NCBI GenBank assembly: GCA_965248055.1
Contig: CBDFIJ010000004.1
Coordinates: 128,001-192,000, forward strand
Source: Candidatus Multivoradales bacterium
GTDB lineage: Bacteria > Acidobacteriota > Thermoanaerobaculia > Multivoradales > JAHEKO01
Direction: 5' to 3'
Length of the DNA stretch: 64,000 bases
Position numbers and translations under genes: made by a program. Below, piece after piece: positions 1-64,000 of this stretch. How positions within the stretch are numbered: position 1 is the stretch's first letter; the number at the start of each line of letters is the position of its first letter. Under the pieces are notes generated by a model. The model was not told where the DNA came from, did not search any database, and was given only the letters and a program-made list of their open reading frames with translations.

Positions 1-395
1 CACCCACCACTCGCTCTCGATCCTCCAGTCAACCGCAGCAGTCAACCCAACGTGCCGGGTCGCCGACCGGCAGCCTTCTGGGCACTTCTCTGGCCGGATC
101 AGGAGCGGCCAGCCTGGACTCACCCGATTTCACCTACTCCTACTACACCGACCAACTGTTGGCGCAGATTGACTCGGTGTGGAATCGCCCGGTGATCGGC
201 GGCGAGATCGAGGCAATCGTAAAATTCGTCATCCGCCAAGACGGTTCTCTAGCGAACGTCAGTCTGGCTCGCTCGTCGGGATACAACAGCTTTGACTTAG
301 CAGCGATGCGCGCAATCCGCGCTGCAGCGCCATTTCCGCCGCTGCCTGCGGCATTTCGCAATTCGACTCTTGGCGTCAATCTCACCGTGCGATAA
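1..395 (+). CDS. tolA: TolA/TonB-family energy transducer, C-terminal part (5' truncated by window edge)
   Basis: Frame 3 is open from the window start. Low-complexity linker, then TonB_C-like domain (F.I..DG.L..V.L.RSSG...FD.AA.RAI...PFPPLP). Directly upstream of tolB. Confidence 0.8.
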   Translation, partial: PTTRSRSSSQPQQSTQRAGSPTGSLLGTSLAGSGAASLDSPDFTYSYYTDQLLAQIDSVWNRPVIGGEIEAIVKFVIRQDGSLANVSLARSSGYNSFDLAAMRAIRAAAPFPPLPAAFRNSTLGVNLTVR

Positions 396-497
396 TTCGC
401 TGGTTCGAGGCTCTTGCTCCAACTGAAACCCCAATCCACCACTCGGAGACTCCAGATGCAAGCGACCCCAAGACCGCTACAACCTCAGACCCTTAGA

Positions 498-1826
498 ATG
501 AGATCCGGGATCGCACCAACCTTGGCGCTGGTAGTCACTCTGAGTGGCTCCCTGGCAGCACCCAGTAACCTCTCTGCCCAGGATCTTGATCAACCGATCG
601 TCGACCTAGTTCTGGATGGGCGAGGGAAATCACCGATCCGTATGGCTTTTCCCACCTCGCAAAGTCCGGGCACGCCTTCTGGGCTCAGCAGCGCTACCAC
701 CACCCTCGACGCCACCATTCGTGGTGACTTGTCGATTTCTGGCGTGGTGGTGCTAGATGGCCCGGAACAACTCTCGGTACTAGAACTGACCGGCAATATC
801 GCTAGCGACCTGGAAAGTTATCGTTCGTTGGGTAACCAAGCGCTGCTGCTGGTCAAGACCACAGCCGAGGGGGACCGGATGGTGGTCGACGCTCGGGTGG
901 TCGACTTCCAAACCAGACAGGATATCTACGCCAAACGCTACCGCGGAGGCTATGACCTAGCCCGGCGCATTGGCCACATCGTCGCCGACGACATCATCTT
1001 GTACTATTCCGGACGGCGAGGACTGGGACAGACGCGAATCGCGTTTTGGTCCGATCGCAATGGCTTCAAAGAAATCTATTTGATGGAATACGACGGCAGT
1101 AGTCAAAAACCGGTTACCGCTCACAAGTCGATTTCCATGTCTCCGGCTTGGAGCCCACAGTCCGACGGTTTGTCCTATGTCTCTTTTGTTGGTGGACTGC
1201 CCAACGTCTATTTCGCCGATCTCGCTTCCGGCCGTAAGCGCGCCCTGCTGGCTAAGGGCGCCCACAACACCTCACCGACGTTCTCGCCAGATGGCAGCAA
1301 GATTGCCTTTGCCAGTTCAACCAATGGCAACTGGGAGGTGTTTACCGCCAATCGAGACGGAGGCAATCTGCGCCAACTGACGCATTCAAAACGCATCGAC
1401 ACCAACCCTTCCTGGAGTCCAAACGGGCGCGAGATTGCCTTTACCTCCAACCGGGGTGGTCAACCGCAGATCTACGTGATGGACGCCGAGGGAGCAAACG
1501 TGCGACGGGTCTCCTTTGGCGGCACTTACGCTGACGGAGCCGCTTGGAGCCCGAACGGCTCGGTGGTGGCCTTTGCCAGTCGACGCGGGGGTTCTTTTGA
1601 CCTGGCAGTCAGCCATCTAGTGACCGGAGAGAGCCGTTTTGTCACCGCGGGAGGAGCCAACGACGAGACCCCGACTTTTTCACCCGACGGACGACGCATT
1701 GCTTTCGCTTCTGACCGCAGTGGACGCGCCCAAGTCTACGTGGTCGATGTCGAAGGCCGTGAGGTCACTCAGTTGACATCCAGCGGCACCAATCGGGCGC
1801 CGGACTGGTCACCGTATCTCCAATAA
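498..1826 (+). CDS. tolB: Tol-Pal system beta-propeller protein TolB
   Basis: Signal peptide from ATG 498 (ORF is open from 414). Repeated P.WSPDG..IAF.S.R.G (PD40) blades. Lies between tolA and pal. Confidence 0.93.
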   Translation: MRSGIAPTLALVVTLSGSLAAPSNLSAQDLDQPIVDLVLDGRGKSPIRMAFPTSQSPGTPSGLSSATTTLDATIRGDLSISGVVVLDGPEQLSVLELTGNIASDLESYRSLGNQALLLVKTTAEGDRMVVDARVVDFQTRQDIYAKRYRGGYDLARRIGHIVADDIILYYSGRRGLGQTRIAFWSDRNGFKEIYLMEYDGSSQKPVTAHKSISMSPAWSPQSDGLSYVSFVGGLPNVYFADLASGRKRALLAKGAHNTSPTFSPDGSKIAFASSTNGNWEVFTANRDGGNLRQLTHSKRIDTNPSWSPNGREIAFTSNRGGQPQIYVMDAEGANVRRVSFGGTYADGAAWSPNGSVVAFASRRGGSFDLAVSHLVTGESRFVTAGGANDETPTFSPDGRRIAFASDRSGRAQVYVVDVEGREVTQLTSSGTNRAPDWSPYLQ

Positions 1827-1982
1827 ATGACAGCGGTTTTTGCCACAAAATCGCCATTGTTTCTCGCTATGAGCTCTGCTAATCTCCACTTGATCGCGGC
1901 TTGTCGCGGCCTAAAGGTGGGTTTGTACAGGCAGGCGGGAAATTAACAAGACCTGGAACTCGACATCGCAAGGAGCATATCG

Positions 1983-2552
1983 ATGCAACGCAAGACTTGG
2001 CTCACTCTTCTTCTCGTCGCCGTAATGGTTGGTGGCGTTTCCAGTGCATGTAAGAAAGATAAACCGGTAGCGCCGCAGGCAGTAGAGCCCGCCGAGGCGC
2101 CGGATGATAGCGCCACCGATGTTGAGCCTGAGCCCGATCTCGAGATAGTGGACGATACCCCCGATCCGCTCGATGGAGACCTCCTAGACGCTCAGGTGTA
2201 CGCTGAGTCGATGGGATTTTTGGGCGATGTCTACTTCGACCTGGATCGTTCCGACTTGTCTTCCGCATCACGCGACCGTCTGGCGCAGAACGCCGAGTTC
2301 ATTGCCAGCCGTCCTGAGTTCACCTTCACCATTGAAGGGCACTGTGACGAGCGTGGCACCAACGAGTACAACCTCGCCTTGGGTGATCGCCGTGCTAACA
2401 CTGCTTTGAGTTACTTGGTTTCGCTGGGTGTCGATGCCAGTCGCATCACCACCATCAGCTACGGCGAAGAGAACCCGACCTGCGATACTTCTGGGGAAAG
2501 CTGCTGGAGCCAAAATCGCCGCGCTCACTTCGCGATTACTGGCCGCCGCTAG
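1983..2552 (+). CDS. pal: Peptidoglycan-associated lipoprotein Pal
   Basis: Lipobox (SSAC), OmpA-like domain IEGHCDERGTNEYNLALGDRRA...SYGEE...NRR, and AAGGAG RBS. Confidence 0.96.
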   Translation: MQRKTWLTLLLVAVMVGGVSSACKKDKPVAPQAVEPAEAPDDSATDVEPEPDLEIVDDTPDPLDGDLLDAQVYAESMGFLGDVYFDLDRSDLSSASRDRLAQNAEFIASRPEFTFTIEGHCDERGTNEYNLALGDRRANTALSYLVSLGVDASRITTISYGEENPTCDTSGESCWSQNRRAHFAITGRR

Positions 2553-2590
2553 ACGATACAGGTAAGTCGCACTAATCACTGGCTTTGTCG

Positions 2591-3358
2591 ATGCGTCCTT
2601 GGATCCACTCCCCTATTGTTCTCCTAGTTTTCGCTGGGTTGGCTGGCGGCTGCGTCACAACCAGCGATATTGAAGATATCCAAAGCCAACTGCGGCGTAT
2701 CGAGAACGAACTGGGAGTGGTCCGCACCGAAGGTTCCAGCAAAGACGAGGTCGCACGGCTGCAGCAAGAGATGTCCGACCGGATGAAGGAATTGCTCCGC
2801 GTCGAGGCTGACATGCAGGTCGAGTTGTCTCAGCTCTCCGGTCAGATCGACCAATTGCAGGCCAACCTGGAAGACACCAATTACCGTCTCGATCAGCTTT
2901 CCAAGCAAATTGGCGGGGTCACGACGGCAATTGCGACCGCGACCTCGAACAACAGCAGCCGCAACTCTGGAAGCGCTCCAGTTTCAGATCCGCGCGCTAT
3001 GTATGACGTGGCCTACAACGATTACCTGCGTGGCAACTACGACCTAGCGATTGGTGGTTTTGAACAATATCTGGCGAATTTTCCAGATACCGACTTAGCG
3101 GATAACGCTGCCTATTGGATCGGCGAAAGCTATTTCAGCCAAGGCGAGTACAACGACGCGGTGCAAGAATTCCAACGCATCCTGAGCGACTTTCCGCGCA
3201 GTGACAAGCGCGCGTCAGCGATGCTCAAGGCAGGATATGCCTACCTGGAATTGGGAGATCGTCGACGTGGGGTTGCTCAACTGCAGCAAGTTTTGCGTGA
3301 TCATCCCGGTACCGACGAGGCTGACTTAGCGCGTCAGCGGTTGGCGGAGGTTGGTTAG
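2591..3358 (+). CDS. cpoB: Tol-Pal protein CpoB/YbgF
   Basis: Lipoprotein signal, coiled coil, then TPR domain (ADNAAYWIGESY...AMLKAG). Follows pal. Confidence 0.93.
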   Translation: MRPWIHSPIVLLVFAGLAGGCVTTSDIEDIQSQLRRIENELGVVRTEGSSKDEVARLQQEMSDRMKELLRVEADMQVELSQLSGQIDQLQANLEDTNYRLDQLSKQIGGVTTAIATATSNNSSRNSGSAPVSDPRAMYDVAYNDYLRGNYDLAIGGFEQYLANFPDTDLADNAAYWIGESYFSQGEYNDAVQEFQRILSDFPRSDKRASAMLKAGYAYLELGDRRRGVAQLQQVLRDHPGTDEADLARQRLAEVG

Positions 3359-3385
3359 ACGACAAACCAGCCAGCGCCGATCTGG

Positions 3386-3415
3386 TTGACGTGGTCTAAA
3401 GGGCTGCTTTAACAT
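3386..3415 (+). promoter_or_regulatory. Putative sigma70 promoter for rpsT
   Basis: TTGACG-N18-TAACAT upstream of rpsT. The leader has two hairpins (3425-3452 and 3500-3522). Confidence 0.4.
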
Positions 3416-3538
3416 TCCGATTCGGCGTTACACCGGTTCACCGGCGTAACGCTTCTTAACGAGAAGAACCAAGAAAACCAACAAGCAAAATTCCCGAGCG
3501 GTATCTCCGCGTCGGAGATACCTTCAGAGAACTTCACC

Positions 3539-3811
3539 ATGGCCAACAACCCCAGTGCAATCAAACGTATCCGCCAAAACGAGACCAACCGGGCTCGCAA
3601 TCGGACCCATAAAACGCATCTGCGCACTGCGATCAAAGAGGTCCGTACTGCGGTTGCGGCTGCAGATTTGGACGCTGCCGAGAAGAGTTTGGCAACCACG
3701 CTGCCGTTGGTGGACTCTTCGGTCGGCAAAGGCGTCATCCATCGCAATGCTGCCGCCCGGACCAAATCGCGATTGACGCGTGCTGTAGCTCAATTGCGAG
3801 CCAGCGCCTAG
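3539..3811 (+). CDS. rpsT: 30S ribosomal protein S20
   Basis: MAN..SAIKRIRQ...R.RN...K.....KGVIH.N.AAR.KSRL signature. Confidence 0.98.
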   Translation: MANNPSAIKRIRQNETNRARNRTHKTHLRTAIKEVRTAVAAADLDAAEKSLATTLPLVDSSVGKGVIHRNAAARTKSRLTRAVAQLRASA

Positions 3812-4183
3812 TTCGCCCAGCTCCAATCGGTTCCATTTCTAGTCATATATGGTTTCTTGGTCGCGTTTGGGCGGCCTGATCACACCTTTCCAAGTACCCC
3901 AGGGCCTCTTTCGAGGGCATAGTTCTCTCGGAGGCTGGATCTCGCGTCCCAGCCTTTGCCCAACGCTACTAAGCCTGGAACGCTAGGATGCCAGAGCACA
4001 GAGCGTCCTGGCGGGGAACTCGTTATAGTCTGAGACAGGGAACTGTTGCACGCACCGCGCCCTAACCGGCCGATGTAGACGGTGGGAACGGGTTGCTCTA
4101 TCAGGGATATGAGTCTAGAGGCAGAAGCCGCATGCGGCCCTTGCTCACCGAGCACGCCGCGCCAACAACAATTCGCTTACAGA

Positions 4184-4762
4184 CTAGAAGCCCTCAAGCA
4201 AGTCGCTGATCAAACTTCGGGCGAACTTGCTGGAAATGTCTTCAATCGCAGTGACCTCACGCTCAAAGATTCCGGTATCCCCTTCGAGGTCCAGCTCATA
4301 GTTTTCACGGAAGTCATACTCGGGATTGGCCCACAGAATGGTTTCTTCCTCGTCGGTGCGGCGCAGCAGTATGAAGGCTCGCACCGAAATTTCGTACTCT
4401 GTAGCGAAGCCAGCGCCACCAAAGGTAATCGGCGTTAACCGTACACTGAGGATCTCGCCTTCCAGCACCGCGTCGGAGTCCGCTTCGTTACTCGCCAACT
4501 CGAAGCGCTGCCTCAGCACCATCTCCTCGGCGATCGCGGTACCCAAGATTTGTTCCACCAGAGCCTTGTTGGAGCGGCTGGTGAGCGGTTCGATATAGAC
4601 CGATTGAATATCTTCGGGCAAGTTACTTCCGCGCCCCACCAGGGCGTAGCCACAGCCGCTGAGACCGGTCAGCAGCAGGAGCACCGCCATCCACCCCTGG
4701 CAGAACTTGGTTTCTGTGCTGCTGGCAATGCGACTTCTGAAGGTCAATATTTTCTCAGTCAT
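4184..4762 (-). CDS. lptE: LPS assembly lipoprotein LptE
   Basis: Lipobox LSGCGY, LPE.I..VYI motif, conserved position after leuS. Confidence 0.88.
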   Translation of the reverse strand: MTEKILTFRSRIASSTETKFCQGWMAVLLLLTGLSGCGYALVGRGSNLPEDIQSVYIEPLTSRSNKALVEQILGTAIAEEMVLRQRFELASNEADSDAVLEGEILSVRLTPITFGGAGFATEYEISVRAFILLRRTDEEETILWANPEYDFRENYELDLEGDTGIFEREVTAIEDISSKFARSLISDLLEGF

Positions 4763-4833
4763 AGTTCCTCGTTCCGAAGAGTATCCCTTATTACCAAGAG
4801 CCATCGACTTGGATGTTCTCGCTTTGTCGAGCT

Positions 4834-7326
4834 TCAGCGAACGACAAAATTCACCAAACGCCCAGGCACGTGAATTACTTTGAGGATTTCCCCTGACGCT
4901 AGATGGCCTGCGGTGTTTCTCAAGTCCTTCGCTAGTTCTTCAATCGCCGCTTGATCGATTCCCGCGGAGACGGTCAAGCGATCCCGAAGTTTACCGTTCA
5001 CTTGCACCACCAAGGTTACCGTCTCGTCATCGAGCAAAGCTTCATCCCAGGTCGGCCATTCAGATTGCAACAAGCTGTCACTGTGGCCGCACGCCTGCCA
5101 CATTTCCTCGGTGATATGGGGAGCAGCGGGGTGCAACAATTGGATCAAGGTCTCAAGAGCCCGTTGGGTTGTGGTACGCGACACCCGACCCTGCTCCAAA
5201 GCTTTGGAAACCGTGTTCAAGAATTCCATCAGCCCGGCGATCGCAGTGTTGAACTTAAATCGTTCCAAGTCCTCACTGATTTTCTTAATCGTACGGTGTC
5301 GTGCCCTTTCAATCGCACGGTCCTCTGAACCCTCGACCTCAAGTGCCGATTCAATACGTTCCGGTAGCCGCCACACCCGGCGCAGAAAGCGATAAGCGCC
5401 CTGAACGGCATCGTTATTCCACTCCACCTCATCCTCCGGGGGACCGATGAACAACGTGTAGACCCTCTCGGTGTCCGCCCCCATCCGCTCAATCAGTTCA
5501 TCCGGGGACACCGTGTTACCCCGCGACTTGGACATCTTTTCGATCCGCCCGGTTGCCTCTGCGTAACGTGTGATCATCCCCTGGTTGAACAGCCGGGTGA
5601 ACGGCTCCTCAAAATCAACCATCTCAAAATCATGCAGTACCCGGCAGATGAACCGGGCGTAGAGCAGATGCAAAATTGCATGTTCAATGCCACCGATGTA
5701 CTGATCCACCGGCCCCCAAGATCGGGCTCGCTCTTTGGAGAACATCACTTGGCCGTCGTCGCTCGACAGGTAGCGCAGGTAGTACCAAGAGCTGTCGACA
5801 AAGGTATCCATGGTGTCGGTTTCGCGCCGTCCAGGCGCGCCACAGGTCGGGCATGCAACTTCGACGAAGCCACGATGCTTGTCCAAGGGATTGCCGGTCG
5901 CACCCTTCATCTCAATATCGTAAGGAAGCTCCACCGGAAGCTGCTCTTCGGCTACCGGGACCGCGCCACAGTGGTCGCAGTAGATGATCGGGATTGGGGT
6001 TCCCCAGTAGCGCTGGCGCGAGATCAACCAATCGCGCAGCCGGTAGTTGACTTCCCCACTGCCCCAGCCGTGTTGCTCACTCCAGACGATGAAACGAGCA
6101 ATGGTCTCCGGTCCGTTGACCGCACCCTCAAACTCAGGGATGCCTCGGATTACACCAACACCAACCGTCGGCTCGGTCATCACTTCGGGTTGTTCGTCCA
6201 GATGGTAGACGGGAATCACTTCCAAGCCTTCTTGGCGGGCAAACTCGAAGTCGCGACCATCGTGCGCCGGTACCGCCATGATCGCGCCGGTGCCGTAGTC
6301 CGGTAGCACGTAATTGGCGATCCAAATCGGAATCTCGGCTCCGGTGGCTGGATTGATTGCCTTGCGCCCGCTGTCCCAACCTTCCTTCTTGAGCCCAGCG
6401 TCCTGGCGTTCGATCTTGGAACTGTCGCGCACCTTGTTGACCCAAGACCGGATCTCCTCGGCCTCAGGGTGCTCGGCAATCAGATCTTCTACCCACGCGT
6501 GCTCCGGAGCCAGCACCATAAAGGTTGCTCCATGGACGGTATCGGGTCGGGTGGTGAACACCTCCAGCACCCGCTTGTCTGCTTTACCGGCGAGGGCAAA
6601 ACGCAACCGAGCGCCCTCAGAACGGCCAATCCAGTTGCGTTGCATAGTCTTGACCCGCTCAGGCCAGCCATCCAGACCGTCCAACCCATCAAGCAATCGC
6701 TCAGCATAGTCGGTAATGCGATAGAACCACTGCTCTAGGTCTCGCTGGCGCACAGTGGCCCCACAGCGTTCACAGGCTCCGTCCACCACTTGTTCGTTGG
6801 CCAGCACAGTCTGACAAGAAGGACACCAATTGACCGGAGCCTTCTTCTTATAGGCCAGGCCTTCCTGGTACATCTTGAGAAACAACCATTGATTCCAACG
6901 ATAGTAATCGGGATCGCAAGATGCCAATTCCTTTGACCAGTCGTAGAGAATCCCCCACTTGGCAAACTGCTCCTTCATCACCCGGATATTTTCTTGGGTC
7001 CAATCTCGAGGGTGGATTCCACGCTGAATCGCAGCATTCTCCGCTGGCAGGCCGAAAGCGTCCCAGCCCATCGGGTTGAGCGCCCGTTTTCCGTGCATCC
7101 GCAGCGAACGATAGAGAGCATCACCCAAGATGTAGTTGCGCCCGTGTCCAACATGTAGACGATCGCCGGAGGGATAAGGGAACATCATCAGCATGTAGTA
7201 GTTGGCGTCTGGATCCCGACCGTCCAGGTTGGCGTCTAAGGCAACCTGGGCACTACGCTCCCGGCGCCACCGCTCCTGCCACTTGGCCTCGATCTCTTGA
7301 TGGTTGTACTCGCGCGACTTACTCAT
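4834..7326 (-). CDS. leuS: Leucine--tRNA ligase
   Basis: [45 protein letters not shown]. Start set at MSKS (7326). Confidence 0.98.
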
Positions 7327-7345
7327 TGGGTGCGGTCCTGGATCT

Positions 7346-7777
7346 TCACTGCATCCGTCCTGGAAATTTATGTTGCTTGAGCATGCCGTCCAGTATCCCG
7401 TTAACAAAGGCCCCGGACTTTTCGCTCCCCAAGCGTTTGGCTAACTCGATCGCTTCGTCAACCACCACCAGCTTAGGAACATCTTCCTCAAACAGGAACT
7501 CCCCCACCGCCAAGCGCAATATGTTGCGGTCTACCGGGGCCATTCGTTCCAGTCGCCAGTGATCGGCCTGGCCTTGAATCAGTTCGTCTATTTGGGGCAG
7601 ATTGTCTAGGGTCGCTTGGGCCAACTCCACCGCGTAGGCCAGAACTTGCTCAGCGCCCGCAACTTGCAGTTGAGCCTGAGGAAAGTCGCCAACGATCTCG
7701 GCCAACGTGCTCTCCCCCAAATCTGCCTGATACAGCATTTGGGCAGCCAGCTCACGTCCTTGTCGTCGACCACTCAT
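7346..7777 (-). CDS. nusB: Transcription antitermination factor NusB
   Basis: [32 protein letters not shown]. Confidence 0.97.
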
Positions 7778-7875
7778 TCCAAAGAACCCTTTTTCTTAAT
7801 CTACAGGCAACGCGGCAGCACGAATGCGGCTGCGGAAGAAAATTCAGCTTATCAAGCAACGCAGACCAGATCAGC

Positions 7876-9003
7876 CTACTCGGGCAAACTCCGGCTTCGA
7901 TAGCGCCGAAAACTCACCAGTCGTCCTTCGGCCTCATCCCAAAGATGCAACTTAGCGCAATGGATGCTGTCGCGCAGGGATAACCGGGTGACTTTGTTCA
8001 GCTCAGGCACCTTGCGAAAGCACTCTCTCAAACGGTAGTTGGGGATTGAGCTCGCCAAGTGATGTACATGGTGGAACCCAATATTGCCGGTAAACCAGTG
8101 CAGCGCGACCGGCAGATCGTAGAGCGAACTACCTTCGATTCCCGCGCGGTGAAAATCCCACTCTTGGTGTTCCCGCCAATAGGTGTCTTCAAATTGGTGT
8201 TGAACGTAAAACAGCCAAACACCCAACGCCCCACTGATCAAGATGATCGGTGCCTGCACCAAGACAAACTGTTGCAAGCCAATCAACTTCCAAGCAGCTA
8301 ATACCCAGCCAGCTATAAACAGATTGGTCCACATCACACTCGCCCATTCCCGTTTCCAAGTCCGAGGGATATCCAGAGGCAGGCGCTGTTTCAGAACGAA
8401 TTGGTACAAAGGACCGAACCCGAGCAAAACCACCGGATGGCGATAGAGACGGTACTTCAACTTGCCCCACCACGACCGCCAGCGATACTCCTTCACAGTC
8501 AGCGTCTCGACGTCGCCAATACCTCTGCGATCTAGGTCTCCCGAGGTACCGTGATGAATCGCATGGGTGCGCTGCCAATAAGCAAACGGAGTCAACGTCA
8601 CCACCCCGATCAAAAAGCCAACCAACTGATTCAGTCTGCGGCCCTTGAAGAAAGAACCGTGGCCGCAGTCGTGTAGAAAAATAAACAAGCGAATCTGCAA
8701 CCCGACCGCGGGAATCGCCAAGAGCAAAGTCAGCCCATAGGAGAGTTGCAAACTCTTGAACATCAGCAGCCAGTTGAGCGCCAGCAACCCGGCAGTGCTT
8801 GAGAGCTGGAACCACGCCTTGCGGTCCACCGCATTCATATAGGGACCGAGCAGACCGTTCCAGTATTTCTGCGCTGAGGTTGGTGGATTAGGGCTTGGTT
8901 GACTAGTGCTTGGTTGGCTGGAGCTTAGCTGGTTAGGGCCGATTGGATTGGGTGCAACGTTCAATTGAGGTGCCTCCATGGATGACAGAACGGACCATAA
9001 CAC
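7876..9003 (-). CDS. Membrane fatty acid desaturase (Des-like)
   Basis: Three His boxes (HDCGH, HAIHH, HHVHH), TM segments, FYVQHQFE motif. Start may be ATG 8979. Confidence 0.92.
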
Positions 9004-9913
9004 TGGAGGCGGTATTCATGGCGACTCCATCCGTCGTTGCGCAACGGCCGCAGAGGTGAAAACGGCTGGAAATCGTGACCCCGTTGTGACCTAGCTTCTC
9101 TCGTCGCAAGTCTGAGAGCCTGACGTGAATCGAATCGGGCTGGCCCAAGCACGTCTCTTTGATGGTTCCCCCATTAATGCCAGCCGAACTGGAGCGGTTG
9201 CTCGGTCCGATTACTGAGCGAGCCTTGCCGCTCTCCCACCTCGAACCAATGGCTGCAGCGGCTGCACGCCAGTTTGAGAAAGCAACCCAACGCGCGAAGG
9301 AAGCGGCTGCCCAACTTGAGGGACGGATTGCCTCTGTCACGGCGCGGCCGGCGTCGTAGCCTTCGGGCAACCCGTCATCTTGATTTATGAAGACTGATGA
9401 TACTCGCTGTCCAACTTGTCGCCGATTGCTTGGCCGTAGACGGTCAGATGGAGCGGTTGAGGTTAGGAGCTGACGTTCTTCAACCATATTTCGAGAGGGT
9501 GAGCAGCGTTGCATTCGGTGTGGTTTATCCGTCACAACCAAGAGCATCGGGAAAGGTCGAGATCGTCGTTTAGGCGTCCATTCTGGGCGTTGTTTGTCGC
9601 CTTAGTGCTCTGGTTCTCCAATGCTCAAATCGAGCCCTTCAAGTTCAATCTCAGGCTGATCACCGGCTAGTAGGTTGAGAGCTTCACCACGGGTTTTGCC
9701 GATGACCGTATCGCCACCCTCGATCCTTTGAGCGTTCCATAGGTTTGGTATAGGCGTCCCACTGTAACCAACAGTAGCCACCGCCGTGTACGGGCCAACG
9801 TTGGCGGATGCCTAGGTCGTCGATCCAGGGTTCAAGCATTCGTGTTGGAGTGTCCTCTCAAAGTAGCCAAGAAGCTCTCTGCAGATTGTCGAAACTTCAC
9901 TCATGCAGGGCTC

Positions 9914-10468
9914 TTATTCGTCCTCGTCGTTAGCTTTATGAACGACCGACCCACTACGGCGCGCATCTACAATCGAGAGTAGGTAAGAAGCTAGGACTAG
10001 CATTTCGGAAGCCTCCTGAGGTTCAAGTTCTACGTGCCTGTGGGAATTGGGGTTCTTGTAGGAGCCGATGGCCCCTGAAAAGAGGCGACGTAGCGCCAAC
10101 TGTTCCGCTTCAAGAGCTTGTGTGTCTGCCAGAGGCCCCACATGTGGTTTGAATGCTTCATCGACGAGTGGTACGCCCACTAACCTAGAGGGAAGGTCCG
10201 CAGCTTCTCGCACAGCTACCTCTAGCTCATGGCAAGCCTTGAAGACAGCGCCACTGAAGTCACTTCGAATGAAGTCTGGCCAGCTCCGTTTCTGGATCTT
10301 CGGGTGCAAGAGTTCTTTGGGCAACAGGGTACTAACCAAAAATTCTCGTTGGGCAGCTTCGGACCCCGCAACTACATGGCCGCGACAGGAGACTCTGTAC
10401 TTCAGGTAAGAGTCTTCGAGGCTGCGAACCACAAGCCGATGCGCTACCAGCCATGCCCACGCTTCGGA
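9914..10468 (-). pseudogene. TIGR02391/Ymh-like protein, C-terminal part, split by IS3 element
   Basis: EAWAWL, LLHP.I, AVFKA..ELEVAVR, LF.GAIG.YKNP.SHR motifs. Joins in frame with 12064-12296. Confidence 0.85.
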
Positions 10469-10513
10469 CGCTCCGGAACCTGTCAACAACTTTGAGACAG
10501 TTGGCAGAATTAA

Positions 10514-11527
10514 TTAGTGAATCGGGACAACCTCCTTGGTGCGCTGATGTTTGGGTGGGTTGATCCAGACGGCCCTCGGTAATAGCTGAACGGTCGGTCT
10601 TCCACGGACAAATCGCTGTGGGTTGTTTCGCCAAGCTTGGTCAAGGGCCTGCTGACGGAGTTTGAGCTTGTGGTCGGCCTTGCCGTAGTGGACATCTTCG
10701 GGTGTCAGCATGGCGATGCCGGCGTGACGGTGCTGGGTGTTGTACCAGATAAAGAACGACCTGCAGAAGGCGATAGCGTCCTCGATCGAGCCAAACCGAT
10801 CGGGAAAGCTCGGGTGATACTTGAGGGTCTTGAATTGGGCTTCGGAGAAGGGATTATCGTTGGAGATGCGAGGCCGCGAGAACGACTGAGAGATACCAAG
10901 CCTTACGAGGAGTCGTCCGGTGTCCTTGGCGGTCATCGGCGAGCCCCGATCACTGTGTAGGGTTAGCTGATTCTTGGGAATGCCTTGCTTGGTTGAGGTC
11001 TCCTCGAGAAGCCTTTGGGCTAAGGCCTCGCGTTCGTGCTCGGCGAGCATCCAGCCGACCACATAGCGGCTGAAGATATCGAGGACAACGTAGAGATAGA
11101 ACCACCATCCCGGCTGAGGCCCTCTCAGCCGGGTGATATCCCAGCTCCAGACTTGGTTTGCCGCTGTGGCGAGTAGCTCTGGCTTGGTATAGACCGGATG
11201 GCGGCGTTGGCGCCGTCTCTCCTGCAGCGTCTTCTCAGCTGCCAGGAGTCGGTACATGGTGCGCTCCGAGCACAGATAGCGTTCTTCGTCGAGAAGGGTG
11301 GCCACCACGGCCGCCGGTGCAGCGTCGACAAAGCGCGGCCCGTTGAGTAGGTCAAGGACCTGTTGTTTTTCGCTGACTGTCAGTGCCCGAGCTGGAGTCG
11401 GTCGAGGCTGCTGAGGCTCGGTTGATCTCGGCCGAAGCCGACGATAGAACGTTGCACGACTGACGCTCAGGCTCCGGCAGGCCGGTGCGATACCGACCCA
11501 CGGAGCCAGCGTCCTGGCCGCTTTCAC
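10514..11527 (-). CDS. IS3-family transposase OrfB (rve/DDE)
   Basis: WSWDIT, LDIFSRYVVGW, HSDRGS, DNPFSEAQFKTLK, WYN..HRH. Confidence 0.95.
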   Translation of the reverse strand: MKAARTLAPWVGIAPACRSLSVSRATFYRRLRPRSTEPQQPRPTPARALTVSEKQQVLDLLNGPRFVDAAPAAVVATLLDEERYLCSERTMYRLLAAEKTLQERRRQRRHPVYTKPELLATAANQVWSWDITRLRGPQPGWWFYLYVVLDIFSRYVVGWMLAEHEREALAQRLLEETSTKQGIPKNQLTLHSDRGSPMTAKDTGRLLVRLGISQSFSRPRISNDNPFSEAQFKTLKYHPSFPDRFGSIEDAIAFCRSFFIWYNTQHRHAGIAMLTPEDVHYGKADHKLKLRQQALDQAWRNNPQRFVRGRPTVQLLPRAVWINPPKHQRTKEVVPIH

Positions 11528-12003
11528 GAGTTCTTCTCGCCCTCTGAGGGGATACCCAGCAGCCCGGCTACTTTTCTTTGCACATCGATGATCAGCTGTG
11601 CCCTGTGCAATTCGTTCTCAAGCCGAGTCTTCTCCCGCTCTAGTCGAGCAACCTTGCTTTCCAACGGGTGCCTTTTGGGTTTGCGTCCACGGCTTTTGCC
11701 GAGCGCGGCAAGCGATCCCCGTCGCCGAGCTAGGCGCCAGTTAGATAGATGAGATGAGTAGAGACCCTTCCGGCGCAACAGGGACCCGACCTCCTCTCGG
11801 CTGGAGCAAGCGTCGGCCTGCTCCAAGATCGCCAGTTTGTACTTTGCCGTAAACCGCCGTCTGGCGGGTCGAGCCTCGATCTCAGGGTCGGGTACCGATT
11901 CGGGGGTCGAGGGCAACTGCGCCGTCTCCCCTCCGGATCCCTCGTCGCTACGCTCCTCGGTCGCCTTCGGCGAGACCGGCAATATGGGCTGATTCTGAAA
12001 CAT
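11524..12003 (-). CDS. IS3-family transposase OrfA (HTH)
   Basis: RRRFTAKYKL.IL...LLRR.GLYSSHL..WR plus leucine-zipper tail. GTGA overlap with orfB. Confidence 0.9.
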   Translation of the reverse strand: MFQNQPILPVSPKATEERSDEGSGGETAQLPSTPESVPDPEIEARPARRRFTAKYKLAILEQADACSSREEVGSLLRRKGLYSSHLSNWRLARRRGSLAALGKSRGRKPKRHPLESKVARLEREKTRLENELHRAQLIIDVQRKVAGLLGIPSEGEKNS

Positions 12004-12063
12004 ACTGAAACCTCCTTCCGCCCTCTAATTATCAGGGGGCCAAGTGTCTCAGCTACGTTGGCA

Positions 12064-12296
12064 GATAGGGCTCGAAGTTCCAATTCAACAATGTCGCTCG
12101 ATCCGCCATAGAAGCGACTCAACTGGATTCGGCTATAGAGGTTTGAGGGCGCCACCGCCAAGTTGGTACTGTGCCTTCGCTGGCTCTGCCTATTCTCTTC
12201 TGCAACAAGGTGCCGCAGCATATACACCGCCAATTCTTCGGGCTCAAGTGCGAGGATTGTTTCTGCCTCACTTGGTAGTCCATACGGCATATACAA
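12064..12296 (-). pseudogene. TIGR02391/Ymh-like protein, N-terminal part
   Basis: LP..E.ILALEPEELA..L N-terminus, truncated at the IS terminal repeat. Confidence 0.8.
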
Positions 12297-12326
12297 ACCG
12301 TAACACCCAGTGCGTCTTAATTCACC

Positions 12327-13061
12327 CTAGGTTCGCACTTTCCGATAGGGGGTGTTGCGCTGGGCCTTGAACCTCGTAACGAGTTGATAGAGGGGGCGAT
12401 TCACCTCATCCAATAGGGCTAAGTTGCCCTGCAGCAAGCCCGGCTCATTGTGTTCGTCCGCAATTGTCTGCAGCACTTGGTATGCGGCGGCGTCCGCGAA
12501 GTAGAACCGGGTTGACTCCATTGAGCTGGCGCTTGATTCGTATGGCGGACCAGCCGTCGTCTCTTCGACGAAGCGGGCTTTGTACCCGATCCCGATTTTC
12601 TTGGCGTCGTAGTGGAACGAGATTTTATTTCGGGCTAGGAGCAGCGCCTTGCCTATACCGCCGACGGCTCTTCGATTATGCGCAACCTCAAGCAGGGACT
12701 CCCACGCGTTGCGAGCCTTCTTGTCAATACGCTTGTGCAAGGCCTGGAACGCTGTGTGCTCAATCGCCTTCTTATTCTCCTCCAGTAAGACGAGCAGTTC
12801 GTTGAGCTGGCCCCAGCTCACCCTGAGCCAGGCTATTCCCAGCCCACTCCAATTGCCATATGTGGGTGTGTCTTCCTGAGGAGGTTCCATATCAATCAAC
12901 AGCCTGCGAGTTAGCGTTAGGTCCCGGAGGTCGTTGTAGGCAACCGCGAGAGCGAGCACAAAGTTGCAGACTTCTTGGGGGCATTTATCGTCACCGACGA
13001 ACAGAGCAGGATCGAAGGTAGTCAACGGACCTAGTTTCTGAACCTCTGTGTCATACGACAT
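12327..13061 (-). CDS. Hypothetical all-alpha protein with HEPN-like RxxxxH motif (RNKISFH)
   Basis: Intact ORF with GGAGGT RBS. The motif is visible in the translation; the family call is inference. Confidence 0.6.
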   Translation of the reverse strand: MSYDTEVQKLGPLTTFDPALFVGDDKCPQEVCNFVLALAVAYNDLRDLTLTRRLLIDMEPPQEDTPTYGNWSGLGIAWLRVSWGQLNELLVLLEENKKAIEHTAFQALHKRIDKKARNAWESLLEVAHNRRAVGGIGKALLLARNKISFHYDAKKIGIGYKARFVEETTAGPPYESSASSMESTRFYFADAAAYQVLQTIADEHNEPGLLQGNLALLDEVNRPLYQLVTRFKAQRNTPYRKVRT

Positions 13062-13420
13062 CGAGCAGACCTCCACTTTGGGATTGACTACTAATTGTAG
13101 CAGCTACGCAGGAGCATCAACCGCTGCCGCTGAGTCTCGCGCTTCTTCGCGCATAGTATCCACCACCTCTAGCGCTGAACTGTCCTTCTGGCTTTCTTGC
13201 CAGAGATCAAAAGCGCGCATGAATGCCTTTGTAGGTGCCTTGCGGTCACCCTTCAATCTCAGCCACCCAAGGAACAAAGCCACGGTATACGCAGTGGGGG
13301 TCCGGTGTAAAAACTGATCTTTGAAGCACGTTACTAGGCACCGGGTCTAGCTCCCATCTACCTTCGCCGAACCCTTGAATCACCGCTCCGATTGTCTCCA
13401 TGTCCAACTTGGCGTCGTGC

Positions 13421-13750
13421 TTAGGCTGCTACTGGAAACCAAGCGTCTATCTGCACTTTCCAGGGGTCTATGCCCGTTGGGGGCACCATCGCTCGCAACG
13501 ATCCAGGCACCACACCAGATATAAGCTTTTCCACTGTCCCTGTAGCCTGGAACCTGAACCCTCGGCGACCGTCTCGGTCCTCGGGAGCGAAGGTTATTTT
13601 CTCAGATAGTAGCTTCTGAACAACTTGCCGTGCTTGTGGTACTTGGCGACCTAAGACGCCACGCCATTGCTCGACTGCAGCATTGATCTTTGTTTCCATG
13701 GCGCCGTCAACTGTGATGGTTGGTGAGTTCAGCGAATCTAGTTGCCCCTA
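13421..13750 (-). pseudogene. C-terminal fragment of a large serine recombinase/integrase
   Basis: W..VL......AR.V...LL..KI.F.P tail ending in MVPPTG.DP, which is an antisense tRNA-like end. In-frame stop upstream; no catalytic domain. Confidence 0.55.
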
Positions 13751-13879
13751 CCGGGCATATGTTGGCGGCTAGGTAGTCCTTTGCTGCATCCAGGAACAGC
13801 TCCCCAGAGGTAACCGCGGGATGGAGTAGTAAGTAGCCGCCTTGGGCGGGGTCGCGGTCGGCCATTTCGGACCAACTAC

Positions 13880-14101
13880 CTACGATGATGGAGGTACCGC
13901 GTTGTGAGTGTCGAAGTCCTGCGAAATGGGCGCTATGTCTACCGCAAGTACATCTCCCGCTCCAAGAAAGATGCTCCAGCCTCCCTCAAAAGCGTCCCAT
14001 TGCAGCAGAATCCGATGCTTGAACTCGCCATCCACGCCCCAAGGCAATCCGCCCAGTTTCTTCCCGAGCCCCACAGGCACTTTCCGGACTTTGGCCTGGA
14101 T
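13880..14101 (-). pseudogene. Hypothetical lipoprotein, C-terminal part, split by IS3 copy B
   Basis: Joins in frame with 16633-17118 across a GAT target duplication. Confidence 0.8.
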
Positions 14102-14139
14102 TGAAGCTGCCCCGTTTTGGTGGACACATAGTTTAGCTC

Positions 14140-15039
14140 TCATTGAGCGAGAGCGGTTTGGTTAGCGACCGTTGCCAAAGCAGCGAGTCGGTCTTCATAG
14201 GCGACAGGACTCAAGCCTCCGAGGCTTGAGTGGCGTCGCTTGCGGTTGTAGAAAATTTCGATGTAATCGAAGAGGTCTCTTTGAGCTTGTCGACGACTGG
14301 TATAGCGCACATGATGCACCCGCTCGGTCTTCAAGCTGGCAAAGAAGCTCTCCATCGGTGCGTTGTCCCAGCAGTTGCCTTTACGGCTCATACTCACCGT
14401 GATGCGGGCATCTTCGAGTTTCTTGCGATAGTCAGACGCTGCGTACTGACTACCGCGATCAGAGTGGTGCAGGAGCCTGCCAGGATCTGGCCGGCGCTCA
14501 TAGAGAGCGCTCTCCAGGGCCCGTAGAGTCAAATCCTGAGTCAGACGAGTACTGGTCGAAAAACCAACAATACGCCGGGACCCAAGGTCCATGATCGCTG
14601 CCAAGTACAGCCAGCCTTCAGTGGTGGGAATGTAGGTTATATCGCTCAACCACACATGATTGGGATCTTCGACCTCGAAACGGCGGTCCAATACATTCGC
14701 AGCCACCGGATGCTTATGTTTCGACTGCGTCGTTACCCGAAACTGCTTGGCCCGTATTGAGCGAATGCCGTGATTGTGCATTAACCGAGTCACACGCTTG
14801 CGGCTGTGGCAAAACCCCTGGTCTCGCAACTCACCATGGATTCTAGGGCTCCCATACGTCCGCCGACTCTCGGAGTTAATCATACGAATCTGAGTCAGAA
14901 GTCGGCGATCTTCTCGGCCACGTCGGCACTCTGGGCGACGCACCCAAGCGTAATAGCCGCTGCGTGACACCTCCAGCACACGACACATGACGAGTACAGA
15001 ATACTCGCGCCGATGACGGCGAATGAAATCGAATCTCAT
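14140..15039 (-). CDS. IS3-family transposase OrfB
   Basis: YGSPRI, WLSDITYI.T.EGWLYLA, HHSDRGSQY, KGNCWDNAPMESFFASLK. Confidence 0.96.
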   Translation of the reverse strand: MRFDFIRRHRREYSVLVMCRVLEVSRSGYYAWVRRPECRRGREDRRLLTQIRMINSESRRTYGSPRIHGELRDQGFCHSRKRVTRLMHNHGIRSIRAKQFRVTTQSKHKHPVAANVLDRRFEVEDPNHVWLSDITYIPTTEGWLYLAAIMDLGSRRIVGFSTSTRLTQDLTLRALESALYERRPDPGRLLHHSDRGSQYAASDYRKKLEDARITVSMSRKGNCWDNAPMESFFASLKTERVHHVRYTSRRQAQRDLFDYIEIFYNRKRRHSSLGGLSPVAYEDRLAALATVANQTALAQ

Positions 15040-15332
15040 CGTCGTCGATCCGAGAAGATCGCCACCGCTTTTTTTAGGATCGCGTGTTCCTCTCTCATCA
15101 TCCCCAGCTCGCGGCGAAGACGACGTAGCTCCTCTTCCTCTGGCTTTAAACGCCCCTCGCCGGGAAACGCTTGGTCTGGGTCATCCAAGTACTGCTGCTT
15201 CCACCTACCCAGAAGATTCGGCCGGATGCCTAGATCTCGAGCCACTGACGACATCGGCAGATCGCTTTCCAGAGCCTGATGTACTGCTTCTCGTTTGAAC
15301 TCTTTGCTAAATCGACGACGAACTACTGACAT
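15036..15332 (-). CDS. IS3-family transposase OrfA
   Basis: RRRFSKEFKREAV...VARDLGI...L.RW...ILKKA. ATGA overlap with orfB. Confidence 0.93.
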   Translation of the reverse strand: MSVVRRRFSKEFKREAVHQALESDLPMSSVARDLGIRPNLLGRWKQQYLDDPDQAFPGEGRLKPEEEELRRLRRELGMMREEHAILKKAVAIFSDRRR

Positions 15333-15383
15333 GAACACCTCCTTAGATCCAATGATCCTATTCTTAGTGTCCACTAAAACGGG

Positions 15384-16620
15384 GGTGGTCTCAAACGATC
15401 ATCGCAACACTTGGAGAATTCTTTGATAGAGATTCTCAGGAGGTGTTGGGATGGTAAAGAGACGAATCCGAGGCATGCGGCTTACCCGTGGAGAGCGATT
15501 GGAGGTACGGTCCCTAGTGGGCAAGGGCAGCAGCTTCGAAGAAGCTGCTGCCACAGCCAGATGCTCAACAAAGACCGTCCAGAGGCTGTTGAATTCATCA
15601 GGAGGCCTACCAGCGCGAGAGACAAGTCGCTCAGAGCTACGGTTGTCGTTAGCCGAACGCGAGGAGATCTCTCGCCATCTAAGTGGAGGCGCTTCGTATC
15701 GAGTGATCGCCCGCCATCTCAAGCGAGCGCCGTCGACGATCTCACGTGAGGTCAATGCCAATGGAGGTCGCCGACGTTATCGGGCTGTTCGGGCTGACGA
15801 GGCGGCCTACAGGAGAGCCAGGAGACCTAAGATCTCGAAGCTGAGACGATGTCCAGGGCTCCGTGTTCAAGTTGAAGCGATGCTGAACAAGCTTTGGTCT
15901 CCTGAGCAGATCAGTGCGAGACTAATGGTCGAGAACCCAAACGACTCCGAGCTACGCGTGTCACATGAAACGATCTACCAGTCTCTGTTTGTTCAATCGC
16001 GGGGAGCGTTGCGAAAAGAACTCTCGGCTTGCCTCCGTTCGAAACGCACCCGCCGCAAACCTCATGGACGCAAAGATCCTGGCGGGTACATCAAGGGCAT
16101 GGTCCTCATTTCAGACCGCCCTGCTGAGATCGAAGATCGCGCTGTTCCTGGGCATTGGGAAGGCGATCTCATTATTGGAGCGCTTGGGCAATCGGCGATT
16201 GCCACCCTGGTCGAACGTCAAACTAGATATGTCATGTTGCTCTCTGTCGGCCGAAATAGGACCAGCCAACATGTCTGTTCGTTGCTAGCAAAGAAGATCA
16301 AGACGCTGCCTAGACATCTCGCAGTCTCCTTGACCTGGGATCGCGGGAAAGAGCTTGCTGCCCATCTCAAGTTCACCATCGACACGGGAGTCCAAGTCTA
16401 CTTCTGTGATCCACATAGCCCATGGCAGCGAGGAAGCAACGAGAATACCAACGGGTTACTGCGCCAGTACTTCCCAAAGGGAACCGACCTCGAGGTCCAC
16501 AGCCAGGGCCATCTCGACCATGTTGCTCATATGCTTAATGATCGACCTCGAAAAACGCTCGGATGGATGAAACCGACCGAAAAATTGGCTGAACTGTTGC
16601 GATGACCGAATGAGACCACC
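15384..16620 (+). mobile_element. IS30-family insertion sequence (1237 bp)
   Basis: 27-bp IRs GGTGGTCTCAAACGATCATCGCAACAC and GGTGGTCTCATTCGGTCATCGCAACAG, flanked by a GG(G) duplication. Confidence 0.94.
15451..16605 (+). CDS. IS30-family transposase
   Basis: R.PSTISREV, WSPEQIS, SHETIY, GHWEGD, TWDRGKE, PWQRGSNENTNGLLRQYFPK. Confidence 0.97.
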   Translation: MVKRRIRGMRLTRGERLEVRSLVGKGSSFEEAAATARCSTKTVQRLLNSSGGLPARETSRSELRLSLAEREEISRHLSGGASYRVIARHLKRAPSTISREVNANGGRRRYRAVRADEAAYRRARRPKISKLRRCPGLRVQVEAMLNKLWSPEQISARLMVENPNDSELRVSHETIYQSLFVQSRGALRKELSACLRSKRTRRKPHGRKDPGGYIKGMVLISDRPAEIEDRAVPGHWEGDLIIGALGQSAIATLVERQTRYVMLLSVGRNRTSQHVCSLLAKKIKTLPRHLAVSLTWDRGKELAAHLKFTIDTGVQVYFCDPHSPWQRGSNENTNGLLRQYFPKGTDLEVHSQGHLDHVAHMLNDRPRKTLGWMKPTEKLAELLR

Positions 16621-16632
16621 GGGTCAACTCCA

Positions 16633-17118
16633 GATTACCCGGTAGCGATCCACGCCAACCACAACCTCCTGGTCTGATACGACCTCCTCCAACGTTTCGC
16701 GATAACAATCGCCAACGAGGATCCCGTCCCGTATCTCTGCTAGCTTGAGTCCTGTCGCAGTTGCTTCGATAGTAACCGTCTTCAACCCTCCATGTTGAGT
16801 TCGTGCAAACCAATCTTCCCAAGAGAATTGTTTATCTGAGGAGAGAACGTCCTCAACCACAACCTCAACAAGTCCCGCCGTTTCCCACAGCGGCACTATC
16901 TCCTGAAAAGCGGTCAAAGACATCTTACCCTTGCCCATCGAGAGGTGCCGCGTTTCTGTAACACTGATGTCATCCCCTACTGGCACAAGACATTGTCGGG
17001 GCTTGGTCCCCAGCCAAAGATCCGTCACAAGTTCACTCGCTTCACTCCCTCGTCCACTGCACCCCATCAACCCGATCCAACAGGCGGCAACAAGAAAAAC
17101 AGCGGCTCTTTGGTGCAT
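16633..17118 (-). pseudogene. Hypothetical lipoprotein, N-terminal part
   Basis: Signal peptide with lipobox LMGC, truncated at the IS3 end. Confidence 0.75.
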
Positions 17119-17347
17119 CAACAACTCCCTGGTCCATCCCTGAGCGTGAGCCCCCGCCACATGCGCTCGGTTAACGATCCCCAGAATCTAACAGAGGGCT
17201 ATGGGTTTGTGGAAATGTGGTGACAGAGGGTCACTAATTCAATGGCTAACTGGAAATTATCTTGCAAGAGTCTTGCAAGTCTAACTTCGGAGGTTTTTCA
17301 GCTTGCGGCTGTTGTGCCGTAAGTGTCTGTAGTTATTGAGTTTGTAA

Positions 17348-17424
17348 TGGTCGGGACGCGGGGATTTGAACCCCGGACCACCTGACCCCCAGTCAGGTAC
17401 GCTACCAGACTGCGCCACGTCCCG
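17348..17424 (-). tRNA. tRNA-Pro(GGG)
   Basis: CGGGACG acceptor stem, anticodon arm CCTGA-CTGGGGG-TCAGG, GGTTCAAATCC T-arm, encoded CCA. Confidence 0.97.
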
Positions 17425-17535
17425 ATTCTTATCTATTAGGAGCCTAGGCTCCCGAGCGGGTGACTGTACCGTTTGCTCTCTTGGCTGGCAAGACGGCCCG
17501 CGCCATGCAACTACTCTTGAACTACCCGCGGCCTA

Positions 17536-18243
17536 CTACCCCTTGCGGAGTTGCTTCAACAGCCCCTGTGCTTCCCCTAGGATCGCCCCCAGTTCCTCGA
17601 GGTTAACCGTCGATTGCTCGGTCGATTCTTCGGCTGACAGCTCAGCTGACTGTTCGGCCGCAACTAGGGCGTCATCAGCGCTATCTCCATCGGGGCTATC
17701 TTCAACGGGGCTGTCTTCAGCGCCTGCATGGCTTTCTTCAGTCGAATCTTCCTCTGCAGCACTGTCTCTTACAGTACTGCCCTCTGCGACACTGCCCTCT
17801 TCGACCGGTTCATCATCTTCAACGACAAGATCCTGAGCGGAATCCGCTGCCGTTGCTTCTTCATCGGGTTCGTCCTCGACCAGCGGTTCGGGATCCGCCT
17901 CGGGCGCCTCGACCTCCTGCTCTTCAACCTCTTCCCCGCTGTCGCCAGCGCTCGAAGCATCCACCGCCTCTACTACATCGTCTTGGGCTACCTGCAGGGT
18001 GCCTTCCACCAGTTCTGCCTGCAGTTTCTTTTTCGCTCCGACCAGGGTGAACCCTTCACTGTAGAGCAGCTCTTTGATCCGGCGGATGACCGCCAGGTGG
18101 TCTTCGCTGTAGGTTCGTTGCCCACTGGTTTCCTCATCGTTGGCCAAGGCTGGAAATTCGGTTTCCCAGTAGCGCAACACGTAGGGTTGTACATCCAGCA
18201 GGCGGCAGACTTCCCCGAAGCGATGCTGTTTCTTTTTTGCCAT
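17536..18243 (-). CDS. MerR-family transcriptional regulator with long acidic tail
   Basis: GEV..L.DV.PYVLRYWETEFP...G.R.Y...I..LLY.EGFT..GA. Typical position upstream of tRNA-Pro(GGG). Confidence 0.88.
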   Translation of the reverse strand: MAKKKQHRFGEVCRLLDVQPYVLRYWETEFPALANDEETSGQRTYSEDHLAVIRRIKELLYSEGFTLVGAKKKLQAELVEGTLQVAQDDVVEAVDASSAGDSGEEVEEQEVEAPEADPEPLVEDEPDEEATAADSAQDLVVEDDEPVEEGSVAEGSTVRDSAAEEDSTEESHAGAEDSPVEDSPDGDSADDALVAAEQSAELSAEESTEQSTVNLEELGAILGEAQGLLKQLRKG

Positions 18244-18357
18244 GTTCTCTCTGGTCAGGCCCGACTATGCGGACATTGCAATCTAGATTTTCGAAGCACG
18301 CTCTGGCTCCCTGGTGGCAGACAAGCCGCGAATGAACCAGCTAATTATACGATGTAA

Positions 18358-19665
18358 CTACTGGTCACGCTTGCGCCGGATGACTAAGCGAATCGGCACA
18401 CCGGGGAGCGCCAGTTCACTACGAACGAAGTTCTCCAGATAGCGTCGATAGGACGCCGCCCGGGGCAACGAACGGTTGGCAAACAACATGAATGTCGGCG
18501 GCCCGGTCTTGACCTGGGTGGCGTAGTACACCCGCCAGGGCTTATCGCCGATGGCCGGCGGATGATGACGCTCTAGGGCTTTCTCAAACATGCTGTTGAC
18601 TTGCGAGGTGGACAACTGGGTTTTGGAGGCTTCCCCAGCACGCACCACCGCCGGAAAAAGCTTGTCGATGCTGCGCCCGGTGAGTGCTGAAAGATTAACC
18701 CGCTCCGGGCCACTCAGGATCTCATCCAGCCGGGGATAGGACTCGTCGACCCTTTCCCTAACTTCACCAGAGACCAAGTCCCACTTGTTGACCGCGACCA
18801 CCGCGGACTTACCCTTCTCCCAAATCGCCCCGGCGATCCCGAGATCTCCCGAGACCACACCTTGAGCGCCGTCGACCACCAAGATCGCCACCTCACACTG
18901 TTCAATTTGGCGTCGCGCCATCATCACCGCTAAACCTTCTGGAGCATCGGAGACTTGGCTGCGCCGACGGATGCCAGCGGTATCCACCAGCCGATAATCC
19001 TTGTCCTCAAACTGAAAATGAGTATCGATCGGATCGCGTGTGGTCCCGGCTTGCGGCGACACCAGCACACGCTCTGACCCAACCAGCTGGTTGACGATGG
19101 ATGATTTGCCGACATTGGGGCGTCCGACCACCGCGATCGGGACGCCGACCGCAGCTCCGTCCGACTCGCTGGTCCCGGGAAGCACCGAAGCGATCAAGTC
19201 GCCCAGGTCGCCAGTACCGGTTCCATGTTCAGCGGAAATCTCGACGCTGTCGGCAATGCCCAGCCTGGCAAACTCGACCGCGTTCTGTTGTGTGATCTTG
19301 GCGTCGGCCTTGTTGATCGCCAGTACCGCGGGCCGGTTGCTGCGACGAATTTCGTGCCACACCGTCTGATCGGCAATGGTCAGACCTTCTTTACCGTCCA
19401 CCACCAAGACCACTAGGTCCGACTCTTCAATCGCCAGTCGTACTTGGTCGTTCATACCCAGGACGTCGTGGCCAAGAATCAGACCGCCGGTGTCAATCAG
19501 GGTGATCTCTCGAAAGCCGACTTCGGTATCGGCGACGATGCGGTCACGGGTCACTCCGGGCTGGTTGTGGACGATCGACTGCCGCCGACCCACGAGGCGG
19601 TTAAAGAGTGTGGACTTACCCACGTTGGGACGGCCGACGATGGCCACCACTGGAGTCGAAGACAT
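18358..19665 (-). CDS. der: Ribosome biogenesis GTPase Der (EngA)
   Basis: Two GRPNVGKS P-loops, DTGG/DTAG, NKxD, KH-like C-terminus. Confidence 0.97.
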   Translation of the reverse strand: MSSTPVVAIVGRPNVGKSTLFNRLVGRRQSIVHNQPGVTRDRIVADTEVGFREITLIDTGGLILGHDVLGMNDQVRLAIEESDLVVLVVDGKEGLTIADQTVWHEIRRSNRPAVLAINKADAKITQQNAVEFARLGIADSVEISAEHGTGTGDLGDLIASVLPGTSESDGAAVGVPIAVVGRPNVGKSSIVNQLVGSERVLVSPQAGTTRDPIDTHFQFEDKDYRLVDTAGIRRRSQVSDAPEGLAVMMARRQIEQCEVAILVVDGAQGVVSGDLGIAGAIWEKGKSAVVAVNKWDLVSGEVRERVDESYPRLDEILSGPERVNLSALTGRSIDKLFPAVVRAGEASKTQLSTSQVNSMFEKALERHHPPAIGDKPWRVYYATQVKTGPPTFMLFANRSLPRAASYRRYLENFVRSELALPGVPIRLVIRRKRDQ

Positions 19666-19678
19666 GCTGCGGTCTCAG

Positions 19679-20155
19679 TTAGGTGTCTTGGCGCTGGCGA
19701 TACAACACCAGCCAACCGTTTTCCCCACGCTTCAGTTGATAACGTACGCGATCCTGGCGCTCTTCGGAGGAAAGCTCGTGCTGACCACCACCTGAGTACA
19801 ACTTAACGGTCCACGATTCTAGGGTCGTCACGTAAGCATTGGCGTGGCCCCAACTGGTGACGTCCTCGATGGTTAGGCCGTGGAACGTAGCGTGGATCTC
19901 CCGGCCCCCTTGGCGCACCTCCCGCACCCATTTCTCCACCACCGACATCTCCTTTTCTGCTGCCAATCCGTAGAGTGGGTAGGAGGTTCCGGTAGCGTAC
20001 GCCTCTGCCAGTTTTGGTAGGTACGCCTCGAGTGTGGATTGAATCTCCTGCCGCTCGGCCGCTGCTTTAACTTCCGGGTCTCCGCAAGCAGCCATCACCA
20101 ACAAGCCCCCGAGGAGTCCCAACCAAAGGTCTCTGCGCATGGTGTTTTTCATCAT
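19679..20155 (-). CDS. Hypothetical lipoprotein
   Basis: Signal peptide with MAAC lipobox. Tightly packed between rnr and der. Confidence 0.7.
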   Translation of the reverse strand: MMKNTMRRDLWLGLLGGLLVMAACGDPEVKAAAERQEIQSTLEAYLPKLAEAYATGTSYPLYGLAAEKEMSVVEKWVREVRQGGREIHATFHGLTIEDVTSWGHANAYVTTLESWTVKLYSGGGQHELSSEERQDRVRYQLKRGENGWLVLYRQRQDT

Positions 20156-20162
20156 CGTCAGT

Positions 20163-22514
20163 TTACCGCCGCTTGCTGGGTCTATTCCTGCCGCTCTTGT
20201 TGCCACTGCCCTTACTGTCATTGCGTCGCTTGCTGGAGCCGCTATTCCCCTTGCTCGAGCCACCGGAACCACCACCGGAACCACCACTGGAAACACTTCC
20301 TCGTTGGCCTGGGCTCCTCCCCCGCCTATCTCGGAACGGTTCGGGCATGTCGGGAATTCCGAGGTCCAAACGTCGGAAGGCAATACTCACTCGTTTGATC
20401 TCTACTTCGAGTCGATCTCCTAGGGTGAAGGTCCGACCGTGGCGCAAGCCGATCCAGCGAAAGTTCTCAGGTTCCAACTGGTAGCGATCATCGCTGAGCA
20501 CTGATCGCTGCACTACCCCATCGACGATCAAATCATCCAATTCGACGAATAGGCCGACTTTGGCCACGCCAACGATGGTGCCTTGGTGGCACTCTCCTTG
20601 GGCATCTCCTAAGTAGCGTAGTTTCTTCACCAGTGTCAGCTCTCGCTCCGCTCGTTCAGCCCGCCTCTCGGTTTGGCTCGAGTGCGCGGCCAGTTCTTCA
20701 TATTGGGACGCCGGGGAAACCTCCTGAGTTCCGAACCCTGCTTCTTTTGAAGCACTAGAAGGTCCGGCAGCTTCAGCGGAGCCGTGTGCTTTCAGCGATC
20801 GATGCACTAGCAGGTCAGGATACCGGCGAATCGGCGAGGTGAAGTGGGTATAGTGGCGCAACGCCAAAGCGAAATGACCCAACGAGTCGTGGGCGTAGTA
20901 GGCCCTTTGCAAGCTACGCAGGATCAAGCGCCCGACTACGCTCTCCACTTGTCGCTCCTCCGCCTGGCTCAACAGTCGTTGTAACCCCTCGGGATGCAAG
21001 GATTCCAGCCCCTGTGGCGCTTCCAATCCCAACGCCCGTAAAGCAGTTGCCAGCTCTTCCACTGCCGCCGGGTCGGGTGGAGGGTGGACCCGGTGCACCG
21101 ACTCGATCTCCGACATCTCCAGTTCGGTTGCCACCGCCTCGTTGGCAGCCAGCATGAACTCCTCGATCAATCGATGCGCCCGACCCCGGCTCAACCGATG
21201 AATCGCGACCGGTACACCCTTCTGGTTGACTTCAACGCGGCTCTCAGGAATTTCCAGGTCGATGGCCCCGCGTTCTCGCCGGTCTTTAAGCCGATGCTCA
21301 AGTAGCTCGTTGGCGATTGTCAGCGTCTCGCTCAGGGCAGTCCCGGTGATCCCTTTGATCTCTTGCCGATCGAGATAGCGGTTGACCTCGTCATAGGTCG
21401 ATCGGCGATCACTTTGAATCACAGAAGGAAAGATTTTGCGAGCAACTAACTGGCCCGCACCATCGAAATCCAGTTGCGCCGTCATGGTGAGTCGAGGCAC
21501 ACCAGGCCGCAACGAACAGAGACCATTGGACAACCGTTCGGGAATCATCGGTACCACGCGGCCGGCAAAGTAGACACTGGTCCCGCGCAACCGAGCGTCC
21601 AGATCGATCGGACTGTCCAGTTGAACGTAGTGGGCAACGTCGGCAATGTGCACCCATAAACGGTAGCCACTACCTTTGCGCTCCAGTGAGATCGCGTCGT
21701 CAAAGTCTTTGGCATCGGCCCCGTCAATCGTCAGGGTCGGTAGAGTTCGAAGGTCTTTTCGTTGTTGACCGTCGCTCGGGTCTGGGTCCGTCGGCAACTC
21801 CGCTACCATGGCCAAAGTCGCTTCGCTGAACGCTTCGGGCAACTCATACTGGGCGATCACCGTGGCGGTGTCAGATGCTGGGTCAGCAAGCGCCCCCAGT
21901 ACTTTCACCAGTTCGCCCACGACCCCGCTGCGAAAATTGCGTTCGGTCAGGTTGGTCTCAACCACGGAGTCAACGTCAAGTTCTACATCGGCCAGCCAGA
22001 TCTCCAGGCGAAGTCGGGGGTCTAACGGTTTGACCAAGGTCCAAGGCCCAGCTTCCACCACAATTCCAACCATGCGCTGATGAGCACGCTTGAGCACCTT
22101 GCCAACCTTGGCTTCGGGTAACGAGCCGCCGCTTCGACCACCGCTCCCGCCGCCTCTGCGGCCGCCATTGCGACCGCTACCCCCACCTCGCTGCAGCGGG
22201 CGCACAGCGACCAAGTCACCATCGCGTGCCCCAGATAGCTCTCGCTGCGATACGAAGTAGGTCGCATCGCCGCGTGCTTCAGCCAGAACTAAAGAGTCTC
22301 CGCGTTCAAGTCGACGGATGATTCCCACCGACCATTCGCTTTTGCCGATCGAAACCCATCGATTGGACCACTCGATGCACTCTCCCTCACTCTGCAGTTG
22401 TTTCAGTTGGACCAGCAAATCTGCGGTATCGACGCCGGTCGCTTCGGCCAGTTGCTGTAGCGTCGCGCCCTTTTTGCCGATGCGAGAGAGCGTATGGTTG
22501 ATGCTTTCGTTCAT
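20163..22514 (-). CDS. rnr: Ribonuclease R
   Basis: TIDG.DAKDFDDA, HIADV.HY, RGTSVY, YTHFTSPIRRYPDL.VHR, S1 domain. Confidence 0.96.
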   Translation of the reverse strand: MNESINHTLSRIGKKGATLQQLAEATGVDTADLLVQLKQLQSEGECIEWSNRWVSIGKSEWSVGIIRRLERGDSLVLAEARGDATYFVSQRELSGARDGDLVAVRPLQRGGGSGRNGGRRGGGSGGRSGGSLPEAKVGKVLKRAHQRMVGIVVEAGPWTLVKPLDPRLRLEIWLADVELDVDSVVETNLTERNFRSGVVGELVKVLGALADPASDTATVIAQYELPEAFSEATLAMVAELPTDPDPSDGQQRKDLRTLPTLTIDGADAKDFDDAISLERKGSGYRLWVHIADVAHYVQLDSPIDLDARLRGTSVYFAGRVVPMIPERLSNGLCSLRPGVPRLTMTAQLDFDGAGQLVARKIFPSVIQSDRRSTYDEVNRYLDRQEIKGITGTALSETLTIANELLEHRLKDRRERGAIDLEIPESRVEVNQKGVPVAIHRLSRGRAHRLIEEFMLAANEAVATELEMSEIESVHRVHPPPDPAAVEELATALRALGLEAPQGLESLHPEGLQRLLSQAEERQVESVVGRLILRSLQRAYYAHDSLGHFALALRHYTHFTSPIRRYPDLLVHRSLKAHGSAEAAGPSSASKEAGFGTQEVSPASQYEELAAHSSQTERRAERAERELTLVKKLRYLGDAQGECHQGTIVGVAKVGLFVELDDLIVDGVVQRSVLSDDRYQLEPENFRWIGLRHGRTFTLGDRLEVEIKRVSIAFRRLDLGIPDMPEPFRDRRGRSPGQRGSVSSGGSGGGSGGSSKGNSGSSKRRNDSKGSGNKSGRNRPSKRR

Positions 22515-22532
22515 AATCTATTCAGAATCCGT

Positions 22533-22562
22533 TTGACATCTCATGGTTCGATGCCTCACAAT
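22533..22562 (+). promoter_or_regulatory. Putative sigma70 promoter of tRNA-Leu
   Basis: TTGACA-N18-CACAAT, followed by a GC-rich discriminator just before the tRNA. Confidence 0.55.
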
Positions 22563-22571
22563 CCCGCCCGC

Positions 22572-22659
22572 GCGAAAGTGGCGGAATTGGTAGACGCGCA
22601 AGACTCAGAATCTTGTGGCCATTACGGTCGTGGGGGTTCAAGTCCCCCCTTTCGCACCA
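22572..22659 (+). tRNA. tRNA-Leu(CAG)
   Basis: GCGAAAG/CTTTCGC acceptor stem, anticodon arm CAAGA-CTCAGAA-TCTTG, long variable arm, encoded CCA. Confidence 0.97.
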
Positions 22660-22756
22660 ACCTCCCCGTTGACTGAGGCGGTGGCTCGCTCCACCCAAGA
22701 TCCCCTTCCAAAAGATTCCATTCGTCGAGCGTCTCCCTATTGTCGCCAAAGTCTGC

Positions 22757-22774
22757 TTGTGACAATCTTCACAA
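22757..22774 (+). promoter_or_regulatory. Rex operator (autoregulatory site)
   Basis: TTGTGACAATCTTCACAA matches the Rex consensus TTGTGAA-N4-TTCACAA with one mismatch, 20 bp before the rex ATG. Confidence 0.85.
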
Positions 22775-22794
22775 GCGCTGAACGGGATCACTCA

Positions 22795-23430
22795 ATGGCC
22801 GCAACACGCGACACCTCCGCCCTAACCCTCAACCGACTCTCCCTCTATTTGCGTGCGCTACGCTTACTGCAGCAGGCTGGCGTGGCTACCGTGTCTTCGG
22901 GCCAACTGGCCAAACGCTTGCACCTCTCCGCACCGTTAATTCGTAAAGACCTGGCTCAGTTCGGAGAGTTTGGCACCCGCGGAGTCGGCTACAACATCGA
23001 GCGGTTGATTCCTCGCCTGGTAGAGATTCTCGGCCTCGACCAAGAACGCACTTTGGTGATCGTCGGCATGGGGAACCTCGGCTCTGCATTGGCAGGATAC
23101 CTTGGTTTTAACACTGATGCCTTCAGGGTTTCCGCCATCTTTGACAACGACCCCAAAAAGATCGGCCGCGGCCATGGTGGCTTGACTATTCTGCCACCTA
23201 GAGAAATCGCCCGCGTGGTCGCTCAAGACCAAGTCGACCTCGGAGTGCTGACTGTCCCAGTCGAGGCGGCGCAGGAAAATTACGATCTGATGGTAGAGGC
23301 CGGGATCCTGGCGATTCTCAACTTTGCTCCAGTGTCCCTACGCGAACACGACGCGGTGCGCACCAAGAATGTTGATCTGCGGATTCACCTGGAAGAGCTC
23401 ACTTACTTCTTGGCCGGTACCAGCGCTTAA
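22795..23430 (+). CDS. rex: Redox-sensing transcriptional repressor Rex
   Basis: RL.LYLR.L, IRKDL..FGEFGTRGVGY, VG.GNLG.AL, ILNFAP. Confidence 0.96.
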   Translation: MAATRDTSALTLNRLSLYLRALRLLQQAGVATVSSGQLAKRLHLSAPLIRKDLAQFGEFGTRGVGYNIERLIPRLVEILGLDQERTLVIVGMGNLGSALAGYLGFNTDAFRVSAIFDNDPKKIGRGHGGLTILPPREIARVVAQDQVDLGVLTVPVEAAQENYDLMVEAGILAILNFAPVSLREHDAVRTKNVDLRIHLEELTYFLAGTSA

Positions 23431-23457
23431 GCACCGCCGCGAAGCCCAGTCCCGCGC

Positions 23458-24003
23458 CTACCCCATCTTTCGACCATAGACAGCCAACCCAGAATCGCCG
23501 TACTTGCGATACCAGGTTTGCCGAAGTCCTGCGACGGATTCGGGCAAGGAAGTACTCGATCGTACTTCCACAGCGCACTCCCCCCGCTCGGCGAGCAGCG
23601 GCGCCACCGCCAACAGCAACCTATCAAGAGCGGTCAACTGATAGGGCGGATCGGCAAAGACTAAGTCGAAGGGACCATCGATCTCGGCCATGACTATGGG
23701 CAATTGCCCCAACTTCACGTTCAGATGGCTCACGTTCCAAGCTTCAGCCAAGTCGACAAGACGATCGGTGACCGCGCGGCTGCCATCAACTGCGACCGCG
23801 CTTTGCGCGCCGCGGCCCAGCACCTCAAGGGTCATCGCACCGCTGCCGGTGTAGAGGTCCAGGAACCGTGCGCCGGCGATCTTATCCTGCCAATGGGAGG
23901 CCAACGCCTCGCGCAATCGGCCGGAACTGGGGCGCACTCCCTTGGCAACGGCAATTCTGCGTCCGCCCCACTGACCGCCGGTAAGTCGTACTCCCGCTTT
24001 CAT
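23458..24003 (-). CDS. rsmD: 16S rRNA m2G966 methyltransferase RsmD
   Basis: R..GG...GR, RP...RLREAL, FLDLY.GSG, FDLVFADPPY. Confidence 0.92.
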   Translation of the reverse strand: MKAGVRLTGGQWGGRRIAVAKGVRPSSGRLREALASHWQDKIAGARFLDLYTGSGAMTLEVLGRGAQSAVAVDGSRAVTDRLVDLAEAWNVSHLNVKLGQLPIVMAEIDGPFDLVFADPPYQLTALDRLLLAVAPLLAERGECAVEVRSSTSLPESVAGLRQTWYRKYGDSGLAVYGRKMG

Positions 24004-24021
24004 CGTCGTCCACTTCCCCTG

Positions 24022-24699
24022 CTATTTGCTGGAAACCTTTTGGTACTGCCGAGGCAGGTCGTCCAAGGCGTCAATCACGATCAAAGGTTGAGAGACACCG
24101 TGCAGTTCCGCGCCCCGTCCGTCCCCTGTTGTGCCGTAGAACTCAAACAGGACGCCGTCCGAGCGGCGCCGGAGAAACGCTCCGATAGGCAATTCGCTCG
24201 CGCTCCAATCTGCGACCGGAGCGTTGAGGACGCGCTGCACCAAGTCATCCACCAGCCGATCCATGGTCGCCAGCCCGGGAGACAAAGTGTCCAAATTACC
24301 GTAGCGAATCAGCAGTTCTTGACCATGGCTATCCAGCTTCAGCTCACAGCTCTCCCCGCCGATCCCGGAGGGGGCGGAAGAACGCGTGGCATCTTCCCCG
24401 CGTTCGCTGACCGTCGTCGACTGGCGCAAGAGAGTCTCCAAAATCGTTTCGGTTTCCAGCGGGTCCAAAGACAGTCGTAGCAGGCGAGCCCGGGGCCCGG
24501 TGTCCAACTGCAGCCAGGCGGTACCGGGCTGAACCAAGGCGAATCTTTGATCTCCAGAGGGATGACGGCAAATCCGTTCAACCGGTGCAGGGCCGGTGTC
24601 ATCCAGGACCGCAGTCAATTGAGTCTCTTCGCCAGATTGCGCCCAAATGAATCCGGCCAAAAACATTGCTAGGGCCGCGGCGCCAGGAGAAATCTTCAC
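24022..24699 (-). CDS. Hypothetical exported protein
   Basis: N-terminal signal peptide. Start overlaps the dnaE stop. Confidence 0.65.
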   Translation of the reverse strand: MKISPGAAALAMFLAGFIWAQSGEETQLTAVLDDTGPAPVERICRHPSGDQRFALVQPGTAWLQLDTGPRARLLRLSLDPLETETILETLLRQSTTVSERGEDATRSSAPSGIGGESCELKLDSHGQELLIRYGNLDTLSPGLATMDRLVDDLVQRVLNAPVADWSASELPIGAFLRRRSDGVLFEFYGTTGDGRGAELHGVSQPLIVIDALDDLPRQYQKVSSK

Positions 24700-27600
24700 G
24701 AGTTCAAGACCGGCGCTGGCGGCTCGGCGCTCACAGGTCTGTTATTTGGACTGGCATTTGGGTTGGCATTTGGCCTGGCATTGGGTTTCGCTTGCCTGGG
24801 ATGGACGCAGCCCGGCCCCAGAATTCTCTCCACCCGACTGACCAGATCATCACCAAAAGTCACTCCGTACTTTGGCGCACCCTGAATCTCGACTTCGGTT
24901 CCACTTGCTCTCAACAAGAACAGTACCGGAACTGAGCCGGGAGACTCGGTGAGGACATCGCGCAACTGCAGCATGGCGTCGCGGGCAAGATTGTCGCGCA
25001 CCACGATCGCAACCGACTGCATCCCGCCAACGTGGTTATCCAACAACTCCAGAGATTCCATCGCCAATTCGGGGTTGCCGCCCCGTTCCCGAACCACCCC
25101 TTTGACCAATACCCGCGCTCCTTCCTGCATCAGGTGGGCGTAACGTTGCATGGCATTGGCGAACGCGGTGGTGGACAGCCGTCCAAATTGGTCTTCAAGA
25201 ATAAAGCGACCCATCATCCGACCGGCGTTGCGCCCGCTCTTGATCTTCACCTGTTTCGGTTGCCCGACGATACCGCCGATCACGATCTGCCCTTCGTTGT
25301 CTTCGGCGATGTCGGCCGTGGTGTGGGTCGCCAGTTTGGCAACGACATCTGAGTACTCGGTGAGCGGATTACCCGTGAGATAGAAGCCCAACGAGTCTTT
25401 CTCATTCTGCAACCGCTCTTGCTCTTCCCACTCGGGCTGCGTGTTGTCCCACAGGGAGTCGCTTTCGACCGATTCGGCACCAAACAAGGACGACTGTCCT
25501 GCCTCTCGATCGCGCCACTTGCGTTGGCCATAGCCAACCGCCCGCTCCAGCGCCTCGTGCATCGATCGTCGACTGGCACCAAATGAATCCATCGCCCCCG
25601 ACTTGATCAATGCGTCTAAGGAACGAGAATTGATCGCTTGTGGGTCTACCCGGCTGACAAAATCGGGCAGATCAGAAAACGCACTTTGTTGGCGTCGCAC
25701 GTTGAGCACCGACTCGATCGCGCCATCACCAAGCCCTTTGATAGCGCCCAGTCCAAAGCGGATCGAATCATCACCGACGGTAAAAGACCACTCGCTGAGG
25801 TTGATATCCGGCGGCAGGACTTCGATGTCCATCTGCCGACATTCGTGAATGTACTGTCCGACCCGATCTTTGGAGGCCATTTCTGAGGTCAACATGGCGG
25901 CCATGAATGACACCGGGTGATGAGTCTTGAGAAAACCTGTCTTGTAGGCGAGAAGTGCGTAAGCAACACTGTGACTCTTGTTGAAACCATAGCCAGCAAA
26001 CGGTTCAATGTACTCCCACAACTCCACGGCTTTGTCCTTGGCGAACCCCTTGCTCTGCGCACCTTCGACAAATTTCTGCTTTTGCTGAGCCATCATCTCG
26101 ACGTGCTTTTTGCCCATTGCCTTACGCAAAACGTCGGCTTCCGCCATCGAGAATCCGCCGATTTCCACTGCCACCTGCATCACTTGCTCTTGATAAACGA
26201 TGACGCCGTAGGTTTCCTCCAGAATCGGCTCCATCTCAGGAAACAGGTACTTAACTTTGCTCCTGCCCTGCTTGCGCTCGGCAAAGGTGTCGGCCATGCC
26301 CACCGACAGGGCGCCAGGTCGAAACAATGCGTTGAGTGCTGCCAGATCTTCGAAACGGGAGGGCTGAGCCCTACGCAGAAGTTGCTTCATTCCCCGCGAC
26401 TCAAACTGGAACACCCCGTCGGTCCGGCCTTCGGCGAACAATTGGTAGGTAGCCTCGTCATCCAGAGGAAGGTGCTCCAAGTCGGGTTCGACTCCCTGTT
26501 GCTTCAGTAACTTGACCGCGTCGTCGATCACCGTCAGCGTGCGCAACCCGAGAAAGTCCATCTTCAGCAGGCCGAGATCCTCAATCACGTCCTTATCCCA
26601 CTGGGTGACGATTTCGTCTTTGCTGGTCTTGTAAAGCGGAACCAGTTCCTCAATCGGCCTGGGAGTGATCACCACTCCGGCTGCGTGCAGCGAAGCGTGC
26701 CGGGTCAATCCCTCGAGGCGACTGCCGGCTTCCACCACCCGGTGAACTTCCGGGTCATTGCGAATCTCAGCCGCTAGCGCGTCCACCTCACGGGCCGCTT
26801 GGGCTAGCGACTTGGTGTTTTCCGGCACCATTTTGGCCACGCGATCCACTTTGGCGTAGGGCAAGCCGAGCACGCGCCCGACATCGCGAATTACTGCGCG
26901 CGCAGCCAAAGTACCGAAAGTAATGATCTGGGCAACGTGGTCCCGACCGTACTTCTCGGCGACATACTGAATCACCTCGCCACGGCGGCGCATACAAAAA
27001 TCGATATCGATATCAGGCAGGCTCACCCGGTCTGGGTTGAGAAATCGCTCAAACAGCAGGTTGTACTGCATCGGGTCGATGTCGGTGATGCGTAGCGCGT
27101 AGGCAACCAGACTTCCTGCCGCAGAACCCCGACCAGGCCCTACCGGGATTCCTTCGTTTCGGGCATGGCGAATAAAGTCCCAAACGATCAGAAAGTAGCC
27201 GGCAAACCCCATTTCAAGAATGATCGAAAGCTCCTTATTGAGCCGCTCTTGATAAATATCGTCAGAGATTGCCGCGGCATCGTGAGCGCGGTCCTCAAAC
27301 CTTTCTCGCAATCCCTGTTGCACCATTTCGACTAAATAGCCGTCTAGATTTCGACCCTTTGGGACGGGGAAATCAGGAAGATGGAACTCCCCAGTGGGGA
27401 TTTCCAGATTGCAACGCTCAGCGATTAGCAGAGTATTCTCTAGAGCCTGGCGATCATTAGGGAATCTCTCGACCATCTCGTCCGCAGACTTGAAATAAAA
27501 GTTATCACTGTAGTACTTCAGCCGATCTGGATCGTCGTAGTTGCGTTGAGTGCCAACACAGAGCAAAACATCGTGGGCAAACGAGTCGGCCTGAGTTAGG

Positions 27601-28220
27601 TAATGACAGTCGTTGGTTGCCACCAGCGGTAGTTCTCGACGGCGGGCAATGTCGTGCAAGACTTCATTCACTGCAGCCTGCTCAGGAATGCCGTGGTCTT
27701 GCAACTCCAGGAAGAAGTTTCCTTCGCCCAAGATCTCCCGATAATTGCAAGCAGTCTCTTCCGCTCCGTCAATGTCTCCCGCCTGCACGGCTTCAGCAAC
27801 CTCTCCCGCCAGACACGCCGATAGCCCAATCAGCCCTTCTGCATGGTCGCGCAGGAGTTGGTGGTCGATCCTGGGCTTGTAATAGAAGCCTTCCAAGAAG
27901 GAACGCGAAGTGAGCTTGAGAAGATTGCGATATCCCGCTTCGTTCTGTGCCAGGAGCACCAAATGGTTGCGTCCCGAACGGGCCGGATTGCGGTCGGTAT
28001 GGGAGCCCTTAGCGACGTACGCTTCAATGCCAATAATGGGCTTCACTCCCCGCTTGCGCGCGGCGTTGTAAAACTCGATCGCCCCAAACAAGTTGCCATG
28101 GTCGGTGATCGCCACCGCCGGCATCTTCGCGGCGCTGGCGGCATCCATCAACTCATCGAGCCGATTGGCGCCGTCTAACAGGCTGTACTGGGTATGCAGG
28201 TGGAGATGAGCGAAGGACAT
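24696..28220 (-). CDS. dnaE: DNA polymerase III alpha subunit
   Basis: HLHLHTQYSLLDG PHP domain, GPGRGSAAGS, PDIDIDF, KMDFLGL, YGFNKSH. Confidence 0.98.
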   Translation of the reverse strand: MSFAHLHLHTQYSLLDGANRLDELMDAASAAKMPAVAITDHGNLFGAIEFYNAARKRGVKPIIGIEAYVAKGSHTDRNPARSGRNHLVLLAQNEAGYRNLLKLTSRSFLEGFYYKPRIDHQLLRDHAEGLIGLSACLAGEVAEAVQAGDIDGAEETACNYREILGEGNFFLELQDHGIPEQAAVNEVLHDIARRRELPLVATNDCHYLTQADSFAHDVLLCVGTQRNYDDPDRLKYYSDNFYFKSADEMVERFPNDRQALENTLLIAERCNLEIPTGEFHLPDFPVPKGRNLDGYLVEMVQQGLRERFEDRAHDAAAISDDIYQERLNKELSIILEMGFAGYFLIVWDFIRHARNEGIPVGPGRGSAAGSLVAYALRITDIDPMQYNLLFERFLNPDRVSLPDIDIDFCMRRRGEVIQYVAEKYGRDHVAQIITFGTLAARAVIRDVGRVLGLPYAKVDRVAKMVPENTKSLAQAAREVDALAAEIRNDPEVHRVVEAGSRLEGLTRHASLHAAGVVITPRPIEELVPLYKTSKDEIVTQWDKDVIEDLGLLKMDFLGLRTLTVIDDAVKLLKQQGVEPDLEHLPLDDEATYQLFAEGRTDGVFQFESRGMKQLLRRAQPSRFEDLAALNALFRPGALSVGMADTFAERKQGRSKVKYLFPEMEPILEETYGVIVYQEQVMQVAVEIGGFSMAEADVLRKAMGKKHVEMMAQQKQKFVEGAQSKGFAKDKAVELWEYIEPFAGYGFNKSHSVAYALLAYKTGFLKTHHPVSFMAAMLTSEMASKDRVGQYIHECRQMDIEVLPPDINLSEWSFTVGDDSIRFGLGAIKGLGDGAIESVLNVRRQQSAFSDLPDFVSRVDPQAINSRSLDALIKSGAMDSFGASRRSMHEALERAVGYGQRKWRDREAGQSSLFGAESVESDSLWDNTQPEWEEQERLQNEKDSLGFYLTGNPLTEYSDVVAKLATHTTADIAEDNEGQIVIGGIVGQPKQVKIKSGRNAGRMMGRFILEDQFGRLSTTAFANAMQRYAHLMQEGARVLVKGVVRERGGNPELAMESLELLDNHVGGMQSVAIVVRDNLARDAMLQLRDVLTESPGSVPVLFLLRASGTEVEIQGAPKYGVTFGDDLVSRVERILGPGCVHPRQAKPNARPNANPNASPNNRPVSAEPPAPVLNS
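24745..24792. repeat. Imperfect 12-bp tandem repeat (x4) in the dnaE 3' end
   Basis: TTTGGACTGGCA TTTGGGTTGGCA TTTGGCCTGGCA TTGGGTTTCGCT, encoding (A-x-P-N)4. Confidence 0.8.
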
Positions 28221-28248
28221 AGGCGAATCCACCCAATGGTATGCCGGA

Positions 28249-29568
28249 TCAGCGGCGAGTCAAGCTCTCCTGTGCCCGACGCGCCCAGTTGGCGAACTCG
28301 CCACCACTCAGTGTCGACCCCAGCGAACATTCAGAAGGTTCCAACACCCCACAGGCGACCGCGGCGCTGCACGCATCGGCTGTCGTTGGCTCCAAGCAAG
28401 TCGCTCGCTCGGTACGCATCAGTCGCAGAACCACATCGATCGCTTCCTGGCGAGACATCGGAAGGTCCGGGTAAAACCGATGACCGGCGCGGTCGACGTG
28501 CAGCAGGCCTGCATTGACTACTTGAGCAATTTCTTCCCGATTGGGATGTTCCAAAATATCGGTGGCGATGCGCACCTGTTGTGAGCGGGCATAGCGCACC
28601 TGGGGGAAGAACCAATAAAGCGCCAGCGAAAAATCAGCTCGTGTCATGGACGCGGTCGATAGAACCGCCCTGGCCTGTGCTGGCAACAGTCGAGCACGCC
28701 AGTTGAACTCGGCGCGCGCCAGCAATTCGTCGTGCAAAGGATCTCCAGCCGGATCAGCGGCTAGCCCTCGGGCGATCTCCACGGCTCGATCGGCACTTCC
28801 CCGGGCAATTTCCAATTCGGTCAGAGAAATTAATTCCTCAGCGTTCAGAAACTCACCCAGATACAAACGACGCCATGCGCTGAGTTCGCCATCGAGGTCC
28901 TTAACCGCCCGGGTTAGGAGCAACCCTGAGCGTAGGGTTAATTCGCGCTCTGGTACCCAGGCACTAAGAACGGACAACAGCCGTTGGGCGCGACCTAGGC
29001 GAGCGCCCTCTAGGGCTTGCAGGAAGTCTTGATCGACCACCTCCACTGCAGCAGGGAGCAACCCCTCAACACGACCGGCGGCAACGTTGGACCGTTCGCG
29101 GATCGTCCAGTAGTTGCGAAGCGCCTCTGCAGGATCTTGATTCAACTCGTACAACCGACCAGAAAGCAGCAGACCGGCATCGCTGTTGGGTTCTCGTCCC
29201 AAAGCAGACCGAGCATCCGCAAAACGGCTGTCGGCAAAGGCGATCTGCGCGGTGAGTAAGTCAATCAAATCGTCACCCGCTAGGGATCCTGGGGCGCCCA
29301 ACGTAGACGTAGCACCCTCCAAGTCCCCTTGGATCACCCGCGAATAGATTTCTTTGGCCCACCTCGTGGTAGTCGAACCCGGCACCTCTTCGCTACCCAC
29401 CGGGTCCAGTAGGTAAGACCGCAAATCGGCGCTCAAAGGCCGGTATGTGACCCTCGTCTGACCGGTTGGTGTGGTGGTCGTAGCGCAGCCAATCCCTAGC
29501 GCGGCGATCACCGTCACCACGGCGAGGGAGCGCACTCCGCCCCTCAACGGAGTCTTGCCAGAACGCAA
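28249..29568 (-). CDS. Lipoprotein with TPR-like helices and C-terminal SLH-like repeat
   Basis: Lipobox GIGC. D..EHP..EEI..V...GLL....F.PD..MSR.EA resembles an S-layer homology motif. Confidence 0.65.
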   Translation of the reverse strand: MRSGKTPLRGGVRSLAVVTVIAALGIGCATTTTPTGQTRVTYRPLSADLRSYLLDPVGSEEVPGSTTTRWAKEIYSRVIQGDLEGATSTLGAPGSLAGDDLIDLLTAQIAFADSRFADARSALGREPNSDAGLLLSGRLYELNQDPAEALRNYWTIRERSNVAAGRVEGLLPAAVEVVDQDFLQALEGARLGRAQRLLSVLSAWVPERELTLRSGLLLTRAVKDLDGELSAWRRLYLGEFLNAEELISLTELEIARGSADRAVEIARGLAADPAGDPLHDELLARAEFNWRARLLPAQARAVLSTASMTRADFSLALYWFFPQVRYARSQQVRIATDILEHPNREEIAQVVNAGLLHVDRAGHRFYPDLPMSRQEAIDVVLRLMRTERATCLEPTTADACSAAVACGVLEPSECSLGSTLSGGEFANWARRAQESLTRR

Positions 29569-29571
29569 TGT

Positions 29572-29775
29572 TTACAGCGTGGAGATCGTCGCCACGGCGT
29601 GCTTATAAATCAGTATTTCTGATCCCCCCTCAAGCACCACCAAAGCAAAACGATCAAAACGGAGCAACGGACCTTCAAAAACCTTCCCTGTCATCAGTTC
29701 GACCCGCACTGGCTGGCGAGCTTTGAGGTTTTGAAATAGAAATCCGTCTTGGATATTGATACTAGTTTTGGACAT
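29572..29775 (-). CDS. hfq: RNA chaperone Hfq
   Basis: NIQD.FL, FD.F, IYKHA signatures. Follows miaA. Confidence 0.93.
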   Translation of the reverse strand: MSKTSINIQDGFLFQNLKARQPVRVELMTGKVFEGPLLRFDRFALVVLEGGSEILIYKHAVATISTL

Positions 29776-30679
29776 TTGCCTCCTGAATGGTCTTCACCAC
29801 GGTATCCGTGTCGTGAGACCCAATCCAATCAATTCTCGAATCGCACCGAAACCAGGTGAGTTGCCTTTTTGCGTAGCGTCGCGTCTCTCTCGAAATTAGT
29901 TCTGCCGCTTCGCCCTCGGCTAAGCGATCATCGAGCACCGCCACCAAAGTTCGATAGCCAATCGCTTGAAACGCGGCCACCTCAGAGCCGTACTTTTCTT
30001 TTAGTTCTCGGACCTCTTCAAGCCAACCCGCCTTGAGCATATGGCTAGTCCGAGCCGTGATCCGATCGTACAAGAGCTTTCTATCTAGGGTCAATCCTAT
30101 CCAACACACTTCGCTAAGCGGAGGCTCCTCGGGAGCCTGTTGTTGCCATTCGCTGAGAGGTATTCCGGTCGCCTGATGAACCTCCAGCCCGCGCACCACT
30201 CGCTGACGATCTCCTGGTTCCAACCCCGCTGCCCATTCGGGGTCCACCGCTGCCAGGCGTTGCTGCAGTTCTTCGAGCCCAAACTCTTGCAACTGGCCCC
30301 GAATTTGTTGCTGAATCTTTGCACTGACGCTCGGAATCGGCGCCAAACCGTCAATCAGAGCCCGCAGGTAGAAACCAGAACCACCGACGATCACTGGAAC
30401 GCGACCTCTATCCTGAATCTCTGAGATCACGATACGCGCCCTTCGGGCAAAGTCTCCCGCAGAAAACGGCTGATCGGGGTCCAAGATATTGATCAGATGA
30501 TGTGGCACCTGACGCCGGGCCGCGGCAGATGGCTTGGCGGTACCCACTTCCAGCTCTCGGTAGACCTGCAACGCATCCGCGTTGACCACCTCGATCGGCA
30601 GTTCTTTGGCTAACCGAAGTGCAAAATCCGTTTTTCCGGAGGCGGTCGCACCGACCAGTACCAGGATACCCTTCACCAC
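29762..30679 (-). CDS. miaA: tRNA dimethylallyltransferase
   Basis: G.TASGKT, DALQVY....GTAKP, VGGSG.Y, TRRYAKRQ.TWF. Confidence 0.97.
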   Translation of the reverse strand: MVKGILVLVGATASGKTDFALRLAKELPIEVVNADALQVYRELEVGTAKPSAAARRQVPHHLINILDPDQPFSAGDFARRARIVISEIQDRGRVPVIVGGSGFYLRALIDGLAPIPSVSAKIQQQIRGQLQEFGLEELQQRLAAVDPEWAAGLEPGDRQRVVRGLEVHQATGIPLSEWQQQAPEEPPLSEVCWIGLTLDRKLLYDRITARTSHMLKAGWLEEVRELKEKYGSEVAAFQAIGYRTLVAVLDDRLAEGEAAELISRETRRYAKRQLTWFRCDSRIDWIGSHDTDTVVKTIQEANVQN

Positions 30680-30685
30680 TTCATC

Positions 30686-32926
30686 TTAGAGCGATCCGGC
30701 GACCTTAGGCGAACCCAATGGCACAACCACACTGCCCTCTTGGTCGGTGCGCCAGATTTGCACTCCAGCGTTGTCCAAGCGCAGCAACACTTCTGGGGAT
30801 GGGTGGCCAAACGGATTGTCCTTTCCAGCAGAGATCAACGCTGTCGAGGGCGCCACGCAATCCAGTATTCGCCTGCTGGTCGAGGTCCGACTGCCGTGGT
30901 GAGCGACTTTCAATACCTCGGCAGCCAACTCGCTGCACGGGAATCGACGCATCAGCTTTCGTTCGCCACGCAGCTCCAGGTCACCGGTCAGTAGGATCGA
31001 ACCCCACGGACTCCGCTTCAGGTGAATAACCGCCGAGTCGTCATTGTCGAGCCTGACGCCTGCTGCGACGGGAGAAAGCACGCGAAAATTGAGCTCGCCC
31101 CAGAGCATGTCCCGGCCAGCCCACAGCGGCACCAAGCGGGGTCCCGGTGAGCTTAAAAGATCCCAGTAACACTCCTCATCCCAACCAGCAGAGGTCCAGA
31201 CCTGATGCACTGGAACCCATCTCACAAGCGATCGTGCGGCGTCACAGTGGTCATAGTCGGGATGGGAGATGAGCAAGGTATCCAGGCGTCTAATCCTTCG
31301 CTCGGCCAAGTGCGTCTTGAGACCTTGGAGACTGCTGCCGCCATCGATCAGCATCGATCGCTCCCCCATGCGCAAAAGCAGGCCGTCGCCTTGCCCAACA
31401 TCGAGCAACACCAACTCCACTCTTGCACCATCCCTGGGGATCAACACCCAAAGCAGCAAGCTCGCACCGCAGATCATCAAGGCTCGGTCGTGCGACACGC
31501 TGGCGACACCCGCTCGCCAACGGATCCCGATCAAGAACAATACCAACCCGAGGGAATAGAGCATCGCACTGGTGGTGGTGATCGGCCAACCTTGAAACGT
31601 GCTGGGTGCGAGGTGTCGCAATGCGGTCCCCATCTCGAGTAGTGACGTCAGCGGGATAGCGAGCCAGCGGGCAATCCAGGTTGGTGTCGCGAGCGTCAAC
31701 AATCCCAGCGCTAGAACGGATGCCACCCAGGGGAGAGCCAAGGCACTGAACACCGGCGCCCCCGGCGCCAGCCAATGGAACAGACTTGTTGCCCGAGCCA
31801 AGGTCGCCGCCTGGGCAGAGGCTCCGATAACCAGTACCGCGCCCGTCTTGCCCACCCAGCCGCCCGGGAGTGCTTGGGCGATCGGGACCCCGAGAATCAA
31901 AATGCCTGATATCGCCAGCACGCTCAATTGCAATCCGACATCGGAGCGCCACGCCGGATCGACCGCCAACAGCAGGGCTACACAAGTCGCAAGTGCTGAA
32001 CCGGGCTGCAATTTTCGCCCTATCCCGATCGCCGCGTGCCACAGGATCAGCACTGTGACTGCCCGAGACACAGAGCCCTGCCCGTCCAGAAGCAGTGAAT
32101 ATCCCAGAATCACGGTCACCGTCCCAAGACGTTGCAGCCCCGGCGACAGAACGGAAAGCACAGCCCAAGCCAGGAAGGCGAGGATCCCTAGGTGCAACCC
32201 TGAGACGGCAAACAAGTGGCCCAGCCCGAGTCGTCGAAAGCTGTCCTTGACCGCCGGATCTAGGGCGTCGCTTCGCCCCAAGACCAGAGATCGCAAGAGC
32301 TCTCGCTCGGTTCGCGGCGTAATCAACTGCGTCAATCGTCGATGCGCCCACTCTTGCACCTGCTGGCGGATCCCCAACCAAGAGTTCAAGTTGGACTGCT
32401 CCAAGGTCAACAGGCGCTGGTCTTTTACCTGCATCGAAAGCTCTCCGTCTCTCTCAACCAAATACCCTTTGATCCGTACTGACCCGAGTTGCAGTAACTC
32501 ATCCGCATCGACGCTCGCTTCTCGCTGCATCGGCCATACCCCGCTCCCCTGCCGAATGGCGAGTAGGTCTAGGCGGTACTGGTACCGACTCCAGCGATCC
32601 AAGCCTGTGGGTGAATGCAACACGCCGCGCACGGTCACCGGTCGCTCCAATGCCAGGGGCGGAAGTGATCGCGAGTCCGTCTTGCCTCCACCCCTGGCGC
32701 CGACCAACAACCCTCCCAGTCCCAGACCGCCGACAAACTTGCCCAAGTGGGAACGCACAACCGTAGCCACGCCAAGCGACAGTCCACCGACCACCACGCT
32801 TTGGGATGTCAACGGCGCCGAGAGGACTCCAGCAATCAAGCCCAACGAGAACAGCGAGCGCTGCATCGCAAAGTACGGCAGCAACCAGAAGCCGCTTGTT
32901 TTCCCATGCGCAGCCTTGCGGGTCAC
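30686..32926 (-). CDS. comEC: ComEC/Rec2 DNA uptake competence protein
   Basis: HLFAVSGLH competence domain. MBL domain with DVGQGD, SHPDYDH, LLTGD, KVAHHGS, NPFGHP. Confidence 0.92.
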   Translation of the reverse strand: MTRKAAHGKTSGFWLLPYFAMQRSLFSLGLIAGVLSAPLTSQSVVVGGLSLGVATVVRSHLGKFVGGLGLGGLLVGARGGGKTDSRSLPPLALERPVTVRGVLHSPTGLDRWSRYQYRLDLLAIRQGSGVWPMQREASVDADELLQLGSVRIKGYLVERDGELSMQVKDQRLLTLEQSNLNSWLGIRQQVQEWAHRRLTQLITPRTERELLRSLVLGRSDALDPAVKDSFRRLGLGHLFAVSGLHLGILAFLAWAVLSVLSPGLQRLGTVTVILGYSLLLDGQGSVSRAVTVLILWHAAIGIGRKLQPGSALATCVALLLAVDPAWRSDVGLQLSVLAISGILILGVPIAQALPGGWVGKTGAVLVIGASAQAATLARATSLFHWLAPGAPVFSALALPWVASVLALGLLTLATPTWIARWLAIPLTSLLEMGTALRHLAPSTFQGWPITTTSAMLYSLGLVLFLIGIRWRAGVASVSHDRALMICGASLLLWVLIPRDGARVELVLLDVGQGDGLLLRMGERSMLIDGGSSLQGLKTHLAERRIRRLDTLLISHPDYDHCDAARSLVRWVPVHQVWTSAGWDEECYWDLLSSPGPRLVPLWAGRDMLWGELNFRVLSPVAAGVRLDNDDSAVIHLKRSPWGSILLTGDLELRGERKLMRRFPCSELAAEVLKVAHHGSRTSTSRRILDCVAPSTALISAGKDNPFGHPSPEVLLRLDNAGVQIWRTDQEGSVVVPLGSPKVAGSL

Positions 32927-33082
32927 GGCAACAGAGACGGAGTGCAGGGCAGGGTACCTGCACTTGTCTTAGCCGCGGTGAGAGTGGTCTTGATCGACTA
33001 ACGGATCAGAGGGCCAGATGCTTAGAGGCTCAGACGTCTAAAAGGCCAGAAGCTGTTGCAACCGCCCGGTGCATGTCAATGA

Positions 33083-33688
33083 TCAGAAAAGACTGAGTCT
33101 GGGCAGCAGCAGGCTTTCACGAATTGACTCATTCACCCAGTTGTCACGGGCAGAGTCCCACTGTTGTGAAGAAATCCGCGACCGCATCGGTGCCAACACC
33201 CGCTCCGCGCGGCGACGTTGGTTGCTAAGCCACGAAGCACCCAGCTCTTCCCCACCCGCGACCAGCAGCCTGGCGTCCAACTGGCGCAACTGATCCTCAA
33301 GCTGGGCAACCTCATCAGCGCTTTCCAAGGTCGCTAACTGCTCCAGTCGCCGGACAATCGTGTCGGTGTTGGCCACTCGAGCCTTGCGAACCGCCGCAGC
33401 TAGTTCAGGGATGCGCTCGGCCTGTTGTACTGGGGGCTCACTGCTGCCGCCCAAAAGTTGCCATGCTTTCCACACCGCCCGATCGACAATCTTTAGGCCC
33501 CGGACCGGCTGTGCGTCTGGTTCTCGGCCCTCCAAGACCGTGGCCATGGCTTCCAGCACCACTGCCAACGGAATTCCGCCTTGATGCCAAGATTCACTGA
33601 TGGTGAAATCGGTGGACGCAAGCAAGAAAGGGGTTCCCCTCAGTAGAGTGAACTCGTCTTGGATGGCAACAAAATAGCTGGCGGCCAA
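33083..33688 (-). CDS. Hypothetical protein with DnaD-like N-terminal pattern
   Basis: YF..I...F...RG....L...D......W...GIP...V. Co-oriented after coaX. Confidence 0.65.
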   Translation of the reverse strand: MAASYFVAIQDEFTLLRGTPFLLASTDFTISESWHQGGIPLAVVLEAMATVLEGREPDAQPVRGLKIVDRAVWKAWQLLGGSSEPPVQQAERIPELAAAVRKARVANTDTIVRRLEQLATLESADEVAQLEDQLRQLDARLLVAGGEELGASWLSNQRRRAERVLAPMRSRISSQQWDSARDNWVNESIRESLLLPRLSLF

Positions 33689-33718
33689 AAGCAGTAGACC
33701 TCAATTCCAGAACTCTGG

Positions 33719-34507
33719 CTATCCCAAATTGCGGTGATAGAGAATGAACAGACCATCTAAGGTCAGTTGTGGATTGACCTCGTCAAGATAAGCAGAATCC
33801 GGGGCGATCAACGAAGCCAGTCCGCCGGTAGCGACAAATGTGGGCTTTTCCGCCAGTTGATCCAACAACCGTCCAAGAATGCCGTCAACCTGACCGATCG
33901 CCCCGTAGTAGATCCCCGATTGCATCGCCCCCACGGTGGTGCGGCCGATCAGGCGTTCTGGACGTCGGATATCCACCCGATAGAGCCGCGACGCTGAACT
34001 AAACAGTGCTTCAGCGGAAATTCCAACACCGGGAAGAATCAACCCACCGATGTACTCTCCCCGCCCGTTGACCACGTCAAAGGTCGTTGCAGTGCCAAAG
34101 TCCACCACCACCACCGGAGCACCATATTTCTCCACTGCGGCAACTGCGTTGACAATTCGGTCAGCCCCAACCTCGGCGGGATTGAGATTGCGAATTGGAA
34201 TTCCTGTTTTGATCCCCGGCTCGACAAACAGAGGTACGCAACCAAACATCTTCTGCGACATCGCGGTGAGCTGTTCGTGCATGGTCGGTACTACCGAACC
34301 AATGATCACCCCGTCGGGGGTCGCACCGTGTTCGATCTGCCCGTTTCGATAGGCCAATTGCCCCACCAAGGCAATCAACTCATCCGTGGTCCTAGTCGGA
34401 TCAGTAGACAAACGGAAGCTGTCGACCAATTCCGCACCGACAAAGACTCCGAAAAGGGTCTCGGTATTGCCAACGTCGACGGCGATAATAATTTGTTGCT
34501 TACTCAA
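33719..34507 (-). CDS. coaX: Type III pantothenate kinase
   Basis: DVGNT, SVVP, EVGADR, DFGTATT, ATGG. Confidence 0.96.
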   Translation of the reverse strand: MSKQQIIIAVDVGNTETLFGVFVGAELVDSFRLSTDPTRTTDELIALVGQLAYRNGQIEHGATPDGVIIGSVVPTMHEQLTAMSQKMFGCVPLFVEPGIKTGIPIRNLNPAEVGADRIVNAVAAVEKYGAPVVVVDFGTATTFDVVNGRGEYIGGLILPGVGISAEALFSSASRLYRVDIRRPERLIGRTTVGAMQSGIYYGAIGQVDGILGRLLDQLAEKPTFVATGGLASLIAPDSAYLDEVNPQLTLDGLFILYHRNLG

Positions 34508-35295
34508 TCAATTTCTCCAACCGCATAGGTGCGTTCTTCTCCGGATTCCAGTAAACGCAAGTGACCGTGGTGGTTATAACCGGCAAAACGGCCTGTGACC
34601 ACGCGATCCCCGTCGTGCCAGAGAATTCGGTCGCCGACCCGATGAACGCTATATCGATCGCGCTGACTCTGCCAGTCACTGTCCAAGTCCTCTCCGCGCA
34701 AGAAACGATCCACCTCAGCCAGGCAGTCCGCGATCACCGACACCGGATCCACCGGGTCCAGCAACTCCTCCAGGCCAACCGCGATTGAGGCGTATTCGCC
34801 TTCGGGACGTTTGAAATTCAAGCCGAAGCCACAGATCGCCAGGCCCGCTTCGTTTCGTAACGAGGAGCGGCACAAGATGCCGGCCAGTTTGCGCTGACGA
34901 TACACCACATCGTTCGGCCACTTCAGCCCCACACCGACAACCCCCATGCGTTCCATCACGGTGCACAGCGCTACCCCGACGCGGAGCGGCAAACTCGGTA
35001 GCCGATCGCTAGGAAGGCTGCCTAGCCAAGACGCCCAAACCCCCATTCCACGCCCACTTGACCACCGGCGGCCATTGCGCCCGGAGCCTCGCGTCTGGTG
35101 CAGGGCGACGATCACGGTCGGCGGAAGGGTCGCTTTTTTTTCGACTCGCTGCTGAATCGCTCTCGCCCAACGGTTGGTGGAGTCGATTGCGTCGACCACC
35201 ACCAGATTCAGCCGAGCGGGCATCGAATCCGCCAACTGGGATGCCAGTTCCTTTGCGGTCTGTGTATTTAGATCGGTCGGCACCGTCGGCGTCAT
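34504..35295 (-). CDS. birA: Biotin--protein ligase (no N-terminal HTH)
   Basis: IDSTN, QT.G.GR.GR.W.S, LKWPND, KLAGIL. Confidence 0.93.
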   Translation of the reverse strand: MTPTVPTDLNTQTAKELASQLADSMPARLNLVVVDAIDSTNRWARAIQQRVEKKATLPPTVIVALHQTRGSGRNGRRWSSGRGMGVWASWLGSLPSDRLPSLPLRVGVALCTVMERMGVVGVGLKWPNDVVYRQRKLAGILCRSSLRNEAGLAICGFGLNFKRPEGEYASIAVGLEELLDPVDPVSVIADCLAEVDRFLRGEDLDSDWQSQRDRYSVHRVGDRILWHDGDRVVTGRFAGYNHHGHLRLLESGEERTYAVGEID

Positions 35296-37907
35296 TGGGA
35301 CTCGGCGAGACTGCGCTCGATGGTCTCCAGGCGTTTTTTCATTTCCTCCAGACGCAAGCGGCGCTTTTCAACCACTTGCTCCGGTGCCTTGGAGAGAAAA
35401 TTCGTGTCTTCAAGTTGTTTCTCGGTGGCGGTAATTTGTCCTGCCAGCTTGTCGCGTTCCTTGGCCATCGCCGCCAATTCGGTGGCGCCCAACTTGCGCT
35501 CAGGCAGAAACAGCGCCATTTCAACCCCGGCGACCCGATCCTGCAGATCGCCCCCGGACGCTTCGGAAAACTCGATCTCTGCCCACGCTGCTCGCTCCAC
35601 TAGCGGACTCTGGACTTTCAAGAAGTCGAGGCGCACTACGTTGTCACTGCTGAGACGGAGCTTTACGGTCTCCCCTGGGGCGACGCTGGCCTCAGCCCGC
35701 ATCGCTCGGACCCGAGTGGTCAGTTGGATCAGGGCACTCATTTCCGCTTCCAACTCAGGATCGTTCCACCCAGGCACAGAATCCGGAAAAGATGCCCTGA
35801 CGATGGTCTCTCCGTGCTCCGCGTGAATCCCCGGCAAGCGCTGCCACAACTCTTCCGTCAGATGGGGCATGACCGGATGAAGTAAGCGAAGCGAACGATC
35901 CAACACCACCATCAAGACGTCACCGACCTGAGGGCGATCCCGGTCCCCGTGCAATGCTGGCTTGGCCATCTCAATGTACCAATCGCATAGTTCCCCCCAG
36001 AAAAACGAATACAACTCCCGGCACGCCTCATCAAAGCGATAGGCGGTCAGCCGCTCATTGACGGTTGCCGCGACCTGAGAGCTGCGCGACAGAATCCAAC
36101 GCTCTGGGGCCTCCAGAGTCGAAAGATCAATCTGATAGTCCGCCGATTCCACTTTGGACAAGGCAAATCGAGTGGCGTTCCAAATCTTGTTGCCAAAGGC
36201 TCGGTAGCCCGCCATTCGTTCCCGATCCAACGGAATGTCTCGTCCAGGGCTGTCTAGAATGGCTAGCGTGAAGCGCAATGCGTCGGCGCCAAACTCATCA
36301 ACAAGACCCAAGGGATCCACGGTATTTCCTTTGGTCTTGGACATTTTCTGACCGTCAGCATCACGCACCAAACCGGTCAGGTGAACGTCGGCAAACGGCA
36401 ATTGATCGGTGAACTCCAAGCCAAACATCACCATCCGCGCTACCCAAAAGAAGAGAATGTCAAAACCGGTCACCAACACCTGGGTCGGATAGAAAGTCTT
36501 ATAATCCGGGCTCTGATCGGGCCAGCCGAGAGTCGACATCGGCCACAGTGCCGACGAGAACCAGGTGTCTAAGACATCAGGATCCTGCACCAAGGCTTCT
36601 GTCCCAGCGATCTGCTGCGCTTCTTCCAGACTGCGCGCAACCACCAACTCACCGTCTTCGGTATACCAAGCGGGGATCTGATGTCCCCACCACAGCTGCC
36701 GGGAAATACACCATGGTCGAATGTTGTCCAGCCAGTGCTCCCAAGTACTACCCCAAGTGTCAGGAACCAGTCGCAGGTCTCCGCCTTTTTCCGCTTCCAG
36801 CGAACGACGCGCCATGTCGGAAACGTCCATGAACCATTGTTCCGAGACCATCGGCTCAACTGGTGTGCCGCTGCGCTGGCAGTGACCAACGTTGTGTGAA
36901 TAGTCCTCTGTTTTGACTACCACACCTTCGCTACTCAACAGCTCCAGCACCTTTTCCCGCGCGGCAAAGCGATCCAAACCAGCCAACTGGTCCCCAGCTT
37001 CGGCGGTCATGCGACCGTTCTCGTCGATTACCTTGACGCCGTCAATGTGGTGACGCTGGGCCAACTCGAAGTCGTTGAGATCGGAGAACGGCGTGATCTT
37101 GACCAATCCGCTGCCGAACTCCGGGTCGACCATTTCGTCGGCGACGATCGGTAGTTCTCGCCCGATCAAAGGTAAAACGACCTTCTGCCCGGCTAGATGC
37201 TGGTAACGGGCATCGTCAGGATGGCGTGCCACCGCGGTATCGCCGACCATGGTCTCGGGGCGGGTGGTGGCAACCACGATCCGCTCTTCGCTGCCCAGAA
37301 CCGGATACGACAAGTGGTAGAGATGACCCTCAACCGTCTTCATCTCCACTTCCAGGTCCGAGATCGCGGTCCCCAGGTCGGGCGACCAGTTCACCATGTA
37401 GCGATCCTTGCGAATTAGGCCTTTTTCATAGCAACGGACAAACGCTTCCCGCACCGCCCGAGAAAGTCCTTCATCAAGGGTAAAACGCTCACGACTCCAG
37501 TCACAACTGGCACCCAGCCGTTCCAATTGGCTGCGGATATTGCCCTGATATTCCTCTTTCCACTGCCAGACCCTTTCCAGAAAGGCCTCGCGACCGAGCT
37601 CTGTTCGAGTGGTCCCTTCTTTGGCCAGAGCCCGTTCGACCATCAACTGGGTGGCGATTCCGGCGTGGTCGGTTCCAGGCAGCCATAATGCCTCCTTGCC
37701 CAACATCCGCTGCCAGCGCACCAACAGGTCTTGCAAGGTGCTCTGCAGCGCGTGCCCCATATGCAATCGCCCGGTGACATTGGGCGGCGGGATCATGATG
37801 CAGTAGGTCTCGCGGTCGCTCGGGGATTGGGCCTCAAAATAGCCGCGAGCACTCCAAGTTTCCTGCCACTTGGATTCGTAGCCGGCGGGGTCGAAAGTCT
37901 TCTGCAT
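35292..37907 (-). CDS. valS: Valine--tRNA ligase
   Basis: PPPNVTG.LHMGH, DHAGIATQ, WCISRQLWWGH, KMSK, C-terminal coiled coil. Confidence 0.98.
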   Translation of the reverse strand: MQKTFDPAGYESKWQETWSARGYFEAQSPSDRETYCIMIPPPNVTGRLHMGHALQSTLQDLLVRWQRMLGKEALWLPGTDHAGIATQLMVERALAKEGTTRTELGREAFLERVWQWKEEYQGNIRSQLERLGASCDWSRERFTLDEGLSRAVREAFVRCYEKGLIRKDRYMVNWSPDLGTAISDLEVEMKTVEGHLYHLSYPVLGSEERIVVATTRPETMVGDTAVARHPDDARYQHLAGQKVVLPLIGRELPIVADEMVDPEFGSGLVKITPFSDLNDFELAQRHHIDGVKVIDENGRMTAEAGDQLAGLDRFAAREKVLELLSSEGVVVKTEDYSHNVGHCQRSGTPVEPMVSEQWFMDVSDMARRSLEAEKGGDLRLVPDTWGSTWEHWLDNIRPWCISRQLWWGHQIPAWYTEDGELVVARSLEEAQQIAGTEALVQDPDVLDTWFSSALWPMSTLGWPDQSPDYKTFYPTQVLVTGFDILFFWVARMVMFGLEFTDQLPFADVHLTGLVRDADGQKMSKTKGNTVDPLGLVDEFGADALRFTLAILDSPGRDIPLDRERMAGYRAFGNKIWNATRFALSKVESADYQIDLSTLEAPERWILSRSSQVAATVNERLTAYRFDEACRELYSFFWGELCDWYIEMAKPALHGDRDRPQVGDVLMVVLDRSLRLLHPVMPHLTEELWQRLPGIHAEHGETIVRASFPDSVPGWNDPELEAEMSALIQLTTRVRAMRAEASVAPGETVKLRLSSDNVVRLDFLKVQSPLVERAAWAEIEFSEASGGDLQDRVAGVEMALFLPERKLGATELAAMAKERDKLAGQITATEKQLEDTNFLSKAPEQVVEKRRLRLEEMKKRLETIERSLAESQ

Positions 37908-37915
37908 AGGAGTCT

Positions 37916-39376
37916 CTAGGGGTTCAAATCGTTCGGCTCGGACTCTCCGAGCAAGTCTTCCGTTTTTGGCAAGTCACGGTCTGAGTTGCCACGGCCTGGA
38001 TTAGCGGTATCTGCATTCAAATCGTCGGTGGCTTCCTCATTGGCTAATTCCTGCTCGAGTCGGTCGATCCTGGCCTCGACCCGCTCGGTGGCAACGCGCA
38101 CAAACAACTCATCTGCACCATCCCTGAACAGGCTCTCGCCGAGATGTCCGGCAACCCGTAACGCCAACGCGTCGAGTTGTTCGGCACTCAGAGAAATGGC
38201 CGGCGCCCCGTCTCCTAGATCTATCTCGGTTGCTGGCTCCGGCTGGCGCGCTTCGTCTGTCTCTTCTTCGGATGCATCTTCGGAAGCCCTGTCGGATTCT
38301 GACTGCTGATCCGAATCGGCGGAGAATTCCTCGAAATCGTCCTGTTCTGAGTCTTCCACCCCGTCGGACAAGATCACCGTATCCTTAACGGGTTCCTCGG
38401 CCAGTGCTTCGGCTTCTATCGAGTCGGGCTCCTCCGGCTCGACGACCGCATCTGTCTCTTCCAGTGCAGTGCTGCCCCAATCGACAGTCAGACCCGCCGC
38501 TGCGCCGCCTTGTTCGGGAGCCCCTTTCTCCTGGTCGATGGAAGCACTGTCTTCTATCTCAGTGGTCTCTAGGGCAGTGGCGTCTTGGGCACTGGCGTCT
38601 TGGGCGGTGCCATCTATGTCAGTGCCGTCTAGGTCAATGCCATCGGATTCGCTGCCCAAGTCCCCGGTCAGAATCGAGGGGATTACGGTCGAATCCGCGC
38701 TCTCCTCTGGCAAGATGGTCAGTGAGGAGCCGAGCGGTGTTAGGAACTCGTCACCATCTTCTTCGCCCTGGTGTGCTTCCTCATCGGCAGCTCTGTCATC
38801 GACAAATGGCTCCTCGCCACTCGGTGAGGCTAGGCCCTCAGCAGTGTTTTCTTCCGTCGTGCCTTCTTCAGCCGCACCTTCTTGAGCAGCGCCCACTTCA
38901 GCAGGGCCCGTCTCGGTAGTGTCCCCCCCGGAAGTGCCCTCGTCATCAGCGCTACTGTCCTCAAGGTCCGCATCTGAAGTGACGATCGTTTCCGCCTCAG
39001 AAACCAACCCAGAGTCACCCGGAAGCATCGAATGCACCACGTCACGCAACTCATCGGCAGAAAAAGGCTTGAGCAGGTGCCCCGAAGCGCCCACATTTCG
39101 CCCCTCCTGTTCCTCAAAAGGCTCGAAAGTGCCAACTAAGAGCAGGACAGCAATATTTGGGGTCCGAGCTTTCAGTTCGCGGCACAGTTCCAGGCCATCC
39201 ATGCGCGGCATGTGGACGTCGACCACCGCAAGGTGCGGGAAAAAACCGGCATCGACAATTTCCAGAGCGGTTTGACCATCTGCGGCGGACTCCAACTCAA
39301 CGTCATCTCGCTCAAGAGAGAGTTCCACAACCCGTCGGATTGGCTTGCTGTCATCGGCTATCAGTATTCTGTACAT
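37916..39376 (-). CDS. Response regulator: receiver domain, long acidic disordered linker, C-terminal helix (RomR-like architecture)
   Basis: ILIADDS...DVHMP.MDG...LLVGTFEPF...KPF receiver domain, about 290 aa D/E/S/A-rich linker, amphipathic helical tail. Confidence 0.85.
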   Translation of the reverse strand: MYRILIADDSKPIRRVVELSLERDDVELESAADGQTALEIVDAGFFPHLAVVDVHMPRMDGLELCRELKARTPNIAVLLLVGTFEPFEEQEGRNVGASGHLLKPFSADELRDVVHSMLPGDSGLVSEAETIVTSDADLEDSSADDEGTSGGDTTETGPAEVGAAQEGAAEEGTTEENTAEGLASPSGEEPFVDDRAADEEAHQGEEDGDEFLTPLGSSLTILPEESADSTVIPSILTGDLGSESDGIDLDGTDIDGTAQDASAQDATALETTEIEDSASIDQEKGAPEQGGAAAGLTVDWGSTALEETDAVVEPEEPDSIEAEALAEEPVKDTVILSDGVEDSEQDDFEEFSADSDQQSESDRASEDASEEETDEARQPEPATEIDLGDGAPAISLSAEQLDALALRVAGHLGESLFRDGADELFVRVATERVEARIDRLEQELANEEATDDLNADTANPGRGNSDRDLPKTEDLLGESEPNDLNP

Positions 39377-39450
39377 CTGCAAACTCTCCGTATCGACTAA
39401 CCCACGCGAGGACTCCGGAGCAGGAGTCCAGGCTGGTTCGTCCAACAACT

Positions 39451-40599
39451 CTAGCTCAGCAAGGAACGGGCGATCACCAAGCGTTGCATTTCGCTGGTTC
39501 CTTCATAAATCGTCGTTACCCGAACATCCCGGTAGAGGCGAGAAATCTCGTATTCATCGGAAAAGCCATTGCCGCCGTAGATTTGTAAAGCCTCGTAGCA
39601 AGCTTTGTTGGCCTTTTCCGAAGCGAGAAGTTTGGCTTGGGCAGCCCAGCGCCCAGCGTCGCGGCCGGCTTCTCTGGACGCCGCAGCCCGGGTCAACTGT
39701 CGACTGGCGGCCAAATCAGTGGCCATGGTTGCGATCTTGAACTGGATCTCTTGGTGTCTAGCCAAGGGAACTCCAAACTGAATACGATCTTGAGCGTAAG
39801 CCACCGACAGCTCAAGTGCCCTCTGGTGAATCCCCACTGACTGTGCCGCGATCCCCAACCGCGAATGGTCGAGCGTCGCCAAAGCAATCTTGAACCCCGC
39901 ACCTTCCTCGCCCAACCGATAATGAGCGGGAATCCGACAGCCGTCGAACCGCAATGACGCGGTGACCGAGGAACGAAGCCCCATCTTGTGCTCGCTGTCA
40001 GCCACAGAGAGTCCGGGGGCATCAGCCGGCACGATGAAAGCAGTGATTCCCCGATGTTTCGCTTCGGGATCGGTCTTGGCCAGCACCACATAGGCGTGAG
40101 CAATACCAGCGTTGGTTATCCATGCCTTCTCGCCGTTCAGAATCCAATCGTCGCCGTCTCGACGTGCCTGGGTACGCAATGAGGCGGCATCACTGCCGGA
40201 AGACGGTTCGGTTAAGCCAAATCCGCCGAGTTTTCCTTCGCTAGCCACCGGAGTTAAGAACTCATCGCACTGCTGGTCGCTACCAAAGTTTTGAATCGGC
40301 CAGCAAAACACCGAGTTGGTGACGCTCATGGTCACCGCAATCGATGCCGATGCCCTGGCGATCTCTTCCACCGCAATCACGTAGGACACCGGATCGAATC
40401 CGGCACCGCCACGCTTCTCATCCACCAGCATCGCCAAGAGCCCCAGCTCGCCCAACTCTGACACCACCTTGGTCGCGAAACGACGCTCTCGGTCGCGTTC
40501 TGCTTCGTCCGGGATAATGCGTTGGTCTGCGAATCGGCGAAGCTCTTCGCGCAGTAGCTTCTGTTCGGAATCCAGGGTAAAGGAAGGACCCGTATTCAC
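39451..40599 (-). CDS. Acyl-CoA dehydrogenase
   Basis: LTEP..GSDA, LNG.K.WITN, KMG.R.S, R.QFG, IYEGTSE. Confidence 0.95.
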   Translation of the reverse strand: MNTGPSFTLDSEQKLLREELRRFADQRIIPDEAERDRERRFATKVVSELGELGLLAMLVDEKRGGAGFDPVSYVIAVEEIARASASIAVTMSVTNSVFCWPIQNFGSDQQCDEFLTPVASEGKLGGFGLTEPSSGSDAASLRTQARRDGDDWILNGEKAWITNAGIAHAYVVLAKTDPEAKHRGITAFIVPADAPGLSVADSEHKMGLRSSVTASLRFDGCRIPAHYRLGEEGAGFKIALATLDHSRLGIAAQSVGIHQRALELSVAYAQDRIQFGVPLARHQEIQFKIATMATDLAASRQLTRAAASREAGRDAGRWAAQAKLLASEKANKACYEALQIYGGNGFSDEYEISRLYRDVRVTTIYEGTSEMQRLVIARSLLS

Positions 40600-41741
40600 G
40601 AGCGATTCAACACCCAGTCGGCGATCACCATCTTTTGCACCTCACTGGTCCCTTCGTAGATCTCAGTGATCCGGGCATCACGAAAATAGCGTTCGACGTT
40701 GTACTCCCGAGTGTAGCCGTAGCCGCCGTGAATCTGCAGAGCACGGCTGGTCACCCGCTGTGCCATCTCGGCAGTGAACAACTTGGCCTGTGCCGCTTCC
40801 AGGGTGTAACGCTTGCGGTTGTCTTTGGTCCAAGCAGCCTTCCAGGTCAGGATACGTCCAGCGTCAATCTCGGTAGACATGTCAGCCAGATAGAACTGGA
40901 TCGCCTGAAAACTGGCAATTGCACGACCGAATTGCTCCCGTTCCCCAGCGTAGGTGATCGCCTCCTCGAAGGCACCCTGGGCGATTCCTACCGCCTGGGC
41001 TGCGATTCCGACCCGTCCGCCATCTAGGGTAGACATCGCCACCTTGAAACCATCGCCCTCGCCACCCAGTCGGCGAGACGCCGGAACCCGCATGTCGGTA
41101 AACGCCAATTCGGTGGTGCCAGAAGCGTTGACCCCAAGCTTGTACTCATGAACCCCACGGGAAAACCCCTCGGTGCCGCAATCCACCACGAACGCAGTAA
41201 TTCCGCGATGCCCCGCCTCCAAGTCCACCGAGGCAAAGACGATCGCCTCATCGGCGTGGGTACCGTTAGTGATGAATACCTTATTGCCGTTCAAGATGTA
41301 GTCGTCGCCGTCGCGTACCGCGGTACTTCTGAGTGCTGCAGCGTCGCTTCCCGCGCCGGGCTCCGTAAGGGCAAAACAACCGAGTTTTTGGCCCGCCGCC
41401 AAAGGAGCCAGAAGTTCCTTTTTCTGCTCTTCGGTGCCGAACTTGTGGATCGGATCACAGACCAACGAATTGTTGACCGAAAGAATCACCCCGCTGGTGG
41501 CACAAATCCGACTGATCTCTTCGATTACTAGGCAATAGGAAATGCTCTCCATTCCCGACCCACCGTACTGTTCCGGAATGGCCACACCGGCCAGCCCCAT
41601 CTCGGCAGCTTGGTCAAAGAAATCGCGAGGAAAAATACCGGATTCGTCGATCTCTCGGGCGCGTGGACGCACCACCGCTTCGGCAAATTCTCGGACGCTC
41701 TCTTGTAGCAGCTTTTGCTCTTCGTTGAGTTTGATGTTCAT
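40596..41741 (-). CDS. Acyl-CoA dehydrogenase (butyryl-CoA type)
   Basis: FALTEPGAGSDA, GGRVGIAAQ, QIHGGYGY, RDARITEIYEGT. Confidence 0.96.
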   Translation of the reverse strand: MNIKLNEEQKLLQESVREFAEAVVRPRAREIDESGIFPRDFFDQAAEMGLAGVAIPEQYGGSGMESISYCLVIEEISRICATSGVILSVNNSLVCDPIHKFGTEEQKKELLAPLAAGQKLGCFALTEPGAGSDAAALRSTAVRDGDDYILNGNKVFITNGTHADEAIVFASVDLEAGHRGITAFVVDCGTEGFSRGVHEYKLGVNASGTTELAFTDMRVPASRRLGGEGDGFKVAMSTLDGGRVGIAAQAVGIAQGAFEEAITYAGEREQFGRAIASFQAIQFYLADMSTEIDAGRILTWKAAWTKDNRKRYTLEAAQAKLFTAEMAQRVTSRALQIHGGYGYTREYNVERYFRDARITEIYEGTSEVQKMVIADWVLNRS

Positions 41742-41876
41742 AGGCCTTCCGTGGTCAAACACAGCGCCCTGACGAACGGTCAGAAATCAATCGCTGCGAA
41801 GACAGATCGTAACAGACCGTGCGACCGATCCAACCGCTCAAATGATGAGCGCAAATACCTCTTATGGGATGCAGAA

Positions 41877-43247
41877 CTACCCTGTGTCGCGATCGATCCC
41901 GTACTGCTGCATCTTCTTATATAGGTTGGATCGAGGGGTCGAGATCGCTTTGGCAGTCTGGGTTACATTCCAGTCGTGCTCGGTCAGTTTTTGCCGTAGG
42001 TAAGCCTCTTCCGAAAGTTCGCGGAACTCTTTGAGGGTGGCAACGGAATAGAGCCCACCGAGCTGCGCGTCGCCACTGTGCGACGAGCCTGCGATCGACA
42101 GATCCTGGGCCTGAATCACCTCGCCAGGTGAGAGGATCACCAGTCGCTCAACCAAGTTCTTGAGTTCACGAACGTTGCCCGGCCAGGGCATCGCGGTGAG
42201 CGCGTTTAGTGCGTCGGGCGAGAATCCGGTCTTAGCCGCCCCATAGCGATCGGCAAACAGACGAAGGAAGTAGTCAGCGAGTTCGGCGATGTCGCTGCCC
42301 CGCTCGCGCAATGGCGGAGTTGACGCTGGCACCACGTTCAGTCGGTAAAACAGATCCTCTCGAAATCCGCCGGTCTCGATTTCCTTTTCAAGATCCTTGT
42401 TGGTGGCGGCGATCACCCGAACGTTAACCCGAACCACCTGTTCGGTGCCGATCCGCTCCAGTTCCCCGCTCTGCAGGACTCGCAGCACCTTGGCCTGGGT
42501 GCGAGCCGACATATCGCCCACTTCATCGAGAAAAATGGTGCCGCGATCCGCCGCCACAAACTTCCCCACTTGCTTGCGAATGGCACCGGTAAAGCTGCCC
42601 TTTTCATGACCAAACAGTTCCGACTCGATCAACTCCTCGGGAATCGCCGCGCAGTTCACCTGCACCATCGGGCGGGCGCGGCGCTTACTCAGGGCATGAA
42701 TCTCCGCTGCCACTAATTCCTTTCCAGTGCCGCTCTCTCCGGTAATCAAGACCGTGGCTTCGGTGGGCGCCGCTCGCTCGATCAATTTGCGCAGTTCCTG
42801 CATCGGACCGGAGCTACCGATCATCGGATCCGCGCCTCCAGGACCCCGCCGGACCTCTTGATTCAAGCGCCGGTTTTCGACCGCATTGCGCAAGCTCAAC
42901 AAGACTCGCTCGCGCTCCAAAGGTTTCTCGAGAAAATCGAAAGCACCTCTGCGGGTGGCTTCGACCGCGGTGGAGACGTCTCCGTGTCCGGTAATCATCA
43001 TCACCGGCAAGGACTCGCCAGCTTCGTGAATCCGCTGCAGCACTTCCATGCCATCGATATCCGGCATCTTGATGTCGAGAAAAACTGCATCCGGCGGCTG
43101 CTTCTTAATCTTGACCAGCGCCTCGTGGCCACCGGCGGCCTCTCGGACCTCGTAGCCCTCGTGTTCCAGAATCATCCGCAGACTGCTGCGGATCCCGTCT
43201 TCGTCGTCAACGATCAAAACCGTTGCTAGTTGTCTGTTCTTGCTCAT
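41877..43247 (-). CDS. Sigma54-type response regulator (NtrX/NtrC family)
   Basis: Receiver domain, AAA+ domain (GESGTGKE, ELFGHEKGSFTGA, FLDE, WPGNVREL), Fis-type HTH. Confidence 0.94.
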   Translation of the reverse strand: MSKNRQLATVLIVDDEDGIRSSLRMILEHEGYEVREAAGGHEALVKIKKQPPDAVFLDIKMPDIDGMEVLQRIHEAGESLPVMMITGHGDVSTAVEATRRGAFDFLEKPLERERVLLSLRNAVENRRLNQEVRRGPGGADPMIGSSGPMQELRKLIERAAPTEATVLITGESGTGKELVAAEIHALSKRRARPMVQVNCAAIPEELIESELFGHEKGSFTGAIRKQVGKFVAADRGTIFLDEVGDMSARTQAKVLRVLQSGELERIGTEQVVRVNVRVIAATNKDLEKEIETGGFREDLFYRLNVVPASTPPLRERGSDIAELADYFLRLFADRYGAAKTGFSPDALNALTAMPWPGNVRELKNLVERLVILSPGEVIQAQDLSIAGSSHSGDAQLGGLYSVATLKEFRELSEEAYLRQKLTEHDWNVTQTAKAISTPRSNLYKKMQQYGIDRDTG

Positions 43248-43426
43248 CTTGCCGAGTCTACGACGAGTTCCACTGGGCGGGGGAAAACGCCGAAAGATGC
43301 ACGGACTCCACCAGCGCACGGACGACCCATGGACTGCGTCCTTGTGTCGCCAAGAGCGCCGACTGAAATGGCTCTAGACCAATACGCGACCGGGTGTTCT
43401 GAGATCTGAGATCTGAAAATGCCGAC

Positions 43427-44944
43427 CTAGGGCACCTTAGGAAAGGCAAACAACGGTGGCCACTCCTGGCCCCCTTGTTGGAAACGACGCACGTAGACCC
43501 TAACTCGGTTGCCCGAAGAGGTTGCATTGATTGCCCGCTCAAACTCGGAGACCGAACCGATTGATTCACCGTTGACACTGGTGATCACCTGCACCAAGCC
43601 TGGAGTCGTGCGCACCCCATCATCGTAGAACGGGCTGTCTGGCGCGACGTCCACAATCAGTACACCTCGCAAATCATCCGGCAAACCGTGAGCTCGGCTC
43701 ATCGCAGCATCCATGTCCTGATAGCGGAGTCCCATCCAGGACAAACCGCTGGGCTCAACTTCTCCCACGGCTTGTTGAGCATTGATCGCTTCTCGCTCAG
43801 CAAGCTGAACCGTGGTCTCGAAATCCTCGCCGCCGCGTACTCCGCGCAGCGACACCTTCACGTCAGGCCCCAAATCGGAGACATAGTCGATTAGCTCTCG
43901 AGTCTCACCCAGCTTGCGACCGTCGACCTCTAACAGGACATCACCAACCAGCAATCCAGCCTGGTCAGCTGGAGTCCCGCTGTTGACCTCACTCACCAGA
44001 ATGCCTGATCCCGGTTCGAGCCCGTACGCTTCGGCAGCCCGGTAGTCCATTTCTCGAATCTGGATACCCAGGTAACCGCGCCGCACCCTGCCCTCGTCGC
44101 GCAGCTGCGGGAGAATTCGCGCCAGGGTGTTGGCTGGAACCGCAAAGCCGATGTTCTCTGAGCCGTAGTTGACCGCAGTGTTGATGCCGATCACCTCGCC
44201 ACGCAGGTTGACCAAGGGGCCTCCGGAGTTACCAAAATTGATCGCTGCATCAGTCTGGATGTAGTTGGAGAACGAAGAATCGCCGATCGGTACCCGACGA
44301 CCTTTGGCGCTGACCACGCCAACCGTCACCGAGTTCTCCAAGCCACCGGGGCTGCCGATCGCCATCACCCACTCACCGGGTCGAACCCCGGCGGAATCCC
44401 CGATCGGCAAGACTGGCAAATCATCGCCGGCGTCAATCCGCAGCAAAGCCAAGTCGGTTTCCGGATCAACGCCAACCACTTCTGCTTGGTGTGTGCGGTC
44501 ACCGAGCGAAACCTCAATCTTGTTCGCTCCTTCAACCACATGATTATTGGTGACGATCAAGCCGCTGGGATCGACAACGAAACCAGAGCCGCCTCCATCC
44601 CGTCGCCGCTCAGGCTGTCCCTCCTGCTGCCGTTCCCGAGGACGACCAAAAAGATCATTGAAGAAATCCTGGGGAGAGGGTCGCTGTTCGTCGGACCAAC
44701 TTGCGACCGTGACCAGCACCACCGCTGGGGAGACCTGCTCCGCCAACGATGCGAAATCAGGGAAACTGCCCGGAGTGGCCAACGGAGTGGTGATCCTTTG
44801 GGGAACCTGAACCCTATCTTGAGTGCGTACTTCGGAGGCTTGAGAAGTGCTGAAGCCACCGCCGAAGATCAGGGCAAGGCAAACGAATGCCAAAAGCCCA
44901 GAGAAGATCGCAAATGGTCGATGTTGTGGTTGAGTGTTTAGCAT
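43427..44944 (-). CDS. DegP/DegQ (Do) periplasmic serine endoprotease
   Basis: GSGF, TNNHVV, DLALL, TDAAINFGNSGGPL, two PDZ domains. Confidence 0.95.
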   Translation of the reverse strand: MLNTQPQHRPFAIFSGLLAFVCLALIFGGGFSTSQASEVRTQDRVQVPQRITTPLATPGSFPDFASLAEQVSPAVVLVTVASWSDEQRPSPQDFFNDLFGRPRERQQEGQPERRRDGGGSGFVVDPSGLIVTNNHVVEGANKIEVSLGDRTHQAEVVGVDPETDLALLRIDAGDDLPVLPIGDSAGVRPGEWVMAIGSPGGLENSVTVGVVSAKGRRVPIGDSSFSNYIQTDAAINFGNSGGPLVNLRGEVIGINTAVNYGSENIGFAVPANTLARILPQLRDEGRVRRGYLGIQIREMDYRAAEAYGLEPGSGILVSEVNSGTPADQAGLLVGDVLLEVDGRKLGETRELIDYVSDLGPDVKVSLRGVRGGEDFETTVQLAEREAINAQQAVGEVEPSGLSWMGLRYQDMDAAMSRAHGLPDDLRGVLIVDVAPDSPFYDDGVRTTPGLVQVITSVNGESIGSVSEFERAINATSSGNRVRVYVRRFQQGGQEWPPLFAFPKVP

Positions 44945-45158
44945 GAATATCTTGTCCTTACTCTCGCTGTTAAAACGCTGTCGGTCCGCCCGGTCGTCAC
45001 AAAGCGCACCGGGGCGCATCCCTTCGATATCTGATAGCAAGCGTCATGCCTGCCAGACTGCTGACTAAAAGAGCTGCAAATTGCTAGCGGGATAGCGAGC
45101 GAGTTGCTTGCGATCCAGCCTTTCGTCCCCTTATACTCCGTTGTGCGTGGTGAGGTCT

Positions 45159-45190
45159 GGGGAGTGGGCGGGAGCCCACCCCTTTTTTTT
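45159..45190 (+). terminator. rimP leader terminator-like hairpin (attenuator)
   Basis: GGGGAGTGGGC-GGGA-GCCCACCCC followed by T8. Lies between a TTGCGA-N18-TATACT promoter (45108-45137) and rimP. Confidence 0.8.
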
Positions 45191-45243
45191 GACTTTAGAA
45201 ATCGCAACGAGAAGGTTAACAAGAAACATATTTGACTCGAAAG

Positions 45244-45696
45244 ATGCCCGGTCTACCATCCGACTTACGCCAAGAACTGGAGCTCGCAGTTGAAGACTGC
45301 TGCTGTGTTCTGATTCACCTAGATTACCAGGGGAACCTGTTGCGGGTGATGATCGAAAACCCAGAGGAAACCACGGTTTCCGACTGCGAGCGTGTCTCGA
45401 GACGAATTTCGCCGATTCTCGATGTCCATGAATTTGGCACCCGTAAATACCTATTGGAAGTCACCTCCCCTGGGCTCGACCGACCGCTCTTTGGACCGAA
45501 AGACTACCAACGTTTTGCTGGACGCACAGTCAAGGTGCAATGGCAAAACGAAGAAGGCAAAAGGACTGACACCGGCGTTTTGTCGGACTTCCATGCTCAG
45601 CGCGATGAGGCGCTGCGCTTGGTCGACGAGCAAGACCACCTGCTAAGAATTCCTGTCGACGCAGTCCTCAACGCTAGATTAGAAATCGAACTGTAG
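45244..45696 (+). CDS. rimP: Ribosome maturation factor RimP
   Basis: DCERVSR.IS..LD, YLLEV.SPGLDRPL. Confidence 0.95.
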   Translation: MPGLPSDLRQELELAVEDCCCVLIHLDYQGNLLRVMIENPEETTVSDCERVSRRISPILDVHEFGTRKYLLEVTSPGLDRPLFGPKDYQRFAGRTVKVQWQNEEGKRTDTGVLSDFHAQRDEALRLVDEQDHLLRIPVDAVLNARLEIEL

Positions 45697-45707
45697 GAGT
45701 ACGACTG

Positions 45708-47147
45708 ATGGCAACCGCACAAACGCCGAGCATCAATTTTCGCGAAGTATTGCGTCAAGTTGCGTTTGAAAAAGACATTGACCTGGATCACTGGGTCTCG
45801 GCCCTGGAAGACGCCATGGCGTCAGCCGCCAAAAAACAACATCACATCAAAGAGCCGGTCCGCGCGACTCTCGATCCGGACACCGGCGAATTTGAAGCGT
45901 TCATCGTCCGACAAGTGGTTGAAGAGGTTGAAGATCCCTTTGCCGAATGGACTCTGGAAGAAGCTCAGGAGCACGATCCAGATGCCGAGATCGGGGTCAA
46001 TATCGAGATTCCCCTTTCCACCGAAGGACTGGGACGGATCGCCGCGCAATCCGCCAAGCAGGTGCTGTTTCAGCGCATCCGTGAGGCCGAGCGCGAGAAG
46101 ATTCATGACGAGTACATCGACCGTATCGGAGAAGTTCTCACCGGTACCGTGAAACGCTTTGATCGTGGCGAAGTGATCGTCGATCTGGGACGCGTCGAGG
46201 CCGCTGTACCCCGCTCTGAGCAGTCTCGTTTTGAACGCTACAACCCAGGCGAGCGAATTCGCGCGGTGTTGGTCGACGTTCACACCAAGCCCAAGGGAGC
46301 CCAAGTGGTGCTCTCGCGGACCGACCCGCGATTGCTCACCAAGTTCTTTGAGATGGAGGTGCCCGAGATTTACGACGGCACGGTCCAGATCAAAGCGGCA
46401 GTCCGCGCCCCAGGCGAACGCGCCAAAGTGGCAGTTGTCAGCCGCGAGCGGGATGTCGATCCGGTCGGCGCGTGCGTCGGTATGAAGGGTTCTCGAGTGC
46501 AAGCGATCATTCGCGAACTGAGAGGGGAAAAGATCGACATCATCGAGTGGAGTGATGACTTGGTAACTCTCGCCCAAGCGGCACTGGCTCCGGCCAGGAT
46601 TACTCGGGTCTCGGTTACCCATCACGAGGATGGCCCTCACCTCGATGTGATCGTGGAAGACGAGCAGCTTTCTCTGGCCATCGGTCGCCGCGGACAAAAC
46701 GTCCGGCTAGCTTCTGAACTGCTGAGAGCGCGAATCGACATTAAGAGCGAAAGCGATGTCAAAGATGAGGTCACCGACGCTCTCGCTAAGATGCTGCAGA
46801 CCGCCATGGCGGAAGAGGAAGCTAAGGACGAGGTCGTTGCCGAGTTCAGCCTTACCGATATCCCTGGGGTCGGCGCCAAAACCGCCGAAGCCCTGGAAAA
46901 GGGCGACTACACATCGGCGGCTGACTTTGCCAGTGCTTCCGCCGAAGACTTGGTAACGATTGATGGCGTCGGGCCAGCCCTGGCAGAGAAAATCGTTGCT
47001 TGGGCGCAAGAGCAAGGAAGTGCCGAACCAGTCTCCTTCCCGGGGGTTGGCAGCAGCACCGCTCCCCCGGCGATGGCGGACCAAGACTTTATGGCGGCTT
47101 TGAACCGTGCGTTTGAAGAGTCGGCGGGCGGAGAAGAGGAAGAGTAG
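45708..47147 (+). CDS. nusA: Transcription termination factor NusA
   Basis: GRIAAQSAKQV, S1 and KH domains, DPVGACVGMKGSRV, AIGRRGQNVRLA, C-terminal HhH. Confidence 0.98.
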   Translation: MATAQTPSINFREVLRQVAFEKDIDLDHWVSALEDAMASAAKKQHHIKEPVRATLDPDTGEFEAFIVRQVVEEVEDPFAEWTLEEAQEHDPDAEIGVNIEIPLSTEGLGRIAAQSAKQVLFQRIREAEREKIHDEYIDRIGEVLTGTVKRFDRGEVIVDLGRVEAAVPRSEQSRFERYNPGERIRAVLVDVHTKPKGAQVVLSRTDPRLLTKFFEMEVPEIYDGTVQIKAAVRAPGERAKVAVVSRERDVDPVGACVGMKGSRVQAIIRELRGEKIDIIEWSDDLVTLAQAALAPARITRVSVTHHEDGPHLDVIVEDEQLSLAIGRRGQNVRLASELLRARIDIKSESDVKDEVTDALAKMLQTAMAEEEAKDEVVAEFSLTDIPGVGAKTAEALEKGDYTSAADFASASAEDLVTIDGVGPALAEKIVAWAQEQGSAEPVSFPGVGSSTAPPAMADQDFMAALNRAFEESAGGEEEE

Positions 47148-47200
47148 CCAGACGTGCGTAAGGCAGTCAAAAGAGCCATACCGCAAAGCGGAAGGACGTA

Positions 47201-49495
47201 ATGGGAAAGATTCCGGTCAAACAACTAGCACAGGCGATGGGCCTCTCTGAGCAGGACCTGCTGTTCAAACTCAAAGGGATTGGGGTCCTGGTCAACGAGA
47301 AAGATCCGCACATCGACTCGGAAGCGGTGCAAGCACTGCTCGCGGGTAAGCAGGTCTCTCAGCAACCACGTGACGTCATCCTTCGTGACGCTGCGGCCTC
47401 CAAGCACATTCCTCCCCCGAAGACCAAGGTGGTACGACGGATGCCGACGATGCCGCAACGTCCGCAACGACGTCGGCCCGCTATCGTGCAAAAAGCCAAC
47501 ACCCAGATCAAGACCATCCCCTCGACCCGGCCAGCAACTCCACCACCAACCGCTACTCCAGTCGCCCCTGCGCCTGCAGCCCCGGTCAGCGAGGAGAAAA
47601 CTGCGGTTGAAGCACAGCAGCCCGGCGTCACCACCGCCACGCCAGTACCGACTCAACCGGTCGAGGTGGTCGAGACCAAAGCCCGTCGGCGCAAGAAACA
47701 GTCCTCCTCCGCCAGTCTGGCGGTCAACCCTCCGGTAACGCCGGTACCGCTATCCGAAGCGATGACCGTGCGCGACCTCGCCGAAGACCTCGGAGTGCGA
47801 GCCAAGGATCTGCTCTCTCATTTGTTCGGACAAGGTTTGATGATGACCATCAACCAAACCTTGGACGTAGAAATCGCTGCGGAAATCCTGGATGGCCTGG
47901 AGCTCGAGTACGAACAGTTGACCTTCGAGGAATCTGTCCAGCGCGATGAACAGGCAAGCGAAGGCGATACCGAGGCTGATTTGGTACTCCGCGCTCCGGT
48001 GATCACCATCATGGGTCATGTCGACCACGGAAAGACCACACTGTTGGACGGTATTCGTTCCTCCAAGGTGGTCGAAGGCGAGCACGGCGGCATCACCCAG
48101 CACATTGGCGCCTATCAGATTGAGTACCACGGCAAGAAACTGGTATTCCTCGACACCCCGGGTCATGAAGCGTTCACCCGCATGCGTGCTCGCGGCGCCC
48201 AGGCTACCGACATCGTGGTGTTGGTGGTAGCCGCGGACGACGGCGTAATGCCGCAGACCAAAGAAGCCATCGACCACGCCCAGGCGGCCGGAGTGCCGAT
48301 CGTCGTGGCAATGAACAAAATTGACAAGAACAACGCCAATCCGGATCGCCTCAAGCAGGGGCTGTCGGAGAACGGGCTAGTCGTCGAGGACTGGGGCGGC
48401 GACATTGTCTGTGTGCCGATGTCGGCGGTCAAACGCGAAGGCATCGACGAGTTGCTGGAGATCTTGGTGCTGACGGCCGATCTCTTGGAGCTCAAGGCCA
48501 CCCCGGACAAGCAGGCCCAAGGCGTGGTTCTCGAAGCGCGTAAGGAAACCGGGCGCGGCAACGTGGCAACCGTCTTAGTGCAGGAAGGCACGCTCAACAC
48601 GTCGGACATCTTTGTCGCCGGCGCCATTTGGGGTCGAGTGCGTTCGATGACCAACGATCTAGGAAAACGCATCAAGCATGCCGAACCGGCAACACCGGTT
48701 GAGGTGACTGGATTCAGCGGCTTGCCAGAGGCCGGAGATACCTTCCAGGTGGTCACCGATGAGTCGCAGGCGCGCAGCATCGTTGAATTCCGCCAGCAGG
48801 AGCAACGCGAGCGCCAGTTGGGTGAGGGTGAGGGCAAGACCTCGCTGGACCAACTGTTTGCCCGTATGCAGGCCGGGGTGGTTCAGGAACTGCCGGTGAT
48901 CATCAAAGCCGACGTACGCGGTTCAGCGGAAGTCTTGGCCGACACCATCGCCAAACTTTCAACCGACAAGGTTCAGGTGAAGACCATCAGCTCTGGGATT
49001 GGTGCGATCACGACCAATGACGTACTCCTGGCGTCGGCCTCCAACGCGATCATCATCGGCTTCAATGTCCGACCTGAGAAAAACGCCCGCGACTTGGCAG
49101 AGCAAGAAGAAGTCGAGATTCGCCAGCATCGTGTGATCTACGAACTGACCGATGAAATCAAGAACGCCATGCTCGGCATTTTGCCGCCGACGTTCCAGGA
49201 GAAACTCCTCGGCCAGGCGGAGATCCGCGAACTGTTCAAGGTACCCAAAGTCGGGCAGGTGGCGGGTTGTCATGTGACCGAGGGAACCATCACCCGCAAG
49301 GCTGGGGTTCGCCTGCTACGTGACAACGTGGTGATTCATGAGGGCAAAATCGGTGCTTTGAGGCGCTTCAAAGACGACGCCTCGGAAGTTAGAGCTGGCT
49401 TCGACTGTGGAATCCGCTTGGAGTCCTACCAAGACTTCAAACCTGGTGACATCATCGAAGCCTTCGTCCAAGAAGAGATCGCTCCGACGCTCTAG
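47201..49495 (+). CDS. infB: Translation initiation factor IF-2
   Basis: [35 protein letters not shown]. Confidence 0.98.
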
Positions 49496-49628
49496 TTCTT
49501 CGACTGGCAGCTGGTTCTGTTCGATGAGGGTGCCTGTGGGGCAGACTATTCTGACCCTAACAAGCGCTCGCGGAGTCTCTGTCGCCGCGCCTCAATGCCG
49601 AATTTCTGCCAAGACCAACACCAGCAAA

Positions 49629-49674
49629 ACACCTACTACCCAAAAACCCTACTACCAAGAACCCTACTACCAAG
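49629..49674. repeat. 15-bp tandem repeat in the infB-rbfA spacer
   Basis: AACCCTACTACCAAG twice exactly (49645-49674), preceded by one degenerate unit. Confidence 0.85.
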
Positions 49675-49730
49675 TGTCACTGATTTGACCGTGCTAGCCA
49701 TACACCAAGACCCAATTCTCTGGGATCGCC

Positions 49731-50084
49731 ATGAGTCGTAGACAGCTTCGAGTTGAAGACTTGTTGCGCAGTGAGATCTCGGCGATTCTGCGCACCGAAG
49801 TCGCAGATCCTCGCGCCCGTCTGGCCAGTGTCAGTCGAGTTCACGTCAGCGCTGACCTCGGCCGCGCCGAGGTTTTCGTGTCGGTTTTGAGTGCTGTCGA
49901 AGCCGATACGCTAGAGCCTGCGCTGCAACACGCCGCCGGTTTTATTCGCAAACGGTTGGCCACTCGGCTCAAATCGATGAAGCGAATCCCGCTTCTGGTG
50001 TTCCACGCCGATCACGGCGCTGAGCACAGTCAGTACATCGAAGACCTGTTGCAAGAGATGAAGCATGAGCGTTCCGATCCCTGA
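49731..50084 (+). CDS. rbfA: Ribosome-binding factor A
   Basis: R..RV...L..EIS.IL...DPR, V.VS.DL..A.VFV, AAGFIR..L. Confidence 0.95.
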   Translation: MSRRQLRVEDLLRSEISAILRTEVADPRARLASVSRVHVSADLGRAEVFVSVLSAVEADTLEPALQHAAGFIRKRLATRLKSMKRIPLLVFHADHGAEHSQYIEDLLQEMKHERSDP

Positions 50085-51036
50085 ACAACTAGCCCACCGC
50101 TTGCTCGGCGCCCAGCAAGTTTTGATCACTAGCCATCGCAACCCCGACGGAGACGCTTTGGGTTCTTCGTTGGCTTTGCAGCAGATCTTGACGGCGCAGA
50201 ACATCGCGTCAACGGTTTGGTTGCGTGATCCGGTTCCCGCCAATCTCTCCACCTTGCCTGGATGTGAACGGGTACACAGTGGCGAGCGACCCCCCAAGAC
50301 CAGTTTCGACCTCGCGGTTGTTTTGGAGTGCCCAACTCCAGACCGCACCGGGATCGAGGACTTCCTGGCGCAACTGCCGATGATCAATATCGATCATCAT
50401 CTGGGCAATAGTGAATATGGGATCGAGAACTGGATCGATCCGTCCGCACCTTCGGTCGGTTGTTTGGTTTTCCGCCTGGCGAGCTCACTTTCCCACCCAG
50501 CCGGGGAAGACGCTTGGAACCTCCTGCTGGTCACTCTTTATACCGACACCGGCGGTTTCCGCTATGCCAACGCCAGCGAACAGGCATTCTCGGTCGCCGG
50601 CTCGTTGGTAGAAATGGGCGCCAATCCAGAGATGGTTTCCGGTTGGATTTATGAGAACCGGACCGCATCCTCGGTTCGCCTCTTGGCGCGAGCATTGGAG
50701 ACGCTGCAGATCCACCAGCAAGGACGGCTGGCGACCTTGCTGGTCGCCCAAACGATGTTGGACGGTTCAGCTCCTGGCGACACCGATGGAATTGTCGACC
50801 ATGCGCGATCGATCGCAGGCGTCGAAGCCGCAGCCCTGCTCAAAGAGGTCGACGGCGTCGGCATCAAAGTGTCGTTGCGCAGCAAAGGGCGCATCAGCGT
50901 CGAGCCGGTTGCGCGTGCTCAGGGCGGCGGAGGCCATGACAAGGCCGCCGGCTTTGAGCTCGCCACCCAAGATATCGAGGGCGCTCGCCGTCAGGTGGTT
51001 GAACTTCTGAAGAAGACGTTGGAGGGGAGCTCATAG
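50065..51036 (+). CDS. nrnA: DHH-family nanoRNase/pAp phosphatase NrnA
   Basis: H.NPDGDA.GS, NIDHH, TDTG.F, SLRS, GGGGH..AAG. Confidence 0.92.
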   Translation: MSVPIPEQLAHRLLGAQQVLITSHRNPDGDALGSSLALQQILTAQNIASTVWLRDPVPANLSTLPGCERVHSGERPPKTSFDLAVVLECPTPDRTGIEDFLAQLPMINIDHHLGNSEYGIENWIDPSAPSVGCLVFRLASSLSHPAGEDAWNLLLVTLYTDTGGFRYANASEQAFSVAGSLVEMGANPEMVSGWIYENRTASSVRLLARALETLQIHQQGRLATLLVAQTMLDGSAPGDTDGIVDHARSIAGVEAAALLKEVDGVGIKVSLRSKGRISVEPVARAQGGGGHDKAAGFELATQDIEGARRQVVELLKKTLEGSS

Positions 51037-51953
51037 TGTTGGACGGACTACTACTGATTGACAAGACCGGCGACTGCACTTCGCACGATGTGGTCCAACG
51101 AGCCCGTCGTGCGGTGGGACAAAAGAAGATCGGCCATTGTGGCACCCTCGACCCAACCGCCACTGGTCTCTTAGTCCTCACGTTGGGCAAAGCAACCCGG
51201 CTCACCCGATTCCTAATCCGAGCCCCAAAGGTCTACACCGGATCAGTCCAGTTCGGGCAGACTACCGACACCTGGGACGCCGCGGGAGAGATTGTCGAAG
51301 AGCGCCCCACCGACGGCCTCACGATGCCACAAATCGAACAGGTCGTGGCTGGATTTATCGGCGAATACGAACACCTGACCCCCGCCTACAGCGCAAAAAA
51401 ATCCGGCGGAGTCAAACGTTACGAAATGGCGCGGCGCGGCGAAGAGGTACCCGAAGAACGGAAAACGGTCAGTATCTATGCCTTTGAAGCCACCAGTGCA
51501 CTGGGGCCAGAGCAGCAAATTGATTTTCGCCTGGCGTGCGGATCCGGAACCTACGCCCGCAGCTTGGCCTATGAACTCGGCGAAGGTCTTGGCTGCGGTG
51601 CTCACCTGTCTGCTCTGCGGCGCACTGAGGTCGGGAACTTCTCGATCGAGGACTCAGCGACTGTCGGCGACCTGGAACAACAAGAATCCCCGATCGAAGC
51701 GGCGGTCGCCCAGCCGGGCTGGATTCCTTTCGACCAAATCAGCCTGCCGTTTGCCGCAGCCGGTCTCGACGGGCAACAAGAGCGGCGCATTTTGCACGGC
51801 CAAACGGTCTTGCTGCCTGGGCTGGATGCCGCGGCTGGCGACTGGATTCGGCTGGCCAACCGTCGCCAACAATTCATTGCGGTTGGAGCCGTGGTCGAGT
51901 TGATCGGGGCCAAGGGCTTGGCGGTTGTCCAACCGAAAATTGTTTTTACTTAG
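51036..51953 (+). CDS. truB: tRNA pseudouridine(55) synthase
   Basis: TSHDVV, GH.GTLDP.ATG, YSA.K..G, GTY.RSL. Confidence 0.97.
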   Translation: MLDGLLLIDKTGDCTSHDVVQRARRAVGQKKIGHCGTLDPTATGLLVLTLGKATRLTRFLIRAPKVYTGSVQFGQTTDTWDAAGEIVEERPTDGLTMPQIEQVVAGFIGEYEHLTPAYSAKKSGGVKRYEMARRGEEVPEERKTVSIYAFEATSALGPEQQIDFRLACGSGTYARSLAYELGEGLGCGAHLSALRRTEVGNFSIEDSATVGDLEQQESPIEAAVAQPGWIPFDQISLPFAAAGLDGQQERRILHGQTVLLPGLDAAAGDWIRLANRRQQFIAVGAVVELIGAKGLAVVQPKIVFT

Positions 51954-52099
51954 AGAAATTCTTGTGCCAGCGAGTGCCATCACCCTAGCCATTGGATTGG
52001 TCCATTGGGTAGGAACTTTCGAGCACAAGTTGACTGCTCAGTAACATCATTTCGTGATAAATTTATTGGTTGAAGATAAAGGGTTTGAAGGAGAAAGGT

Positions 52100-52357
52100 T
52101 TGTCGACAAAAGCACAAGTCGTAGAAGACTACAGAACACATGAGAATGACTCTGGATCCACCGAGGTCCAGGTTGCCTTGCTCACGCAACGCATTCAACA
52201 TCTCACCGAGCATTTCAAGGTCCACAAAAAGGATCATCATGGCCGTCGCGGCCTTTTGATCATGGTTGGACGCCGCCGCCGCCTGCTGGATTATCTAAAG
52301 CGGAAGGATCTCGCCCGTTATCGGACGTTGATCGAGCGGCTAGGCCTACGCAAGTAA
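52100..52357 (+). CDS. rpsO: 30S ribosomal protein S15
   Basis: [15 protein letters not shown]...HKKDHH.RRGL. TTG start with AAGGAG RBS. Confidence 0.97.
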
Positions 52358-52472
52358 ACCGCTAGCTCGCCATTTCGAGACCGCGTTTGCGTCGGCCTAG
52401 AAGCCGGATCAATATCGGTGCGGAAACTGGTGGCGAGTCCTGCAGAAGTATGAAGATAAAAAAGGAATAAAT

Positions 52473-54671
52473 ATGTATCAGAAACAAGAAATTCAATTTG
52501 GGGAGTCTCCCCTTATTCTGGAAACCGGCAAGATTGCCAAGCAAGCCGATGGCGCGATCATCTCCCAATGGGGAGACACCATCGTGTTGACCACCGCCTG
52601 TCGCAAAGTTAGCGCCACGCCGCGCCCCTTTCTGCCCTTGACCGTGGACTACCGCGAAGCCAGTTATGCTGGCGGCAAGATCCCCGGTGGCTTCTTTAAG
52701 CGCGAGGGACGCCCAACAGAAAAAGAAATCATCACCTGCCGCATGACGGACCGGCCTCTGCGTCCGCTGTTTCCCAACGGCTACTTCGACGAAACCCAGA
52801 TCGTTTCCTTCGTCTTGTCGGCGGATGGCGAACACGATCCTGACACCATGGCGATCAACGGCGCCTCGGCGGCTCTCGCGGTTTCCAATATCCCGTTTTA
52901 CAACCCAATCGGAGCGATGCGGGTGGGTTTGGTTAACGATGAGTTGATCTTCAACCCAGTCAATAGTCAGCGCGACGTCTCCGATCTAGACCTAATCGTG
53001 GTCGGCACCGAAGACGCCATTGTCATGGTGGAAGCGGCAGCCAACCAGTTGCCCGAGAGTTTGATCTTGGACGCCATCTTTCAAGCCCATGAGCGGCTGC
53101 AAGATATCGTCCGTGCGCAACACGAAATGTATCGTGCGGGCGGATTCTCCAAACCGACCTGGAACGATCCACAAGCCAACCCAGAGCTACTGCAAAAAAT
53201 GCGTAGCGAACTTAAGCCCCAACTCGCGGACGCACTGCGGGTTCGTGGCAAGGGCAATCAAGGCGCTGCAGTCAAAGCCATCGTCCCCGGCTATTTGAAT
53301 CAACTGACCGGCGGTGACGAGGACCGCAAACGCGAAGCCGAAGGCTTGGTCTACGAGATCGAGAACGAGATCTTGCGCGAAGAGGTTCTAGGCCAAGGAG
53401 TTCGCCTCGATGGCCGCGCAACCGATGAAGTGCGAGACATCAGCATTGAGGTTGGACTGCTACCCCGCGCCCATGGTTCATCACTGTTTACTCGTGGCGA
53501 AACCCAAGCTCTGGTGACCTCGACGCTCGGCACCCGCCGCGACGCGCAAATCGTCGAAGAGTATGAGGGTGAGAGCGTGCAGAAATTCCTGCTCCACTAC
53601 AACTTTCCTCCATTCTCGGTCGGTGAGGTTCGTTTCCTACGCGGCCCAGGTCGACGGGAGATCGGACACGGGGTTTTGGCTCGCCGTTCTCTGTTGCCGG
53701 TACTTCCGCACGAGGACGACTTCGCCTACACCGTGCGCGTCGTGTCCGACATCATGGAGTCCAACGGCTCTTCGTCGATGGCCACCGTCTGCGGTGCCTC
53801 TTTGGCTCTGTTTGACGCTGGAATTCCGATGCTGGCTCCGGTCGCCGGTGTCGCCATGGGGCTGATCAAAGACGGCGATAAGTTTGCCGTTCTCACCGAC
53901 ATCGCCGGTCAAGAGGACCACCACGGAGACATGGACTTCAAGGTCGCCGGAACCCGAGACGGAATTACCGCTCTACAGATGGATATCAAGATCACCGGCA
54001 TCAGCAAGGAAATCCTTGACACCGCGTTGACCCAGGCCAAAGCCGGCCGACTGCACATTCTCGACAAGATGCACGACGTGCTCGCAGAGCCACGCACCGA
54101 CATCGCCGAGCACGCGCCGCGTATTTACACCATGATGATATCCAAGGACAAAATCCGCGACGTCATCGGCCCGGGCGGCAAGACCATTCGCTCGATCACT
54201 GCAGAGACCGGTGCCCAAATCGAAATTGAAGACGACGGCAAGGTCACCATTGCCGCTCCTGACGAACTCTCTTACAGCAGGGCTCAGTCGATCATCGAGT
54301 CTCTCACCGAGGTTCCCGAGGTCGGCAAGGTCTACACCGGGCAGGTCAAGCGGGTCGAAGCCTATGGTGCCTTCGTTGGCATCATCCCAGGCACCGACGG
54401 TCTGCTGCACATTAGCGAGATCGACCACGGGCACGTCAAAGAGGTCTCCGACGTTCTCAAAGAAGGCGACGAGATCGAAGTCAAGGTCATCCAGGTCGAC
54501 GAGAACAACCGCATTCGCTTGTCGCGCAAGGCGCTTCTTCCCCGTCCGGAAGGGATGGAAGACGATCGCAGTGGCGGTGACAGAGACCGCGGCGGTGACC
54601 GGGGTGGTCGTGGAGGCGACGACCGAGGTGGTCGCGGTGGTTACCGCGGAGGCCGAGGAGACCGCAACTAG
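52473..54671 (+). CDS. pnp: Polynucleotide phosphorylase
   Basis: IPGGFFKREGRP, FTRGETQ, SNGSSSMA, GDMDFKVAG, KH and S1 domains, RGG-rich tail. Confidence 0.98.
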   Translation: MYQKQEIQFGESPLILETGKIAKQADGAIISQWGDTIVLTTACRKVSATPRPFLPLTVDYREASYAGGKIPGGFFKREGRPTEKEIITCRMTDRPLRPLFPNGYFDETQIVSFVLSADGEHDPDTMAINGASAALAVSNIPFYNPIGAMRVGLVNDELIFNPVNSQRDVSDLDLIVVGTEDAIVMVEAAANQLPESLILDAIFQAHERLQDIVRAQHEMYRAGGFSKPTWNDPQANPELLQKMRSELKPQLADALRVRGKGNQGAAVKAIVPGYLNQLTGGDEDRKREAEGLVYEIENEILREEVLGQGVRLDGRATDEVRDISIEVGLLPRAHGSSLFTRGETQALVTSTLGTRRDAQIVEEYEGESVQKFLLHYNFPPFSVGEVRFLRGPGRREIGHGVLARRSLLPVLPHEDDFAYTVRVVSDIMESNGSSSMATVCGASLALFDAGIPMLAPVAGVAMGLIKDGDKFAVLTDIAGQEDHHGDMDFKVAGTRDGITALQMDIKITGISKEILDTALTQAKAGRLHILDKMHDVLAEPRTDIAEHAPRIYTMMISKDKIRDVIGPGGKTIRSITAETGAQIEIEDDGKVTIAAPDELSYSRAQSIIESLTEVPEVGKVYTGQVKRVEAYGAFVGIIPGTDGLLHISEIDHGHVKEVSDVLKEGDEIEVKVIQVDENNRIRLSRKALLPRPEGMEDDRSGGDRDRGGDRGGRGGDDRGGRGGYRGGRGDRN

Positions 54672-55433
54672 GTGGCGGTCAAGCGCTCAACCCTACTCAA
54701 CTACCTCGATCAACGACTGTACGCCGTTGGCTGGCCGGACTACGGCCCCAACGGACTGCAAGTCGAGGGAGCAGACATCGTCGAGCGCATCGCTCTCGGT
54801 GTTTCAGCTTGTCGTGACCTGTTCAGCCAAGCCACTGCGTGGCAAGCGCAAGCGGTCTTAGTGCATCACGGAATCTTTTGGGACGCTGTTCCCCCGGTGC
54901 TCACCGGGGTGCAGCACGGTAGGGTCAAGCAACTCTTGGACGCCGACCTCAACCTGATTGCCTATCACCTGCCGCTCGACGCCCATCCAGAGATCGGCAA
55001 CAACGCAGTCGCCGCGCAACGCTTTGGCTTGGTCGATATCGAGCCCTTCGGCGAGCACAACGGACGCGCCATTGGCTTTTACGGACGGTTCCCTGAACCG
55101 GTCACGCCCCAAGCCTTGGCCGATCTGTGTGCCACGGCATTCGACCAAGATCCCCTGGCCTTTCTAGACGGTCCGGACTCGGTGCAAACCTTGGGGATCG
55201 TCTCTGGAGCAGCCCAGGACGACTTTCATCAGGCCATCGCTCAGGGGCTCGACGCCTTCATCACCGGCGAGGTCTCAGAATGGGTGATGAACTGGGCCAA
55301 GGAGTCCCAGACCCACTACTTGGCCGCCGGACACTACGCAACCGAGCGCTTGGGAATTCATGCGTTGGGTGAGGAGCTGGAGCGGGAATTCGATCTGGAA
55401 GTCCGATTCTTCGACGTCCCGAATCCGGTGTAG
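54672..55433 (+). CDS. Nif3-like dinuclear metal protein (YbgI family)
   Basis: DYGPNGLQVEG, VHHG, YHLPLDAH..GNN, GHYATE. Confidence 0.94.
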   Translation: MAVKRSTLLNYLDQRLYAVGWPDYGPNGLQVEGADIVERIALGVSACRDLFSQATAWQAQAVLVHHGIFWDAVPPVLTGVQHGRVKQLLDADLNLIAYHLPLDAHPEIGNNAVAAQRFGLVDIEPFGEHNGRAIGFYGRFPEPVTPQALADLCATAFDQDPLAFLDGPDSVQTLGIVSGAAQDDFHQAIAQGLDAFITGEVSEWVMNWAKESQTHYLAAGHYATERLGIHALGEELEREFDLEVRFFDVPNPV

Positions 55434-55460
55434 GGGACACAAACAAAGTATTGTGTCCCC
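55433..55460. terminator. Hairpin between convergent genes (putative terminator)
   Basis: GGGGACACAA-N8-TTGTGTCCCC perfect 10-bp stem. Confidence 0.6.
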
Positions 55461-55490
55461 ATCTTATTGTCTGACGGGCTGGCGGAGCGG

Positions 55491-55883
55491 TTAGGAGGTC
55501 GAACCGGAAGCTGTGCGCGCCATTCTTCCTAATGCGATCGTCCACAGCAACGCCATCGCGCCGGGCACAATCATCACAATAATACTGTGGTCCCCGTCGA
55601 GAAATTGCACCACACCACTAATCGCCCCAAGCCACAACATCGCTATCGCGCCCCGAAGAAACCGTGGATTTAGATCACGGACGTACATCCAAATCATGAC
55701 AGGTGTGAAAAAGTGTACCGCTGCGGGGGAAGAGAAGGGCTGAAGAAACCTACCCAGCACGCGGTCGCCTGGTAACTGAAAGGTAGGCCACGCTAACCAG
55801 CCAAGAAGAATAACAACCACTATCACGAATTCGTGAAGAACAAACAGCCAAAACAGGAGGGGTATTTGACGAAATCTACCCAT
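55491..55883 (-). CDS. Hypothetical membrane protein (about 4 TM)
   Basis: Hydrophobic segments. Lower GC than its neighbours. Confidence 0.6.
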   Translation of the reverse strand: MGRFRQIPLLFWLFVLHEFVIVVVILLGWLAWPTFQLPGDRVLGRFLQPFSSPAAVHFFTPVMIWMYVRDLNPRFLRGAIAMLWLGAISGVVQFLDGDHSIIVMIVPGAMALLWTIALGRMARTASGSTS

Positions 55884-56198
55884 ACTTTGTCATCATTCGA
55901 CGCTTCGACAAAACCACTGCCTAAATAGAAGTAGCTTCAAAGCCAACAAGAAAGGGCTGCTCTTTGGACGACTGCTCATACTGAACCTCCTAGAGTTCGG
56001 TTAAGGAGCAACTTCAAGGCGCTTTCCTACTCTACAGGTATTTCCGAGTCATTGGCTAAAGTCGCGTATTGGGGCCTCAGGCGGCGATCCAGTTTAGTTT
56101 TCCCCCGTCGACAACAGGATTGTTGAGATGCTCCTTGGAGCTCTTGCGCAGTCAGCGAGTGACCAAGCCGCTTAGGTGCGTTCTCTTCCTCGTAGTCG

Positions 56199-56939
56199 TC
56201 AGAACTGGTAGTACATCCCAGCGGCGACCGTTACCGGATCAATCGAAATATCGTACCGTTCTGATTCGACAGTAACCGACAGCCATTTCACCCCGAAATG
56301 TAATCCCCACCTAGACTCTTCATCCAGTCGGATATCTACGCCAGACATGACCCCGATGCCAACATCTTTGCCAGCCTCAATCTTTCCTATGAATGCCATA
56401 TCTACAAATTCGTTCTCGTCGACGCTTGCCCAGCCGATGTAGGGTTGGGCGATCCAGTCGATCCGATCGTTTCTGGTGAGATGAAACACTGGACCGAAGT
56501 TGAAGATCCTGAAGTCCAAACTATCGACAACCATTCCTGAGTTGGTGGTCAATTCACGACCGTTTGAATAGGTGATCAGGTACTCGTACCCTGCGTCTAG
56601 CGTCCCGTACGCCACGCCGAAGCCCAAACCAAACCGCTCACTGTGAGAGAACTCAACGTCAACCCCCCATCCAGACCCGCTAGCTAGGTCCAGTTCTTCT
56701 TGATAGCGGGTGTAGCCGATAAAGTGATCAACGGTGATTTTGCTCTCCACTCGATCCACCGTTGATGTAGTAAACACGATCTGAGGACGAATCTTCCAAC
56801 GCTCGCTACCGTCGTCTTGGCGACGATTGTCGTCTCCTGCCGTGGCCGGACCGGCGTCGAAAGCCATTACTAGCAAAGCCGTCACCCAAAATGCCTTGAA
56901 TTTAACCTTGGACACGCTCAGTCTCCTCCCATTCGACAC
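56199..56939 (-). CDS. Outer-membrane beta-barrel protein (OmpW/OmpA-like)
   Basis: Signal peptide, alternating beta-strand pattern, C-terminal YYQF signature. Confidence 0.75.
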   Translation of the reverse strand: MSNGRRLSVSKVKFKAFWVTALLVMAFDAGPATAGDDNRRQDDGSERWKIRPQIVFTTSTVDRVESKITVDHFIGYTRYQEELDLASGSGWGVDVEFSHSERFGLGFGVAYGTLDAGYEYLITYSNGRELTTNSGMVVDSLDFRIFNFGPVFHLTRNDRIDWIAQPYIGWASVDENEFVDMAFIGKIEAGKDVGIGVMSGVDIRLDEESRWGLHFGVKWLSVTVESERYDISIDPVTVAAGMYYQF

Positions 56940-57001
56940 GGTCGATCTGCAACGTACCAGCTATTGTAGTTGGTTTGAATCTTGGAGACGAATGAAGTTG
57001 T

Positions 57002-58927
57002 CTAGCGCACCACCGAGCCGTTGGGCACGCCCTCTTCCACCCGCAGGACTCTGGGCGAGCCGTCAGCGTCGACAGCCGCCAAGACCATGCCCTGGGACTC
57101 GACCCCCATCAGTTTGGCGGGTTTGAGGTTGGCGACCACGGTAATTTTCCAACCGAGCAGTTCTTCAGGTTGATAGACCTTGGCAACGCCAGCGACCACG
57201 GTCCGGGGGTGGTCTTCACCCAAATCAACGGTGAGTTTCAGTAGTTTGTTCGCTTTGGGGATCGCTTCAGCTGCGGTCACCGTGCCGACCCGAAGTTGTA
57301 CTTTGCCGAAGTCTTCAATGCTGATCATGCCATCATCTCCATCGTCCCGAGCTATTTCACTCTCGAGGTTGTCAGCAGCCAAATATTGTTCTTTGTCGAT
57401 GCGCGGAAAGAGCCCATCGACCTTGACGATTTCTCGTCCGGTGGGCAGTCCACCCCACGACAGGGCATCGAAACCGGTCACCGGTTCCGTGATCCCCAAC
57501 GAAGTAAGAATCTGCGGCGCAGTCTCAGGCAGGATCGGTACCAGAGCACTGGCAACAATGCGCAGCGACTCCATCGCGTTCCACACCACCCTGGAGACTC
57601 TTTCGCTGGCACCCTCTTCTTTGATCAGTTTCCACGGCTCACGCTCCACCAGATACTGATTGGCCGCCGAAAGCAGCTTCCACAACTCGCGCAGTGCGGT
57701 CTGAAAAGCGAATTCATCCATTGCCGCGCGGTACCCAGCCACCGACTCCGCAGCGATCGCCATCAACGGATTGTTGTCGCAGGAATGAGGTGGCGTCTTG
57801 CCGTCGAATAGCTTGCGACTCAAGGTCACCAAACGACTCAAGGTATTGCCTAGATCGTTGGCCAAGTCACTGTTGAAGCGATCTACAAAAGCCTCGTCAG
57901 AAAAATTGGCGTCCTGCCCGAAGACCATTTCGCGCAACAAGAAATAGCGTAGAGCGTCGCTGCCGAATGTTTTCACCAGCGGCGCGGGGCGAGCGATGTT
58001 GCCGATAGATTTGGACATTTTGCGGGTGTCGCGCAGCCACCAACCGTGCGCCCACACCGTGGTGGGCAACGGTAATCCCGCCGACAGTAATAATGCCGGC
58101 CAGTAGACCGCGTGGAAACGAAGAATGTCCTTGCCCACCAACTGCACCTGTTGGGCCCCCTCCGCCTGCCAGAACTCTTGATAGAGATCGTCACCCTCGG
58201 TGCCCATTCCCAGTGCAGTAATGTAGTTGGACAGCGCGTCCAACCAGACATAGACCGTGTGCCCAGGATAGCCGGGAAATGGAATCCCCCAGTCGACACT
58301 GGTGCGTGACACGGAGAGATCGCGCAGCCCGGACTCAATAAAACTACGTACCTCGTTGCGCCGCGTCGCAGGCTGTACTGCCTCAGGATTGTTGTCCAAC
58401 CAGTCCAACAAGGGTTTCTGATACTTGGACAGCCGAAAGAAAACGTTCTCTTCTGATTTCCACTCGGCTTCGGTGTCATGAACCGGACAGCGATTGTCGG
58501 GCTGGGATAGTTCCTTGTCGGTGTAGAAGGTCTCGCAGCCGGTGCAATACCAACCCTCGTGCCGATCCAAATAAAGATCCCCGGCCTGTTCGATTCGACC
58601 GATCAGCGCTTCGACTCCAGAGCGATGGCGTGTTTCGGAAGTGCGAATAAAGTCGTCGTGGGAGATACCCAACTGCTCCCAGGTACGGAGATAGACATCG
58701 ACCACCCGGTCGGCGAGCTGCAACGGGGTCACCCCTTGCTCTTCTGCAGCGCGCTCGATCTTCTGCCCGTGCTCGTCGGTGCCGGTCAGGAAATAGACGC
58801 TCTCCCCCACCAGCCTGCGGTATCGAGCCACAGTATCCGCCACCAAGGTGGTGTAGTAGTGGCCCACATGAGGCACGTCATTGACGTAATAGATCGGTGT
58901 GGTGATGTAGAAACGCTGGGCTGGCAT
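57002..58927 (-). CDS. metG: Methionine--tRNA ligase with C-terminal tRNA-binding domain
   Basis: TTPIYYVN..PHVGH, GTDEHG.K, YVWLDAL.NY, KMSKS, ANLKPAKLMG..SQGM. Confidence 0.98.
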   Translation of the reverse strand: MPAQRFYITTPIYYVNDVPHVGHYYTTLVADTVARYRRLVGESVYFLTGTDEHGQKIERAAEEQGVTPLQLADRVVDVYLRTWEQLGISHDDFIRTSETRHRSGVEALIGRIEQAGDLYLDRHEGWYCTGCETFYTDKELSQPDNRCPVHDTEAEWKSEENVFFRLSKYQKPLLDWLDNNPEAVQPATRRNEVRSFIESGLRDLSVSRTSVDWGIPFPGYPGHTVYVWLDALSNYITALGMGTEGDDLYQEFWQAEGAQQVQLVGKDILRFHAVYWPALLLSAGLPLPTTVWAHGWWLRDTRKMSKSIGNIARPAPLVKTFGSDALRYFLLREMVFGQDANFSDEAFVDRFNSDLANDLGNTLSRLVTLSRKLFDGKTPPHSCDNNPLMAIAAESVAGYRAAMDEFAFQTALRELWKLLSAANQYLVEREPWKLIKEEGASERVSRVVWNAMESLRIVASALVPILPETAPQILTSLGITEPVTGFDALSWGGLPTGREIVKVDGLFPRIDKEQYLAADNLESEIARDDGDDGMISIEDFGKVQLRVGTVTAAEAIPKANKLLKLTVDLGEDHPRTVVAGVAKVYQPEELLGWKITVVANLKPAKLMGVESQGMVLAAVDADGSPRVLRVEEGVPNGSVVR

Positions 58928-59040
58928 GGTTGAGTTGTGAGAGGTCGGTAGTGCGCCGTTTCGGTGCCGCAACTCCGTTTTTCAGCGTAAGTTTACCAGT
59001 TCAACTACAGTGCAAGTGATGCTCAAAATCCTAGATAGCT

Positions 59041-59949
59041 CTATTGCAGTTCCTGATCCTCACCGTGGTGCCGCAATCGATTCAAAGCCAAGATCTCAGT
59101 GGTCTGGAAACGAGAGCTGGTACCGCAGTATTCGCACTGGGCGGTGACCTCGTCGGTCTGAGCCAGGTGACGCAAATCTTCCTTGGGCAGGCTTTGCAGT
59201 CGTTGCAGCAAGCTGATGCGCTTGCATCCACAGCGGTATTCCAAGACATCTTGCTCGCGCGTCGAACTGCCTAACCCAGCCAGGACTCGTTGCAACGCCC
59301 CTTCGAGCCCATACTCCTGGAGATCTACGCTCCAAGAACCCGCCCTTTCCAAATTGCGCTCCAAAGTTCGCACTACAGAATCCGGGGTACCCGGGAGTGC
59401 TTCTACCAAGTAGCCTCCCGCCGAGCCAATCCCATCGCGGGTTAAGAACTCGCCAACCGCCAGCACCGAGCGGGTCTGTTCGCTTTGCAGAAGGTAGTGA
59501 GCGATGTCCGAACCGATTTCCCCGGTGACCAGTTCTGAATGACTGTTGAAGGTTCCCCTCTTTCCCTCGCGAGTCACTTCCAAGACGCCGGAGCCCACCG
59601 CCTCCTGTAGCCGCTGCCCCTGCTCTCCAAAATGGGCATTGGGGACTCCAGGGTTCCCCACCCGGCCGCGAAATCGTTGTTGGGAAATCTCTGCGCTCAC
59701 CCCGCCCAACGGACCATCGCCGCGCACTCGTAGTTCCAGTCGCTCTGGGGCTCGCAGTGCATGCCGATAGAGCAAAGCGACCCCGCCCAGGGCTCTACCG
59801 AGCGCAGTGGTCGCCACCGGCCCTAGGTCTCGGAGAGATCGCGCAGTTTCCAAAGGGCCGCTGACATCAACCGCCACCCATCTGAGCCACTCCTCACCGG
59901 CCATCCCGGCGAGCAGAGTCCCTTGTTCTGTTGTCTCGTCCATCACCAT
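59041..59949 (-). CDS. hslO: Hsp33 redox-regulated chaperone
   Basis: ALGR, GDGPLG, LVTGEI..DIA.Y...SEQ, zinc centre CGC...CEYC. Confidence 0.92.
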   Translation of the reverse strand: MVMDETTEQGTLLAGMAGEEWLRWVAVDVSGPLETARSLRDLGPVATTALGRALGGVALLYRHALRAPERLELRVRGDGPLGGVSAEISQQRFRGRVGNPGVPNAHFGEQGQRLQEAVGSGVLEVTREGKRGTFNSHSELVTGEIGSDIAHYLLQSEQTRSVLAVGEFLTRDGIGSAGGYLVEALPGTPDSVVRTLERNLERAGSWSVDLQEYGLEGALQRVLAGLGSSTREQDVLEYRCGCKRISLLQRLQSLPKEDLRHLAQTDEVTAQCEYCGTSSRFQTTEILALNRLRHHGEDQELQ

Positions 59950-60054
59950 CCCTCTTATGGATCCTGCCTAAGAGCCATGCTTATGAAACCCTGCCCCGCT
60001 TACAAGAACTCCATCCACCGAATTGGCAACCCCATCTTAGGCGGACCCAACAAG

Positions 60055-61080
60055 CTACAGTTGACCCAACAGCAACCCCAGTTCCGCCATGCGATGGGCA
60101 TACCCCAGTTCGTTGTCGTAGAACGCCGACAGCTTCACCAAGGTGTTGCCGTCGGTAGGTACTGCCAACACCTGATCCGAGATCATCGCTGAGTAGGACT
60201 CACCGACGCAGTCTCTGGAACATTGGTACTCGGAACCAAAGGTAGCGATGGTGCCCATTTCGGTGGAAGCGTTGATCTGGGCAACGTTGTCGTGTACCGC
60301 TTCGACCAATTCCTGCTGGCTGTGTTCGCCAGCTAAGAGAAACACGGCTTCGACCACGCTGCCAGTGTCGGTGGGAACTCTCAACGCGGTGCCATTCAAC
60401 TTGCCAGCTAGGTGTGGCAACACCTTGCCCACCGCCTTGGCTGCTCCGGTGGTGGTTGGAATGATGTTGTTCAATGCACCTCGTCGCTTGGCGCCACCAA
60501 AGGAGTCGACCACGCTCTGACTGGCGGTCACCGCGTGGGTGGTGGTCATCAGCCCGGCCACAACTTCAAACGAAAGGTCTAATGCTTTGGCCATCGGAGC
60601 CAGGCAGTTGGTGGTTCAACTGGCGTTTGACACCAACCGATCTTCGGCGCTGAGAATCTGATGATTGACTCCCAGCACTACCGTTTTGGTGTCGTCCTTG
60701 GTCGGCGCCGAGATCGCCACTTTGCCAGCGCCCGCCTCAAGATGCGCCGTTGCCTTTTCCGAGCTCAAGTAGTGCCCGGTGCACTCCAGCACCAGGTCGA
60801 CACCTTGATCGCCCCAGGGAATCTGGCTGGCGTCGCGGCAGCCATGAATGTGGACCTCTTGATCGCCGAGACGCAGTAGATCTGGACGGATGATCTCGAC
60901 CGCCACCGGAAACCGTCCGTAGACCGAATCTCGATGCAGCGCTGCCGCCAGATCCTCGACCGGAACGATGTCATTGGCCGCGACAAATTCGATCCGATCA
61001 GCGAAATCGCTGACCATCACCCGCGCGATTCCCTGGCCCATCCGTCCCAATCCGTTCAATCCAATTCTTAACCGTGCCAT
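60055..61080 (-). CDS. gap: Type I glyceraldehyde-3-phosphate dehydrogenase (341 aa) with in-frame TGA at the catalytic Cys; candidate selenoprotein
   Basis: ORFs 60616-61080 and 60055-60594 are in one frame, separated by a single TGA (60616-60618) in SNAS*TTNCLAP. Motifs G.NG.GR.G, ECTG, ISAP, H..T..Q, TTGAAKA, RVPT and YDNE.GY are all intact. Confidence 0.9.
60583..60606 (-). promoter_or_regulatory. Candidate bacterial SECIS-like hairpin
   Basis: mRNA UGC-C-UGGC-UCCGAUG-GCCA-AA-GCA begins 10 nt after the UGA. Imperfect; the loop G is not at the usual first or second position. Confidence 0.35.
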
Positions 61081-61129
61081 CGTCGCCCCTTTATTTGCAC
61101 CGGATTCAAAACAGATCTTGGAGCCGCGA

Positions 61130-61281
61130 TAAAGCTAACCCGTTTTAGTGGACACATAGTTTAGCCCTCATTGAGCGAGAGCAGTTTGGTTAGCGACCGT
61201 TGCCGAGGTAGAAAATCGAGTTTCGTAGGCGACAGGACTCAAGCCTCCGAGGCTTGAGTGTGAAGCTGCCCCGTTTTGGTG
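61130..61281 (-). mobile_element. Remnant ends of the IS3 copy B family
   Basis: 61130-61260 is a diverged copy of 14102-14231, followed by a second IR start TGAAGCTGCCCCGTTTTGGTG (61261-61281). No transposase. Confidence 0.88.
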
Positions 61282-61373
61282 AATTTCTTATCCCTGCGAT
61301 GATGAAGATCGAGGACGGCGTCTCTGATCCATAAGACCCTTTTTGTTGTACCCTACTCTTGGACTAAACAAAA

Positions 61374-61405
61374 TCGTGCAGTAGGAACCTACACCTACTG
61401 CACGA
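61374..61405. repeat. Perfect 12-bp inverted repeat upstream of the S8 peptidase
   Basis: TCGTGCAGTAGG-N8-CCTACTGCACGA. Confidence 0.8.
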
Positions 61406-61491
61406 CAACAATGCCGCCACTGGTGTTGGAGGCGCAAGTTGGCGGACATAACATCGAAGGCGTTGACCTAGGACGCCCAAAGGAGTTCAGA

Positions 61492-62682
61492 ATGGCAAAT
61501 CAAGACTACGTGGTCCTACGCAACACGCTTCCACCTCAGGTGCGGTCCACCGGCGGTGGCATATTCACCATGGAAGCTGCCGGGTTCGAGCCGGGCCTGG
61601 AGAGCGTCAATCTCGAAGAACACTCCCTCAGTGAAGCAGAACACAGCGACGTGGTGCGTGACCCGCAGACCTTAGCGGCCGCCCCGACGATGCCAATGAA
61701 ACTGATCGAACCAATCGACAGTCAAAATGCGCAGCCTGTCGCTGCGACCTCAACTTGGGGGGTCAAGGCAGTGCTGGCTGACCAGTCTCCATTCGATGGC
61801 TCGGGAATCACGGTCGCTGTACTCGACACTGGAATCGATCCAACTCACGATGCCTTTCAAGGGGTCAACCTCGAACAAAGGAATTTCACTACCGAAGGTG
61901 ACAACGACCAGCACGGGCACGGAACCCATTGCGCCGGGACCATCTTTGGACAAGACGTAGGCGGGCATCGTATTGGGGTGGCTCGGGGGATTGGCAAGGC
62001 GCTGATTGGAAAAGTGCTGGGAGCAGGAGGCGGATCCTCGGCGGTCATAGCCAGTGCGATTCAATGGGCGGTGGATAACGGCGCCCACGTCATTTCGATG
62101 TCGCTAGGGATAGATTTTCCCGGAGCTGTTAAGCGCTTAGTTGATGTTCATGGGCTTCAAATCGAACCGGCAACTTCAATGGCTTTGGTTGGTTACCGAC
62201 AAAACATCAACTTGTTTAACTCCATGGCCCGGCTCGTCCGAGCTCAGGGCGCTTTGGGACAAGGCACGGTGATCGTTTCAGCGTCGGGCAACGAAAGCAA
62301 TCGCCCGGCGTTTCAAATCGCCGTGGCTCCTCCAGCCGCCGGCGTTGACATTCTCGCCATTGGAGCACTTGCAGAAGGAGCAGCGGGACTCTCCGTTGCC
62401 AGTTTCTCCAACACCGAAGTCGATGTCTCGGCGCCAGGTGTAAACGTGGTTTCTGCAAAAGCCGGAGGCGGTCTGGTGGGTATGAGCGGAACCAGCATGG
62501 CAACTCCCCATGTCGCCGGGGTAGCTGCCCTATGGGCGCAGAAACTTCTCAATGTGAATGGCTCAGTCAATAGTGGTGCCTTGACCTCGCAACTTATTGC
62601 GCGAGCAGAAACCGCGCCACTGGTACCTGGATTCAAATCAGAGGACATCGGCACCGGGATCGTTCACGCACCGCTCGCTTGA
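61492..62682 (+). CDS. S8 subtilisin-family serine peptidase
   Basis: Catalytic triad VAVLDTG / HGTH / GTSMATPHVAG, oxyanion SGN. AAGGAG RBS before ATG 61492. No obvious signal peptide. Confidence 0.94.
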   Translation: MANQDYVVLRNTLPPQVRSTGGGIFTMEAAGFEPGLESVNLEEHSLSEAEHSDVVRDPQTLAAAPTMPMKLIEPIDSQNAQPVAATSTWGVKAVLADQSPFDGSGITVAVLDTGIDPTHDAFQGVNLEQRNFTTEGDNDQHGHGTHCAGTIFGQDVGGHRIGVARGIGKALIGKVLGAGGGSSAVIASAIQWAVDNGAHVISMSLGIDFPGAVKRLVDVHGLQIEPATSMALVGYRQNINLFNSMARLVRAQGALGQGTVIVSASGNESNRPAFQIAVAPPAAGVDILAIGALAEGAAGLSVASFSNTEVDVSAPGVNVVSAKAGGGLVGMSGTSMATPHVAGVAALWAQKLLNVNGSVNSGALTSQLIARAETAPLVPGFKSEDIGTGIVHAPLA

Positions 62683-62777
62683 GGATGGAGGAGGGGTAAA
62701 TGAAAACACGTTTCCGTTGTCCGTCTATGAAAGCGAATCGTTCAATAGCTACTAAATCGCAGAATCGGAGGTCAAAG

Positions 62778-64000
62778 ATGAATAAAGTCATACATATTTT
62801 CGGTGTGTGCTGGCTCGCTATGGCAGCAGCCGCTGTGGCGACTGGTGAATCGTCAAATCCACTGCAAGACAACCCAGAGTTAGTCGGCCTGGACAAGGAT
62901 TCGTTTGCCAGATTCTTCGGAGATCTTCCCAAGCCGCAAGAACATCGTGACATAAGGGATGAGATTGAGTCATTACGGGTATTTCTCGACCCTAAGTTGA
63001 GCCGTGACGGATTGGCGCGAGCAGAACTCCGACCGACCAACAAACACCATCAACGAGCACTCACCTTTCCCTTTGGAGCCAGCGACGTAACGTTTTACGA
63101 CACGGGGGCCGGCCCGGATCGCAAGTCGGGCGATGGTTTGTTCACCGCAGCGGTTCCGCTGAACCTTAGCAATGAACTATCAAGTCGGACGGGAGGAAGA
63201 GATACCCTCGCTGCTGCACTTGACGCTAGCACCGAATTTCCAACTTTTCATGGGCGGGAAATCGTGGAATCCGAACAGGAGACAGTTGTACTTCGTGATC
63301 CAAGAGTAAAACGGCGTCTGGACAGCTTGCTTAAGATCACAAACGACCTTGAGGAGATGAACGATCAGGCGATCGTTGACGCGCTCGATCTAGGTCCAAA
63401 TGAGCCAATTTTCGAGTTTACGCGAAAGCCTAACGGAGTGTTTGACAGCCGATTCGTTGGCCTGCCCAGCCGTCTTTTTGCAATCGTCAGTCCCGGAAGC
63501 GTGGACCCTGCTGCATCCTTGATGATCACTGATGTCGGCGTAGTCGAGGACCCCGCAAGAACATTTGATGTTTGCACAGGAACTGGAACCCCTGGAGGGC
63601 CATGGACCTTCGCTCACCTAATGACCGAAATGTCTACTGGCACCGGAATGTCTGTCGAGGACTTCACACTACTTTGGCTCAACACCTGGTTACTACCGCA
63701 GGTAGCGAACGGATTCCCGGTCAGTGATCCAGGGCGTGCAATGCAAATGCAAAATCGGATCATCACCCCATGGATCGCTGCTGGAGGCGGTTTTCCTGAT
63801 GTCACCAGATTCCCAGCGCGCTTGATGGCGATCGTCAGCAGACCCGACCTGGCTGACGCAATCGGCTACGGTTCAGCCGGTAGCGGAGGTGAAGGACGTT
63901 TGGTCTTCGGGCTGCTGGACCCGACCACCTGTTCACCCATGCCGTTTACCGTGATCTTCGAATACGGCATCGATGTTCGTGGCTGCCTGGGACTGAAGTC
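62778..64000 (+). CDS. Large secreted protein with a DxGxxxDxxxGDG (choice-of-anchor X-like) motif; runs off the window
   Basis: Frame is open from ATG 62778 (GGAGG RBS) to the window end, so it is absent from the ORF track. Signal peptide MNKVIHIFGVCWLAMAAAAVA; FYDTGAGPDRKSGDGLFTA; later WTFAHLM, RLMAIVSRPDL, GEGRLVF, FTVIFEYG. Confidence 0.75.
   Translation, partial: MNKVIHIFGVCWLAMAAAAVATGESSNPLQDNPELVGLDKDSFARFFGDLPKPQEHRDIRDEIESLRVFLDPKLSRDGLARAELRPTNKHHQRALTFPFGASDVTFYDTGAGPDRKSGDGLFTAAVPLNLSNELSSRTGGRDTLAAALDASTEFPTFHGREIVESEQETVVLRDPRVKRRLDSLLKITNDLEEMNDQAIVDALDLGPNEPIFEFTRKPNGVFDSRFVGLPSRLFAIVSPGSVDPAASLMITDVGVVEDPARTFDVCTGTGTPGGPWTFAHLMTEMSTGTGMSVEDFTLLWLNTWLLPQVANGFPVSDPGRAMQMQNRIITPWIAAGGGFPDVTRFPARLMAIVSRPDLADAIGYGSAGSGGEGRLVFGLLDPTTCSPMPFTVIFEYGIDVRGCLGLK

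What the first reader, a model, noticed from the sequence alone, without database searches (positions are those of the whole stretch)
60055..61080. Candidate natural selenocysteine GAPDH: UGA exactly at the catalytic cysteine
Seen: the ORF track splits this gene, but both halves are in the same frame. The minus strand reads TCA AAC GCC AGT TGA ACC ACC AAC TGC CTG GCT CCG = S-N-A-S-*-T-T-N-C-L-A-P. The single internal stop (codon 155 of 341) aligns with the invariant nucleophile of NASCTTNC (E. coli Cys149). There are no frameshifts or other stops, and the catalytic His, TTGAA, RVPT and YDNE motifs downstream are retained. Established: a UGA aligned to a conserved redox-active Cys is the classic selenoprotein signature, and engineered Sec149 GAPDH has been reported to gain peroxidase activity. 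I do not know of a natural GAPDH selenoprotein family. Inference: this may be a Sec-GAPDH with a UxxxC site, or a UGA-decoded-as-Cys enzyme. Alternative: TGY to TGA is a single-base change, so a nonsense mutation or assembly error remains possible.
Basis: partly seen in the sequence, partly recalled or inferred. Interest (0 to 1): 0.93.

Follow-up and report, generated by a model that had tools for sequence, protein, structure and literature searches.

The report
UGA at GAPDH catalytic cysteine codon
A GAPDH-like gene in a selenium-using bacterium has a UGA stop codon exactly where its catalytic cysteine should be; this is either a very recent knockout mutation or the first natural selenocysteine GAPDH, the evidence leans to the knockout, and one public contig could settle it.

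Summary
A 341-codon GAPDH-like frame (window 61080..60055, minus strand) has one in-frame TGA at codon 155, in S-N-A-S-*-T-T-N-C. Independent contigs of three runs of one sample show the same TGA.

For selenocysteine:
- The genome has tRNA-Sec, selA, selB and selD.
- At least eight other TGA-containing selenoprotein genes are present.
- Only 1 of 102 possible stop-creating substitutions in this gene hits this codon.
- Against a ~91%-identical relative (run X5), codons 191-341, downstream of the TGA, give dN/dS of about 0.05.

Against selenocysteine:
- The only hairpin downstream of the TGA also occurs in 49 of 166 ordinary Cys-type GAPDH genes.
- That hairpin lacks the G[G/U] loop found in 8 of 8 other selenoprotein genes of this genome.
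- All 21 subfamily homologues that cover the site encode Cys.
- True selenoprotein families of this lineage keep their TGA in every homologue found.
- A gap-pgk operon supplies a second GAPDH.

Verdict: a recent nonsense allele of an accessory paralogue (about 0.55), natural Sec-GAPDH about 0.30. The X5 codon at 60616-60618 would decide; it was cut from the output.

The parts
60055..61080 (-). GAPDH-like gene, 341 codons plus TAG, read through one internal TGA. It belongs to a divergent subfamily with an ECSRDCVGE motif and a shortened FGGxK(N/R)R loop.
   Evidence: (TIGR01534 331.8 bits, cut-off 367.2).
60616..60618 (-). In-frame TGA at codon 155, aligned with the catalytic Cys of SNASCTTNC.
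   Evidence: Cys sits at this column in 21 of 21 subfamily homologues that cover it. The TGA is identical in contigs of X1-X3.
60619..61080 (-). 5' half: the 154-codon NAD-binding (Rossmann) domain ORF that ends at the TGA.
   Evidence: (Gp_dh_N 5-105).
60055..60615 (-). 3' half: the catalytic domain, codons 156-341 plus stop. The listed ORF starts at Met163 (60594).
   Evidence: Gp_dh_C 160-307. Against the X5 contig, codons 191-341 show 22 synonymous and 4 non-synonymous differences.
60583..60606 (-). Hairpin UGC-C-UGGCU-[CCGAU]-GGCCA-AA-GCA, with its loop 19-23 nt after the TGA. It is not a specific SECIS.
   Evidence: (z -0.56 and -0.08 against shuffles); the same hairpin occurs in 49 of 166 Cys-type GAPDH genes; it fails the G[G/U] loop rule.
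59041..59949 (-). hslO (Hsp33 redox-regulated chaperone), 105 nt downstream on the same strand. This side is also syntenic in the X5 relative.
   Evidence: (PF01430, 183 bits). No terminator-like site lies between the two genes.
61132..61260 (.). A repeat of about 130 nt, about 50 nt upstream of the start codon. Homology with the X5 contig ends at the start codon.
   Evidence: 7 further copies in G000, 79-93% identity; 8-10 times the local depth; X5 loose end at 61080; no Rfam match.

Best explanation
The gene is an accessory GAPDH-like paralogue. It belongs to a divergent subfamily otherwise seen, in Cys form, in metagenomes and in MAGs that their sources name Spirochaetales or Spirochaetaceae. 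In the sampled population its catalytic Cys codon (TGC or TGT) has changed by one transversion to TGA.

No SelB-type hairpin follows the codon. The ribosome most likely terminates there and releases a 154-residue Rossmann fragment, so this is a young null allele.

Shown: the TGA, its position, the missing lineage-type SECIS, Cys in all other homologues, and a second GAPDH in a gap-pgk operon.

Inferred: that translation terminates at the TGA, and that the mutation is recent. From dN/dS, it covers at most about a fifth of the branch since the split from the X5 relative.
For: (1) No specific recoding signal.
- The 50- and 70-nt stretches after the TGA fold no better than shuffles (z -0.08 and -0.56).
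- The one well-placed hairpin (loop CCGAU) sits at the same place in 49 of 166 ordinary Cys-type GAPDH genes. That includes 29 of 90 from loci with GC of at least 0.5, some with the identical CCGAU loop.
- A hairpin of that size occurs after 8.7% of all 102,661 UGA triplets of the chromosome.

(2) The other eight selenoprotein genes of this genome all have a stem with a G[G/U] loop. They are SelD, FdhA, SelW-like, Prx-like, DUF3179, two AhpD/CMD-like and a PQQ-like gene. Seven of the loops are GGUC(U). The GAPDH site fails that rule, which 512 of 1500 random UGA sites pass.

(3) Real selenoprotein families of this lineage keep the TGA.
- Prx-like: TGA in all 17 matches, found in 16 of 46 genomes, with a conserved GCAGCUC-G[G/U]N-GAGCUGC hairpin in the 12 genes examined.
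- PQQ-like: TGA at the aligned position in 6 of 6 genes, with a GGUC hairpin.
- The GAPDH TGA is a singleton: 21 of 21 subfamily homologues covering the site encode Cys.

(4) The gene can be spared. A second GAPDH sits directly upstream of pgk (C4:2027573-2029731), and the same operon exists in the genus-mate G001.

(5) The lineage is losing gap paralogues. The tandem gap pair found in G001 and most searched relatives is gone, and IS5-like transposase ORFs lie at the syntenic site.

(6) GAPDH does not appear in the main text of a 2026 review, which includes a table of known and predicted prokaryotic selenoprotein families. It is also missing from the main texts of BSepDB, deep-Sep and the GOS survey (0 occurrences of 'glyceraldehyde' and 'GAPDH').
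Against: - Only 1 of 102 stop-creating substitutions (1 of 25 TGA-creating ones) hits the catalytic Cys codon. That coincidence is the classic selenoprotein signature.
- The organism uses Sec actively. It has tRNA-Sec, selA, selB, a Sec-containing selD and at least eight selenoprotein genes.
- There is no sign of decay. There is no second lesion. The gene keeps the consensus residue in all invariant and near-invariant columns listed for the 16-sequence subfamily alignment. Its end branch (0.49) is similar to that of its Cys sister L132 (0.41). Its GC3 of 0.687 is within one SD of the genome's long ORFs (0.644, SD 0.055).
- Codons 191-341, downstream of the TGA, differ from the X5 relative at 22 synonymous and 4 non-synonymous sites. 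This gives dN/dS 0.05 and dS 0.23, with 19 of 26 changes at third positions (p = 4e-5 against one third). The 3' half was therefore translated and selected until very recently, or still is.
- The TGA is the only allele in contigs of three runs of what looks like a natural mixed community.
- I examined 12 TAA- or TAG-joined frames with strong coding signal on both sides. In none did a Pfam domain span the stop: 9 had separate domains on each side and 3 had no Pfam match. The only other domain-spanning stop found lies in an IS transposase.
- BSepDB reports that 12.6% of its selenoprotein entries lack a canonical SECIS.
Confidence: 0.55

Rival explanations
1. Natural selenocysteine GAPDH. SelB and tRNA-Sec decode the UGA, giving a full-length enzyme with a U155-x-x-x-C159 active site. 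It would have arisen by a lineage-specific Cys-to-Sec conversion and would use a non-canonical SECIS, perhaps the pre-existing CLAPxAK hairpin, whose loop lies at the usual distance. Sec might protect the nucleophile from irreversible over-oxidation, or add peroxidase activity. The conserved position next to hslO (Hsp33) would fit that, but this link is inference.
For: - The TGA sits exactly at the catalytic Cys codon, 1 of 102 stop-creating changes.
- The Sec machinery is complete, and at least eight other selenoprotein genes are present.
- SelD carries a TGA in three relatives too: G001, G012 and G046.
- dN/dS is 0.05 downstream of the TGA against the X5 relative, and start, stop and frame are conserved there.
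- No other lesion; composition is native.
- The TGA is the allele in contigs of three runs.
- No domain-spanning stop was found in a non-mobile gene among the joined frames tested.
- The hairpin loop lies 18 nt after the UGA, within the 16-37 nt range of the published bacterial SECIS model.
- 12.6% of BSepDB entries lack a canonical SECIS.
- A review cites engineered Sec-GAPDH as gaining peroxidase activity (passage seen in PMC10298544).
Against: - The hairpin is generic to GAPDH genes (49 of 166).
- It is not more stable than shuffles.
- It lacks a G in the first two loop positions, and the site fails the G[G/U] rule that 8 of 8 other genes of this genome meet.
- No TGA-bearing homologue was found: 21 of 21 covering the site have Cys.
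- There is no orthologue at all in the 44 other genomes of the family or in 400 genomes of the phylum.
- GAPDH is missing from the family lists seen in main texts.
Confidence: 0.3
2. Leaky stop. The UGA is a true stop, but tRNA-Trp or tRNA-Cys occasionally misreads it. That yields a small amount of full-length protein, active only if Cys is inserted, which could keep the 3' half under some selection.
For: The 3' half is intact and conserved. One tRNA-Cys(GCA) and one tRNA-Trp(CCA) are present. That near-cognate tRNAs can misread UGA rests on my recall, not on a call.
Against: No dedicated suppressor exists: the only UCA anticodon belongs to tRNA-Sec. TGA is a normal stop, ending 608 of 1660 long ORFs. 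A read-through yield of a few percent is unlikely to hold dN/dS at 0.05.
Confidence: 0.05
3. Artefact, or a minority allele promoted to consensus. The true sequence in most cells would then be TGC or TGT.
For: X1-X3 come from one sample and are probably the data behind the assembly, so they are not independent. Contigs also drop rare variants.
Against: Three separately assembled runs give the same letters over 1297 bases at depths 21-58, with no alternative contig from this organism.
Confidence: 0.04
4. Split enzyme. The Rossmann half and a catalytic half re-initiated at Met163 are made as two polypeptides that assemble.
For: An ATG lies 8 codons after the TGA, and gene callers list the 179-aa ORF.
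Against: The product starting at Met163 lacks residues 155-162. These include the nucleophile position and Cys159, so an assembled enzyme would have no catalytic residue. None of the N-terminal fragments fetched ended at ...SNAS.
Confidence: 0.03

Closest known systems
Type I phosphorylating GAPDH (TIGR01534; for example PDB 3doc, 1gd1)
   Same: Both Pfam domains are present, with full-length collinear alignment to solved GAPDHs (249.5 bits to 3doc). The SxxTTNC active-site context, the catalytic His, and the TTGAA, RVPT and YDNE motifs are there, together with an N-terminal glycine-rich GLGRMG stretch and an AANDI stretch of NAD type. The motif names are recalled.
   Different: The score is below the curated equivalog cut-off (331.8 against 367.2). 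The loop after the catalytic His is 5 residues shorter (FGGAKRRG), and an extra ECSRDC-type pair of Cys is present (QCSRDC here). The nucleophile codon is TGA. The gene forms its own clade with L132 (support 100), far from all other 227 rows of the tree (path at least 1.8).
Cys-form members of the same subfamily (L132/P0122; P0003-P0031 and P0125-P0137; three are named by their sources as Spirochaetales or Spirochaetaceae MAG proteins)
   Same: 54% identity over the full length to P0122. The C-terminal half is 51-67% identical to the top 29 hits, against about 38-45% (over nearly full coverage) for generic GAPDH. The diagnostic motifs are shared.
   Different: All 21 that cover the site encode Cys. 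L132 has different neighbours, a B12-binding radical SAM gene and no Hsp33.
Engineered Sec149 GAPDH (Boschi-Muller et al., FEBS Lett 1998; seen only as a citation and one sentence in PMC10298544)
   Same: Selenium at the GAPDH nucleophile position. The review cites it as gaining glutathione-peroxidase-like activity.
   Different: The review lists it among Cys-dependent enzymes whose sulfur was exchanged for selenium; I recall, but did not see, that no UGA or SECIS was involved. No natural counterpart appears in the texts I searched. I did not read the original paper.
Selenoproteins of the same genome and lineage derived from Cys forms (Prx-like UxxC, AhpD/CMD-like CxxU, DUF3179, SelW-like, PQQ-like)
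   Same: An in-frame TGA aligned with a functional Cys of the homologues, in a genome with the full Sec machinery.
   Different: Those genes have strong G[G/U]-loop hairpins. Where tested, they carry TGA in every homologue. The GAPDH-like gene has neither.

Membership tests
Type I GAPDH (Pfam Gp_dh_N + Gp_dh_C; NCBIfam TIGR01534) | Both GAPDH Pfam domains above the gathering score | tested here: met
   PF00044 80.8 bits (cut-off 31.7) and PF02800 117.4 bits (cut-off 24.4) on the read-through product.
Type I GAPDH (Pfam Gp_dh_N + Gp_dh_C; NCBIfam TIGR01534) | Score at or above the curated equivalog cut-off | tested here: not met
   331.8 bits against a cut-off of 367.2. The Cys-form relative P0122 also falls short (336.1), so the subfamily is GAPDH-like, not a certified equivalog.
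Type I GAPDH (Pfam Gp_dh_N + Gp_dh_C; NCBIfam TIGR01534) | Encoded catalytic Cys nucleophile in SxCTTNC | tested here: not met
   the codon is TGA. His182, Cys159, TTGAA, RVPT and YDNE are present.
Bacterial selenoprotein gene | Sec machinery in the genome (tRNA-Sec, SelA, SelB, SelD) | tested here: met
   tRNA-Sec, 75.5 bits, anticodon UCA; selA 450 bits; selB 341 bits; selD 348 bits, with its own TGA.
Bacterial selenoprotein gene | In-frame TGA aligned with Cys in homologues | tested here: met
   Cys in 21 of 21 subfamily sequences covering the column. TGC or TGT in 166 of 166 GAPDH genes of the fetched loci.
Bacterial selenoprotein gene | SECIS hairpin 16-37 nt after the UGA with G (usually G[G/U]) at the start of a small apical loop (model quoted in PMC13188914) | tested here: not met
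   no hairpin meets the G[G/U] rule, while 8 of 8 other genes of the genome do. The loose form of the rule is passed, but so do 835 of 1500 random UGA sites, so it says nothing; the visible hairpin is generic to GAPDH genes.
Bacterial selenoprotein gene | TGA-containing homologues in other Sec-using organisms | tested here: inconclusive
   None was found. The codon of the only close orthologue (X5 contig) was not shown. Three C-terminal fragments that start at the Met after CLAP (P0005, P0009, P0015) could not be traced to their DNA.
Bacterial selenoprotein gene | Selenium in the protein | not testable with these tools
   Needs 75Se labelling or mass spectrometry.
Nonsense pseudogene / null allele | Premature stop with no recoding signal | tested here: met
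Nonsense pseudogene / null allele | Relaxed selection or further lesions downstream of the stop | tested here: not met
   dN/dS 0.05 over codons 191-341; no other lesion. The allele would therefore have to be young.
Nonsense pseudogene / null allele | Sense codon at the site in the closest orthologue | not testable with these tools

The most novel reading that the evidence does not exclude
This is the first natural selenocysteine GAPDH. It would be a lineage-specific Cys-to-Sec conversion in an accessory GAPDH-like paralogue kept next to the redox chaperone gene hslO. It would be decoded through a non-canonical SECIS, possibly the hairpin that the conserved C-L-A-P-x-A-K coding sequence forms at the right distance in many GAPDH genes. 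It would give a U-x-x-x-C active site that resists over-oxidation or acts as a peroxidase.
Probability: 0.3. Interest if true: 0.85.

Novelty: already known. Interest (0 to 1): 0.45.

Why it matters
If the UGA is read as selenocysteine, three things would follow:
- It would add one of the most studied enzymes of central metabolism to the selenoproteome.
- It would give a natural test of what selenium does for a covalent-catalysis nucleophile, as opposed to a redox centre.
- It would show a Cys-to-Sec conversion caught young, using a hairpin that GAPDH genes already carry.

If it is a nonsense allele, it is a useful warning. 'TGA at the catalytic Cys in a Sec-using genome' is not enough on its own. 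The lineage's own selenoprotein genes supply the controls that such calls need: a conserved TGA and a G[G/U]-loop hairpin.

Either way the question can be decided from public data, namely one contig of run X5.

Tried and rejected
- Rfam gave nothing at the site. It is no test, because only FdhA of four control selenoprotein genes matched a SECIS family, and below the gathering score.
- Two-sided coding potential ranks the TGA joint 8th of 15,491. However, TAA- and TAG-joined frames score as high because adjacent genes share frames, so I dropped it as evidence.
- Minimum free energy after the UGA: 52% of 15,491 TGA contexts reach -8 kcal/mol or better, so this says nothing.
- The loose published SECIS rule passes 835 of 1500 random UGA sites, so this also says nothing.
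- A search for N-terminal halves ending in ...SNAS found only the window's own ORF and one 40% hit with the window's half. With L132's half, none of the 17 fetched sequences ended there.
They returned one subfamily member, L132, so closer relatives may have been missed.
- I considered that the gene replaces the lost canonical GAPDH and is therefore essential. The gap-pgk operon weakens this.
- I considered recent horizontal transfer. GC and GC3 are native.
- tRNA-Cys(UCA) or a changed genetic code is rejected.
- No RNA holder was listed among the sequencing runs, so nothing can be said about expression.
- Supplementary tables of BSepDB and deep-Sep could list GAPDH. Supplements are closed, so 'not in print' rests on the main texts and on searches.
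- Genome G002 is unpublished. It enters only the tallies, where it had no subfamily, Prx-like or PQQ-like match. No other claim rests on it.
Full report
**What is there.**
On the minus strand, ATG 61080 to TAG 60057..60055 is one frame of 341 codons. Its single internal stop is TGA at 60618..60616, codon 155, within S-N-A-S-*-T-T-N-C-L-A-P. Gene callers would split the frame into a 154-aa and a 179-aa ORF.

The read-through product carries both GAPDH Pfam domains. It aligns along its full length with solved GAPDHs (249.5 bits to 3doc). It scores 331.8 bits on TIGR01534, below the curated cut-off of 367.2.

The catalytic His and the TTGAA, RVPT and YDNE motifs are present (motif names recalled). 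Of 102 single-base changes that would create a stop in this gene, 25 of them TGA, exactly one hits the catalytic Cys codon.

**Is the TGA real?**
Logan contigs of three runs (X1-X3) cover 59900-61196 with no differing letter, at depths 21, 32 and 58. The three runs come from one sample, probably the source of the assembly. Other low-depth GAPDH fragments in the same runs show that the sample is a mixed community. An assembly or sequencing error is therefore unlikely, but these runs are not independent of the assembly.

**The organism uses selenocysteine.**
The genome G000 (3.41 Mb, 4 contigs, 97.7% complete) has:
- tRNA-Sec with anticodon UCA (75.5 bits)
- selA
- selB
- selD with its own TGA

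TGA-containing genes found by homology:
- a Prx-like redoxin (W-U-P-W-C)
- an FdhA-like molybdoenzyme
- a SelW-like protein

A search for GGUC-loop hairpins after in-frame TGAs added four more genes, each with a Pfam domain running across the TGA or flanking it:
- a DUF3179 protein
- two AhpD/CMD-like proteins (CxxU)
- a PQQ-like beta-propeller

SelD also carries a TGA in G001 (same genus), G012 (same family) and G046 (same order). The only tRNA reading UGA is tRNA-Sec. TGA ends 608 of 1660 long ORFs. A changed code or a tRNA-Cys(UCA) is therefore excluded.

**What kind of GAPDH is it?**
The gene has no orthologue in any searched relative:
- 60 relatives: best identity 46-48%, no stops in any match
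- all 44 other species of its family
- 400 genomes of its phylum

Protein searches with its halves found a distinct subfamily. Identity is 51-67% for the C-terminal half, against about 38-45% (over nearly full coverage) for generic GAPDH. The subfamily is marked by ECSRDCVGE, LNGTALRVPTDTGSVVE and a loop 5 residues shorter after the catalytic His. Its members come from metagenomes and from MAGs that their sources name Spirochaetales or Spirochaetaceae.

One full-length member was fetched as DNA (L132, 54% identity) and has Cys. In a tree of 229 GAPDH rows the window's gene pairs with L132 (support 100). Their end branches are similar (0.49 and 0.41), and the pair lies far from everything else.

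The gene's GC (0.582) and GC3 (0.687) are typical of the genome, so it is a long-resident gene.

G000 has one other GAPDH (37% identical). It lies directly upstream of pgk, as in G001.

G000 has lost the tandem gap pair found in G001 and most searched relatives. In G001 that pair includes the only copy that passes TIGR01534 (440.9 bits). IS5-like transposase ORFs lie at the syntenic site in G000.

**Evidence for a translated 3' half.**
Run X5 comes from another study. It holds a 46.8-kb contig about 91% identical to 59900-61080, with 110 differing letters. The start codon, the stop codon and the frame are conserved. The only indels inside the gene are a compensating pair 6 nt apart.

The 26 differences shown for 60058-60508 (codons 191-341) fall 19 on third, 5 on first and 2 on second codon positions. 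That is 22 synonymous and 4 non-synonymous changes, giving dS 0.23, dN 0.012 and dN/dS 0.05. The excess at third positions has p = 4e-5 against one third.

So the part downstream of the TGA has been under strong purifying selection for nearly all the time since the two lineages split. An old pseudogene is excluded. From the count of non-synonymous changes I estimate that at most about a tenth of the total path could have been neutral.

The difference table was cut at 60508, so the X5 codon at 60616-60618 could not be read.

**Evidence against selenocysteine insertion.**
- The sequence after the TGA folds no better than shuffles (z -0.56 and -0.08).
- The one well-placed hairpin is UGGCU-[CCGAU]-GGCCA, with its loop 18 nt after the UGA and about -8 kcal/mol. 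A hairpin of that size follows 8.7% of all UGA triplets.
- The decisive control concerns the same position downstream of the Cys codon. A hairpin of at least 5 bp is found there in 49 of 166 ordinary GAPDH genes from the fetched loci. That includes 29 of 90 from loci with GC of at least 0.5, several with the identical CCGAU loop. The hairpin is a by-product of coding C-L-A-P-x-A-K.
- The published bacterial SECIS model asks for a G, mostly G[G/U], in the first two loop positions (passage in PMC13188914). This loop starts with CC.
- In my implementation the site fails the G[G/U] rule, 8 of 8 other selenoprotein genes pass it, and 512 of 1500 random UGA sites pass it. Seven of the eight have GGUC(U) loops.

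**How real selenoprotein families behave in this lineage.**
- Prx-like family: 16 of 46 genomes have a homologue, and all 17 matches contain TGA. In the 12 genes examined the hairpin GCAGCUC-G[G/U]N-GAGCUGC is conserved.
- PQQ-like family: TGA at the aligned position in 6 of 6 genes, with a CCCAC-GGUC-GUGGG hairpin in the five homologues (G000's own stem is CCGC/GCGG).
- GAPDH-like subfamily: 21 of 21 sequences covering the site have Cys (13 of the 22 fetched, 7 of the 17 fetched, and L132). The other fetched sequences stop short of the site or start after it.
- Three of those fragments start exactly at the Met after CLAP (P0005, P0009, P0015). They could be hidden TGA forms, but their DNA could not be fetched.

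**Background of broken genes.**
I examined 12 TAA- or TAG-joined frames with strong coding signal on both sides. In none did a Pfam domain run across the stop: 9 had separate domains on each side, as adjacent genes do, and 3 had no Pfam match. Among the TGA-joined frames I examined, the domain-spanning cases were the selenoprotein genes, this gene and one IS transposase. This test was partial.

**Weighing.**
For Sec:
- the position coincidence (about 25 to 1 among TGA-creating changes)
- an active, fairly rich selenoproteome
- the intact and selected 3' half
- few nonsense genes elsewhere in the genome

Against Sec:
- failure of the lineage's SECIS rule (my estimate is about 1 to 7)
- singleton status
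- a spare GAPDH in the genome
- ongoing loss of gap paralogues
- no GAPDH in the main texts of the 2026 review, BSepDB (111 families, 57,630 entries), deep-Sep or the GOS survey (passages only, supplements closed)

Across many genomes, a chance nonsense at this codon is expected now and then. The prior for a new Sec family in GAPDH is small, because GAPDH is so widely sequenced.

My odds:
- young nonsense or null allele: about 0.55
- selenocysteine: about 0.30
- leaky read-through, artefact or split enzyme: the rest

These odds depend strongly on the priors. One base in the X5 contig would move them close to 0 or 1.

**Comparison with what is known.**
The product works like, and looks like, a type I phosphorylating GAPDH, but it fails the curated equivalog score and lacks an encoded nucleophile. 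As a selenoprotein gene it meets two defining features: the machinery, and a TGA paired with Cys in homologues. It fails one (the SECIS) and leaves one open (TGA homologues).

A review cites engineered Sec-GAPDH (Boschi-Muller 1998) as gaining peroxidase activity. I saw only that citation and one sentence.

**Limits.**
- The tallies include the unpublished genome G002.

Noticed in passing
G000:C4:1105000-1106208 (minus strand; outside the window); loci L264-L269: A PQQ_2/BamB-like beta-propeller gene has an in-frame TGA at codon 66 (TKG-U-VFIAPAV), between its signal-peptide-like N-terminus and the propeller, followed by a CCGC-GGUC-GCGG hairpin. All 5 homologues in 4 relatives (34-39% identity) carry TGA at the aligned position (four with DTGG before the TGA; all with [VI][FY]V[TS]PTV after it), with a CCCAC-GGUC-GUGGG hairpin. 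'PQQ' and 'propeller' do not occur in the main text of the 2026 review, so this may be an undescribed selenoprotein family.
   Followed up: partly
window 61132-61260; also about 14104-14232 in the window (C4:142104-142232): A repeat of about 130 nt lies just upstream of the GAPDH-like gene. It has 7 further copies in the chromosome (79-93% identity) and 8-10 times the local depth in the runs. It has no Rfam match. Homology with the X5 relative ends at the gene's start codon.
   Followed up: partly
G000:C4:871597-877118 compared with L224 (G001:C1:772441-782443): G000 has lost the tandem gap pair that G001 and most searched relatives carry. In G001 that pair includes the only copy passing the TIGR01534 cut-off. 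IS5-like transposase ORFs lie at the syntenic site, C4:876334-877118.
   Followed up: partly
G000:C4:3146476-3147606, 294309-294920, 1438220-1438891, 1226484-1227068, 968443-968688, 1910163-1912949, 1264907-1265959: The selenoproteome of this genome comprises DUF3179, two AhpD/CMD-like (CxxU), Prx-like (UxxC), SelW-like, FdhA-like and SelD. Gene callers would split or truncate all of them at the TGA. Six have GGUC(U) apical loops.
   Followed up: partly
G000:C4:2349376-2350431 (L250): An IS transposase has a TGA inside its integrase core (rve) domain. Among the joined frames tested, it was the only other domain-spanning stop outside the selenoprotein genes.
   Followed up: no
G000 contigs C1-C3: Three small contigs (14.8, 16.7 and 28.4 kb) have GC of 0.39-0.43, against 0.57 for the 3.35-Mb contig. 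They may be plasmids, phage or mis-binned DNA.
   Followed up: no
window 59041-59949 and 57002-58972: hslO (Hsp33) and metG lie directly downstream of the GAPDH-like gene on the same strand. The hslO side is syntenic in the X5 relative; the upstream side is not.
   Followed up: partly
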